A DNA stretch of 64,000 nucleotides, from the NCBI RefSeq assembly GCF_000315625.1, contig NW_005434671.1, positions 817,798-881,797 of the forward strand, read 5' to 3'. The stretch's first letter is position 1, and every line of letters starts with the position of its first letter. The notes below the pieces were generated by a model. The model made no database searches, was not told the origin of the DNA, and worked only from the letters and a program-made list of their open reading frames with translations. This DNA is from Guillardia theta CCMP2712. Lineage: Eukaryota > Protista > Cryptophyta. The position numbers and the translations under genes are program-made. Below are positions 1-64,000 of this stretch, in pieces.

Positions 1-61
1 TCCCTCCCTCCCTCCCTCCCTCCCTCCCTCCCTCCCTCCCTCCCTCCCTCCCTCCCTCCCC
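1..61. repeat. (TCCC)n microsatellite in an intron of the CobW-like gene
   Basis: About 15 perfect TCCC units, upstream of a polypyrimidine tract and AG acceptor at 90-91. Confidence 0.95.
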
Positions 62-91
62 CCTTTTCGTCTCGTTTATGTTTTCCCACAG

Positions 92-758
92 GTGGCTCGC
101 AAATTTGCCGCAGAACATTCACTACTGGTCACATGCAGGACATGTGAGAATTCACCTGCACTTCCCCGTTTCTCTTTTCGTTCCTTCCTGTCCTCCGCTC
201 GCTCTTCCGCTCGCTCCTCCTCGCTCTCACTCTCGCTCTCGCTCTCTACCTTCCTCCTCTTCCTCCTCTTCCGCTGTCGCCTCCACGGTCCTGACTCCCT
301 TCACAGTATTTCTCTCTTGAAGGCCTTGGGAATTGGTGGGTAGCGACGAATCCTGCGGAGTGGCCGAGGAACAGAGAAGAGCTTGACAAGGTAACGAGGA
401 GAGAGGAGGAGGAGGCGGAGGAAGACGGCCAGCACGAGCAAGAGGAGGGAGAGAGCAGGGGGAGGGGTGGACGGGCGGGGCTCCTTGCCCTGACAGCGTC
501 CCGCAGATCCTTGCAGACTTCGAGCGCGTTCCGGAGAACCTTGGGAGCGGGAGGTTCGGAGACAGGAGGCAGGAGATCGTCTTCATTGGCATCGACATGG
601 ACCAGGAGGCGATCGAGGCGCTGATGGACGGCTGCCTGCTCACCGACGACGAGATGAAGATCTACATCCAGAGGATCCGGCCAGACAGCATCGTCGTTGA
701 CTTCACCACCACCCCCCCGAGGCTCCTCAGGGTCGCTGCCGCGCAGTCGTCAAGCTGA
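92..758 (+). CDS. CobW/COG0523 (Zn-metallochaperone GTPase family) C-terminal domain; last three exons, 5' part outside the window
   Basis: Exons 92-143, 307-390 and 507-758 with GT-AG borders give WLANLPQNIHYWSHAGH/YFSLEGLGNWWVA.../...FGDRRQEIVFIGIDMDQEAIEALMDGCLLTDDE...*. GDRRQEIVFIG and CLLTD are hallmark CobW_C motifs. Confidence 0.9.
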
Positions 759-1053
759 TGTGAGAGGGAGAGGGGGGGGAAGGGGACGGGACGGGAGAGG
801 AGGGAAAGAGGTGATGAGGGACATGAGGCGGGGGGAGGTGGAGGATAGGAGAGGGCGTGAGGGAGAGGAGTGAAGTCGAGCACGGAGTGAGTGAAGCGGG
901 CAGAATATTGAACGAGGGCCTGCGAAAAAGTTTTGATTTGACATCTAGTGAAGCAAACCGTACACAACGGCCGGAGGCGTCGCAACACCTCCTGCTCTAC
1001 CCTTCCTTGTCCTCTCCCCATTGCTACTGTAGTCCTTCCCCTCCTTCTTATCT

Positions 1054-1996
1054 TCATCTGTCCTTCTCGTCCATCACCGCACCCTTCCCTTCTTCCTTCC
1101 TCTCCCTCGAGTGTCCCTTCCCTCTTGCCTTCTCCTCTTGTCCTGTTTCTCTCCTCCCTCCTTTTCTTGCTCCCTCCCTCCCTCCCTCCCTCTCATCTTT
1201 CACCGCTTCCTTCTCTCCTCCCTCTTTCTCGTCGCCGAGGTCGACACCAAGTAGCTTAGCAACTTCGTGGATGCTCGCCACGTAACCTTCGAAGTCCAGC
1301 AGCTTGACGCTCTCCTCCACCATCGCTCCTCCATTCCTCTCCCTCCAAACGCGCAGAAAGATCTCCAAGACCTCCTCCTCATTTAGCGACTCTGGCACAA
1401 CCCGCAGGTCGACCATCATCATGGCAAACTCGTCCTGGCGGAGCTTCATCGGCTTCTCCCTCACCCGCGGCTCGTGGCTCCTGCAGCATCCCGAGTACCG
1501 ATGGAAGAGGAGCTTGCTGTCCATCACACGAGACAGCGTCGTCCTCGTCTGCGTCAGGAACGACGTGTCTGCCACGAAGCAGCGAGCGTTCAGCTGGAGT
1601 GTCTCGGAGATTATGTGCAACGCCCTCTTGAGCTCCTCAAAGTCCAGCATGTGCATGGAGTAGAAGCAGCCTCGCAGCCCGATGAGCTTCTCAAACAGCT
1701 CGCACAGGTCCTCTCCAGTCAGCAATCGTGGATAAAGTTGCAAAGCGGTCAAAAACTGAACAAAAGTATCTGAAGAAATCCTCGCGCCTTCGTCTGCGAA
1801 CTTGACAAAGAACCTCCTAGGATGGGAGCAAAGCTCTTCTACCGTATTTCTTATTTCTTTCTTCTCTTGTGGTGTCATTCTGAGCCGCGCCTCATACACA
1901 TTGATCGATGATTCACATGACAACAGCCGTTCGATATCTCGCAAGCGCATGTCCAACAAAGTTTTGTCCGTTCGCGGCACCACCTTCCTGCTCTTG

Positions 1997-2032
<36 letters not shown>

Positions 2033-2097
2033 TCTTCTCCTCCTCTCCCTGCTCCTGCTCCCCTTCCCCTGCCCTCATTTCCTGCCATCTCCTTCAT
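1054..2097 (-). CDS. Protein with two degenerate EF-hand-like / TPPP-p25alpha-like helical modules; the true 3' end is probably spliced
   Basis: 347-aa ORF with the pattern F.KF...ISSDTFVQFL...ELFEKL...LDFEELKRALHIISE and again LFHRYS...DEFAMMMVDLRVV...EIFLRV...LDFEGYVASIHEVA. The ORF tail runs into purine-rich intron-like sequence. Confidence 0.5.
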
Positions 2098-2915
2098 CCT
2101 TTCATCCCTTCATCGTCCTTTGACAAGTTCTAAAAGGTCACCGAAGACATTAAACTTTGACGTAGTTGTTCTTCTATTGTACATTTGCTGTCCTTTTCAA
2201 AGTGTTACTTAATTTACTCCGCATGCAACACAAAAGACCCCACCCTCTGCCATATACCTACCCCCTCACATTGTACACATGGCTACCCCCACCCCCATAA
2301 AGTCTTGTCGGGCGTCAAATTGGTCTCCTATCTAGCATTTATCATTTTACATCTTCAAAATTTGGAACAACATTTCACAATTTTTTCTTGTAATTTGAAA
2401 ATTATACATCTCTTTTCATTGTACCCATTCAAATAACCGTATACCCCATTGAATTCTGGAAGTACCCCTGGTCAATCACCTGCCGCCTCCTCCTCTCCCT
2501 CTCTCCCGCCCTCCCTCCAGCCCTCCTGCTCCGCCCCCTTGTATCTACCCTTGCTCCTCCTCCTCCTCCTCCTCCTACACATCGCTGATCCTCTTGATCC
2601 AACCATTCAACTCTCCACTCTCCATCTATCTTAATCTCCCCTTCCCTCCTCTTCGTCCTCTGCCCGTCCTTTCCCACTGCAGTGGGCCTTGACAACTCAA
2701 GTCCCTCTGGGCTGGTAAACTCCCATTCCTCCAACCTCGGTGACATCATCAAACCAGCTCATATTCTCCCTCCTCTTTCCTGATACCTCCGACTCGTCTG
2801 CCTCTGGCATCCGATCAATTGTCGACTGAAGTCCTCGCGTTTCACTCCTCCTGACGATTCGTGCGATTTCCGCCGCCTACTCTTTTCATCCTTCACTCCA
2901 GAACATATCGCATTG

Positions 2916-5025
2916 ATGTTCTGGCGTCTTGGATTTGCCCATGTCTCACCCATAGATACCTTACTGGAACGAGAAGACATAACTCTTGAAGAGCTTCTAC
3001 GAGAAGAAGACTTGGTCCAAGAGTGCAAACAGTTCAACAACAAATTGATAGAGTTGTGAGTTGATACAAGAAGTTCTGGTTTTGGAGGGGTTCTGATCTT
3101 TTGAACAGCATATCTACACCCGAAAGGATCGAAGTCTTGATAAACTATGTGGTTCAAGACGCTGAAGAGGGGTCAGATGAAAACGTGAAGTATCTCTACC
3201 CTTACAAGGCCAGCGAGGTAAGAGCAGCATCCATCGCATGGCGATGTGACTTGTTTGATTGCTTGCAGGTGCTGAGCTCAGATGTCGCGCCAATCTATGA
3301 CTGTATGTTTGAAAACGAACATCTCCTCAACCTATTGTTTCAATTTCTTGAGCGAGATCCGCCACTTGATCCCCTCCTAGCTGGTTATTTCGGAAAGATT
3401 GTTTCAACTTTCGTATCAAGACGACCCTATGAGACCTTGACAATTCTGGGTCAGCGTAACATTTTGCCTTTGCTCTTAAAGCACATAAATGCATTTTCAA
3501 TCCTGGAATTGCTTTTGAAGGTAACTGAATCAATCGTTTGTTTTCCAGTGTTGATGATGATTTCCAGATTATCGCCGAAGCAGAAGACAGTGTAGATACC
3601 AATCTCGATTGGTTGTACAATCAAGATCTGATCGGACAACTCATTTCTAAGTTGGATCCTTCATATGATACCGAGGTCAGGCGGAGTTCGAAATGAGTTG
3701 ACCTAATCTGATTTGTGTTTTGTACAGGTCCATGCAAATGTAGCAGCAGCATTAACAGGTTTTATCTCTCAACAACAGCATATTTCGTGGTCTACTTCGC
3801 TTTCTGGAAATCGTTTCGTGGCGTCTCTATTATCTGAGCAATCTGTGAAGAAACTTGTTGACAAGATGTTGAATGGCTCTGCATCCACCTTGGATCATGG
3901 CTTATCAGTCCTGGTTGAGATGGTGCGGTTTTCTTCGGAGAATAGACAAGAATCAGAAATTCCTTTGGCCGTATCAGAAGTCACTCGTAGACTTGATGAA
4001 TTTGTTCAGATTCTGAGGAATCCTCCACACATGGCTCCGATAATCAACAGCTCAGGTGAGACTCTCGCATGTTGATTTCGTGTTTCGAATGCGTCCTATC
4101 ATGGTTGCTAGAGAATGGTTGTTGATAAGTTTTCATAGGTACTCTGGATCCTCCTTTGGGCTCGTTTCGCCTGAAGATCCTTGAAATGATATATGCATTG
4201 GTGCAGCTGAAAGAGGAAGAGATTAATATGAAGCTTGTCTCGCTCAACGTAATTTCAAGCTGTTTGGATCTTTTTCTCAAATACGAATGGCACAACTTTT
4301 TGCATAATTTGGTTAGGAGAATTTTGGAGACAATAATCATCTCCAATCATGACAAGATAAAACAGTCACTATTTGAAGATTCGAAGATCCTTGATAGAAT
4401 TATGGAAGCTCATGTCAAGAACGACGAAGCGCTCAAACAGCCCAAGAGCACAAGGAAGGGTTACATGGGACATCTCAGGCTGATTTCAAATCTCATAGTC
4501 GAGAAGTCTGCTTGCGACTCGTCGATCAGCAGCTACACAAAGAGAGAAGACTGGCAGACTTTCGTTCAGGGTGAACTTGCAAAGCTCAACGGCATTAACG
4601 ACAAACGCAAGCTGGCGAGTGCGAACTTACATGAGAGCATGCAGCACAGCGACGACGAGGATGTTTTTGAGCAGGAATTCTCCTCAATGGAGTTCCGCTC
4701 ATCGGAGGCAGCCGTGCTCTTTGACGAGAGCGGTACCTTCGTGTTGCAATGTGTCTTGGCCGTTGTTGACGATGTTCCTGCAGACGAGCTGTTCACCGAG
4801 GAGGACAAAGCACATCAGGAGACGGAAGATCATTCGCTGCCGGACAGCTGGGAGGAGACAGACCAAGACGTGACTTCGGCAACCGAGGGGATCTCACAGC
4901 TGAAAGTGAATCATGATAGCCTCGGAGCCCAAGTGCCGGAGGAACCAGCAGAACCTGTCGAGGACTACAACGACATCAACTACTGGAAGCCAAGCTTGAA
5001 CTGGTTCGACCCGAGCAACGGATGA
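2916..5025 (+). CDS. SAPS-domain protein (SIT4/PP6 phosphatase regulatory subunit, PPP6R-like), multi-exon
   Basis: Starts [38 protein letters not shown]. Also contains [42 protein letters not shown] and [13 protein letters not shown], all conserved SAPS motifs. Introns are about 50 bp. Confidence 0.95.
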
Positions 5026-5211
5026 CGAGGAGGAGAGAAGATTCTTGATCAATGTAACAAGCATACCCCAATGAGGTGATAAATCCACATCTGCAGATAG
5101 AAAAGACTGAGAAGATGTCAATACAAGCCAAGGCTTTTAAGTTTTATCAATTTACACAAACAATATTATGTCATCATCCAAGTCTGGAAGAGTTCATCCT
5201 ATCAATGCATC

Positions 5212-6630
5212 TCACTTCCAAGCGTTTGACGGGGGCATGTGCTTCACCCACGACCTCCCTGACTGAGGCTCAGCCAGGATCGCCTCTGGGTCTTGTGAAG
5301 GATCGACGAGACCTGACCCCCAGAAGCTCTCTGTCACCACCGGGGACACAGGAGGCGTATTCCTGGAAAAGATGCTTGTGCTCCCTGTGCTCCCTAGCAG
5401 CCGCCCCGATCGACGGACCATCTGCCCGGGTGAGTCCCAGATACTCAAACCCGACCTTGACCTCCCCTGAGGCGAGAGGAACATCCCCGTGGAGCTTGCG
5501 GATTCCTCTCTAGAGGCCGCTGAGAGGGGGATCTCGTTGGGGTCCCAGGTAGCACTGGTCTCGCGCAGGATGCGAGGTGAGTAGCCGGTCCGAGGGGAGA
5601 TGTAAGGGACGAAAACACTTCCAGTGAGGTCCCTGCCTGACTGCGGCAGCCCGCTGTCTCTCCCAGACTGCAGAGGCACATCGGCTGGGGCAGAAAAATT
5701 ATTCGTGGCGTCCAAAACTTCCACGTCTTCGGCTTTGACGGCGTCGTTGAATGCTGGCACTCGAGCGTGCGAGGGTACTGGGACGTCGATATGAATGTCT
5801 GCACGCTTGAAGGATTTGGTCTTTGGCTGCTGTTCACGTTTCTCCTTCTCTGTCACACTCCCTTCCTCGGTCTTGGAGCCCTCCTTCGCTGCTGCAGCTG
5901 CTGTCGAGGCTTTTACTGAGCCTCCTGGAGTCCCTGCTGCCAAAGGTGCAGCACGAGCAGTGGGGAGGGGAGGTTTCGTCACTTGTGCTTTCTCGGCATC
6001 CTTGTTCGATTCCTTCTTGTGCTTCATGATCACAGACACGTCCTTCACCGCGTCGAATGTGTTGCCATTCGCACAGTCAGTGCATACACAATTCGACGTG
6101 CAGGGGATCCCTGCGCTGAAGCATTCGCAGTATTTCTTTTGGCACTTCGATCTCTTGCACCGACAGCCACGGACCGTCTTCTTCCCTCCCTTCGGCGTCG
6201 TCACTTCTTGGTCCTCCAGCTCCAAGGCTGTGCCCTTGAAGGCACTCGGATTGTTCATCCGGATGTGTCTGATCGCTTCGATGCGCTTCTCTTCGTGTTT
6301 CCCATCGTTGTGACAATCGGAACACACGCAGTCGCTCGTACACCTTATGTCGTTGCGGAAGCATTGGCAGTACTGCTTGAGACACTTGGTCCTCCCGCAC
6401 CTGCATCCCCTCTCCTTCCCCTGCTGGGATTCTTCTTCCATGTCCTCCTCGACTTCATTCTCAGCCAGCTCTTCAGCTTCAGCCTCCGCATCAGGCTTCT
6501 GCAATGAAATGTCCAGAGCTGAGAGGGTTCTAGGAGGAAGAGTGGCCAAAGTCGGATTGTTCACGGCAACGTAGTTGGTTGCTGCACCAAAACAGTTCAG
6601 GATCCTATCTAAGACAAGTTTCCCTCTCAA
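5212..6630 (-). CDS. Tesmin/TSO1/LIN54-like CRC-domain (two CXC) DNA-binding protein; upstream exon(s) likely
   Basis: GCRCGRTKCLKQYCQCFRNDIRCTSDCVCSDCHN, the linker RMNNPSAF, and GCRCKRSKCQKKYCECFSAGIPCTSNCVCTDCAN. The ORF begins just after a CTGCAG acceptor. Confidence 0.93.
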   Translation of the reverse strand: MRGKLVLDRILNCFGAATNYVAVNNPTLATLPPRTLSALDISLQKPDAEAEAEELAENEVEEDMEEESQQGKERGCRCGRTKCLKQYCQCFRNDIRCTSDCVCSDCHNDGKHEEKRIEAIRHIRMNNPSAFKGTALELEDQEVTTPKGGKKTVRGCRCKRSKCQKKYCECFSAGIPCTSNCVCTDCANGNTFDAVKDVSVIMKHKKESNKDAEKAQVTKPPLPTARAAPLAAGTPGGSVKASTAAAAAKEGSKTEEGSVTEKEKREQQPKTKSFKRADIHIDVPVPSHARVPAFNDAVKAEDVEVLDATNNFSAPADVPLQSGRDSGLPQSGRDLTGSVFVPYISPRTGYSPRILRETSATWDPNEIPLSAASREESASSTGMFLSPQGRSRSGLSIWDSPGQMVRRSGRLLGSTGSTSIFSRNTPPVSPVVTESFWGSGLVDPSQDPEAILAEPQSGRSWVKHMPPSNAWK

Positions 6631-7867
6631 CCTGCAGACGTCGAGCTAGAGTTTCCCTTGTCTGCTCCTGTTGCAACTCGCTGTCGTTTCCTGAGGCCAA
6701 GAGTCAACTGCGACTATGTATTGGAAAGCGTTCCCCTTACATCTTGCCAGCCCTCAAGGTGTTCCTGCCGATTTATCCCACCATCTTGTACAAACTCGAG
6801 CGCACGCTTCTCCCTTCTTCAAACCTCAACTCAACCAAGATAGAATTTCGGAGCTTTAACTTCCAGATCCAAGAATATGATTCCTACAGCCTTCTCTGCC
6901 AAATTGGAACGGGCATCTAGCAAGGGTCGTCAGCAATTGAAGAGGACCTGCATCCAGTGCAAGAACCTTTCCAGACTATAACACTAGAAGCATGAAAACT
7001 CATTCTCACTTAATAGTTCGGCAATCTACACTCAATGCATTCTGAAATTCACATCGTCCATGCAAGACTTTGCATTTTCCTACCTACAACTTCACAATTT
7101 CCCTGGAACAAAGCGGCTGCCCAGCATGTTTGAGTCAACTATTAAACACTACCCATGTTGCTAAGTCTTTGAAATGAGCTTTCACGAGGATAGAAAAACA
7201 TGACAATCAAGGTTGTTCGGAAGTAGGGAGCAACAATCAGGATCTGGGAGGTGACTGAGGCTAAAGAGAAGTCATGGCTTGACTAGGTAAGTTGAGCTCA
7301 TCAACGAGGAGCAAGGAGAGAGGGAGGGAGAGGGAGGGAGAGGGAGGAAACGGCATGGACAAGAGCACTGATGCATGATCAAGGGGCAGCATGGCGGCAC
7401 GAATGGCGATCGCGGCCCCCGTGCCATGCCTTGAGCCGCCTTCAGGGCTCGCTGCTGCATCCTCTCTCTCGTTCAGTCTCTGTCCGTCCCCTCGTTCATC
7501 TCCCACCCTCCCCCTCCCCCTCCCCCTGCCACCCTATTGCCTCACTTATGAAATCTCCTCCCCTACCCCCACTACCCCAGCACCGACCTCGTGATTCGAA
7601 TCAGCGGTCGTTACAATCTCCGGTTATTCACCGTTACATATCTCCCATTTGGTTATGAGCCTCTGACTTTCTTGCTCATATACAATTCAAGCCCCCCTCA
7701 GTGAATTAATTAGCATAACCCATTATTTGTTCGATTGATATCACTAGATTTCAATTGATGTCTTTTCAACATACATAGAGGGCAGTTGAGGCGAGCTGCG
7801 AGATGTGGAGCTGCCCATGGCATGCAAGTACGGCTCGCTGTCCTCCCACTAGCTCGAGGGTGACGCG

Positions 7868-10080
7868 ATGAGATGGAGAGGGAGGAGGATGGGCTCTGTC
7901 CTCTCCCCCTCTCCTCTCCTCATCCTCACCTTGATCCTCTTCGAAGCTCGATGCAGAGCCGATCATGTCGGCTCAAGGATTGACATCCTTGGTCCGATGG
8001 ATGGCGACGTGTCGGCGGATGGGAGCGCGGAGTTCGACTTTCGTTTCCACGATGCATGCGGGGGGCGGTGCCAACCTGTGACATTGAAGATCTTCCTTAA
8101 TTCGGCCCTGATGCATGCCTCTCCTTTCGACTGCGCAATGCAGAACTCCACTTTCAGCATTTCTTCGATCCCGGCAGGACGAAATGATGTGTCGGTAGTG
8201 CTGGAAGACCCCGATCTCTATGTCTGTTTGATCGACAGTGTGAAGTTCAAAAGACCGGCGATTGATAGCTCTGATCCTGCAGGCTCTCAATTCCGAGATG
8301 ATCAGTTTTCTGCAATGGAGATGGAGAATGTCGAGGCTATGGAGGTGACGGACTGACACATCTGGGATGGACAAGCTGACGATGTTGCCGTGCAGGAAGC
8401 ATTGAGAGGGAGAACTACGCTCAATGACACCTCGTGTCGCGAGAAGATTGATCCTTCCAAGCTCACCTTTGACACGTCGCTCAGCCCGACTGCGTTTGCA
8501 GGGTTGGTCACTACACTCCACCTTCAGATCAAAGACAAAGACGGCAGGGCGATCAGAAACTGCGTGAGGCCCGGGTTTGACGTGTACTTTGACGGATCTG
8601 TCATCTCCAGTGCCGTTTCTTTCGTGCAATCCGAAGGATTGCTGCGGATCTGCTTCATCTCGTTGGATCCCCAGGTAGGCGTTGCGGTAGACCTGTTCGG
8701 CAAACCGCTGCGAGGAAGCCCTTTCGTCTTCAACCTCTCTCACGTTTCTCTTGCGACGTCGGGCTGTGCTCGCCCGGGAGTCTCTAAACTGACATCGCCC
8801 TGCCTTTATGCTCCCGAAAGTGAGAACTTCATCACGCACGATGGCCTCGACAAGCGGCTGCGGCTGCCCGAGGAGGAGGAGCTGGACGAAACTGTCGTCT
8901 GGTCCGGAGGGGCAAGTGACTCCCGCGTCTCATCGGCTCGACGAAGTTTCACAGCCGTCGAGAGCGTCACCGTGAATGTGTTCCGCGTCAGCAACGCGTG
9001 TGTCGTAAACCGTTCTCTTGTCTTCTTTGAAGAATCTGGAGAAACTCGACGTACACGTTCTCCTCAGAGCAAGAACTTCTTCGTGGGCTCTCATTTCTGG
9101 GGCCAGTGGGAGATGGATGTCGTGCGATTTCCTGTCGATTTTGTTGAAGAGAGCTACGAATCTTACGTTGAAAGAGTTGGAGTCAATCAAGACCCTGAAT
9201 CTTACGAAGACTTGGCGACCGATGGAGTTCAAGGAAGCGGAACGAGGACGGGCGCCGTCTACCTGATTCCGGAAGGGCCAACGACTCACTTTGGCCACAT
9301 GCTTATGGACGTCATAGTCCCCTTGTACGTCATGACCACCACTGTCGGCGACCAGCGAGGGAGGAAGCGGGTGGTCCTATGGCCATGGCCGGGGTTCCAC
9401 TGCCCGCTCAAGGGCGGGCGGGTACACAGCAAGCGGTTCTGGGATCTGCTGTCTGCGGTGACATCGGAGCCACAGGAGGATGTGAAGTTCTTGGCGTCCT
9501 TGGAGAAGGACGGCCACTGCTACCGGGAGATCGTCCTGGGCCAACCGTTGGATTTCCGGGTCGGATACTGGCAGGGCTTCGTGCAGCGAACGATCCCCTT
9601 CATGGAGGACTTTGTGGAAGCGATCACAAGCATGAAGAGAACCCTGATGGTGAAACTTCATGCCGTCGGCGCCAGCGCAGCCGCAGTCAAGGCCAGCGAC
9701 CAGCACACGGCGATCATTGTGAGCAGACACGAGAGGCGCATCCTGAACCAGGCTGACCTGACCTCCCTGGCCATGGGGATGGGGCTCAAGGTTCAGGTCT
9801 GCAACTGGCAGGATATGCCCATCATCAGGTACGAGTGCGTCCCACCAGCATCCAGGGTCCTGACTCCCTCGTGCTGGCAGGCAGGTGGAGGTGATGGCGG
9901 GGGCTGACCTGCTCGTCGGGGTCCACGGGGTCGGGATGTGGAACATGGTCTTTGCCAGGAAGGCGCTGCCCATCATTGACATCCTCATGTACTGCCATGC
10001 CAACGCCTCCGACCACTGGGAGCTGTCACAGGTAGTCCTGATTCTCCTCCTCTTGCTCAACCTTCTCTTGCTCGTCCTCT

Positions 10081-10151
<71 letters not shown>

Positions 10152-10573
10152 GTCTACCCCCCTTCCTTCCCCTCTCCTGTCATGCCCTGAATGATCTGTT
10201 CATGACTCGTGGCAAGCTATTCAAGTTGCGGCACTATGTATGGAGGAACCCGGACCCTGACCTTGCCTCCTGCGACCTCACCCGGGAGCCCAACTGTGGA
10301 GTTCCGGCATGCGGCTACAACCCTGCAAGCGATGCCTTCGCCTTCGGCGGAGGAACGCCCAACGTCCAACTGCAGGACACCCGAGTCGACCTGCGGGCCA
10401 TGGAGCGGCTCCTGCTCCATGCTCGCTCCTACCTGGATTGGCTGCGGCTCCCAGAGGCAGAGGGGGCAGGGACCCTTGCGACCTCCTGCTCGCTGGAGCC
10501 GCCTTTGGGAGAGGAGCAGGAGGTTGTCTGTGCTCATGAAATCAGCCTCGGGGACGAGGTGTACGATATGTAG
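7868..10573 (+). CDS. Secretory-pathway glycosyltransferase family 61 (DUF563) with N-terminal Ig/filamin-like repeats
   Basis: N-terminal hydrophobic segment (LLILTLILFEARCRA). GT61 motifs HFGHMLMDVIVPLY, IIVSRHERRILNQADL and QVEVMAGADLLVGVHGVGMWNMVF. Filamin-like segment AFAGLVTTLHLQIKDKDGR...VDLFGKPLRGSPF. Confidence 0.8.
10080..10150. repeat. (CTCCTG)n microsatellite in an intron; the same unit recurs near 1998-2030, 11352-11390, 15655-15790 and 16610-16680
   Basis: Hexamer tandem read directly. It produces the spurious poly-Leu, PA and SR ORFs in the track. Confidence 0.9.
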
Positions 10574-10749
10574 ATTAAACTCACGCTGATACGAGCCGGA
10601 AGCGTTCTCACCCGCTCCCTTCCTCTCGCTCTCCTTCGTGACCTTCTCGCCCTGTCCGCCCCCTCTCCTCCCTCACCTACCACTTCCCCCTTCCCTTCCC
10701 GTTCCTCCGCATTTTGTTCTCTCGCTCGTCCTCCCTCCCTCCCTTCCTT

Positions 10750-10798
<49 letters not shown>

Positions 10799-10807
10799 CA
10801 ACCCTCC

Positions 10808-10907
10808 NNNNNNNNNNNNNNNNNNNNNNNNNNNNNNNNNNNNNNNNNNNNNNNNNNNNNNNNNNNNNNNNNNNNNNNNNNNNNNNNNNNNNNNNNNNNN
10901 NNNNNNN
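10808..10907. other. Assembly gap (100 N), preceded by a (GCCT)n microsatellite
   Basis: Run of exactly 100 N. Confidence 1.
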
Positions 10908-11350
10908 ATGGGGCGCATCGCGCGCCCCCCGTCGTCTGTCTGCATCCTGGGGGGAGGATGGGCAGGGCTGTCAGTGGCCTTCCACCTTCAGGAGCTTGCC
11001 AGCCGCATGCAGCACGCCATGCGCATGCACGTGGTGGACAAGGAGGCGGTGGGAGAGGGAGGAGCGTCTGCGGTGGCGGGGGGGCTGGTCCATCCCTTCA
11101 CGCCGAGGGCGAAGAAGATCTGGATGGTGACTTGGGAGCTCCAATGCTCAGCGCTGAGCATGCTGGCAGGGAGATGCGGGAATGGAGGCTACCAGGAGGC
11201 TGATCCGGGTTGCGAGCGAGGGCAGGTGCCAGTTTGAGCTTGCGAGATGCGAGTGGTTGAGGATGATGATGTTGCATGCTCGGTAGCTCTGCCAAGATTG
11301 TCACAGGAGAGGGCATCGTTATGCTGGCGAAGTCAACGAGGCATGTCTCT

Positions 11351-11390
<40 letters not shown>

Positions 11391-12765
11391 CCTTTGCCTG
11401 ATCCTCCTCCTCCTCCTCCTCCTCTTCCTCCTCCTCCTCCTCCTCAGATGATTCACGATGCAGGCGCGAGGAGGACTTTCGAGCTGCTGCGCAGAACTTC
11501 CCGTCGGAGGTGACAAGTGTCATTCCTTGTCAGCCATCCAAGTGCTGCTCTGCAGATCGAGCTGCTGAGGTTGGAGGACGACCCGAGCCTGGCAGGCAGG
11601 ACCTCTCTTGAAGCATTCTCCCCCGCTGCTCTTGCTCAAGGCTCTGTCTCCCAGCAGGAGTTTCGCCGAGCATACAGTTCGGCATCCGGATCAAGTGGGT
11701 GGTTAGGAGGAAGCTTCTGCCGTCTCGGGTGACGACTCCCCAGGTCAGGGCTGTCGGTCAACGGACGAAACTACTCGAGGGCGCTGTGGGAACATTGCAA
11801 GCGGGCCTCGGGCGGCGGCTCCATAGAGTGGGTTCGGAGGGACGTGGTCAGACTCGTCGCTCCTGCGTGCTAGAGTGACATGAAGTGATCAGGGGGGGCT
11901 AGCAGACGTCGGCGACTTGCAGGCTGAGTCCGTCGTGGTGTGTCTGGGGTACGGGAGTGTGATGTTGAGGGAGCTGCAAGGGCTCCCGATCAAGTGTGTT
12001 GCCGGGCAGGTGCTCCTTCCCTCCCCCCTCCTGCGGATTGATCCTTGTTGCTTCCTCCGGCAGAGCCTTGAGTTCGTGCGGAGAGGCGACGAGCCCAGCG
12101 ACCTGAAAGTTTCGCTGCTTGCGGGAAAGTGAGAAGGAGGAGGATTCAATGATAGTAGGGCTGATCTCTGGCAGGTACATCTCGCCTCTCCGTGATGGAG
12201 ACAGGCTTCGCTTGTACTGTGGCGCGACGCAGGAGCACGGGACCGTCCAAGAGCTTGTGCGGCGAGGTGCAGACGTGGAGTAAGCAGCGTCTGCGATTTG
12301 ACCCGGCGTCCTGAAGGCAACTTTCAGGAAAGCGAAACAAGAACTGATTCCGGAGCTGACGGCCCTCTATCCCGAGCTGGGCACGGACTGCTGGGCTCCT
12401 ACAAAAGTCTCCCTTTCTCTCTTGCCATGCAGGACCGCGGCTACTGACTCGCCATGGCAGTCGAGGTATGGGATCCGAGCCTTGACCAGCCGAGAAAACG
12501 AAGGTCGCCTTCCCCTCTGCGGGCTGCTCCGAAGCGGACCGGGGGGCTCCATGCTCAGCAACAGCGATGTCTGGGTGCTAACGGGCTTTGGATCGAGGTA
12601 CCTCTGCTACTGGCCGTGTTGAGATTTCAGTCCGTGGACTCACTCTCCGTGGTCAGGGGGCTGATCCACCATGCGCTGCTCGGGGAGATGATGGCCAAGG
12701 CTGTGATGCATCGCGACCCGAGTCACTTGCCCCCCGAGCTACAGAAGTCCTCGCTCTTCACCTAG
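10908..12765 (+). CDS. FAD-dependent oxidoreductase, DAO/glycine-oxidase (MnmC-like) family, many short exons
   Basis: Rossmann motif ILGGGWAGLSVAFHL...VVDK...GGASAVAGGLVHP, VVVCLG, YCGATQE, GIRALT...RLPLCG, and C-terminal WVLTGFGSRGLIHHALLG. The start may be hidden in the gap. Confidence 0.85.
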
Positions 12766-12834
12766 CCGAGTCTGCTCAAGTCTTTGTACATAAAGCTTGA
12801 GTCACTAGTCCGAGAGTCACCGTGGCCCGGCCCT

Positions 12835-12879
12835 CACTTCAAATATTCACTATAGCATCACTTCAAATATTCACTATAG
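12835..12879. repeat. 21-bp direct repeat CACTTCAAATATTCACTATAG x2 just upstream of the DRC7 start
   Basis: Two exact copies separated by 3 nt. Confidence 0.85.
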
Positions 12880-12927
12880 AACCAAAACCTTGACTACAGA
12901 ACCCCCGTGGTCCGTTGGAAGCTTTCC

Positions 12928-15654
12928 ATGGCTGAGGAGGGTCAGGAGATGCCGGAGGAGGGGGAGAGGGAGGAGGGGGAGAGGAGAGGAGAGGAGAACG
13001 TGGAGGGGGAAGTGAGCCAGGTCCAAGCGCCCGAGGAAGAAACGATGAACTCGACCATGGAGTTGTCCCAAGTTGTCGAGGAGACAGACAAGGAGGAGAT
13101 GGATGGGGGCGGGCAGGACCGTTCGAACTCCTTGGGGCAGGAAGAAGCACAGAACGAAGAGGCTGACGAGGGCGGGGGAGATCGAGATGAAGAAGAATTC
13201 GACGTGGAAGCCGAGGAGAAAGCTGAAGAGGAAGCTGAGAGGTTTGGCCGGGATCAACGCCAGTGATCCTACCAGTCACGTTCCTTCACGCAGACCCTCG
13301 GAGCCTCCCAAGATTCTGAGGATGCAGACTATCCAACCAGAGGATCTCTCTGTAGTTAGATTCCGTGTTGTGTTAACCTCTGAACGTCTGTGATGCAACA
13401 GGCAAGCTACAGTGCAAACAGCAACGAAGAGTTGCTGGTATCGCCTGGTGCGGTGAAGCTTGTCGGAGACCTGACCGCAGTTGAAAGGTGTTGGAGTATG
13501 TCGAGAACTTTCGTCGGCAGTTCGTCCAGCTGTATCCGGTGAGATGATCGTCGAGTCTCTGAACTTGTACAAGACCTCTGAACTCGTCGGCGTTGCTGTG
13601 ATCAGCATAGGAAAGAGCTGCTCCTTTCGCCAAGGAACGAGTGTGGTGTAGAGAAATTCATCTGTACAACGGTGAGGCCCACCAAGATGGAGTACAACGA
13701 GATCTACGACTTGGAGGTGAGACGGCAGGAGGAGATAAGAGGGAAAAGAAGCGCTTGACTCTGATCCCTCCCCCCGCAGTCCTGTGCCCTCTTCGTTTCC
13801 GAGCACATTAAGTACGAGGTCCGCTCGTTCATGGCTCGTAGTTGAGACTTAGTCGACCTGACATGTTTCCATTTCTGTCTTCTGTTGATTCTCCTCTCCT
13901 CTCCTCTCCTCTCCTCTCCTCTCCTCTCCTCTCCTGTCCTGCACGTCTCCAACAAGCAGCATCTCTGGGACCCCCTGACCCTCCCCAAGTACATCCCGTC
14001 CCCCACCAGCGTGCTGAGGTGGCAGGTACCCCCCCCACACCCCCTGAGGTTCCCATGCTCATCCTGCCACCCCCCGCAGGCCGGGGACTGCTTCGATATG
14101 AGCATCGTGTTGGCCAGCCTGCTGATCGGGGTGGGGTACGACGCCTACGTCGTGATCGGGTTCGCAGAGAAGAGAATCTGCCTGGCGGACGAGGCGCACG
14201 AGCCGCTCGTCGGGCACTCGAGGAGCAGGACGTCGCAGGGGAGCTCGCGGAGCAAGAAGGCGCAGATCAAGGTCTTCAGTGACGACGCCAAGGAGGAATC
14301 GGTGTACTCGGTGAAGCAGCGGCCAGTGCTGGACAGCACGTTCGTGATGACGAGGGACAAGTTCGATCGCCTCGATCAGGAGCTGACCAAGAAGGAGCAA
14401 GAGGCTCCTGCCATGCTCATCGAGGAGGAGGAGCAGTCGGTGCAGGAGGAGGACGAGTACGAGGGGCAGCGGGTGCATGCGTGGGTGTTGGTTCGAGCAG
14501 GCAAGAGAGAGATGGTTGACAACGTCTTTGTGGAGGCGAGTACGGGGAAGGTGAAACCTGCTTCTCCGTCTGGATTTTCGTTCTAATCATTCTCCTGTCC
14601 TGTCCTGCCCTGTTTGTTGTCCTGCCCTGTCCCCTCCTCTCTCACGCTCCGTCTCGCTCTCTTCCTGTCTTGTCTCTCAGGTTGTCCCCACAAATCACCC
14701 TGGCTACAAGGGGATCGAGGCTGTCTTCAACCACCAGAACTACTGGGTCGACATGCAGGTGAAGAGGCTGGGTAGAGGAGGAGGAGGAGGAGGTTGAAGA
14801 GGATTCCCCAGCGGGTCGATGAGCCCAAGGACATCTCCTTTGCTCTTGAGGACTTCAACAAGTGGGAGTTTCTCTTCATCAGCAGCATGTCAAAGGATCA
14901 AAGGAGGAACTCTATCGAGGATGCCAGGTCCTGCCCCTCCTCCGTTGAGACCCCTCCCTCCCATACGCCTCCTCCTCTACCTCCTCTCCTGTTCCTTGCA
15001 CCTCGCCTCCCCCTTCCTGTCCTGTCCTCTACCTCTTATCTCCTCTACCTCGCTTCTTTTCCCCTCTCCTCTTCTGCTCCTCCCCCCCTTCCTCCTCTTC
15101 CCTCCCCTTCATCTCCCATCCTGACTTACTTGAACAGGCCGAACCGATCGCCTCCTTCATCTCCTTTGGAGGGGAAGAGAGTCGGAACGGGGAACAGGAG
15201 GCCTGCGGGGCAGGAGGGCGGGGCTGGCCAGGACGATCAGCGAGTGGAGGTGGAACTCGAGGCGATGGAGGAGGAGAGGACTGACGGGACTTCAGGGACC
15301 GGAGGAGGTAGCTGAAGGGGAGCACATCCTAGACCTCCCTCCCAGCTGGTCTCCAGCTGAAGCCTCCCCGCTCGGGGGGCAGCAGGAAGATTTTCTTACG
15401 GTCCTGGCAGGGTGGACAAGCTCTTCATCGACCGCGAGATCTTCCTTCGACGCTATGCCGAGGAGGTTGCCTTCTCCTACTGCTGCTCCTGCTGCTCCAA
15501 CTCCTCCCCCACCCAATCCTCTTCCTCCTCATCTTGATCCCTTCCCTTCGGATGGACGTGTTGAACCTGTGCTGGTCAGTCCGGCGAGCCGAAAAGAACC
15601 AAGGATTACAAGAAGAGCAGGGTGGAACACTTTGCTGAGGTAAGACTCTCCTGA

Positions 15655-15686
<32 letters not shown>

Positions 15687-15702
15687 AACTGCTCCTGCTC
15701 AA

Positions 15703-15733
<31 letters not shown>

Positions 15734-16609
15734 CGCTCAACTGCTCCTGCTCATTTGCTCTTGCTCCTGCTCTCCTGCTCCTGCTCAACTGCTCTCCTGC
15801 TGCTCTTCCTCCTGGCCCTGACTTGCCTGCTAGAACTCGAGGAGGGATGGCATGACCGAGATGATCACGCTTTACAGCGACCTGGCGCGGACCAACATGA
15901 CGGAGGTCACTTGCTTGCTCCTGCTGCTTCAAACCATCAGCTCACGCGTCCGGCAGATACAAGAGTACTTTGCGAATCGCAAAGACAAGCTGGTCAGCAG
16001 ATTCCGATACTTTCGGTGAAGCAGCTCGTCCTCCTCCTCCCGCCGTTCCTGCTCTCGATCCCTCTCCTACGGATCCTTACCCTACTCCCGATCCCTCTAC
16101 TCCTCTCAGGGACGGCCGATCGCTCATTCTTGTGTGCTCAGCACCGGCAAGAGGATCGACTCCAACAGGAAGGAGCACATGATCTTCGAGAACTTCGACC
16201 CGGGTCGTCCAGATGCCTTGATGAAGGTGAGCAAATTTAAGATTTTCTCCTCCTTCTCCTTGTTTTGCTCCTCCTCGATCTGCTCCTCCTCCCCTCTCCC
16301 TTCTCCTCTCTCTTCTCCCTCTCCCACTCCTTCTCCTTCCTCCTTCCTCCTTCCTCACTTTCTCCCAGCTCGTCGAGAAGCCCGAAGGCCGAGAGTTCAC
16401 CTTCTACCACAAGGTCTACTCCTCCCCCAGCCCTCCCTCCAGCTCTCTCTCCAGCTTCCCCCCTAGCTCTCCCCAAGCATGCTTCTTCCTCACTTCCTCT
16501 CAGGCCACACTGGACGGGATGGTCAACAGGACGGAGTCCTTCACTAGGAATCGCGACCCCGCCAAACCCGTGGCCCTGCACAAGGTCTACCACACTTCGT
16601 CTTGCCATG

Positions 16610-16679
<70 letters not shown>

Positions 16680-18841
16680 CGCTCAACTGCTCAACTGCTC
16701 AACGGCTCCTGCTCCTCGTCATATCCACTCCCCTCTCCTCTATCCATCTTTCATCCTTCTCTTCTTTCCCTTCTCTCTCCACCTCCTGTCTCCCCATGTC
16801 TTCCTTCGTCATCCTCCTCCTACCGTGCTTACGGACCCAACGTAGGTCATCGAAACCTTCGAAGGACATCAGAACCGCCTCACCTACCGCAGGCACAGGA
16901 GGAGGAGGGGGATGGGGGGGGTGGGGGGAGGGGGAGGGGGAGGGGGAGGAGGGGGAGGAGGAGGGGAAGGAGGAAGTTTCAGGCCTGATGCTGCTGCTGC
17001 AGCATCACCTTCGAGCCCATCGAGCCCAACACGGACGCTCCCCCGATGAAGCAGCAGATTGACCATCCAAGGAAGATGACAGAGAAGGTGAGAGGAGGAG
17101 CGGAAGTCGTGCAGGGTTAAGGAGGAAGGAGAGGAGAGAAGTTTACACAGGGAGGACGATGGAAGTTCAAACGAAGGAGGAAAAGATGAGCAGGAGCAGG
17201 AGGGTTGGTCAGATAGGAGGAGGATGAAGAAGACAAGGGGAATTGGGAGGAGCATGATGGAGCAAGGGAGGAGAGGCAGAAGATGGGCAGGAGCAGGAGC
17301 AGGAGCAGGAGCAGGAAGATGGGGAGGAGCAGGAGGAGCAGGAGGAGCAGGAGGAGCAGGAGGAGGGAGACCAGAGGGAAGAACGGCTGAGCCCTGCGCA
17401 TGCAGTTTGAGCGGAACCCAGAGGTGCCAGCAGACAAGGACATCGCCAAGAGGACTTTCTTCACAGGCTCCCGTCCGGTGGGCACACGGCCCGTCCCTTG
17501 TCAAGCTGACCCTGCTGGCAGCCGAGAATCCATCTGATTTTCCACTACGGGCCGGGGAGGATCACTTCGGTGAGTTGGGCCGGACCGGGACGGGGAGGGG
17601 GAGGACGTGGAGCGTGTGAGACCGGATGCAGTCGACGCGGACGTACATCACCGAGAAGAACCTTAGCGGCGACGAGTTCTCGGTGCAGGTGAGGACGGAG
17701 CAGCTCGCGCCCGGTCGGGGGTGAAGCTGACGGTGTGGGGGGAAGGAGTACGTGGTGGACCCGTTTGCGAAGCCGATGAGGTACACGGAGCAGCGGGATG
17801 AGTACCAGCTGGTACGAGGAGAGAAGAGAAAGGCTCGCTGTGGGCTGACCTCTGCCCTCCTCCTCCTCCTCCTCCTCCTCCTCCTCCTCCTCCTCCTCCT
17901 CCTCCTCGCCTGTTGCAGCTCACAGCAGCGGAGAAGTCGCTCATCTCTGAGTTCCGCGAGGCCGAGCGAGAGGTCCAGGCACCTCAAACTTGCTCGCAAG
18001 CTAATAGGCTGTGCAGGCGACCAAGATCCTGGAGTCGAGGGAGAAGGAGGAAAAGGAGCCGGGACTGCTCAAGAGTCTGCATGTACAGCTACAGGTCGAA
18101 CACCTCCCCCGATCCCCTCTCCTCGCGGCTGTTGCTCTGTTCGTCCTTGCACATACTCGGATCTCATCCGCTCTGCAGGAGAAGAAGGTGGCGGAAGCGA
18201 TGAAACCCAAGGAGGAGGAGTCGGAAGCTGCTCTCAAGTGAGCCATTGCGTCCTCCTCCTCCTCCCCTTCCCTTGACCGTCCTGTAGGTACGACTACCTC
18301 GCGCCGTACCTGCCGAAGCACGCGAAGCAGAAGGCTCTCACGAAGCAGGACGCGCAGGTTCGTCCCTGCCCACCGCGGGGGCCTGCGTGTGACGTGGTGA
18401 GCGCAGAAAGTCAAGGATAGCTGCCTGAAGGCGCTCAAGGAGAGGTAGAAGAGCTGAAACTCTGCTCGGCTGCTGCTGAGCTGAATTCTCGCTCACACCC
18501 TTGCAGGCTCATCGATCGCGCCCACATCATCGAAACCAGGTTGGAAGAGGAGCAGGCAGCTCTCACCAAGAAGCAGGTGCCTGTCCCCCTCCCGTTCCTC
18601 CTCCCTCCTCCCTTTCTCCTCCTGCGCCTTGAACGTTGTTGCCCAGGTCGGATACCAGAGGCAGGACAAGGACAAGACGTCAGACGACGAGGAGTACGAG
18701 AAGTACGTGAACGAGGCTCAGTTCCGCATCCAGATTCTCAAGCAGAGGAGAGACCGGCACGAGGAGATTGCCAAGGCCAAGTTCAAGGAGATGATCGAGA
18801 GGCTGCAGAACGATCCTCGTCTCGCCATTCTCAACCAATAA
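12928..18841 (+). CDS. DRC7: Dynein regulatory complex subunit 7 (CCDC135/FAP50), heavily intron-split
   Basis: Acidic N-terminus, then SYSANSNEELLVLEYVENFRRQFVQLYP, LSPRNECGVEKFICTTVRPT, SPTSVLRWQAGDCFDMSIVLASLLIGVGYDAYVVIG, HAWVLVRAGKRE..NVFVEASTG, GIEAVFNHQNYWV, YDYLAPYL, and C-terminal EAQFRIQILKQRRDRH...LQNDPRL. Confidence 0.93.
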
Positions 18842-18949
18842 ACCTATCACAGGCGATGACCTTCTCCTTGAGATCACACAGTGTCAGGCTAGCTGGCAGC
18901 CAGAACCCCTGCCGCGTGCTCCGTGCGAGTGCCGCCATGATGTCGCTCA

Positions 18950-19075
18950 GTCCGACTCGATGATGATCAGTGTTGACCGTACGCCGGGTTACTTAGTCAC
19001 GCGGCATTGTCACTACCGAGGGCTCCCGGCCCCCCGGCCGCGGCCGGCGGCCGGGCCCGCCAAGTGGGGGTTATA
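18950..19075. promoter_or_regulatory. GC/CpG-rich intergenic island with a TATA-like TTATAAA upstream of BolA
   Basis: CCGGCCGCGGCCGGCGGCCGGGCCC run, AGTCAC motif, and TTATAAA about 45 nt before the ATG at 19119. Confidence 0.45.
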
Positions 19076-19118
19076 AAGGAGTAGGATAGCAGTTACTCTG
19101 TAACCGTCACTTCACGCA

Positions 19119-19828
19119 ATGCTGGCCAGACTGCCTGCAAGGATGCTGCGATGCGCTGTGGCCATGCCAGCAGTCGCCTCCTGCTTCATCATGCCGGGGA
19201 ACACGATGCTTTCATCTGCAGGCCTCAGCTTGAGGCGGGGAGTGAGCAGTTTCGCTTGGCCATCGCAGAGATCTGTTGTTTGCGCAAAGGTACGTGCAAG
19301 CTACGTTACACCCGTTCACGCTTGTGTCTGATCAATTTTGATTTGTGCCAATCACCGATCCTCTAGACAAGACAAGGTAGCTAAGTCTCATCCTTCAAAC
19401 AGCAGTATCTTACTTGGTTGATCAGTGCTGAAATTCCAACCATGCTACATGAGCACAGACGCGTCTGCCCCGGAGGAGGACACAGTTATGTCCACCATTG
19501 AAAAGAAGATAACTTCTGGTTTGCTATGACACCAAGTTCACAACAGGTCTTGATCTTTTTCGCAGAGTTGAAGCCCGTGAAGCTTGAGGTCATTCCAGCT
19601 TACGGCGATCCCAACGGCAGCCACGTGACCATTAACGTGGTTTCACAAGCCTTCGAGGGCAAGCGAGCGGTCCAGCGACAGCAGATGGTGTACAAGGTAC
19701 ATGACAGAGAGCGTTGCACAAGGCTGCTGTGACACCGTTCACTTCAGGTCATCTGGGAGGAGATGCAGGGAGCCATTCACGCTGTTGATCAGATGAAATG
19801 CCAAACCCCGGCTGAGGCTGGGATGTAA
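19119..19828 (+). CDS. BolA-family protein (plastid BolA4-like) with organellar N-terminal leader
   Basis: ELKPVKLEVIPAYGDPNGSHVTINVVSQAFEGKRAVQRQQMVYK/VIWEEMQGAIHAVDQMKCQTPAEAGM*. The leader has AVASCF followed by a Ser/Arg-rich stretch. Confidence 0.9.
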
Positions 19829-20055
19829 ATCTTCAATGAAAGAGTTGTCAGTGTTGCATGTCCTTGCAATTTACATTTGAATTGTGTGTCAATGTTTCGG
19901 TTTGGAGGGCACAAGGGAAAATTCTAATCAAGGTCAGATCGCTGAGAGCGGATCGAAGGTTTTTTTCACAGAGAGACATCGTTACATTAGAACGAGAAGG
20001 TCAAGATTCGATGAAGGGGAGAAATTACAAATGTAGGTCACACAGCTTGCCATCT

Positions 20056-20818
20056 TCATCTCTTTGTTGCCTTGAAGAAAGGACTCGGGCTGCAAATCCA
20101 CACAATCATGCTCGCTCAGTACATCACAGATGGCACTTACCCGAACTTGTCGTCAAGATCCTCGTTACAAACCCCTTCCTCCTCGTCTGATGCTGTCTCG
20201 ACCCTGCAAGAAACTTCCTTCAGATCCTGTCCGTGAGTCCCGTCCCAGAAAGAGCAGCGTTACAACCCACAAGCGCAATATGGGCGAAATTCACGGCAGG
20301 CCCATGACAGATAACCTAACAGAACACTTGCTGCATACAGCATCAACCTACCTGCAGATCACCCTGGAAGTTTGCTTGCTCGGAAAGTCTTGAACGACCT
20401 GCTCAGTCGTCACTCAATCGAGCGCTCGGCGTTGGTTCCCTTCACCTTGGTTGAGTGGTCGCCCGTGATTCCAAAACCTCCACAATGACTGCAACTGCGC
20501 TCGAGGACTCGATCGGCTCCTGGAATGCCTTTGAGATCTCCGATGGTGTGCGTTTCATGGATCTTTTGCGTTCAAACACGGTGAGCATCCTGCTCGTAAC
20601 CATCAAGCACGATTCACCTTGCCCGTGCCCTGACACTCTCCACAAGGTTTGACATCAACAGGAGCGTGCTTCTCATAACTGAGCAACGTACAATCAGAAG
20701 ATGTTCGAGCAGCAAAACACGCGCAATACCATCTCGGATCCAAGGGGAAGTTCCTCTGCAACTCCCCGGCAGCATGCTTTGACCTGATGGTTGTGGCGAT
20801 TTGGTCCAGATCTGCCAT
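20056..20818 (-). CDS. Small DnaJ-type zinc-finger (CxxCxGxG x2) protein without a J domain
   Basis: MADLDQIATTIRSKH..., KPCGECQGTGK, then after an intron IHETHTIGDLKGIPGADRVLERSCSHCGGFG. Later exons appear to end DDKFGPSPFFKATKR*. Confidence 0.6.
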
Positions 20819-20896
20819 CGCTGCCGGATGACAGGTGCCTCGAGGTTTGTATATGTCTACACGGATGTTTCTTTCCTTCAGGCCCTCTTTGTTGCC

Positions 20897-20959
<63 letters not shown>

Positions 20960-20960
20960 G
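20897..20960. repeat. (CTGT)n microsatellite
   Basis: About 15 tandem CTGT units. Confidence 0.95.
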
Positions 20961-21265
20961 CTGCCTTCAGATCTTCTTTCCTCCTTCTCCCTTGCCCTTC
21001 TCGTTATGCTCAGGGCTCAACCGACATAGGAGGAAATTCACCGTTACTGCCAGCAACTTGCAAGTGTAACGTGCGCAACTGATCTATGGGCGGAGCCTTG
21101 ACAACCAGATAGTTATTTTCTACCCCGTCATAGGACAGTCGAAATGATGAAAAGGTGGGGTAGGGGTGGTGTGTCCATGGGAGGAAGCCCAGACCGGGGG
21201 CCGATCAAGGATGGTGGGGGAAGGTCGAGAGGAGGAAGGAGGAGAGATGCCATGACACGTAGGAC

Positions 21266-23878
21266 ATGAGGCAGCAGGAAGTTCTCCACGTCTTCGTGCT
21301 CCTCGCCTTCTGCATAAGGTCCTCCGACTTGGCTGGAGCTGGTGTGAAGCGATGCTGCGGTTCACATAGATTCTTCCCCGCGCTCGTCAGGAGGCTTCGT
21401 GGTGGCTCGGTGGGGGAGAAGGGGACGTCAGCCCCTGAGAATGACGACAAAGACGATGGCACATGCATGTGTTGCTGTGAACCCATGGAGACTGTTGCTC
21501 TTTCCCTGTGTGGGCATCACAGCGTTTGCGGGCTGTGCAGTTATCGACTTCGGGTACTCCTGAACCAAACTCAGTGCATCTTCTGCCAGCAGATATCAGA
21601 GAGCGTCTTCATAGCAGACTCTCGCGACTTCCCCCCGCAAGGCCCCATGGACCACGTTGTCTGGGACAATCAGACCAAAGTGTGCTTCGAGACCGAAGAG
21701 CTCGCTTCTCGCTTCCGCGCCCTCACGGTGGCCAAGTGTACAACATGCGAAGAGACTTTCAACACGGTGAAACAGCTACAGAGTCATACGAGAACTTGTC
21801 ACAGGCTGAGGTACTGCTGGCTCTGTCTAGAGAACAGGAAGATCTTCATCTCGGAGCAGGCGACCTACGACCAACAGCAGTTCCGTGTGCATCTGACAGG
21901 CAGAGATGGCAGCGGCCTCAAGTCAGGGCATCCGCTGTGTAAGATGTGCTGGAGGCGCTTCTACGATGACACGCAGCTGATCTACCACATGTCGCAAGAT
22001 CACTTCGCCTGCCACGTCTGTCAGAGGCGGAGGGAGGACGACGATCGCCAGCAGGTGGAGTTCTTCCAGAACTATGAGCAGCTCTTTGCGCACTTTCGCT
22101 CGGAGCACTACGTATGCGAGGAAAGGAGCTGCATGGATCTGAGGTTCATCGCGTTCGGGACCGAGTTGGAGCTGTTCTCGCACATGTCAAGCGAGCATGG
22201 AGGGTCAACGAGGCGAAGCGTGCGAGACGCGATCTTGAGCCAGACGATCCTGCAGGAATACCGACGGAGTGACGGTGGGAGAGGGCGAGGAAGGAGCAGC
22301 CGTCCGGGGAGAGGAGCGCAGGCACACAGGGGACAGGTGGCAGAGCGGATGGGGGATACAGGCTTCGCCGCTGGCTCCACGAGAGGAATCGGGGGGAGGG
22401 GTAGACGTTATCAACGCGGAACTCCGAGAGCGGGGTTGAGGAACGAAGATCCCGACAGAGCAAGCTTGCAAGCCAGCCAGGCAGATGGATCAGAGCACTT
22501 GATAGTGTCGGGGATCAACATAACCCAGCTGAGAGAGAGATATGAGAGGGAGCTCAGCTCGTCGAGAAGGCCGGAGGAAGGGAGCCCGACTAGGAACGAG
22601 AGGTTGAGCAGAGGTGAAGGAGGAATGACGGATGTTCCTGACGTGTTCTGACTTGATCTTATCTCAGAGGAGTTTCCTTCCCTCCCAAACGCGCAGGAGC
22701 AGCCGCAGCCGGTGGCGAGCGCCATGTCGGATCAAGCCGCTGCCACAGCACAGACCATGTCCAAGAAGTTCTTTTGCGACGAGCTCACCAGCCAACGACG
22801 AAATCTCTCCGCGGAAGATTTCCCGTGAGTTCCCCTCTCGGTAGAACTCAGCCAAATCACACGCTTCCGCAGATCGTTGCCCTCTCTCGTCACTCGGGAC
22901 CCTAGTCGAGTGGGTGCGAGCAGCGAGGCTGACAAGGATCTTGCCGCCCTCATCGCCAAGAATGCATCGACGACTTCGTCAAGAGCCAGCAAGCATGTCG
23001 TCACCAATCTCTTCATGAGCGGGAGGTTGCTGTCTCTGAGAACGTCCGAGTCAAGTCGCTCTTGGCGAACTGTTGTGAGTGACAGGGGAGGGAACAACTC
23101 CCTTGCCTCCAGCAAGACCGTCGAGGTTCCCAATGACGCTGAGTGAGACTTTTGCCTGCCCCCCTCCTTCCCATGACTGCAACTCGCTGACCCAGAGCTT
23201 GTAGGTACCCTCCTCTTCCGAGCTTGCATGCTCAAGAGAGTGGCCGTTCTTCTGATCGAGTGCAGACAGCGGCTACCCCAAGAGGCAGGTTGGAGGAGGA
23301 GAACCAAGAGGATCTACAGCAGAAGGAAGCAGACCTCAAGATCGCGCGTGAAACGGCTGTTCGGCTCCTCGGCAGAGACACTTACAGTGTTCTTGAGGTG
23401 TTCGCTGTCTTCATATCCCCTCCTCAACCCTATCCTCCATGTCTGATTGCCTGTTCACCTCTTCCTGCCTTGAGTTGCGCGCATACACCTTCCCCCTTCC
23501 GTCCTACCCTACCTTGCCTTGCTGTTGTCATACTCTATCCTTTTCTTTCCCCCATACACTCTCCTCCCCCCTATCTCCTCTTATGCGAGTCCATGCATGC
23601 AGAAAGCTTTCGAGGACGCCTGCCGACTTGCTCGTACGAGAGATTCAACGAGGCTGTTGCTGTCCGAGCACCTTCAGTCTCTCCGACTTCTCTCCGAGCA
23701 TGGTGCTCTCCTTTCGACCATGGACTCCTTGTGCAAGGGCACCAGACCCTCTTTCGCAGACGAGCTGCTCGAGCTCGTGTCGGTGAGCTGCGGGGGTTCC
23801 GCCATGTTGCCCATCCTCCTCACCGTATCTTGCAGGCGTCTCAGCGCAACCTTGCGGCTCTCACCAGAGACAATCTGA
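21266..23878 (+). CDS. ZNF598: ZNF598/Hel2-type RING E3 ubiquitin ligase with an N-terminal signal-peptide-like leader
   Basis: RING CMCCCEPMETVALSLCGHHSVCGLCSYRLRVLLNQTQCIFCQQ. C2H2 array including YCWLCLENRKIF, GHPLCKMCWRRFYDDTQLIYHMSQDHFACHVC and FFQNYEQLFAHFRSEHYVCEERSC. EEFPSL motif downstream. The 3' exons are less certain. Confidence 0.9.
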
Positions 23879-23966
23879 AGCCTTACAAGAAGAAAGAGCT
23901 AGAGACAGACATACTCTTGTAGAGTTCAAAAGAGCAGCAGAACACTCGGCACGTTGTGTGAGGAGG

Positions 23967-25125
23967 TCACAATTTACTGTGTAGCAACACGTGCATCGAT
24001 GAACCTAAATGGAGTCAGAGTCACTTTCACAGCGGACGCTTGCGAGACAGACCTGGGTACGTTGGCAACTTCAGGCCAAACTCGTCACGGATAGCAGGAG
24101 GCACAAACCGCCCCCCTAGAAAATGGTGCCCTGAACACGCTTCAGCTCCCCGAAAGACGTTGGGGCAGCGGACCTTTGAAGTGCTTCGCACACAACTTAG
24201 GTGCAGTCAGAGAGATCAGAACTGCAGGCTCCAAGCCGACTCCCCCCTTGTTGCCCTCGTTGACGTCCCAGCCCTGGCAGTTGAATGAGAGAGGTCGAGA
24301 GGACAGGCCTCGATATGCATCACAGATGGAACATCGACAGAGACTATTGGCTTCGAGATCTGAAAGCATCAAGCTGGTCAGGGACCTATTCGATCTTTCC
24401 CTCATCCTTTCACCTTCTTCAGCGTACTGATAATGTCTGCGAAAGGAGCTCGGATCTCTCCCTTGAAGGAGAACCCAAAGATCGCATCCACCACCACGTC
24501 AAAATCGCGTTCGATCGCCTCCGCCGAGGGCAGCTCTTGCAGCACGGGGACGTCAAGGCTAGCCAGCTGAGTCACCAGACCCTGATACAAAGGTTTCGCT
24601 GTTTGCTTCGGATAGCACACAACAGGCTTGTAGCCAAAGTGATACAAGTGTCGAGCTGCAACCAACCCGTCCCCTCCGTTGTTCCCTGGCCCACAAACAA
24701 CAAGGATCCTCTGCAGATTTTGCGCGCAATACTCGGACGTTGCAGTAGCTACGCTCAACCCAGCAAGCTCCATGAGCTGGTCGATAGAGAAACCCAGTGG
24801 CCCTGGGCAATGGCGTCAGCAGCTCTTCCCATCCCTATGGCAGCCAACCCATCAACTTCTCGTCGATCTCCGCTGCCTTGGATGCTTCAAGGAAAGCCAA
24901 GTCCTGCAGCGAGCACGCCATGGTGCCCTGCAGCCGGTCAGCACAGGACGAGGAGAACAAAAACGAGTCCCCCCGTATCGGAACGATCGCGAGTGGGAGG
25001 AGCGTTGTGAGATAGACATTCATCCTCGGGCCCTTGGAACGAGTGACTGCGTGCTGGGAGCGTTGGCGTGCACATCTCAGCCCGGCAAATCTCAATCCGG
25101 GGATGTCTTTAAAGCGCAACATCAT
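23967..25125 (-). CDS. NAXE: NAD(P)HX epimerase (YjeF_N / APOA1BP)
   Basis: AAEIDEKLMGPLGFSIDQLMELAGLSVA, VCGPGNNGGDGLVAARHL, VDAIFGFSFKG, GWDV, LISLTAPK, HFLGGRFVPP. The last exon gives YPGSSMHVLLHSKL*. The start codon is uncertain. Confidence 0.95.
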
Positions 25126-26640
25126 CTGAGGAAAACTATGACTAGGAGGAGGACGGGAATGAGATACCCCCAACACCATACATCGGCTTCCCTTCACACT
25201 AACCTGCTCCGAACCACAACACTTCTCGATCACATCTTTCAAACTTACTCTCCTCCAACTCTTGAGCCTAATGTTTTGTTTCATGTCATGATAGCCATAC
25301 TCTCATTTAGTTCTTCTCATCTACTTCCTATCGTGTACAGGCTCTCCTACCGACATGCTCGCATCTGCTCTTTGAAGCTTTGCGGTCCAGAGTTTCCTGC
25401 CTTCCTCATTCAGAAACACGAATACTAATCATTCCCCTAATCTCTGTCCGCTGCCCTCCATATATTTAAAACAGCTTCTCATGGGGGTGGGGTAGTTAAA
25501 ACACCGGTCCAAATACACTCTTCTGGTACGTTCAGAACCCATGGGGTAGTGTCAAAGGGGGGGGTGCAATCAAACGGTCATTAGCATGTCCTCAACGCAT
25601 CCGTTGTTTTCCGTTACTCACGGATTTCGTTGCCCTGCTATTACGCCCCTCTATTCCCCAAAACGCACTGATCCATAAAAATTTGTATATATAAAAAACA
25701 ATATAAAAAAGTACGGAAATGTAGAGCGACACTGGGGTAAGCAGTACTGGGAATCGAGGACGTTGTAATGCACATTATTAAAAAGGGTCATAACAGTACT
25801 GCAATTTTCGGCATGATGAAGCGCAATAAGTTTTATCTTAGTGAGAGTCTCATTGATCGTACCACAGGGAATCAGTAAATCAACCCCCAAGCAAAACCTT
25901 ATAGTAAACCAATATTACATATATTTTATAAATAAAACATCTTTGTACAGACCCTTTTTTTTCATGACCAAATGGCACAATGAAGAGGGCGAATGGGATG
26001 GGGGGTGCGAGCGGTCAGGCAAGGCAGGAGAGACAGGGGCAAGAAGGGAGCAGAAGATCCAGCGATGTAGAGTACAGGGGGCACAAGAGCTGATGAGGAG
26101 TAAGGGGAAAGATCAGTTGCTGTGAGAAGCAGGGAGCACATTGATGGATGTAACCTAACTCGGCACGGCGGAGGGCTGGGCAATGGAGGTCGGAGAGGGA
26201 GATAAAGACATACACATGAGCCATGTCAACGAGAAAGAAATGTCAGTATGTTTCCAAGTATAATGGAGCTACAGGAGACGAGGTATCCTAGAACGCAGAA
26301 GGCGTGCAAAATGTTTCAAGTCGCCATGCCAACAGAGGCTGGCTGGGTAGGGTCTGGAACGAGATTAACATAGATGAATGCGTGCAAGTCAGTTTTAGAT
26401 CAGCCAAGAATTGTGTATCATGTATTCAAAACTGCGAAATTATGTAAAGAAATGGTGACTACTTTTGATTGAAGGATGATCGGAATCAAGTTTTCATGGT
26501 GGTTCTGATTTCAAACTTCGCAGAAATCCAAACAAGGAGTTTTCTTGCTAGGAGCATCAGCATGTCATAGTGTGGTGCGTTAAAGTTCAGCCAATTCTTG
26601 GCCTTTTTGAACATCGGGCTTCGGATAAGCTCGCTAAGCT

Positions 26641-28478
26641 ATGAAAAAGTACTTGAACCGATTCTGGGGGTCTGCTGATGGATTTGATGGGAAGACAACC
26701 CTGAAACAAATCTCAAACTCAGAGAATTTATCAATTCAGAGGGTTAGCAAAGACAAGGGGGGAGTAGGCCTCAACGGAACGAGTAAACGGGATGAAGATG
26801 GTTTCGGCGATCAAGGTAAACTCTTCTTACAGGGTTACATCGAGCGAAAGTCGAACAAGAACGGATTCCAGAAGAAGTGGAAGGTCCAATACTTCGTGCT
26901 CAAAGACTCCAGGCTCCGTTACTACAAAGACCAAGTTAATTACTTGGATGGTGAGCAGGAAAAAGGAGAGATATACTTGAATGGCATAAGCATAAATTTC
27001 GGTGCAACCAAGGTCAACATGTCAGGAAATCCTAGATACGTCATGTTGTGTGAAGATAGATGGAAGAAAAAAGTCTTTGTTCTGGCATTCACCTCCGAAC
27101 AAGAGAGAAATACTTGGTACGAAGCGCTCCAGATAGCTGTATCATCTGCCTCGGCTCCAGAAAAGAACGTGAAAGCATCGAAAAGCACTTCTCAGCGCAA
27201 GAGTTCATCCCCGTCAAACAATCGCCAGAATTCTCTTTCTTCTGTTATGGATTTCTTATCGGGTTCCACATTCCAATTGCCATTTGCTTCTAGGAAGCCG
27301 AAATGTAACTTTTCAGAATCGGATAGAAACACTCAGACCCATTCGAAGGTTGCGAATCTAATGCTCGAAATAGTCACGCAGAACCCTCGGAATGACAAGG
27401 ATGTAAATGTTTATATCAAATCATCGAAGGGAGGTCGATATGGGGTTGAGTTGATTTGTGAAGGACATCATGACAACCTTTGGACATACACCTGGACGTA
27501 CAACATCGACTACGTGCAGCTGAATTGTGAGTCAAGGGCTCGCCGTATTGTCGTTGATTGGAACAACAAGTGTGCCTGGATCAAGGGAGACATTGAGATA
27601 GACGAAGAGTACGATGAGGAGTTTGGAGACTTGATGCATATCTACAAGGAACACGACTGTCTGTTGATTCACTCAACGATTCCTTTCTCTCCTCGCTGGA
27701 ATTGGATAGTCGGGAAAAGCGACCCCCAGAGGCCGTACAAGATTTCCCTCAAGGACAGTCTGTCGGGATCTGAAAAGCAAGTCACTCTTCCGTTGCAAAT
27801 TTCCCATGGGGGCCACACTGTTGCTGCCTTCAGTGCAAGCAAGACTGAAGCATTGCTGTCTTTGATGGAGGTAAGTTGGCTGCCCTTGTGGTTTTGGCAC
27901 AAGCATGAACCCTCCAAACAGATAGGCGAGGAAGATCAGTGGATACTGATCAGTATCACTTTTGTTTTGAGCATGTTTATTTCTATGGATGGAGGTGAAA
28001 CATGTGACTGTTCTTTTCACTTTTTTTAATCCTAATTCGAATACCTCTAGATAACCTGAACTTACCTGCTCTTGATATCACATCATGCTCGTCAACCTCC
28101 AGAAGTCCAACTGGCACATGTAAGGAGCATGCTTTGAATTTGCTGAAGATGACTTTGAGTTCCAGCGACCTACGCACGAACTCCAATACGACAAGACAGC
28201 TTTGGCGAGTGGAGTCACTCAGTCCCAAAGACGACTCAAAGTTGCGTCGGTGAAGACCTAACAGGCGATGAGACCGGGAAGGGTATCCGTCAAAAAAGAC
28301 TTGTCTTGGGCTGACTCAGACGCAGGGAGACCTTTAATCGGACTGCAAGCGCCGTTCCATCTTGACGAACCTTATCCTCATCCTGATTCTGTGTATTGTC
28401 CGCACGAGAACAAGGAAGGAAGTTAGAGTCTTATCAACTGCGAATTGTAGCTTAGGTATTCTTGCCGCTTTCTTTTAA
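26641..28478 (+). CDS. PH-domain protein with an uncharacterised C-terminal beta-rich domain; 3' end uncertain
   Basis: LQGYIERKSNKNGFQKKWKVQYFVLKDSRLRYYKD...EKGEIYL...FVLAFTSEQERNTWYEALQ is a canonical PH domain. Long first exon, with introns near 27871 and 27995. Confidence 0.8.
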
Positions 28479-28598
28479 AACTATTCACACAGTACAACGA
28501 ACCAAAGAGATATGGACTTTTACAATCAGTTTATTAGCGAAAGAATAAGAGTGTAGTATGAATTGAGGGAAGAGTCCGGGTACCTTCCAGCCACCCCA

Positions 28599-28982
28599 TC
28601 ATCTGCATCGACTAACATGTCTTGACGCGCCTTCATCCCCACCTCGCAGCCGTAGAGGAAGCTTAGTTGTCTCTGCACATTCGAGGCTCATTTCCGAACT
28701 ATCTGAGACCGAGGAAGCCATGACTTTGAGCGCCTTGGTGAGCTCGCCATTAGCCTCGTGGTGCTCGGCCAGCTGGCGAGAGAGCATCCTGTTCTCCATC
28801 TCCAGCCTGAGGATAGACTGCTGGACCTCTGCATACATGGCTGGGTAAGGGCAAACGTCGATCGTCATTCTTGACAGTTTCGAGGGGCGCGCTTCTCCTC
28901 CATGAGCCAAGAGAAGCATGGCAACCAGAACTGTTGATAGTGCTCGTCTAAGAATGGCGGTGAATTGTTGAGATAGAATCAT
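28599..28982 (-). CDS. 127-aa hypothetical protein: signal peptide, coiled coil, LRLRGG, 12-aa tail
   Basis: MILSQQFTAILRRALSTVLVAMLLLAHGGEA, heptad-like QQSILRLEMENRMLSRQLAEHHEANGELTKALK, then LPLRLRGGDEGASRHVSRCR*. Confidence 0.6.
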   Translation of the reverse strand: MILSQQFTAILRRALSTVLVAMLLLAHGGEARPSKLSRMTIDVCPYPAMYAEVQQSILRLEMENRMLSRQLAEHHEANGELTKALKVMASSVSDSSEMSLECAETTKLPLRLRGGDEGASRHVSRCR

Positions 28983-29007
28983 TTTGTACAGGAGTGTAGA
29001 AGAGTAA

Positions 29008-29053
29008 GGAGGAGGAGGAGGAGGAGGAGGAGGAGGAGGAGGAGGAGGAGGAG
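29008..29053. repeat. (GGA)n microsatellite just upstream of the small LRLRGG gene
   Basis: About 15 tandem GGA units. Confidence 0.95.
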
Positions 29054-30359
29054 GCTTCGTCAAGTGAACAACCGACGCTCCAGGCACAGTAGGATCGAGA
29101 AAGATATGGCGGAGTGAGAGAACCACCAGCTGTGTAAACTAAGGAGCAGAAGAAAGGTCCGACAGTTCACGCGAAGGAGCGAGAACGATCAATAATGCGT
29201 GGAATTCCCCGACCGGAACCCACTCGGTGTATCGAAAACGTATTCCTCGATCCTTTGCAGGTAGCCGCTGTTTGTTTCTGATTCTTGCTTCTCAGAGCCT
29301 GTCTTGCTGTCTTGAGTTGCCTTGACCTGCCTTGTCTTGATCTGTCTTGACTTGTCTGGTCTTGTCTGCGTGTATCTACTCTCCTTGCACGTTCTTGCCA
29401 AATGACATGGAGCCTCTAATAAAAGAGCTTCGGGTGAAGTTTCCCACTTGAGGGGTATAGCCAGTCAGGGGGTCCCCTTTAACCTCCTGACAGTTAAACT
29501 CTGTAAACCAGTGGGTACTTACAGGACAATTAGCTGGTAGGGGTGATCGAAGTACCGGTGTCGTTTAACGACAAGGGCTACGTTACAAGGGAACAAGGGG
29601 GTGGTGGGGTAGGGGTACGTATTCAAAGTGAGTTAAGACTACCTGCGAAGGGGTAGGGGTTACCACCCCACCGTGGAATGAGAGTGCAAGACATAGAGCT
29701 ATGCTGGGTACTATTCGAACAAGATACCCTACCAGTTCGGTACGATGTTCTAAAGGATCAGGTGTTTGACCAATGTTGACGAGGGTGGGTACATGACTAC
29801 CCGTTCTGTGTAGGCGCTCAAGAAGAGAAAAAGGGGGTAAATTGGATAAACTACGGGTACTCAACGAAACGTTGTTTATTCTTGAGGCCGAAAGGGGAGG
29901 CGGCCGCAAAGCGGTAGCAAATCAATATACATGTGCATATTATATATATATATAACACTGTAAAGTATCTTTTACGAGTTGAATATAATATTTTATATAC
30001 AGTAAAAAAACTAATTGAAGTTTTAATAACATATATAATCATTCGTCATTTTAAATGCGAAGCGTTGGTATTTGAAGAGTTTTCAGGAATTAAGTCTTCT
30101 TTACATGATCCAGAATCCTACTTTTCGATAGTTTGACTGGTGTACCCCTCCATTTTCCAGGAATTTGGAAAGAAATATGTAGGTGGGGGTGCGTATGCTA
30201 ATTTAACAGCTCACCCGTAGTAAAGAAGGGGTTCTGTACTCACCACCCTTCTATTGATAAGGAACAAGAAGTATTTTCATGGGTGGGGTCATCTCAGTGA
30301 AAGAAGTCAGAGATGCATTTTTTTACGTACAGGGAAGTTAAGTTAAAAATCAGGCAGTT

Positions 30360-30790
30360 GCCGTGACTCGGCGATCAGGGCATGTGGAACTTCGGGCCAG
30401 CCCGCCGGGCCACGGCGGCCCGGCCCGGCCGGCGGCGGCGCAGGAACTCGCCACACTGTCAGGTCAACTTTGAGTAAAGGTCAGGGAACTTCCGAGTTCG
30501 GAACGGCGGCAAACTGCCCCCTCAGGCTGCCCCCCCCGGGGGCCCCCGAAGATGCCAGCTTCCGAGCCTGCAGTGGCACGGCCACCGTCCCGGTCTTGAC
30601 AGTGATCGCCGGACTGCCAGCCTGAGGGACCCCGGGCCCCGGGCCGGGCGGCGGCAAACGGTTCAACGATGTAGCCTGATCGTTGGCATACTCCGAGGCT
30701 CGTCCGATGATGCATCAATTCTCAGTCCTAGTAGTTTATTTACACAGTCCTGCATTCATAGCCGCCGTGCCACGGTGACTGTTGACTCGG
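30360..30790. promoter_or_regulatory. GC-rich intergenic island containing ACTTTGAGTAAAG and the palindrome TTCCGAgtTCGGAA
   Basis: CCGG/GGCC-rich non-coding stretch whose motifs are shared with the islands at about 52.3 kb and 55.7 kb. Confidence 0.5.
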
Positions 30791-31713
30791 CGTTCACAGG
30801 CTGAGACTCTGTGCAGCCAGAACACGTTCACGGTCACGGCGTGTGCGGCGAACGGCGAGAGACGGCCGAGTTTGGATCAGCTTCGCAATCAGAGGAGGAG
30901 AAACCAGCTTCGCGCGAAGGAGGAACAGCTTCGCGAGGAGGAGAAGCTTCGCAATGAAGAGGAAGAGCAGCTTCGCGAAGCAAGGCTCTTGGCGTTGAGG
31001 CAGAACCCTCAATCTGTGGAGCGAGGGATAGCGTGGGAGGAGTCGGAGGTGGGGCAGACCGTCCTCCAGGGCAACGTGGGAGTGCTTTCGACGCAGGCCA
31101 TCAATCGGTTGATGGCACACGTCGAGTTTGGAAGTGAGAGAAGCTGGATGCCGGTGAACAAGTATGTTTCAAGTACGCTTACGGGGTGCACAGTATAATC
31201 GACTTTGAGGCAGTTGGCTCTCAGCTTTGGCTTTGAAAATCCGGGCGTAAAGGGAAGTCTTTTCGAGATGTACTTCTTGAAGAAGTTGGAACAAACAGGC
31301 TTGAGTGTGAGTTCGTGGCCCGAGACAGACCGAGATCTGGGATCAATGTCTGGTGGTGAATTTTTCATTATTGCAAGGCATCAAGCTTCCTGTTCAAAAT
31401 ACGTACTTGAGGCCTTCAAGGAGGCTATGAAGCAGTGATGGTCGACCAAGAGAAGCGGAAGGTGATGTTTGTACAAGCAACGATCGAACAGCAACATGCT
31501 TTCAAACTCTGTTTCTTCTTGAAGGCTCTGAAATTGCTTAACATCCCGAAAGGTGGGGGATGGAAGATGGAGGTTGTTTTTCTGATTCCAGTTGAGGAGC
31601 TTGCAAGGTTTGGGATCAAACCCACCGAAGACAGAAGCGCGCTAGAGGATTAAGGGTGGAAGAGAGGAGAGGAGGAAATGCAGGCAGAAGTAGCAGGAAA
31701 TTCTATCATGTAG
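30782..31713 (+). pseudogene. Degraded Crinkler (CRN)-like effector fragment, PD-(D/E)xK nuclease-type C-terminal domain
   Basis: Pieces in three ORFs: GNVGVLSTQAINRL; ENPGVKGSLFEMYFLKKL; (YLRP)QGGYEAVMVDQEKRKVMFVQATIEQQHAFKLCFF...MEVVFLIP...ALED*GWKRGEE. Frameshifts near 31175-31205 and 31415, and an in-frame TAA at 31651. Confidence 0.7.
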
Positions 31714-32976
31714 TCAGGGGGATCCGAAGCAACGAGAGGTCACATGCCGAAGAACATCGTCTCTTGAGGTACGCATCGAGGTAGCCAACTCCATTCACAG
31801 CCACGTGGCTGATGTTTGTGAAGAGTGAAGTCTCGGACATGTGAATATCTAGGCGTCCACTGGTCATCTTTCTCGAATCGAGACGCAGTAGCTCTTCATC
31901 TTTTTCCTTCCATGAGAGCCAAGTTCTTTTTCCTTCCATGAGAGCCAAGTGTATACTTGTTGTCGTTCATGACCATGCCTGCTCGAGCTTCCGTCATGGT
32001 ACTGCCGTCATGGTACTCTATGGCAGGCAGCTTCAGCAGTATTCGATTGCAACTTCAACAAGTCTAGCAGCTCTACTCCTCTGCGACAGCTTCGCCTCTG
32101 AGAGCAAGAGTCAGTTGGATGGTTCTTACTCCCGCAACATCATGATAGCAATTGGAACATCTTGATCCGAGACGGATTGTTTTATGGGGTGGGTGGTTCT
32201 GCATCATAGGGGAGTCACCCGTTCTTTCACTATGAATAGGACGGGTATGGTTCAATTATCGAGGGAGAAGGGGTAGGGGTCATGGATGTTGCAGTATTGT
32301 TGTCGGTTCCTATGAGGGGTAGGTACCACGAGGAATCATGAGGGGTAGGGGTGAAGTACCTCAATTCATTTTCCTTTCCTTACCCCTACTTTTACACTAA
32401 ATGGGACCGGTTTCCAAGAAGCTCAATTTACACTGGTTTGTAAAATTGGGGGTGGGTGGTTGAATGATCTCAGGGTGGGTAGTGGATCCGGCGCTGTGGA
32501 ATGCTGCGGGGGCGAGGAGCATTCCGAACGAGAGCATTTTTTGTGAAGGGGGGGGGAGAGGTATGGAGCCTGACGCTGGAACAAAGGGAGAGAACGTACG
32601 AACAACACAGATCAGAGGGTTGCCGAACAATGCAGAGGGTGAGAATTAATTATTTCAAGGGGAGATGTCCATTTTGATGGACGTAAGGTGGTGGAAACAG
32701 CCAGAGAAAGCAAAGTAGATTGATTTTCGACCAAGTGAGTGGAGGGTAAAAAGTTACATGACTTCTTTTTTATTTTCATGAGTTCTTTCATGATGTGAAG
32801 AGGAACGCTTGGCAAGCAAAAGAGAGAAGGGGATTGAAAGGATTCCTTTCCTAAGGGTGAAATCCTGTATCCCATATTTCCATATTATCAGGAAGGAGAA
32901 TTTTGTTATCTGTTAGACCAAATACCCCACCTTATTCTGTGTCGACGATCCGTTGATGTCAGTCTAACAGGGAAAG

Positions 32977-34288
32977 ATGAAACTCTTGAAGCAACTTTTG
33001 GCTACAACCCTAGTTTTCCACTTGAGCACTTCATCCGCCTTCACCCCTTCCTGCCTAAAGCCTCCTGGCAAGCATTTGGTGCAAAATGGTGAGGGAAAAT
33101 TTCTTGCAACCTGCTGTTTTCCTGAATTTTTGTTGGGACCAGCGCTGCCTCGTGGGCAGAGGGGAGTTTCGGTGCAGGTACGTCCGTTGGTTTGCTTCCT
33201 TGAGTGGATGATTGATTCTGTAGAAGTCTTCTCGTCCAAACATCCACACCCTCCGTGGAAACCTTGAAAGCTCAGTCGGATGGATTGGTCGTCCGGGCTC
33301 CTCCATGCAGGTGGTTCTCGCAGCTGAGCAGGTGTGAGTCTGACGTGAGTTTAGGTCCCGGAGCCGAGAATGGCTGAAATGCGAATGAGTCAATTGGGAA
33401 AAATTGACATTGATGGGGCTCAAATCCAGTAACTGAGATTCTTCTCTGAACTTTATGCGCTCATGTCGTGTGTAGATATGACTACTTGCCCGGAGATGGG
33501 CCTGTTATCTTCTACCTTCCAGCGCTCAACCAAACCAGGCACGGCGCCAAGGCTAACGCTGTAAAGACTTGGTGCCGCCGCAATGGCCGAAGCTTCTTGG
33601 TGGCAGATTACTACGGTGCAGATCATTGTTTCCCTGCGTGTTTGGGATCTAAATCTCTTGTGCAGGCACTGGCAAGAGTGACGGTGAGTACAGTGATGCC
33701 ACTATCACCCGCTGGGCCAAGGATGCGGCAGCTTTGATCGATTGGTTGAAGAAGGAGCATGACCATGACGGAGTCATCATGGTGGGAGCCGGTGTTGGTG
33801 GATGGGTTATGCTGCACACAGCTCAGTGGCGCAAGGACTCGATTGTCGGTCTTGTTGGAGTCGCCGCTGACCCTGATTTCACTGAAACTTTGGTTTGGCC
33901 TGCGCTTGAAGACTCGGTGAAGCAAGAGATCGAAAACAAGGGGCTGGCGGTGATCACATGGGCTGGTAAGCCGTATACGGTGACAAAGGCTCTCTTCGAT
34001 GATGGCCGCAAGATGCAAGTGTTGAACAAAGGGCCCAACTCCATCCCCATCACATGCCCCGTCAGGCTCATCCAGGGCCTTGGGGATGAGGAGATCCCTC
34101 CTGAGCGAGCGCTGGAGCTCAGCGACTGCTTGCTCAGCCGCGACGTGGTCATCACCTACGTCAAATACGGGAAGCACGCGCTGGAGGACTACGAGGACGA
34201 CTTCAGAAGAATTTATTTCGCAGTGGAAGATATCGAAAGGCAGGTTGTCCGCCAGAACTGGTTGAGGAACATGAACCGCCCGGTCTGA
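32977..34288 (+). CDS. ABHD10-like alpha/beta-hydrolase with bipartite plastid leader; catalytic Ser absent
   Basis: Leader MKLLKQLLATTLVFHLSTSSAF. Core YDYLPGDGPVIFYLP...GAKANAV...DYYGTGKSDG...TITRW...VGAGVGGW...GLVGVAADPDFT...ITCPVRLIQGLGDEEIP...YGKHAL. Confidence 0.85.
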
Positions 34289-34313
34289 TTTTGAGGGGCT
34301 TTAAAAAGCAACT

Positions 34314-36359
34314 TCACATTGCAGCCATTCTTGCGCGGGTCTCTTCCAAGGCTTCAATCTTGTTCGCATCCACCATTACCTGAAATGGAATGAATTCGTG
34401 CTGAAACTCAAAAACCTTCGCACCATTATCGTTTCATCCAGGCGTAAGATCGCTGTGTTCACTCTTTCCATCTGTTGTACAAGGGCCTGTCGAATTTCCA
34501 ATGAGCGAGCTGCGTCATTTGAAATCAGGCCAAACCTGATACTTCTTCATTTGCTTGTCTGTCAGGTCGGAGACCTCCCCTCCAACTCCAATGAAGTTCT
34601 CGCACTCGCGCCTGAGTTGTCTCGTCAACTTCCTGCACGTTAGCAGAGGTCCGCTTACTTCTTCTCTTCTCTCTTCAGCAGCAGGAAGTTGATCGTTCTG
34701 TACATCTCATCCTCAACAATGCTGCAACCGTACGTCACTCGTCCGCAAGTGCAGGGGAATCCAGTCAAGCTCACCTGCATACTTTCGGGAGGTCCACGTA
34801 CCAAAGGAAAAAAGTCCGCTGTGTGTTGTGATCGATTGTCCGTGGAACCTGAAGGAGTAGATGACGATCGGGCAGAGAACTTCAAGAGCTCACCTCTTGC
34901 AGCCGGACGAACTGCGCTTTCAGCATCTTGCACAGGATCTGCAGCATGAGTTACGAGGGAGCATCCTTTCAACGAGGAGGGGACGAGGTACAGAGAATAT
35001 GAGGAGCCTGGGCCAGGACAATCCTCTGACTGCTGTAGAAGGGTTGAACTTACGTCATTCGCATCTTTCTTCGGAACCATGCTCAGGTCCCACACCGTCT
35101 TCGACTCAAGGTACTTCCTCTCCAGGAGCAGGCGGAATATCCTCCTCCCCCTTGCCGTAAACTTCTTCTCAACGATGCTCTCGAGGATCTGTTGTCGCAG
35201 CTCCATCATCAACAAGGAGATGTCGGGCTTGAACGTGGAGCCCTCCGATCCTCCTCCCATCAGCTTCGTGACACTCTTGAACGCAGGATCTTGGCAGAGA
35301 GCAGAGAGCTGCTCGCTCAGCACCTCCCAAGTGCGGACTACATTCAGATCCTCATTCCTCCCCTCAGACGCATCCAGCATAGCATCCACAGAAGCTGAGG
35401 GGATGAAACCGTTGGCCAGGTTAGCCGGCTGCAGGGCACGGTTTCGGATAGTGCGGAGGAGGAGCCTCATGAGCGAGGCAGTCTGAGGACCGAAACGATC
35501 TTCCATCAGCTGCGCTATTGCCGCAGTCCTGAAGTCCCAGAGGAAGGCTGGGGTGTTGACCCTCCACGTCGACCCTTCGTTGTCGATCGACTCCTTCAGA
35601 GCTCCATCTTCCTTCAGCGGGATCCCTGCGGCTCCGTTGTCTAGTTTCACCAGCTTGCTTTCCCGCTCCTCGCCTGCCGAGCCTGCTTTCCTCTTGCCCG
35701 TCTTCTTCTGCGTGGGCGAGAACAGTACGGCCGGAGTGTCGGCCCTCTCCATGTTCGATTGCGCGCGGACGATGTACTTCTCTTGGATCAACAGGTTCCC
35801 AGCTTTCACCAGCTTGTCCTCACTGATCTCCTCGTCTCCATACTTGCAGTGTTCGATGATCTGAGCCATGCTAGCTCGGCCATGCTCCAGGATGGCCTCC
35901 ATCACTTGGGACGCCACCCGTGCGTGTTCCATGCTTGCCTGCGACTTGATGTGCGTGCAAAACTTGGGGTATCGGAGCCGCAGGCTGGCCTCCTCGACCT
36001 CGAAGTGGTAACGGCACTCTCTCGCCGCCGACGTGCTGTCAACAGTGACCGAGACCTGCCATCCTCTTCAGCTTCCAGCAGGGTAGGGGGCCAAAATGCA
36101 CACCAGGTTGTGTTGAATTAGGACAAGCAGGTTGTTCCTGAGGGCAGCGCTCCCCAGCTCTGTGTCAGCTTGCAGCTCCTTGAGCGTCCGTTGCGATCTG
36201 CGTATGAGGGCTGCGCAGACGCTCTCGCTCGCTGCTCCGAAGTGATCCTTTACAACCTGACCGACATGTTCACATCTCGCGCGTAGGGAGGGGATCAGAG
36301 GTTACCTGCAGTGCAGCTCCCTGCAAGCCGTTCAGGATCGCTGGTCGTGCAGGAGGCAT
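34314..36359 (-). CDS. RPC3: RNA polymerase III subunit RPC3 (C82/RPC62)
   Basis: VVKDHFG..SESVCAALIR, LRNNLLVLIQHNL, VMEAILEHGR, WRVN...F...FR, ILESIVEKKF...RRIFRLLLERKYLE.K.V.DLSMVPKKDA, and C-terminal ILRLDETIM. Confidence 0.9.
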
Positions 36360-36869
36360 GTCCAGGTTGTGTATCGATGACTTACAGTTCCATAAGATAC
36401 CTGCACAACCTCCTTCAGCCTCCACAATCAAGAAGGCAGAGACTATCTCATAGCCTATAATGACACGGTTCCAAACAATCTCACAACTCTCCGGTCCCCT
36501 CACAATTGCTCTCTTCTCTCTTGTCTCTTTCCAGCAGCAATCCCTTCTCCATCCTTTCATCTTGCAGCCCAAACTCAAAGACACCTCCCTCCCCCCCTTC
36601 CCGCTCGCTCTCTCCCTCCTCTTCACTTGTCCCCTTGCCGCCTTTGTACCTCCTTGCCTCCCTCCCTCCCTCCGTTCTCACTTCTCCCTTCCCCTCCCGC
36701 CTCTCAACTCCTCCTCCTTGCTTCTTCTTTCTCCTCTCTTCTTCTCCCCCTCTCCTTGCGCATTTCATGTCGCTCCCTCTACCTCGACCCCGGTAGCGTT
36801 CCCTACACATGCATTGATCAATTCTCGTTCCTGCTGATTTTCGCAGGATACAGTCCGGCGAAACTGGTC

Positions 36870-37130
36870 GGATCATGGCCCGGCAAGCGGAGGCCGCTGA
36901 GCGGCGGCTGCGGGCCCGGCGGCGCCGCTGGTCACTCAGTCACGGCGAGCCTTATCGATCAATCGGGCCCGGTCTTTCTGAGGCTATGGGCTAAAGATGC
37001 TCATTTTGCCAGTACCGTACGGTCGCCCGGGAGTCGGGTCACGGGTGGGTAACTTGGCACGCCGGGCCCTAGTACGGCTAGCGCCCACAGTGACTCGGAG
37101 ACCCGGCCCGGGCCCGAGCCCGGCAAAGTG
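36870..37130. promoter_or_regulatory. GC-rich island in the divergent RPC3/USP promoter
   Basis: CCGGCCCGGGCCCG runs with CAGTCACGG and GTGACTCGG motifs. Confidence 0.45.
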
Positions 37131-37340
37131 GCACGTTAATTTTTGTGAAGAGGCTCTCCAGCCAAATAACGAGGCGGGCCTCTTCATGTCAATGGCCTCA
37201 GTGGGGTGTAGTAAGGCCTATAGTCAAGGCAGCAGCAGACCCCAGCCTCGTGGTTCCTTGGCGACCCGACGCAAGACTTGACTATAGATCGACATGACAC
37301 TTTGTAGTCAAGATCAGGGGCCTGAGGGTGAGAGGCCGAG

Positions 37341-40300
37341 ATGGCCGGGGAGTGGTGGGCGTGCGAGGACGACGATGATCTTCAGAAGGCGCTGCGCGCC
37401 AGCATGGCAGACCTCGAGTCCCAGGGAGGGCGGGGAAGGCCCCCAGAGGAGGAGTGGGAGGGAGAGGGCCTACCTGATGAGGCACGTCAGGCCCTCCGAA
37501 AGGTCACTTCGTCATGGGAGAAGCAGAAGCGGATCCTATGGACGAACACGGACGAGGCGCTGGAGTACGCGCTTAAGTATGCAGGGAACACGACGGTGGT
37601 TATCTTTGTCAACCAGATGATACCTGAGATTGTGAATACCTGCGTTCAAGACTGCACCTGGGCTGACATCGTAGAGGACGCTACCACGAAGGCGGATTAC
37701 TCGGATGTTTTTTGCCGCATCCTGAAGCAGTGCATGTCGATCATGATCGAGTCTCTTAGCTCGGGGTTCATGGATCTTCTGCCGTCCCTCAATGTGCTTC
37801 TAGATCGAGAGTCGGAGCTTTACTCCAAGTCCTCCCGAACGCTCTCCGGGGCAGAACAGCCGCCTCCTCAATTCCTCTGGAAGACCCTCTCGGACAGCTT
37901 CACGCAAGCCAAGGGACACGAGACCATCCTCGAAGGCATCCGGCATTGGCGATGGTCTGCTGTGCTGCACTGCCTGCGACTCCTCGCCAAGTGCGGCGAC
38001 CAAGCAACCTTCATGACCGCCTTCGAGATAATGCGGGAGAGAATAAGAAGCAAAGGGTTGGAAGCTTGGAGAGAGGAGGGGAAGGACCTGAGCTTGGTGG
38101 TGAAAGAGTTTGCAACGGCAAGATTCAGGACGCTCCTGGGAGGAGGAGGAGAGCACCTCTTGTACTCGCTGGGGAAGGACATCATCGAACCCGCAGTGGA
38201 GGGTTCCAAGTCAGAGAAGTTCATGGACAGGATAGGCGCGCTGTCGGCGATGGCTTCAGTGATCGAGAGCAGAGCGCTGGAGACGAAGAACCAGTCACGT
38301 TGCCAGTTCCTGGATGAGGAAGGAGTGATCGAGGATCTCTTTGGGGAACGAGCCCACGAGCGCATTATCCAGGAAGCAATGAAGCTGTTTCAGGTGATGG
38401 AGATGAACGTGGCAAGGCTGGATCATGTGCTGTCTGCATCCTTCAATACGTTCGACGACTTGATACGCTCCTCTGTGAACAACATCATGGTCTGCCTGTG
38501 CGAGACCATGAAGGAAGAGGCGATCATGTACGTGCTATATCGCTGCGAGAAAGCCCTTGAGGATGAAAACATCTCCGACGCGTCCACCGAGCTCATTCTG
38601 GCCCTTGCTAACGCCAAGGAGGGAAGAAACGACGTCAGCCGGCAGAGCACAGGGTCGGGGAGCTTGAGGGAGAAGCCGCTGCTGATGAGCAAGGGGAGCA
38701 ATGTGTCACAGGGGATCCTCAAGCTGTGCTGTAGAGCTGCTTGCATCTTGCACTTCGACACGACTCGAGATCTCTCGAGGAGGACGAGGGTGGCGCTCCA
38801 AGACCTGCTCAACGACAGCGCCCAGGTCGCGTCCGGAGACGTCGGGCAGCAGCTGCGCGACTTCGTGCTCTCGTACTGCATCGAACTGCTCCGGGAGCTG
38901 CAGGCGGACGGGGAGGAGGAGAGGATGCAGGAGATGATGTACGCGAGCCAGAGCTCTGCCCAGACCGCCTCTCGGGTGCGGGCAAGATCCCTGCATGCGA
39001 TCCTGAGGAGGGTTATAGAGATGCACCCTACCTCGCAAGGATCCTTCCAGAGCCGGTCGAGGAGCGCGTGCGTGCTGAGCCTGCAGGAGCAACACAAGCT
39101 GGTGGACCACGTGATCGACGACATCATCATCAGCTGCAGGTCCACCCTCAGCCCCCTCGCAATGACCCGCTCTATCAGCTGGGGATCGCTCCAGCTGGCG
39201 GAGATGCAAAGCAACGGGGTGGCGGTCGAAGGAAACGGGGGTGGCGCCTCCCTTCCTCGTCCGTCCGCCTCCATCTTCAGCTCGGAGAGGTGGGAGAGAC
39301 TTGAGTTCCTCCGCTTCCTCCTCGAGCAGTCCGATGGCAAAATCGTGTTGACGAAAGAACAGGTAGGAACTTCCGCCCCTTTCCTTCCCTTCGTCCCCAC
39401 GCGCTCCGCGACTCGGCCTTCTCCTCTCCCCCCGCCTCCTGCCCTCCTCTCCTTCCTTTCACCTCGCCCTCGCCCTAAACTGTCCCATCATCTCATGGTG
39501 ATCGCAGGCGAAGAGCTTGTGGGTCTGCATGGACAGTCACAGGGAGGTCAGGATGTGCTGGTTCCGTCTGATGCAGGACTCTGGGGGGCTCATGGAGGAG
39601 GGAGCAGAGGAGATGCTCTTCGAGAAGATGATGACTGGTCCCCCCGACTCGCTCCACAGCATGTGTGCCTTTGACTTCTTCCTCGCGCTCTTTGTGGACC
39701 TCAACGGCCCCCTGAGGGCCCGGGCAGGACGGGACCTTGCTCCTCACTACCTCGAGACGGTCGGGAGGAACGGGGTGAAGCCCGGGCACAAGCTGTCGGG
39801 GACGTCGCTGGTTGGGAGGAGAATCGCACTGAGAGCAGCGGAGGACAACCAGCTGCAAGTGGGAACGGTGACGTCGCACGAGCGGACCCAGTGGCAGAGC
39901 ATGTACGTGCTAGTGCTGGACCAGGACGGGACGGAGCAGAGGAGGCAGCTGGAGTCGGGGAGCGTGGAGTGGAGCCTGGTGGAGGATGACGTCGGAGTAG
40001 ACATCCCTGTGTTCGAGTTTGAAAGATGCAGGAGGTGGAGGAGGCTGCGAGGCTTTCACAGCCTGTGGGAAGTAGCGCTCTCGGCAGCTGACAACCTTGT
40101 GGCAAGCAAGGCGGCAACGGTGGTGATCCGAATATTCCTGTGCTTGGAGGAGGAGGAGGAGGAAGAGAAGGTGGGCAGGAGGGGCGGGAAAGAGGAGAAG
40201 GAGATGGACGCAGAACCTGCACACGAGCTTGAGGATCCAGGGAAGGAGCTCATCGTGAGCTTGTTCGAGGAGCTAGAGCGAACGGCGCGCGAGCTCTTCA

Positions 40301-43300
40301 ACTGGGAGGACAACATGATGTGGGAGCTGCGGAAACGAGCGAGGAGCCTCTCGCTGGAGATGGACGGGCAGGACCGCGCGGAGGGGGAGGGAGGAGGAGG
40401 AGGGGGAGGAGGAGGAGGAGGGGGAGGGATGCAGTTCTCGAAGGAGATGACGACTCAGATGAATCTGGCAGCGGACGTCCGGGGAGCGATAGAGGCCGTT
40501 GACCCGGCACTCGCTCCTCTCGCTCCCGTGAGCATTGCGAGCTCGATGGCGATCGACAAGGCGCCGCTGAGCCCCGAGGACGAGGCCAAGAGCACGAGGA
40601 TGCTCCGTTGCATCGAGCTGCTGCATGCGCTGGTGCAGCAGCAGCAGGGAGCGCCGCGACACGACTCCCTCGGTCGATGCAAGCCTTCCTCTCCAGCCAA
40701 GCCCACGGAGGTGACGAACTACATCGACATGTCTGAAGGACAAGCAGGGGGGGAGCGAGAATGTGTGAGGAGGAACAGGAAGGGCCTCGGGAAGGCCCTC
40801 GCCTCCTGCTCCAACATCGAGCACCACTACAACCTCCTCCTCGCCATCATGGAGATGCCGCAGACAAGCTCCAAGATGCAGAGCTCCATCTGGTCCCTGC
40901 TCATGGCCCTGCCTACCCTCAGCATGCGACTGCAGAGCATCGAGGAGCAGAATTTCGCGGACTGGAGTACAATCTTCGGTCCTGAGATCGGGATATGGAA
41001 ATCTCTCTACTTCCTCCAGATCATCGACTCCTCCCTGTATGTTTCCCTCCATCCATCCATCCCTCCATCTATCTTCGTCTCCTCTCCTTCTTCCCTTTCC
41101 TCTCTGCGTCTCCTCTCCTTCCTTCCGTTCTTCCCTGACCTTGTCCTACAGCTTGCCAGCGGAGGATCACAAGCTCCGCCGGGCGGTAGAGTGGAGGAGG
41201 AAGTTTCTGGCGACCGGCGGCTTCGAGCAGCTCTGCCTCTTTGCCATGACGGTGGACAAGACCACGTGCTGGCATCAGCCGCACGCCATGGCGCGGTCCC
41301 TGTGCCTCCCCCTCCTCTGCCGCATCCTCAAGTCGTGTGTGGCTGGGGCCCTCTCGGACAACACCCGTGGGGCGGAGGACGAGAGGATGGAGGACGAGAG
41401 CAGGAAGGGATCACAGGGAGAGCATGGGGGAGGAGGGGGGCAGCGGGAGAATGGGATCGACATGCTGGCGTTGATCAACCAGCTCCTTTCCTTCCTCCTG
41501 GCACCTGCTGGGAAAGGAGAGAAGCTTGAGTTCCTGAGCAACGCTCTCCTCGACGGCCTCGCCGTCATCCGTATGCTCCTTTGCTCGCACGCCTCTCCAG
41601 CCTCCTTCTTCCTCAGGTCGCCTCCTCCCAGCGGCCAGACGGCCGTGAGCAGCTCGCTGGTGGAGAGCTTCCTGAGCAAGGGGTCAGCTGAGGAGCTGGT
41701 GGACGGGATCCTGCTCAAGAACGAGGAGGCGAACGTGCGCTCGAGCGCGAAGCAGCTGCTGCACGAGATGATCCTGTCGACGCAGAGGGCGAGGGGAGGG
41801 GCGAGCGAGGAGATCAGCTCCGTGCTGCTGCTGCGGACGATCACGATCCTCCAGAGAAGGATGGGGAGCTTCGATCGCTTCAGCGACACGTGTGGGCAGT
41901 ACTTTGAGATCCTCGGTGATCTGCTGGCCCTCACCAGCAAGCTCCTCCCTCTCAAGGCCCCTGAGGTCACCGTGCTGGAGCAGGTGGAGGACAGCGCCGT
42001 CTCGCTCTTCGACCGGCTCGGGCGCGAGGCCGGAGACGTCTTTCTTGCTCACTTCCTCTCCTTCCTCGATCGGCACGCGAGGCTCAGCGCAGCCTTCAGG
42101 AGAAAGCTGGTGGACAAGGAGGCGGTAGGCCGCCTCCTTCACGACTTCCTTATGAAGCCCTCGGAAGGTGCCCTGCAGCCTCTGTGCAACCTCCCCGAGT
42201 CAAGAGGAGGAGCATGGCGGCTGCTGACGACTATCGCGGAGGGAGGAGAGCGAGTGGGCGAAGTCACTTCGTCCGTGAACCTGTTCCTCCGCTCCGTGAA
42301 GCCGCCGCTCCTCCCCGACGGCTCGGAGGACTGGCAGCCGCGGGTCGCGGTCTCGAGGAGGAAGGGGATGCCCTTCCTCGGGCTCCGCAACCCTGGCGCG
42401 CGCTGCTACATCAATGCGATGATGCAGCAGCTGTTCTGTGTGGACGCCTTCCGGGAGCTGCACGCGACAGTGAGGCTGCCGGAGGAGGAAGGCGCAGAAA
42501 GGAAGGGAGTGGCAATGGTGATGTCAACCACCTGGACCTGCGACGTGTGCACGCTGGAGAACGAGGAGGAGACGGAGACCTGCACCATGTGCGCGACGGG
42601 GAAGCGGCCGAAGAAGGAGAAGAAGCGAGTGGCGAAGGGGGAGGTGCTGCGGCAGGTGCAGAGGACAATGAACTTCATGATGTACAGCGAGCTGAGCAGT
42701 TTCGACACGGTGGAGCTGATGGAGTCGTGCAGAGACATCGGCATGCACAAGCCGATCGAGCTGCAGAACGACTCCTCGGAGTTCTTCCAGCGCCTGCTAG
42801 AAAAGCTGGAGACCGAGCTGGGGGGAGGGAGCAGCCTGCGGAAGCTGCAGCGCTGCTTCCGTGTGCGCATGATGACTCAGAGGGTGTCGGCAGAGTGCGA
42901 GCACGCGAAGCCTGTCAACTGCGGGCCCTTTGACAAGGCGATCAACCTCTCCATCGCGGGGATGGGGAGCCTGGAGAAGGCGCTGGACGCTCTTAGGAGA
43001 AACACGCTCATCACCGGCAGCAACCGGGTGGTGTGCGAGGAGTGCTCGAGCATGGCGGGGAAGGTGGTGAAGCGAGCCTTCTGGGAGAACAGCTTCCTGG
43101 ACCGCAGCTCGCTCTCCGATACGCTCGTGCTCAACCTCAAGAGGTTCACCGTCCAGTCGCAGGGAGGAGGGAACGTGAAGATTAACGACTTCCTGTCCTT
43201 CCCGCAGGTGATCGACCTTGCCCCCATCACACGGCCGGTCTCGGAGACCAGGTCGCTGGACGCTCCTGCTCCCTCCAGCACCTCCGACGACCCTCTCCTC

Positions 43301-46300
43301 TACGGCCTCGTGGGCATCATCGTGCACAAGGGAGAGGCGACGCACGGGCACTACTACAGCCTGGTGAAGCATGCGACAGGGGTGTGGTACAAGGTAGACG
43401 ATGAGAAGGTGGGGATTTTCGAGGAGAGCCAGATAGCGGAGGAGTGCTTCGGGGGGGTCAACATCAAGACCAAGTCGTACAGGGTGGAAAAGAAGCCCAA
43501 GAACTACAACGCCTTCGTCCTCTTCTACCGGAGGATGCAAGGGGAGGACGAGGCGATGTCCAACTCCTCCGACGACGTTTCCAGCTCCAACAGTGGCAGC
43601 GTATCCCACGGCGACTCGGACCCCTCCGTGCAGGGGCTCGAGAACGCCCTCCGCTTCCTCAACGACGTTAGGAGCAGGGACTCATCGCACCCTGCCCTGG
43701 AGGACGTGCTCACAACCAACGAGCAGGTGCTGTGCCAGGAGATCCTGTTCGACCCGACGTTCTCTCACCAAGTCCTCGACTTCCTCGCCCACAACCTCAA
43801 GGAGCAGGAGCGGAGCTCGGCCGGCAACGAGCTGCTGTGCATGGGTATGACCGTGCTGGTTCGTGTGGTCCTCAAGTCCTTCGATCAGTCCAGGCTGGAC
43901 GAGTGGCTGGACTTTTTCTCCCTCCTCCTCCCCAAGTTTCCTGCAGCCTGCGAGTGGTTCCTTGCCCGCGCCCTCGAGCCTGACACCATCGCGTCCTCAG
44001 CCACAGGGGGGCCAGCATGCAACACTAAGAGGTCCTGGTTCTGCGGCTTCCTCCTCGACTGCCCGCATGCCGAGTCCCGCATCGCCTTCTGCAAGCTCAT
44101 CCTCTGTGCCTCCCATAGCCTCGTCTCCTCCTCCTCCTCCTCCTCCTCCTCCTCCTCCTCCCTAGCGCACGAGGGAGTGGTGAAGCTGGTCAACGTCATG
44201 GTCGAGATGCTCTCAGCGCAGGCGAGCGACCCCAAGTACATTTCTCAGTTCTTCATGCTATGGAAAGGCCTCGCCAAGGACCCCAACGCCCCCACGGGCT
44301 ACGTCAGACCCTCGGCCTGTGCCGGCATCCTCCACCAGGCGGACGTTCCCTACCTTCTCTCCCACCTCTTCCTCGGAGAGGCTTCACCCAACAAGAGCCT
44401 TCCCCGCATCTCCCCGCACTACGGCGAGACGGACATGAAGGAGCTCGTGCAGACTATCACCATCCTCTTCCGCTTCGCCGGCCCCTCCTCCTCCTGGCTG
44501 GAGAGCATGGCAGAGCCGCTCATCTCCAAGCTCGCACTCGAGGGGCCGTCGGAGGGGGACCCGGGCGACGGTGTTGGGCTGCTGATCCAGCTATGCAACG
44601 ACGAGAAGGTTCTGAAGCTGACGGTCAAGAGTCTCATAGTGAACGGGATGAAACTTGACGCCTCCTCCTACGACAAGTCGCAGCAGTCCCTCCTCGCCCA
44701 GCGTGCTGAGGCCCTGAACGCTCTCATCCTCATCGGTAAGGACAGCCCCAGCCGCGTCGACGCCATCCTCTCCACCCTCACCGACCAGGAGATCGTGCAC
44801 GCGGCCGTCCACCCCAACGCCGTGCTGGAGCATCTCAAGTGGATTTCGCGCATTGTGGTGAAGGCGAGCAGGGTCAGGGCGGCGCTGGCATGGCTGAAGG
44901 AGCACCGGGCGCGCTGGCACTGGATGCAGAGAAGAATCGAGGAGTTCCAGATCATGGACGAGGACAGACGGTCTGCCTCCACCGTCGGGCTGGTGATGGA
45001 CCTGTCGGAGATAGCGAGCGGGTGGGAGGAGGCGGCAGTGCGGGTGATGGGGGGAGGAGACTTCCTGGTCAACGGAGTCTACAGGCTGACAAGGAGCGCG
45101 ACGAGCGGGCAGAAGCAGTACGGGAGGCTGGTGGGGGACCAGGAGTACGCGATCAGCTGGAACCCCAGCAGGATGGAGTGGCAGATGATGCGAGCGAACA
45201 TCCTCTTCTACTTCAACCGAGGAGGGAAGATGGCGGAGGGCGAGCGAGGAGACTCGATGCTGGACAGGTAGAGGAGGAGGAGGAGGAGGAGGCAAAGGGG
45301 AGGAGCGGAGGGAGCGGAGAAGTGGCGGGGGGGGAGGGGCGGGAAGAGGAGGAAGAGGAGGACAGGAGGTCATTGGTCTGCAGGCAAGCCCCAGCGTATC
45401 CCCCTGAGGATGGATGGATCGTAGCGGATGGCAAGCATGTAAGCGATGCCTCTCTTCTCCTGCCCTTCCTCCTGCACCTGCGCCTCCTCCTCCTCCTCCT
45501 CCTCCTCGTCTTGTCGCTCACTTGTGCCTCCTTACACACCACCTGCTCCTGCGTTTAATATTGTTGTTGTTGTTGTGGTGGTGGTGGTGGTTGTGATGAT
45601 GATGATGATGGAGGGGAGGAGGAGGAGGAGGGTTGTGATGGTGACTGTCATAATTTACAGCCGCCTCCACGTGTAGTCAGAATCGCACCGAGCGATCAAC
45701 CTCCGAGCTCTCCCATGCACAGGATCTCCAAGTTGAGGATCAACAAGGTGAAAGAATCATCCAAGTTCACCTCCTGCTCCACCCTGATCTTCTTCCTCTC
45801 TCCTTCATCGTTGCACGCCTGCTCTCTTCCCCTCGCTCCCCTCTGCCTCCCCCCCCCCCCCCCCCCCCTTCCCCCACCCCCACTCACTCCCTCTCCCCCC
45901 TTCTTCCTCCCTCTTCCCCTGCTGCTCCCTCTGCACGCTATTTCCAACCTCCGTCCCCCTCTCCCTCCTCCTCCTCCGTCCTCGTTGACTGACCATCCCC
46001 TCAGCTCCCTGACGAAAACTTCACCATCGAGATCGGGGAGCGGCCGCTGGTCTGCTGCTGTGCGAGGAGGACAGTGAGCTTCGGTCCTCCCAGCTCCTCG
46101 GGCACGCCCCTGCGAGTAGTGGCAGGTGGGATGAAGAAAGGAGAAGAGGGAGAGGGAGCGAGTGGGGGAAACGACAGGAGAGAGGGGGGTTGAGAGGGAC
46201 TAGAGACAAGGGAAGGAGGAAGCAGAGAGGAGGAGGAGGAGGAGGAGGAGGAGGAGACGTGGGAAAGAAAAGCAAGAAGGGGGAGTAAACAAGAGGATCA

Positions 46301-46801
46301 GGAGGAGTGGGGAAGGAAGAGGGAGGCAGGTGGTTTGTGACATTTCAGCAGGAGGAAGTCCGGGCATTCAAGCCAACACAAGTTTAGTGATGGCTGTGGC
46401 CTCGTCTGTGTGCTCAGGTCCACTCCTCCTCCTCATCTTCCTCCTCCTTTTCTTCCTTTCCCCTGTCTCTCCCCCCCCCCCCCCTCCTCCTCCTCCATGC
46501 TCCAGTCTTCTTCCTTGCTCTCCTGCCCCTGCCCCCTCCCCCTTCTGCCGCAACTCTTCCCCCACTGTCTCCTCCCGTCCTCCTCTTCTCCCTCATCCTC
46601 CTCCTTTCCTCCACGTTCTCCTCCGCCTCCGCTGACGCTCGTCAGCAGAGCCTGTCCTCGTGCTCTCCAAGGGGCGGGAAGGAGAGAGTCCCCGTCACTC
46701 CCTCACCCTCACTGTCCTCACGGACAGGCCAGTAGCTGCCCAGCAGATCTTTCTCAACGACCGCGGACTCTTCGTGCTCGAGAAGGTTCCTTCCCCTTCT
46801 T

Positions 46802-46839
<38 letters not shown>

Positions 46840-47020
46840 GTATTTCTTTCCTCTCATCTGCTCCTATCATCACACTTGGTTTCCTCCCATCTCCTTCGTC
46901 TCCTTTCTCCCTCCTCCTGACCAAACTGAGCAGGACGGCTGGTACATTCTGCAGCTCGACGGAACGTTCTATCCGTCGGCCTCGCTCACTATCCCACCCT
47001 TCTCTCTCGGAGCAACCTGA
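37341..47020 (+). CDS. Giant ubiquitin-specific protease (USP9/24/34-like, peptidase C19) with N-terminal UIM and a RanBP2-type Zn finger inserted in the catalytic domain
   Basis: UIM EDDDDLQKALRASMAD, long helical region, Cys box GLRNPGARCYINAMMQQLF, QNDSSEFF, LNLKRF...KINDFLSFP, His box YGLVGIIVHKGEATHGHYYSLVK...WYKVDDEKV, and NAFVLFYRR. The small 3' exons are uncertain. Confidence 0.92.
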
Positions 47021-47231
47021 TCATCAACAGCGAGATTCTCCTTCTCAACCAGCTCGCCCCAACCCTCCTCTCTCTCTCACTCACTCACACACACTCTCTC
47101 TCTCCTTATCTATCTCTCTCTCTCCTTCTCTCCTACTCTGCCTCCTTCCCTCCTCTCTCCACTCTCCCACTCGGTCTTATTCTTTCACTCACGTTAATTT
47201 TACATCTCCTTAACTTCACAAATATTCACAT

Positions 47232-50200
47232 TCACGTCTCCCCCGCCACTCTGTTCTTTGTCATCCGCAGGATCTCCCGCATTGTCAGTTGCTTCCCGTC
47301 CCCGAACTCCTTCAGCTGCATCGGCCGGTTGTCGATCGCGTTCACCCTGTCGATCTCCTCCTCCCTCCTCCCCCCGCGAGGGAACAAGAACCCGCCCATC
47401 GCCATGGCCAGAGCCGAGATGAAGTTCCTCCCTCCCGCCTCCCGCGGAGCAGCAGCAGATACGCTGCTTGCGCTCGCAGGCTCGCTCCGATCTTTTACCA
47501 CCTCCTCCTTCCTGCTCTCCTTCGGCTCCTCCTTCGCCTCCTTGACCCCGTTCACCGCAGCTTTCTCTTCCCCCTGCGCTGCCGACTGCACTGCCGGAGA
47601 CGGCGTCGCCCCGTTACTTCCTCGCATAGCAGACGCCGCCTTCAAGACGCCGTTCTTTCCTTGGTGAGCAGCAGGAGCGGCACGTGCAGGAGCAGAAGCG
47701 GGAGGCTGGAGAAGCTTGTTCTCCGTCACCAGGGTTCCTCCCAGCCTGTATGCTCCCCCAAGGAAGGGAATGAGCGAAAGCTCAAGGAGGAGGATGCCAG
47801 CGTTCTTGGCGTACTCGTTCCTCCCCATCTTGCCCACTGCCTTCTGCTGCTGCTTCTCCCCTCCCTCCTTCCTGCCGAAGATGCTGGACCCGATGGCACT
47901 GAAGAGGTTCTGCAGCCCGTTCCGGCGATCCTTTCCTCCCATCATCTTGGAGAACACCTGCCTGCTCTGCTTGTCCGCAAGCTGCTGCTGCGCTCGCAGC
48001 TTCACCTGCAGCTTCTTGGCTGCCGTGTTGTTGGGCTCGAGCTCGAGACACTTCTTCACGTCGTGGTTCGCCTCCACCAGGTTCCCCAGCTTCAAGTTCG
48101 CCTGCCAACCGCTTGTCACGTGGCACGAAGGAAGTGAAGTGAAGGCGAGAAGTTCGAGGATAAAATGAAAGGACGGGCCGGGGCTGAGGGGGATGGGGAG
48201 AGGAGGGAGAGGAGGAGGTGGTAGGCAGGAAGAGCACTACCTGGCCGCGTCGGAAGAGAGCCTTAACACATGAAGCTTTGATATTCAGCGCAGCGTCGCA
48301 CTCGGCGATCACGTTCCTGTAGTCGAAGTCTCCTCTAGCGAGCTGCCTCTGCAGGACAAGCAGTAAGTACAAGTCCTGGCCTCAACTCCTCCTCCCCATC
48401 CCTTCCCCTGTTTCCCGACCCGCCTTCTTTCTCCTCTTCTCTCCGCCGAAGTCTGCCCCTCTTCACTTACGTAGCAAGCTGCTCGGTTGAGATGTACTAT
48501 TACAAGCATGTCGGATGCATCCTGGTGATCCTTGACGGTCTTAAGAGCCTGATCCAACAAGGTGAGAATCATGAATCTCCTCTTCCCCCTCCTCTCCTTA
48601 TACTCACATCGAAGGAAAGGTCATACTTGATGAGCGCCTCCTGCGTCCTGTTGTTCTTGATGAGCTCATTTCCCCACTGCTTGCGGATCCTCGCAGCCTG
48701 CCGACATCGTCATCATCCCTTCAGCTCTTCGAGGGGGAGACGCCGGACCTGGAGCCTCTCCTGCAGAGTGAGCTTGTAGGAGCGCGCGACCGAGTGGACG
48801 ACGACTTCCCAGGTAACGTCCTGCTGGAGGTACTGGCCGAAGGGGAACCGCATCATGTCATCTACTGAGTGCTCCCTTCCAACAAAGATCCTCGCTCGCT
48901 GCCCCTCTTTCACAAAGGAGAGAGCGTTCTGCAAGCAAACGTGTCAGAACCCTCACCTTCCACGATCCCATCCCATCCCATCCCATCAAAGTTACTGATC
49001 CTCGCTCCCCTCCCACCACTCTTCCCCCCCGTCTCTCTTCGTCCCACCTCAATCGTCTCCGGCAGGTCTCGGTTCCCGATCACGACGTCCGTCAGGTTGG
49101 TGAGCGGGTAGAAGACATAACCAGAAGAGTCGATGCCCTCCAACGAGATGTTCACCTGCTCTGACATCAGCTCGGGAAATCTTCACCATCCTCCTCGTCA
49201 CCTTGCAGCAATCCTTGCAGGACGGACAGTAGGGCTGTCTCGGCTGACCGAGGCAGGTCACCACCAGACTCCCGTCTCCGAACATGTCGTGCACAGAGTT
49301 CCAATTCTTCCGCTCAAGTCAGCAAGGGACCGAGTCGCCAGCGAGCAAGCAAGACCTTCAAGATGATCTCGAACTGCACAGTAGCGTTGGGAGGGACAAG
49401 AGGATGGTAGCCCATGGAGCCGTAGGCATACTCAGGCGCTAGCTTCACAAGGTACCTGCCCCCTTGCACCTGGCGTTCCCACACTGTCAGGACGTCCCAT
49501 CCTCCCATCCCCGCCAGCTCGTCTCACCGCTTCCCTCGTCAGCACCTCCTCGAGTCCTTCCACGAGGTTCTGCTCGCCAAGTCGGACCCACTGAAACCCG
49601 TCACTCGCTGCAAACACGATCCCATTGTACATGCCACGGTACATGATGAGAACCTGGGACGACAGGGTTACTTTGACTTCCCCTCGCTCCCGTAGCCACT
49701 AACATCATCGTTGATGTCTGGATGCCTCCAGCCCATGGCAGCATCCACGTGATCCTTCTGATTGTAGGAGATGAGGATCCCACCGTCGTTGTTCAGGTCC
49801 TTCTCCTGCCATGGCGTTAGGAAGCGCCGCAGGAGGAATCGGGCGCCTCACATTCCACCGCAGCAGCTCAAGCTCGAACATCAAGGTGGAGTTGGGAGGG
49901 ATCTCGTTCCCATTGTACAGCTTCCGTCCCTTTGCTCCATAGCTGCGACAGGATCAGCATCTCCACTGGGACAGCACTATCGCCACTCACGCGTAGTCGC
50001 TCCTCACAAGCACTCTTGCCCTCTCCTTCCTCTTCATTGTGCGGGCTGCGATGTCCCAGCCCTGCATCCTCCGTCAGCCTCTCTCAAGGAGCCGGGGAGG
50101 AAACTCTGTCAACCTTGATGGTGTTTCCGGACCCCAGCACAAACGAGCGAGGGTACTGCAAGGATTCTCCAGCCATGCTCGTATCGAACTGGAATCCTAA

Positions 50201-50737
50201 GCATGCAGGTGAGCTGGTGCACTCACAGGACACGATCGAACAAGCAAGGTAGCAACAAACAACCACAGCCTCACTCCACAGCTTCATCATATCAAGATCT
50301 AGCTCAGTACCGCTGATGTTCTTCCCCTGCACGATGGTCGTCCCGTTGTCGAAGCAGGCAAGGGAGCCGTTGAAGTACACGAACAGCTCGTCCCCGTTCA
50401 CCGGCATCTCGTTGTGCACACCCTGCCATCCACCAGGTGAGGAAGGCGCAACGTGAGCAGCAGCAACCCTCACCTCACTGACGATCAACTTTCGCACTCC
50501 ACCGTCCCCAGTGATGTCCCGCGCTCCCTTCATGACCTCCAGGTCATACACGCTCCCTCCCCTCATGACTGACAACGCCTTGGGCACATCGTGCACCGCA
50601 AGCTTGTAGTTGAGAAATCTATTCCGATTCCCGATGAGCCGATTGGCATTGTACCGGGGTTGACTCTGCTCCATCGCAATTGCATTACAACAGAGAACGG
50701 CGAGAACGTAAGCAACAGCCAGGTCTCGCGTCTTCAT
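47232..50737 (-). CDS. Multi-FKBP + TPR immunophilin (FKBP62/ROF1-like) with signal peptide leader
   Basis: DITGDGGVRKLIVSE...P.NGDELFVYFNG, FDTS...FVLGSGNTIK, IPPNATVQFEI, PEYAYGSMG. TPR motifs KQWGNELIK, VHLNRAACY, VKALFRRG and CLELEPNNTAAKK. Leader MKTRDLAVAYVLAVLCCNAIA. Confidence 0.9.
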
Positions 50738-51989
50738 CCTTCAGGAGGCTCGGCTCCCACTGGTGTTGAGGGACAGGGACGATGTCGACAGGGATTGCGC
50801 TGCCTCTTTGTTACTTCAGATCTGCACAAGAAGTGTAAAGAATGGTTCGCTGATCACATAGAGAGGAAAGAATGACAAAGATAAACGTAGGTATATTTCA
50901 TTCCTTGTCAGATTCATGCAGCGTTTGCATAGCATGGCACTTTCCAACGACATTTTCTCATTTATCAAGCATGTATCTCCTATTCTTAGAAAACACAATG
51001 TATCATGTCTGTACATTGCTGTACAGACCTATTTTCGACCCGTCGTCTGCTTTTGAACCTCAGAAAGTGACATCTCAGCTTATCAAATCAGCCCACTCTA
51101 ACCTTACTATATCGAAGAGTATACATGTCAGTTGTCACCATCTTCTGCGTCTTGCGCTCCCTCCTTCTCGTCATTCTTGCACTTCTACATTCCCGACTAC
51201 AGTAGGACTCCTTGTTACGATCCTGCTTCAGACCTATCGACGTCCTACTGCAGTACTCCTGTGACCTGCCTCTGGTCCTCGAGGCAGCTCTCTACGTTGT
51301 CAAGATCCTCTACCTCCTCCTGAGCCCTGTGCCACCTCCTCCTTCCAGCCATACTGCATCTGCAGATCACTGCGCCATAAGCTTCCATCGGGGGCTGAAG
51401 GAGGGGGTCGATTTCCGATAAGGAGTCCCTCATCAGGGGTAGGGTGGGGTCCAACATCCATACACATAGGGGTACTGTTGGGGGGAAATGGGGGTACGGG
51501 TTCAAATCTAATAAAAGAGAAAAGGGATTGGTGAAGCAGGGGGTCATTGCTCCTCGGATTTGACTTAAATATGGGTGGGGTGGTTGAGCTCAACTAGGAT
51601 ACCTCAACCGGTTTAGTTAGAAAGAAGTACCCCCTACCCTGATTTTGAATACTTGACCACCCACCTATTCGAGAGCTTCATTCACCCCACCCCCCGTGCT
51701 TCATCACCCACTCGATACCCAGACTCCCAGATGGATTATGGAGTCAGGTGGATGAAGGGGGTGGTATTGCGTGAATCATGTGGGTAGTAAGGGGATAAAC
51801 TGGGGGTAGGGGTATAGAAATCAGGGGTAGTATGGACCCCATCCAACTTCGGCTGTAAAACAACGATCGAGGGTTTGTTTTACAGGAAGCGACGTGAATG
51901 AGGGCGATGATGCTCAAAATTTGTGACCGACCGCCGCTGAGCGTCTGATCGGGGGCCTCTGGCAAGGACTGACAAGCCTTGAAGGCCAC

Positions 51990-52390
51990 TCATTTTAAAG
52001 GCCCTATTATTTAGCGGCCCTGAGATTTCAGGCCGCGTGGCCAGGCACGGCGGCGACCGGCCTCGGGGCGGCCTCGGATGACCGAGTCCGATCCGCACCG
52101 TCCGCCGGAATGATTCGAGTCCCGGTCCCGGCCCGGACGCGCAGTGCGCAGGCGCAGTGGCGGACTCACGCGGCGTCACCCCGTGACCGTGCGTGATTGT
52201 TAGTGGTGAACATCGGATCTTGTGCCCGGGTTTGCCTTGGGGGGCCTCACTCTCTGGGACCCGGTGACCATAACCGGGCCATCATCCATGGCACAGCGGC
52301 CGGGTGCGGGGGCGCCCGCGGCCTGCTGAGGCCAGTGTGGCGGAGTGACTGATCCGATTCTCAGGCACTTCCGAGTTCCGAACCTCTGAG
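51990..52390. promoter_or_regulatory. GC-rich intergenic island with TCAGGCACTTCCGAGTTCCGAAC
   Basis: CpG/CCGG-rich non-coding stretch; the motif is nearly identical to 30481-30504. Confidence 0.5.
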
Positions 52391-52448
52391 TCTATTACGA
52401 GAACCGTAAACACAAACCTCAACTGACTTCAGTAGCCAACGGCGCCGA

Positions 52449-55003
52449 CTAGGAATCTTCAGCCTTCTGGAAGTCAATTCCATTGTGCATGTCCCAGCCC
52501 TGCATCATGAACAGTCCGTCACAGCCTGCTCCCACTGCATCTTTGTCGCATTGTACTGACCCGAACAATGGCGTCAGTGATGGGCTCGCCGTAGCGACTG
52601 AAGGGGTCCAATGGGTTACGATGCATAGCCACCAACTGCCATCCAAGTGTCACGCTGCAGGAGCCTACTATAAGCTATAGATCGGACCTGCTCAGGCAAC
52701 TCTTCGTCTTCAAGCTCGCTTTGGAAGCCGAACGGGTCAGCCTTGCCGTTGAGAGACCCCTTGGCAATCTGAGCCTCCATGTCAGTTCTACTCCCATCCC
52801 CTTCCTCCCAGCTCGGCCCACCTGCTTCGTCAGAGGGTCGTCGTTCTTCGAGCATTTGCCTGGCGTGCAGTCTGGCTCCTTGCACGATGTTTCCCTGTGC
52901 TCGAGGACCTGCCATGTCCACGTCTCAGCCCTCCGACGCTCATGCCCTCGCCCTCTACCTCCTTGAACGGACATCGGCTGCACGTCCGCTTGCATCGCTC
53001 GACAAGTGGCGTTACCCTGGGGAACCCTTTCTTCCGGTCGTAGCGAGCTTCCAGTACTTCTTTCGTCGCCGTGTTCATGAGCTGTTTCTTCATCTGCCTG
53101 GTAGACGGGAAGGTATCCGAGGGGTACCCGAACGAGTCCTGCATGAAATCCGCTGCGTCTCCCCACACCATCTTGCGCAGCTCAGGATCTAGTGGAGACT
53201 TGACATCGGAGCCGTACTCCGAGTGAGCAAACTGAAGCATCCGCTGGTCCTGCAGCCTGAAGAGCAGCGAAAAGTCGTCAGTTCGACACGAAACCGTCCT
53301 GTCTCTTAGCCTCTAGTACCTCCTCTTATCCGCCGCAGACAGTCGGGCGTCCCTGCTGTAGAGCGGGCTGGTTCTATCTCGGTCAACGTGTCCAAAGAAC
53401 GCTCCTGCCTCCGACAACGGAGACCCGTGCCTCGAATTCCTATGCCCATGTCTCAGTCTCGACCGGCTGGTAACAAGGCAACGCACCGGGACCGGGGAGA
53501 TCTGTATCTGTCACCAGTGCCGTCTCTGTACTGCGGATCGAAGCCTGAGATCCAGTTGTCTCCAAGGTCAGCTCCATCCTTATGAGGATAACGCTGCGGG
53601 ACAGTGTTGTAAATGTTGGGCTCGTATCCATATCTCCTGTCACGAGCTTCTCGCTCATAGCTGTAGTCGCTTGACTTGCGAAGGTCTCTCTCGTAGTCGG
53701 CTATTTCCCTTTGCTTTTGTTTCTTCCAGCGGTCACACTCGTCTGGATCAGGCTTGGTGGTACAAGATGGGGGAGGATTGTCGAAGTTGGGTCGTCGCCT
53801 CGCTATATCATTCGGATCGTTCCTACCTGATTTGTCACCATCATAGTCGTAACTCCCATATTTTCTCCTTCTGTATCGTTGCGATTGGTAGTCATCATCG
53901 TCATAATACCCACCCCATAACGTGCTCCTGTGACTCTACCATGTAGTTCAAATCAGCCTGATTCTTCCGCCAACTTCCTTCTTACCTTCTTCGTCGATTT
54001 CACTGGTAACTTCATGTGCTTTGAATCCATCTTTTCCTTGAAAGATACCTTTTCCATCTCTCGATCTACGCGACTCGCGCCAGCCTTGCTTTTCACGCCA
54101 GTCCCCTGCTCCCCTTAGCCAGTCAGCTCCCATGATTTGTTGCATGTACTGTATGACGTCGATCCACACCTCTTACCTCATGGGTCTGCTTAACGAGCAT
54201 CTGCGCTCTGCGAATCTCTGCTCTCAGCTCTGCAAGTCCCCCGTAAGGCTCTCGCCCCTCTCATTTCCTCCCTTCCCGCCTCTACCGTCCATATCGGCCT
54301 GCCGCTGGGATCGCTCGTCCTCGACCTTGGCCTTGAGAGTCTGCGCCTCCCATCCGCTTACGAACGACTACACTCCCTCCTGCTCTTCTTCTTACCGACA
54401 CAACGAGCTCTGCCTTCTTCATCTTCCCGACATCCGACTCCTCCTGAGATTTTTCGCTGTTGATCCTTCCTTGGATCACTCTCAGCGTGTGGTCCTCGCT
54501 CCGAAGCCTGCTGCTCGCTCCACTCTTGGGAGGAGCAGCGCTCAGGTGTGGAGGAGCAGCGCTCTGCATGCACAGCATCATCCCCCCCCCAAATTGCTAT
54601 GCACGGTCTTACCCTTTGCCTCGACGGCTTAGGAGCAATCTCCGTGAGAAGCTTGTTTGCATATGCAACGTCCGCCTCAAGCCCCGCTATATCCGACTGT
54701 TCACCAACCATCGCACGTCAGCTCTCCCGCGTGCTCTACTATGGTTGTTACCGGTGCATTGAGACGTAAGAGCGATACTCGCCCGCTCACATGCTGTGTG
54801 AGATGTCAGCACGCACATCCGAGGCGAGCGTGTCTCACCGTTTGTTGCCAGCCGAGGATGCAGAGCACCGCAAGAGAGCAGGCGAGCAAGCTCAGCACTA
54901 GGTGATGGCGGGAAGCTCGGAGCCTGCTGGGAGGGAAGCGGCCGGGCATGATCCTTGCAGGGGTCTCAAGAGCTTCTTCCCACGGGCGACCCCCCCCCTG
55001 CAA
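52449..55003 (-). CDS. Hypothetical type-II membrane-anchored coiled-coil protein, many exons
   Basis: N-terminal TM-like HLVLSLLACSLAVLCILGW, coiled-coil exons (IAGLEADVAYANKLL), coding-like exons at 52830-53240 and 52449-52560, and regular GT-AG borders. No family recognised; boundaries are approximate. Confidence 0.45.
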
Positions 55004-55669
55004 TCATGTACTTACCAGTGAGACGTAATAAAGATTGGCTTTGCTGTGATGTCGATGGTTATCTCGACAGGTTTCTACCTTACAGAATGAGGGCCATTTG
55101 AAGCCTCGATCAACTCTTCCTCAGTCACAGTCATTACATCTGCCTGAATCAGTCTCTAAATCATGACAAATCATCGCAGAAGCCTTTCAATGTTGACTAG
55201 CATTGCCCAATCAACCATGGCTCCAAGTTTTTTATCTCAACAGCTCTTCCTACCACATCATGTGAAGCTCCTTCTTCTGACTGGAATGCTATCTCACTGC
55301 CAAGTCAATGCAGCCGCCGCTGCTTCCCCTAAGTTGCTCTGTTCCTTCGCCATGTTTGAAACCATTCGGACTTCCCGGCTCGATACCGAGGAGTCACTTT
55401 CCTATCACCCACCCCACCCCCTCCGAAAGTCACTTTCGGTACTCAAGACCGCCCCTCATCACGAAGTTACAGCCTTATATATATATAATTTCAGGTACTA
55501 TATGCTTCTTTTTTTTACTATCAATACTACCACTAAAACCTGTGAAGTACTACCTCATCTGTACCGGATTGACTCATAATGGTAATAATTCATAGTTCAG
55601 TACACTTTCAAGTATGCGATGGGGGTCAGTCACCGAACGAATTTTCTTCAGTGGCCCGTGACAAGGGGA

Positions 55670-56070
55670 GGCCTAGTGACTTTGAGTAAAGAGGAGTGAT
55701 GCACACAAGGCCCCGTCGCGGCTCCGGCGGAGGAGCCGCCCGGGGGGCTGCTCCGGGCCGCTAGGCTGGGCTCCGCCGGGCCCATACTACTTGAATTTTT
55801 AACTTAACTTTGAGTAAAGACTTGAATACTCGGTGACCGACGCATGTTTTGCAGGCTCGGAGCACTGGAAACTGCACTGAGCAGCACTGAGCACAAAGGA
55901 AGATCCGAGGGCATCGTGATCGGATGCCGAAAGGCAGTTTCGGCTTCCCCATGATCATCGCCACTGAGTGCACGGACGGCCGGGCGGGCGGTCCGATCGG
56001 GACGGTCGGATCCGGGGAGTCCGGCGGGCCCGGGGGTCGGACGTCGGAGTGCACCTGGGCCCGGCCAGCT
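55670..56070. promoter_or_regulatory. GC-rich island in a divergent promoter with two ACTTTGAGTAAAG copies
   Basis: The 13-mer occurs at 55679 and 55807 amid CCGG-rich sequence. Confidence 0.5.
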
Positions 56071-56195
56071 ATATCACTACTTCAGTCGGAGCGAAGACGG
56101 GAAAATGAAGGGACAAGAGGAGCAAGTGAAGCGAGGGAAGGAGGAGAGGGACAGTGAAGGGAACTAGAGACGAGAGGAGAGGCTCCCCGAGGCGA

Positions 56196-59100
56196 ATGGC
56201 AGAGGGACCGCTGATCCGCTGGAGGGAGCAGCAGCTTCTCACGAGATGGAGAGGAGAAGGAGGGAATCCAGGACTGGGCGAGAGGAGCGATGGGGCCTCT
56301 ACCAAGAATGACTTCGATGCCTTCATGATACTCCTGGAGATGATGATGCAGGAACGCGACCATGACAAGAGGCTCTCGTTGATTCAGCGATACCTCCTCG
56401 TTGCCTCTTCTTACCGCAAGTCCACGCCTCTCCGGTCTACGGAAGGCCTGGCAAAGATGTTTCATGACGTCCTGGTGAAAGCCGAGTCGGTCGTTCAAGA
56501 CTTCATCCAGGCCGAAGAAGCTCGTGATGCTGATCGCGAGGCTGCCAGTCTTCAGAACACACCCAAGGACAGGTATGCGAGTTTGATGAGGAGAATCGCG
56601 GTGGCGAACGAAACGTCCAACGCATGCAACATGGCCTTGCACCAGTGCAGGCAGGAGCTGGACAGACTCGTTGAGAGGGAAAAGTATCTTGACGCGGCAA
56701 AGGACGATGGACGTCTGCCAGAGGCCTTGAGCGAGAGAGAGGCCGTCCTACTCCAACTCGAGTCGCGGCTGAAGGAGTATAAGAAATGTTTGTTGGAGGC
56801 AGGAGGGTTGGAGGACAAACGGGAGGTGTTGGAGTATCTTGCCCGATGTGATATCGAACACCTTCTGAGAGACTTCCTTACTTATTCCCCGAGTATGTCA
56901 TGCAGAGGTGCGATAGTACCTTACGTGTCTTTCAGATCCGGGAGACGTGACGTCGACGGAGCTGCTTGGGGAGCTCCAGCAAGCGGGCGACAAGGGCGGT
57001 TCACGAGACCAAGGCGCAGACAACAGGAAGAGAGAGATGAAGGAGCTGTTGGAGGAGACAGAGCGACTTGAACGAGAGTACCTCCAACGCCATGCTGGAG
57101 AGAAGGATTGGAGGGAGTGCACTGTCCGATTGCAGATGCAAGATCAGGAGCACGTAGAGCAAGCTTCTGCCGAGCGAGTGATGCAGCAGGTAAGGAGAGA
57201 TGTCTCGAAGGCGCTCAGGTGCCGCCAATCAAAGGTCTGCTGCCATCTCAATCATTTTTTCCATCGGGTTCATGTCCTTGTATCCAGGTCACGGTTGTGA
57301 GCTGCGACTTTGCTCCGTGCGTCGTGACCGTCCGGTTGGCTGAGGGGGTGTATGCGGACGTTCGCTCTCCTCTCGAAGCAGGGCGAGAACTTGCAAACCA
57401 GGTGCTAATTCATCTTATGCTGCTTCTTTCTGCCTGCCTTGTTGATCCTTGCGCGCTGTTCCTATTCAGCTTTCACTATTTCTTGACCCCGTAAAGCTCT
57501 CCCTCTCCCTTCGGTGGTTGTTTTCTTGTTCCTCATGTGCGTTGAAGGTACATGATGTCAACTCTCCCTTGCGACAGGGGAGATGCAGTAGCCTCTGCAC
57601 ATCAGTGACGGTCGTGGAGGACGACAGACCGCAGGACGTCCAACAGCCGGCAGCTGGTCAGATTCCAATCCAGTCTGCCATTGCGCTTGCGATGGAGAAT
57701 GGCCTGAGTGAGAAGCTGGCAAGGAAAGTCTTGGAAGAGATCAACCCGAAAAAGGAGCCATACCTCGATGCCCAACTGGTTCAGCGAGTTATCAAGAAGA
57801 GCGGCACAGTGCCGGTCGCCTCCTTCCCCCCTTACCGCTCCTCCCAGGTCGACAGGAGCCGGTTAGGGAGGAGTGGGATCGGCCTCCTGCTCCGCAAGGA
57901 CAAGGACAGTGGTGCTCTGTTCGTGAGGGAGGTTATGCCAGGATCCCCAGCTGATGGAGTGGTGAATGGGGAGAGGACGGGAGAGGGGCTGTTGCCTGGG
58001 CAGCGAGTCTGCTCGTTGGAGGACGTTCCCAGCGAGGAGCTGAGCGAGGAGAGAGCTCACCTTATCACCCTGGGCCATTCCGGGCAGGAGTGCAAGGTAG
58101 TCGTAATGGGAGAAGAGGGAGAGGAGGTAAGGTACTTCCCGAGGGCCATGGGGTATGACACGTTGGAGCTGTGGGGGAAATCCGACGACCTGCTCGTGAG
58201 CTCGACAAGAAGGAGCATGGGGATGTTGAGGGCTGGAGGGGAGGAGGGGGAGAAGGAGGACGTTGGGATCAGGGTGAGGCGGGAGGAGGAGGGATTCATC
58301 GTGACTGAGCTTCTAGCGGGCTCGCCCGCTGCTCTTTGCCAGCGCATTCAGGTCGGAGACCGTTTGCTCCTCATCGACGATGACGTCCTTGCCCTCTGCA
58401 ATGTTGAGGAGGTCCAAGAGATGCTCCGAGGAGCGCGAGGGACCAGGGTCAGCGTGACCGTCTCCTCCAACGAGGAGGATGTCAGTCGTCAGACTGTCCG
58501 TGTGATCGAGCTGGAGCGGGGCCATGCCGCGGCGGCGGATGGTCATGCGGAGTCAGCGAGCATGCAAGAAGCTTCATCCCGTGATGGGGAGGGCAAGGAA
58601 GAAGAGGAGAAGGAGGCAGCGATCGATTCAAGAGTGCATGCTGGCCAGCCGCAAATGAGCTGGACGGCTGATGGGGAGAGGCAAGGGCAGGCTGGTCTAC
58701 CTCAGACCCTCTCAGCGGCCCTAGGAGCAGGGCAAACTAATCACATGATGAGGAGGACCGAGGATGAAGATGAGGATGAGGATGAGGATGAGGTTTCTGA
58801 CAGCGTCTTCAACAACAGGTTTCTATGCTCACACCTCTTCTTTGTTGGTTTCTGCTTTCTGTCCTCCTCTCTTTCTCCCTCTCCCTCCCTCTTGATTTGT
58901 CGCTCCCTCTCTCACCTCTATGCCCAGGGATGTCCCCCTGGAGGACGAAGAATGTACCACAGCCGAGGACCTGCGAAGATTGCTGCGCGCGATGCGATCA
59001 GGGGCGAAGAGGGAGGATGAGGTTGTCTGCTGCGCGATTTCACATGCAACCTTCACGCTCGACGACCTGCTTTCAAGCTTCTCAGTCAGGATGCGATCAA

Positions 59101-60890
59101 CTCGGCGACTGGAAGAGGAGGGAGAGGATGAGAAGTACGTCCTTGCCCATATCCGCCTTGTGCGCAGCTGGAGGGTCGCCATTTCGCTTCAGGGGCAGAA
59201 GAGCATGAGCGACGTTCCCTTCCTTGGGGTCTATGCGGTGGACATTCGTGAAGGAGACCTCTCCGTTCGAATAGTCTCCCTGGAGGAAAAAACTCTCATC
59301 GAGCAGGTGGAAGAGGAGAGGGGCGATGAGGAGAATAGGAGAGAGGGTGGAGAGAGGAAGGAGAACAGAGAGAGGATGTGCGGCTGGTGGAGAAGGAGCG
59401 GGGGATTGAGTTGTGGAGGGAGATTGCTTGAATTTTCTGACATGGCTGCAAGGCGGTCGATGACCTGAAGGAACAACTGGAAGCGATGGACTTGAGATCG
59501 TCTGCCTCGCCGGAGGGGATGGAGAGAACCTGCGTCAAGATCGCGTCCTTCATCGTCCACGAGTCCTCCGCCATGTCCCGAGGGGAGACGAGCAGGCAAG
59601 ACTTCCAGCACAAATGCCTGAGCTGGCTGAGGACGGACGAGGCCGTACAGCGGCTGAGGAGCTCGAGCAAGGACGGGTGGATTGTCGTCGGAGAGTTCAA
59701 GAAGATGCTCCTGCACTACGACAGGATGGCGCTCTGGAGCGAGCAGACGCTGCCTGCAGGTCTCAGCAAGAAGCTCCTGTACACGAGGAACAAGCTTGCG
59801 CTGTTGCGCTGGTTCGCGCATCCCCCGCAACCAGAGGAGCAGGTGTTGTTCCTGGATCCCGCGCAGGTGCGGGGCTTCCCTCCCCTCGACATGCCGACCA
59901 AGTTGGAGGAGGGAGAGTCCTCGTCGTCCTCCCCCTCCTCCATCGCACCCAAGTACTTCATCTTCCCGGTGTTAGTCTGTGTCAACTCGTGCGAGTTTGA
60001 CAGGGAGGTGAGAAATTCTTGCAGCCCTCCCCAGCTGACTCCGAGCTGTCGCCTTGCAGCGGAAGGGCCCGAGGATCAGGGTCTCCAAGACAGGCTACAA
60101 GGCCATCTGCAACATCTCCCAGCAGCTGGGCGGGCAGAGCCTTCGGTCCTCCCTCCCCATGGCCATCGAGCTGAGCAGCGTTGGCCGCTCCTCCTCCTTC
60201 CTCCACTACATGGAGGTAACAGCCCCTTTCTCTTTCGCTCCTCTCTCCTGCGCCTTCAGTGCCATGATCGCTTCTCCAGGTCCTCGTCCTTGGGTCGGTT
60301 TATGGCATGTCGGTGGGGATCGTGTCGGGCGAGACTGAGGACCTCTCCACCTGGTTCCCAGCAAACTCCCTCCGGCTGGAGTACGACGGGGCTGTAAGGT
60401 GCTGGAGCCTGCAGTCGCGCTCGCCTCCTCCTCCTCCTCACTCCCCGCAGGGGCAACGGGATCTTCCTCAAGCACTCCACGGCACAGGGGAAAGAGGGGC
60501 TCAGCTTCGACGACGGCGACCGGGTGGGCGTCTTCCTTGATCTCCTGACGAACAAGATCGGGTGAGGGGAGGGAGGGAGAGGGAGAGGCGACGAGGGAGT
60601 TGGGCCTGAGCTGAAGGGGGCAGGTGGACAAAGAACGGCAAGCTGGTTATGACGAGAGAGCGGCTCCCGCTCCTCCATCCTCTAGCTGGGGACCTCAGGT
60701 TCATGGTCTCTTGCCGCACGGGAGGATTCGAGATGAGCCAACGGCAGTCAGCGTACGACAACTTGCTCAAGGTGAAGCCCCTCTTACTGCCGCTCTTAGC
60801 CTGACAGCCGGGCCTGTGCAGGCGGTTGACATGAGGGAGTGGGCGAGGAGGGGAGGGCGGCGATGCTGGTTGCCCATCACAGAAGGATGA
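56196..60890 (+). CDS. Coiled-coil + two PDZ + SPRY-like multidomain protein
   Basis: PDZ1 GIGLLLRKDKDSGALFVREVMPGSPA. PDZ2 VGIRVRREEEGFIVTELLAGSPAALCQRIQVGDRLLLID...VQEMLRGARGTRVSVTV. SPRY-like HYMEVLVLG..YGMSVGIV...SFDDGDRVGVFLDL. Could be two genes. Confidence 0.7.
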
Positions 60891-61247
60891 GCAGCTCTGT
60901 TGAATTCTGGGTCACAACTCTGAGATTAACCCGTACCTGTAACTAGCTAGTAACAGTACTACACGGAGCCTCTAGCCTGACTCTTACTGATTGCTTGAAC
61001 ATCCTGACTGAGTTGGATCACCCAGTGAGACCGTCGCATACAGCGTCACAGGCTTGCAGGAGGCCTGGCAGCACCTAGCAGTGGCGGCGGGGCTGCTGCC
61101 GGGGCCGGCCCTGGCCCAGTGGGGCCGGCCCCGGCCAGAGTCCGAGGGCAGTCCGAGGGGCCTAGAGGGGATGAGGGGCCACTCGTTCGCTTCGCTCCTC
61201 CCCTCTTCCCCTAGTCCTGCAAGCGCCGCCATGTACTGGCGCGTCAG

Positions 61248-62238
61248 ATGAGCGCGCTGCTGACCTCGCTCATCATCGCCACAACAGCAAGGTACTCTCA
61301 CAGCGCGTTCGCTGTAGGCTGCAGCTCCTTCGAAGGTTTCAGGACAGAGTTGAGCAGGACAAGGCTGAACAGACCTCTGACGAGGCTAGCAATGAGTACC
61401 AGGAGCAGGAGGCAGGCCGAGGCTCCGAAAGAGCAGGAGGCTGTCCCGAAGAAGGAGCCTGTCTCGAAGAAGGAGCCTGTCTCGAAGAAGGAGCCTGTCT
61501 CGAAGAAGGAGCCTGTCCCGAAGAAGGAGCCTGTCTCGAAGAAGAGGGGAAAGGCAGTCAAGGAGGAGAAGGAAGACCATGAAACGACGACCAAAAGAAA
61601 AGTGGCGAAGACGGAAGCGAGCAAGGCAGAGGTGTGCGAGGCCAACACGACCTCGGGGTTCTGGCTGGTGAAGAGTGAGCCGGACGAATATTCCATCGAG
61701 GAGTTGAAGAGACAGCCTGACGGCATCGGCTTCTGGGATGTAAGGGCCATCAGATCGAGTCTTGGTACCTGACATGCTAGCAGGGAGTCAGGAACTACGT
61801 CGCCAGAAACAACATGCAGAAGATGAAGGTCGGGGACATGTGCTTCTACTACCACAGCAGCTGCAAGGTCCCCGGCATAGTCGGGCTGGCCAAGGTTGCC
61901 TCCACGGCTCGGGTTGACCCGACTGCGCTGGACCCGAAGCACAAGTACTACGATCCTAAGAGTGATCCTGCGAAGCCCAGGTGGTACGGGGTTGACCTGC
62001 AGTACGTGCGAGACTTCAAGAGGATGGTAACCCTGGCGGAGCTCAAGACTTACAGGTCAGGTGGAAGAGCAGCTGAGAACCTCGCTGACGTGGTTCCTAC
62101 AGCAAGGGAGAGCTGGCCAGGATGGATCTGTTCAACAAGGCTCGGCTGAGCGTTCAGGCGGTCAGCAAGGATGAATGGGAGCACATCATGAGGTTGGAGG
62201 AGGAAGAGCCCGAGGATGATGCAGACGGTGCCAAGTGA
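61248..62238 (+). CDS. EVE-domain protein (THYN1-like) with signal/transit-like leader and Lys-rich repeats
   Basis: FWLVKSEPDEYSIEEL...WDGVRNYVARNNMQKMKVGDMCFYYHSSCKVPGIVGLA...YYDPKS...RW..VD...VTLAELK...RLSVQAV...EWEHI. Confidence 0.93.
61449..61538 (+). repeat. Coding 18-bp tandem repeat AAGAAGGAGCCTGTC(T/C)CG x5 (KKEPVS/P)
   Basis: Five consecutive units plus degenerate flanks, in frame. Confidence 0.95.
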
Positions 62239-62399
62239 TAGGTGGGGAACGAACAGTCAGACTGCGCTGCGGGATGATCAGCAGTCACTAGTCTCTTTGC
62301 TGGTTGAGTTAGAAGTTAGTTGCTTCCAAGCCACTGCCAGTATATCCCGGTCAGTAGCGGTTTAGCGTCCCCAGTCCCTAGTAAACTGGCAACTCGGGC

Positions 62400-62570
62400 C
62401 TACTATGCTGATAAGACCGTGGCAGCGCGGCCGCGCGGCCGGGGCTCAGCCTTGAGCCCGATCGGACCGCCGGACTGGCTGGTGACGGCCCGTACGGTAC
62501 TCGAGTGGGACTCCCGGCGAACTCAACCGTTAAACCGGGCCGGGCGCCGCCCGGCCCCCGGGCGGAAGTT
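62400..62570. promoter_or_regulatory. GC-rich island upstream of the EF-hand gene
   Basis: GCGGCCGCGCGGCCGG and CCGGGCCGGGCGCCGCCCGGCCCCCGGG runs. Confidence 0.4.
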
Positions 62571-62664
62571 TGCAACTTCACAGACGAAAGTTTCAATCAA
62601 GTTTGTATGGAAGTAGCCTTCAAAGTTTATAGTTGCCTCTTCGCCATTGGCAGGGCGATAAGGG

Positions 62665-63603
62665 ATGGCGAATCAGCAGCTGCTCCCCTCGCGCCTCCTC
62701 CTCCTCTCCTGCATCGCTCTCGTCGCTCTCTTGTTCCTGGTACGACTCTCCAGTGTCAGTCGCCCCAGCTCGCTAGATGAGGTGTGGGTGCCAGTAGATC
62801 AAGTGCGCTCCTTCCGGCCGCTGCGAGGTATGCGAACACGTCTACTTGCGTATGGCTGATTGACCGTTGCAGGAGCTGAAGACTTCAACCTGATGACTTC
62901 TCACCTCAAGAGAGGCCTGCATGCTCTTCGATTTAACCCTCAACCCATGCTCAAGGCTCGAGTGGCCACCGCTCCATCCAACATAGATTATTTCTATGTC
63001 GATAGACCGCTGCAGCCCCCCAAGCAAGAAGCTCAGTACTTGGTGTGCCAGCAGAGCAAGGTAGACTACAACCGCCTTCTCCAAGCAGGTCAGATCAGCA
63101 AGGAAGAGCAGGAGCTCCATGAGATCTTCGACTACGTCGATTCAGACCACAGCGGGTGTGTCACTGGGTACGAACTCTACATGTTCAGCGTACAGCTCTC
63201 CAAGGTCTTGCCCCAGGACGAGTGCCTGTCCAACCCTGCATGCGGTCTCTCCTACTCCGATTGCGCTCAGATCATCCTGGCGGTACCATGAGAGCGATGC
63301 TGCCGTGGGCCGATGCTGACTTGCTTCTCACAGATGGACGCTGATGGAAACAACATGATCGACTTCTTTGAGCTGGAACAGTTCCTGATCTTGAAGACTG
63401 TGTTCGACTCTGTCGATCATGGTCACATCGGCACCATCAGCACAGGAGAGCTCTGTGAGGCCCTGATGAAGCTGGGAAGGCAGACCGCAGACTGCAGGGA
63501 GAGACTCATGTACAGTTGGGGAGGAGAGAAGAGATTTGATTTCATGGACTTCAAAAATTTCCTGGTGAATTCTGAGCCCGCCAAGAGCTCGATCGGGTTG
63601 TAG
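62665..63603 (+). CDS. Membrane-anchored or secreted EF-hand calcium-binding protein
   Basis: N-terminal hydrophobic LLLLSCIALVALLFLV. EF loops DSDHSGCVTGYE, DADGNNMIDFFE and DHGHIGTISTGE. Confidence 0.85.
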
Positions 63604-63714
63604 ATGGAAGGGAGATGGAGGCGACAAGAGGTTTGCTCATTAGAATCTTATTTCAAACATGTTGGAGGCGATTTCAGAAGCGCGATATGTACAGTGATTG
63701 AAACATGTGACTTG

Positions 63715-63873
63715 CTAACATGGCTCGTCTAAGATGGCTGCTCGGGCGTACGATCGTTGGGTGTGGAGAGCGACGGGGACCAGGGAGGGAGGAAGATGCT
63801 GGGCGTGCGTCCTGAGGTCCTCCCTCAGCCTGTCCGCGTACGCCAAGAAAGGAGCAGAATCAGGGAAAGCCGC
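63715..63873 (-). CDS. Probable terminal exon of a gene continuing beyond the window
   Basis: After a pyrimidine tract and CAG on the minus strand: AAFPDSAPFLAYADRLREDLRTHAQHLPPSLVPVALHTQRSYARAAILDEPC*. Confidence 0.4.
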   Translation of the reverse strand, partial: AAFPDSAPFLAYADRLREDLRTHAQHLPPSLVPVALHTQRSYARAAILDEPC

Positions 63874-64000
63874 CTGCGGACTGGGAATCAGAGGAGGAGC
63901 TGAAGGGAGAATGAAGGAGAATGAGAAGGAACATTGGAGCAGGAGGAGCCAAAGGAAGGACAGAGGAGGGAAGAGGAGGGGAGGAGGAAAGGAGGAGGAG

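What the first reader, a model, noticed from the sequence alone, without database searches (positions are those of the whole stretch)
21266..21700. ZNF598/Hel2 ribosome-collision ligase with a signal peptide: ribosome quality control for nucleomorph ribosomes?
Seen: MRQQEVLHVFVLLAFCIRSSDLAGAG plus a basic transit-like stretch precedes the RING in one uninterrupted exon. The next Met lies inside the RING (CMCC), so a leaderless isoform from this exon would damage the RING. Established: ZNF598/Hel2 ubiquitinates 40S proteins of collided 80S ribosomes, and the cryptophyte PPC contains nucleomorph-derived 80S ribosomes. Inference: this is a host-encoded RQC factor imported to monitor the endosymbiont's translation.
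Basis: partly seen in the sequence, partly recalled or inferred. Interest (0 to 1): 0.75.

Follow-up and report, generated by a model that had tools for sequence, protein, structure and literature searches.

The report
Periplastid-targeted ZNF598-type ubiquitin ligase
The cryptophyte alga Guillardia theta has, besides an ordinary copy, a second gene for the enzyme that flags collided ribosomes, and this copy carries the kind of import leader found on proteins shown to enter the relic cytoplasm of its engulfed red alga, so that compartment probably runs its own translation quality control.

Summary
Window 21266-23146 (+) is a three-exon gene of about 592 aa on Guillardia theta scaffold JH992967.1. 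It encodes a ZNF598/Hel2-family RING E3 with all zinc ligands intact.

The protein starts with a signal-peptide-like segment (aa 1-26). A basic stretch follows and ends in RRLRGG (aa 42-47). The next Met (M68) lies between the first two RING cysteines.

Four results support import into the periplastid compartment (PPC):
- The transcript-derived Hanusia phi orthologue keeps the whole leader.
- Only this cluster among the 150 best family representatives has such a leader.
- G. theta has a separate leaderless paralogue, GUITHDRAFT_148660.
- All six GFP-tested G. theta PPC proteins end their presequence in (L)RGG just before the mature domain, as this leader does.

The deposited NCBI model is a 247-aa fragment without the leader, so earlier N-terminus-based screens could not see it.

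The role in sensing collisions of nucleomorph-type 80S ribosomes is inferred, not shown. Caveats:
- SignalP and ASAFind could not be run.
- No other cryptophyte orthologue was found.
- Two RING positions that I take to face the E2 are substituted.
- Phylogeny cannot tell host duplication from endosymbiont origin.

The parts
21260..21262 (+). In-frame TAG two codons upstream of the start codon. It fixes ATG 21266 as the first possible start in this exon.
   Evidence: Read directly from the sequence.
21266..21343 (+). Signal-peptide-like segment, aa 1-26. The n-region is MRQQE and the h-region is VLHVFVLLAFCI. Small-residue -3/-1 sites lie at positions 19 and 24-26.
   Evidence: Kyte-Doolittle 9-residue maximum is 3.38. 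AlphaFold gives a short helix at 9-16 with pLDDT below 50, detached from the fold. Hanusia has MPRMRLRPKP followed by LLVCLLLASCISAC. SignalP was not available.
21344..21406 (+). Transit-peptide-like stretch, aa 27-47. It is basic with no acidic residue, holds the conserved K28, and ends in RRLRGG (aa 42-47, nt 21389-21406).
   Evidence: Searches give the invariant leader residues K28, H34, R35, L40 and R42-G47. Validated G. theta PPC presequences have the same ending.
21407..21454 (+). Acidic pre-RING segment, aa 48-63. It is the likely N-terminus of the mature protein if processing follows the GG.
   Evidence: In the alignment, leaderless homologues begin at about this point. The processing site is inferred.
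21455..21718 (+). ZNF598-type RING finger, aa 64-151. All eight zinc ligands are present. C69 and Q108 stand where the family has V/I/L and K/R.
   Evidence: Pfam PF25447, E 2.1e-9. Column counts come from the 71-sequence alignment.
21458..22255 (+). Confidently folded RING plus C2H2 zinc-finger core, aa 65-330.
   Evidence: AlphaFold2 with a 71-sequence alignment gives pLDDT mostly above 90 over this span. The invariant Cys/His columns are kept.
22001..22183 (+). zf-C2H2_13 domain of the ZNF598 family, aa 246-306.
   Evidence: Pfam PF23230, E 6.8e-10, 39.4 bits against a cut-off of 27.
21266..22613 (+). Exon 1, aa 1-449 plus one base of the next codon.
   Evidence: ORF list. The donor is G|GTGAAG at 22614. 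The exon is colinear with Hanusia P0001.
22614..22667 (+). Intron 1, 54 nt, GT..AG.
   Evidence: The reading frame is restored and matches Hanusia ...SRDEFPSLPNAQEQP.
22668..22824 (+). Exon 2. It holds the first [DE][DE]FPSL motif of the family's C-terminal region.
22825..22872 (+). Intron 2, 48 nt, GT..AG.
22873..23146 (+). Exon 3 with the stop codon TGA at 23144-23146. The second DFPSL motif spans the junction of exons 2 and 3.
   Evidence: Pfam finds no domain in this exon.

Best explanation
This is a nuclear gene of Guillardia theta for a second ZNF598/Hel2-type RING ubiquitin ligase. It carries a bipartite targeting leader.

Proposed route (inferred):
- The signal peptide (about aa 1-25) takes the nascent chain into the ER lumen that surrounds the complex plastid.
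- The transit-peptide-like stretch (aa 27-47, with conserved K28 and a non-aromatic first residue) takes it across the periplastid membrane through the ERAD-derived SELMA translocon.
- It stays in the periplastid compartment (PPC), because it lacks the aromatic +1 residue needed to go on into the stroma.
- The leader is probably removed at or near the RRLRGG motif.

Proposed function (inferred from the family only): in the PPC the RING and zinc-finger core recognises collided nucleomorph-type 80S ribosomes. It ubiquitinates their 40S proteins using the PPC's own ubiquitin and E2s, which starts ribosome rescue and quality control. The leaderless paralogue GUITHDRAFT_148660 does the same job in the host cytosol.

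Shown here: gene structure, family membership, conservation of the leader, existence of the paralogue, and the shared presequence hallmark. Not shown: the localisation itself, the processing site and the substrate.
For: Family:
- Pfam RING_ZNF598 and zf-C2H2_13 both score above their gathering cut-offs.
- All invariant Cys/His of a 71-sequence family alignment are present.
- Named hits are ZNF598, Hel2 or RING-type E3 proteins.
- The core folds with pLDDT above 90.
- Two C-terminal [DE]FPSL motifs of the family are kept.

Leader is real:
- An in-frame stop lies two codons upstream, and there is no alternative Met before the RING.
- The transcript-derived Hanusia phi orthologue has the same n-, h- and c-regions and RRLRGG.
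- The leader is 37-48% identical between the two species against 81% for the core. I read this as the faster drift expected of a targeting peptide.
- Hanusia's n-region holds four basic residues ahead of a 14-residue h-region. By the positive-inside rule this indicates a cleavable signal with the C-terminus translocated.

PPC type:
- No c-region cleavage candidate exposes F, Y, W or L.
- All six GFP-tested G. theta PPC proteins (EF-1alpha, 14-3-3, RRM1, CyP, Ubc8, ugg-t) end their presequence in LRLRGG, SLRGG or PLRGG immediately before the mature domain.
- The string LRGG occurs only three times in the cryptophyte plastid-protein table. At least two of those are from one entry that lacks an aromatic +1.

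Context:
- A leaderless paralogue lies on another scaffold. Its first in-frame Met after a stop is the annotated start.
- G. theta commonly keeps one cytosolic and one PPC copy of translation factors.
- The PPC holds 80S ribosomes, nucleomorph-encoded S20/uS10, ubiquitin, E2s and a proteasome. A PPC Ubc8 was GFP-verified.
Against: - No SignalP, TargetP or ASAFind score could be computed. The cleavage site is a heuristic guess.
- One formally possible site (A14|F15) would expose Phe, but it lies inside the h-region and is Ser in Hanusia.
- Expression of the leader is documented for Hanusia only, not for G. theta.
- No leader-bearing orthologue was seen in any other cryptophyte or chlorarachniophyte, neither among the 150 best representatives nor in two metagenome scans. 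An essential PPC pathway might be expected to be widespread.
- The clade sits on a long stem of 1.15 changes per site.
- Two RING positions differ from the family. C69 stands where 64 of 71 sequences have V, I or L. Q108 stands where 66 of 71 have K or R. From general RING knowledge I take these to be the E2-contact and linchpin positions. The activity or the E2 partner may therefore have changed.
- The acceptor lysines of nucleomorph 40S proteins could not be examined.
Confidence: 0.55

Rival explanations
1. The protein is imported into the PPC but has been re-purposed. It would ubiquitinate other PPC substrates, for example SELMA import cargo, PPC mRNA-binding proteins or nucleomorph factors, rather than sensing ribosome collisions.
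For: The clade has a long stem branch. Both orthologues have substitutions at what I take to be the E2-contact and linchpin positions, C69 and Q108. The gene appears restricted to Guillardia and Hanusia. The PPC uses ubiquitination for protein import.
Against: The whole RING and zinc-finger core, and both C-terminal FPSL motifs that define the collision-sensor family, are conserved at 81% between the two genera. This argues for retention of the ancestral binding surface. The nucleomorph already encodes an Hrd1-type E3 for SELMA.
Confidence: 0.17
2. The hydrophobic N-terminus is a membrane anchor or an ordinary secretory signal. The ligase would then sit at or in the host ER or endomembrane system, for example tethered to monitor ER-bound host ribosomes, and would never cross the periplastid membrane.
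For: The only hard feature of the first 26 residues is a hydrophobic run. In G. theta the flanking charges are nearly balanced. No predictor was run.
Against: The h-region is only 12-14 residues long, which I judge too short for a membrane span. Hanusia has four basic residues on the N side, which would put the RING in the lumen, where I know of no ubiquitin system. The stretch after it carries K28 and the LRGG ending shared with six validated PPC presequences. That ending is hard to explain for a plain ER protein.
Confidence: 0.12
3. The leader is not part of the functional protein, because of an alternative first exon or start. The gene would then be just a fast-evolving cytosolic ZNF598 paralogue.
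For: There are no G. theta transcript data here. The NCBI model omits the leader. Two tiny upstream ORFs precede the ATG.
Against: The NCBI model is an internal fragment cut at both ends, not an alternative start. The Hanusia transcript encodes the leader from a Met. The leader is conserved in its features and in the RRLRGG and TSAPE blocks. No Met precedes the RING other than M1.
Confidence: 0.06
4. The protein goes on to the plastid stroma, with cleavage at A14|F15 exposing Phe.
For: LLA|F resembles the A|F cleavage motif of stromal presequences.
Against: The site lies inside the hydrophobic core and would give a 14-aa signal peptide. The equivalent residue in Hanusia is Ser. As far as I know, the stroma has 70S ribosomes and no ubiquitin system.
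Confidence: 0.03

Closest known systems
Human ZNF598 and yeast Hel2, the ribosome-collision sensor E3 ligases
   Same: The N-terminal RING_ZNF598 domain, the C2H2 zinc-finger array including zf-C2H2_13, all zinc ligands, and C-terminal FPxL motifs.
   Different: A 47-residue cleavable-looking bipartite leader precedes the RING. It has Cys at the V/I/L position and Gln at the K/R position of the RING. Pfam PF23202 is not detected, but it is also missing in the leaderless G. theta paralogue. No solved ZNF598 structure exists for comparison; the nearest PDB folds are TRAF6 RING-zinc-finger and generic C2H2 arrays at low TM-scores.
Guillardia theta GUITHDRAFT_148660 (XP_005819375.1, P0042), the leaderless paralogue
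   Same: Same genome and same Pfam architecture, with 39% identity over the core.
   Different: It starts MDEDVC directly at the RING. It lies on another scaffold and keeps V and K at the two RING positions. It clusters with environmental cryptophyte-like sequences (the P0002 cluster), not with the leader-bearing clade.
GFP-verified nucleus-encoded PPC proteins of G. theta: EF-1alpha, 14-3-3, RRM1, CyP, Ubc8 and ugg-t (Gould et al. 2006, as tabulated in PMC12136025)
   Same: A signal peptide, then a transit-like stretch with a non-aromatic first residue, then an (L)RGG ending 15-64 residues after the predicted cleavage site, then a mature domain homologous to a cytosolic housekeeping protein. 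The pattern of one cytosolic and one PPC copy is also known for aminoacyl-tRNA synthetases.
   Different: No localisation experiment exists for this protein. No ribosome quality-control factor has been reported in this class in the searchable literature.
ptE3P and nucleomorph-encoded Hrd1, the RING E3s of the SELMA import machinery
   Same: They are RING ubiquitin ligases acting in or at the PPC.
   Different: By my knowledge those are membrane-bound ERAD-type ligases with no ZNF598 zinc-finger array. There is no sequence relation beyond the RING.

Membership tests
ZNF598/Hel2 family of RING E3 ligases | ZNF598-type RING finger at the N-terminus of the mature protein | tested here: met
   PF25447 matches aa 64-151 at 38.0 bits against a cut-off of 27. 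C67, C70, C82, H84, C88, C91, C104 and C107 are all present.
ZNF598/Hel2 family of RING E3 ligases | C2H2 zinc-finger array following the RING, including zf-C2H2_13 | tested here: met
   PF23230 matches aa 246-306 at 39.4 bits against 27. The invariant Cys/His columns from position 158 to 311 are kept. AlphaFold pLDDT is above 90 over this region.
ZNF598/Hel2 family of RING E3 ligases | Closest relatives in an exhaustive search are family members | tested here: met
   The search returned 2219 hits at E <= 0.001. All named ones are ZNF598, Hel2 or RING-type E3 proteins.
ZNF598/Hel2 family of RING E3 ligases | Canonical E2-interface residues: hydrophobic V/I/L two residues after the first Cys, and K/R after the last Cys | tested here: not met
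   C69 and Q108 occur in both leader-bearing orthologues. The family has V/I/L in 64 of 71 sequences and K/R in 66 of 71. The functional meaning of these positions is taken from general RING knowledge, not tested. This does not exclude membership but may alter activity.
ZNF598/Hel2 family of RING E3 ligases | PF23202 domain, seen in most fungal and animal members | tested here: not met
   It is not detected in the window protein, Hanusia P0001, the leaderless G. theta paralogue or P0226. This is therefore a lineage trait, not a peculiarity of this copy.
ZNF598/Hel2 family of RING E3 ligases | Collision-dependent ubiquitination of 40S proteins (uS10, eS10, uS3) | not testable with these tools
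   This needs biochemistry. Nucleomorph ribosomal protein sequences could not be fetched. Only the presence of nucleomorph-encoded S20/uS10 is documented.
Nucleus-encoded PPC-targeted proteins of cryptophytes (bipartite leader without aromatic +1) | N-terminal signal peptide | tested here: inconclusive
   n-, h- and c-regions are present in both orthologues, with hydrophobic maxima of 3.38 and 2.97 and -3/-1 small-residue sites. SignalP and TargetP were not available.
Nucleus-encoded PPC-targeted proteins of cryptophytes (bipartite leader without aromatic +1) | Transit-peptide-like stretch whose first residue is not F, Y, W or L | tested here: met
   The c-region candidates expose S, A, G or V in G. 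theta and A, C or D in Hanusia. The only site exposing F lies inside the h-region.
Nucleus-encoded PPC-targeted proteins of cryptophytes (bipartite leader without aromatic +1) | Empirical hallmark of validated G. theta PPC presequences: an (L)RGG ending just before the mature domain | tested here: met
   RRLRGG lies at aa 42-47 here and at aa 47-52 in Hanusia. It is found in six of six GFP-tested G. theta PPC proteins. It was absent from the five merely predicted entries shown in the same part of that table. This hallmark is my own observation from published sequences, not a published criterion.
Nucleus-encoded PPC-targeted proteins of cryptophytes (bipartite leader without aromatic +1) | A separate cytosolic paralogue without a leader | tested here: met
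   P0042 = GUITHDRAFT_148660 on JH993192.1.
Nucleus-encoded PPC-targeted proteins of cryptophytes (bipartite leader without aromatic +1) | Experimental PPC localisation | not testable with these tools
   Needs a GFP fusion or immuno-EM.

The most novel reading that the evidence does not exclude
The relic cytoplasm of the cryptophyte endosymbiont keeps a ribosome-collision quality-control pathway of its own, started by an imported ZNF598 paralogue tuned to PPC E2 enzymes. In addition, PPC-resident proteins in general, this one included, are matured by a deubiquitinase-like cut after a ubiquitin-tail mimic (LRLRGG) at the end of their presequence. That would link the ubiquitin-dependent SELMA import machine to presequence removal.
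Probability: 0.2. Interest if true: 0.8.

Novelty: new variant of a known kind. Interest (0 to 1): 0.6.

Why it matters
Cryptophytes run two eukaryotic translation systems in one cell. Which surveillance pathways the reduced one retains is largely unknown. No paper in the searchable library links ZNF598, Hel2 or ribosome quality control with nucleomorphs or the PPC.

A ZNF598 copy addressed to the PPC would be the first sign that collision sensing is maintained for about 500 nucleomorph genes. It would give a natural pair of sensors matched to two different 80S ribosomes and E2 sets.

There are two practical points. The deposited gene model hides the leader, so N-terminus-based PPC inventories of G. 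theta are incomplete. The (L)RGG ending offers a simple extra criterion for finding PPC proteins, and a testable idea for how their presequences are removed.

Tried and rejected
- Word-index protein searches found the Hanusia orthologue but missed even the G. theta paralogue. Their blanks say little.
- The exhaustive representative search found the paralogue. Only the best 150 of 2219 hits are listed and none carries names. The three name look-ups identified green plants and algae, Chromera, Diphylleia, fungi and animals, but no red alga.
- The phylogeny is unresolved. A FastTree run joined the leader clade to long branches. A quick mixture-model tree put it next to the green lineage at SH-aLRT 93. 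The careful tree left it in a polytomy. P0164, P0039 and P0189 were left out as long branches, and the rows were thinned to 55. AU tests reject neither a clade with the cryptophyte leaderless copies (p 0.29) nor one with the green lineage (p 0.51). The origin is therefore undecided.
- Two metagenome scans for further orthologues found nothing.
- The exact-sequence look-up of the Hanusia protein found no contig.
- PDB sequence and fold searches found no ZNF598 structure.
- I first read 'sPEL' in a PPC protein list as Pelota. It is a pectin-esterase-domain protein, so it is no evidence for PPC ribosome rescue.
- Curtis et al. 2012 is not held.
- Lists of nucleomorph ribosomal protein genes and their lysines could not be obtained.
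- Spliced model: the joined three-exon protein was not handed to any search, fold or look-up tool. Exon 1 was searched and folded by reference. Exon 3 was scanned by reference. Exon 2 was compared only through the local tblastn of the Hanusia protein against the window. In one search a local script joined the exons only to count codons and stops.
- Nothing in the window looked human.
Full report
**1. What is in the sequence**

The + strand ORF 21266-22651 opens with MRQQEVLHVFVLLAFCIRSSDLAGAG. An in-frame TAG sits at 21260-21262, so no longer N-terminus can come from this exon.

The Hanusia phi protein P0001 (EukProt, transcript-derived, 593 aa) was compared with the window by tblastn. Together with the splice signals, this gives a three-exon gene:
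- exon 1: 21266-22613
- intron 1: 22614-22667, GT..AG, 54 nt
- exon 2: 22668-22824
- intron 2: 22825-22872, GT..AG, 48 nt
- exon 3: 22873-23146, ending in TGA

The total is 592 codons. The exons were joined in a local script only to count codons and stops. The joined model was never submitted to a search or fold tool. Exon 1 and exon 3 were searched by reference, and exon 2 was compared only through the local tblastn.

The window is Guillardia theta CCMP2712, scaffold JH992967.1 of GCA_000315625.1. The deposited gene model for this locus (P0041) is a 247-aa internal fragment. It corresponds to window 21458-22198, running from G65 to H311, and lacks both the leader and the C-terminus.

**2. Family**

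- Pfam places aa 64-151 in RING_ZNF598 (38.0 bits, cut-off 27) and aa 246-306 in zf-C2H2_13 (39.4 bits, cut-off 27).
- An exhaustive HMMER search with the core (aa 60-325) returned 2219 relatives. Those that carry names are ZNF598, Hel2 or 'RING-type E3 ubiquitin transferase' proteins from fungi, animals, plants, green algae, Chromera and Diphylleia.
- Every invariant Cys/His of a 71-sequence alignment is present.
- The two C-terminal [DE]FPSL motifs common in the family are kept.
- AlphaFold2 folds aa 65-330 with pLDDT mostly above 90. Residues 1-47 stay below 50, apart from a short helix at 9-16.
- The PDB holds no ZNF598 structure. The best fold matches are TRAF6-type RING-zinc-finger modules and generic C2H2 arrays at low TM-scores.

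**3. The leader**

Residues 1-26 have a short polar n-region, a 12-residue hydrophobic core (Kyte-Doolittle maximum 3.38) and small-residue -3/-1 sites after positions 19 and 24-26.

Residues 27-50 carry six Lys/Arg and no acidic residue. They end in RRLRGG at aa 42-47.

M68 is the only other Met before the zinc fingers. It lies between C67 and C70, the first zinc pair, so a leaderless product from this exon would lack a RING ligand.

Hanusia keeps the same layout: MPRMRLRPKP, a 14-residue hydrophobic run, small residues, a conserved Lys, and RRLRGG. Four basic residues ahead of a short h-region point, by the positive-inside rule, to a cleavable signal that translocates the C-terminal part. 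They do not fit an anchor that leaves the RING in the cytosol.

Identity between the two species by region:

| Region | Identity |
|---|---|
| signal segment | 37% |
| transit-like stretch | 48% |
| RING and zinc-finger core | 81% |

I read this as the faster drift expected of a targeting peptide whose features are still under selection.

Among 197 family members examined, only this orthologue pair has a Met-initiated hydrophobic N-terminus.

**4. Why the periplastid compartment**

In cryptophytes and diatoms, a signal peptide plus a transit-like stretch leads to the stroma if the first residue after signal cleavage is aromatic (or Leu). Otherwise it leads to the PPC. Acidic residues are tolerated in PPC leaders (PMC12136025 and PMC4494062).

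None of the c-region cleavage candidates here exposes F, Y, W or L. The only Phe-exposing site (A14|F15) lies inside the hydrophobic core and is Ser in Hanusia.

A second line of evidence emerged from the supplement of PMC12136025. It prints the full N-termini of G. theta PPC proteins. All six that were localised by GFP end their presequence in (L)RGG immediately before the recognisable mature domain:

| Protein | End of presequence \| start of mature domain |
|---|---|
| EF-1alpha | MLRLRGG\|GKEKHH |
| 14-3-3 | ALRLRGG\|VDGED |
| RRM1 | PLRLRGG\|FRGD |
| CyP | ALRLRGG\|GLPY |
| Ubc8 | IPLRGG\|ANPT |
| ugg-t | MSLRGG\|AGSD |

The window protein reads ALVRRLRGG|SVGEKG and Hanusia reads VLSRRLRGG|TDAETE. 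The motif lies about 22 residues after the likely signal cleavage, within the 15-64 range of the validated set. What follows is an acidic stretch of the length that leaderless homologues have before their RING.

In the table of cryptophyte plastid proteins the string LRGG occurs only three times. At least two of those are from one entry that lacks an aromatic +1 residue. The five merely predicted G. theta PPC entries in the same part of the table do not show the motif. It is therefore a hallmark of the validated set, not a universal rule.

I found no open paper that mentions this motif together with cryptophyte terms. It may be noted in papers that are not held.

**5. The paralogue**

The best hit after the gene's own cluster is P0042. 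This is GUITHDRAFT_148660 (XP_005819375.1), 540 aa, on scaffold JH993192.1.
- It begins MDEDVC directly at the RING.
- The annotated Met is the first in-frame Met after a stop. It lies downstream of a (PA)n-coding microsatellite.
- It has the same two Pfam domains.
- It is 56-57% identical to an environmental, cryptophyte-like cluster (P0002/P0226) that also starts at the RING.

So G. theta has one leaderless and one leader-bearing ZNF598. The same pattern is known for its aminoacyl-tRNA synthetases and EF-1alpha.

**6. Origin**

The leader-bearing pair forms a 100/100 clade on a long stem of 1.15 changes per site. In the careful mixture-model tree it sits in an unresolved polytomy with the leaderless cryptophyte clade, the green lineage and other protists.

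AU tests reject neither a cryptophyte-only clade (p 0.29) nor a clade with the green lineage (p 0.51). No red algal sequence could be identified among the named hits. Host duplication and endosymbiont origin both remain open.

**7. Function and mechanism**

The literature read here establishes the following:
- The PPC holds 80S ribosomes built largely from nucleomorph-encoded proteins, including S20/uS10.
- The PPC has ubiquitin, E2 enzymes and proteasome subunits, and an imported Ubc8.

From established knowledge of the family, ZNF598/Hel2 ubiquitinates uS10, eS10 and uS3 on collided ribosomes. The inference is that the imported copy performs this step on PPC ribosomes.

One nuance: both leader-bearing orthologues have Cys where 64 of 71 relatives have V, I or L, and Gln where 66 of 71 have K or R. 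From general RING knowledge, not tested here, I take these to be the E2-contact and linchpin positions. This could reflect adaptation to a PPC E2, reduced activity, or a changed role.

**8. Limits**

- No signal-peptide predictor could be run.
- No G. theta transcript was examined.
- No further orthologue was found among the listed representatives or in two metagenome scans.
- No nucleomorph ribosomal sequences could be fetched.
- There is no localisation experiment.

**9. Verdict**

It is best described as a ZNF598-family ligase of a new variant, carrying a bipartite PPC-type leader. It follows the known cryptophyte habit of keeping one cytosolic and one PPC copy of translation-related factors.

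I estimate the probability of PPC targeting at about 0.8. I estimate the full statement, PPC targeting plus collision sensing on nucleomorph-type ribosomes, at about 0.55.

Noticed in passing
window 21389-21406 (RRLRGG); compare published G. theta PPC presequences: All six GFP-tested G. theta PPC proteins end their presequence in LRLRGG, SLRGG or PLRGG right before the mature domain. So do a G. theta FBPase-like protein without an aromatic +1 residue and a Thalassiosira PPC thioredoxin. LRLRGG is, from my own knowledge, the C-terminal tail of ubiquitin. The motif could be a deubiquitinase-type processing site tied to the ubiquitin-dependent SELMA import route. It was not found described in the searchable literature.
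   Followed up: partly
window 28599-29126 (-): A second ORF combines a signal-peptide-like start with LPLRLRGG|DEGASRH about 95 residues after it. The signal-like start is MILSQQFTAILRRALSTVLVAMLLLAHGGEA, internal to the listed ORF. There is no Pfam match and the ORF ends soon after, perhaps at a splice donor. It may be the first exon of another PPC-targeted protein.
   Followed up: partly
window, all six frames: RLRGG occurs 4 times in the six-frame translation, against 0.8-0.9 expected. Only 5 of 200 block shuffles reach 4. Two of the four follow signal-like segments (this gene and 28599-29126). The other two (near 35370 and 5474, minus strand) look like chance.
   Followed up: partly
window 21458-22198: The deposited NCBI model for this gene (P0041, 247 aa) is an internal single-exon fragment. 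It lacks the leader, the last part of exon 1 and exons 2-3, so proteome-wide targeting predictions based on it cannot see the leader.
   Followed up: yes
window 21470-21472 (C69) and 21587-21589 (Q108): Both leader-bearing orthologues replace the family's V/I/L two residues after the first RING Cys with Cys. They also replace the K/R after the last RING Cys with Gln. This may be a change of E2 partner.
   Followed up: partly
window 20897-20961: A (CTGT)n microsatellite of about 16 units lies about 300 bp upstream of the start codon.
   Followed up: no
window 21247-21269: Two tiny upstream ORFs (ATG CCA TGA, and ATG ACA CGT AGG ACA TGA) lie just before the start codon, and the second overlaps it. 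They matter only if the 5' UTR reaches that far.
   Followed up: no
L002 about 2200-2500 (G. theta JH993192.1, upstream of the leaderless paralogue): A long hexanucleotide repeat reads as (PA)n in frame with the paralogue's start. It is open upstream for more than 100 codons but has no Met before the annotated one.
   Followed up: partly
window about 19450-19830 (+), 24402-24773 (-), 26641-28029 (+), 34655-35932 (-): The neighbouring genes are ordinary nuclear genes: a BolA-like protein, a YjeF_N (NAD(P)HX epimerase-type) protein, a PH-domain protein and an RNA polymerase III RPC82 subunit.
   Followed up: partly
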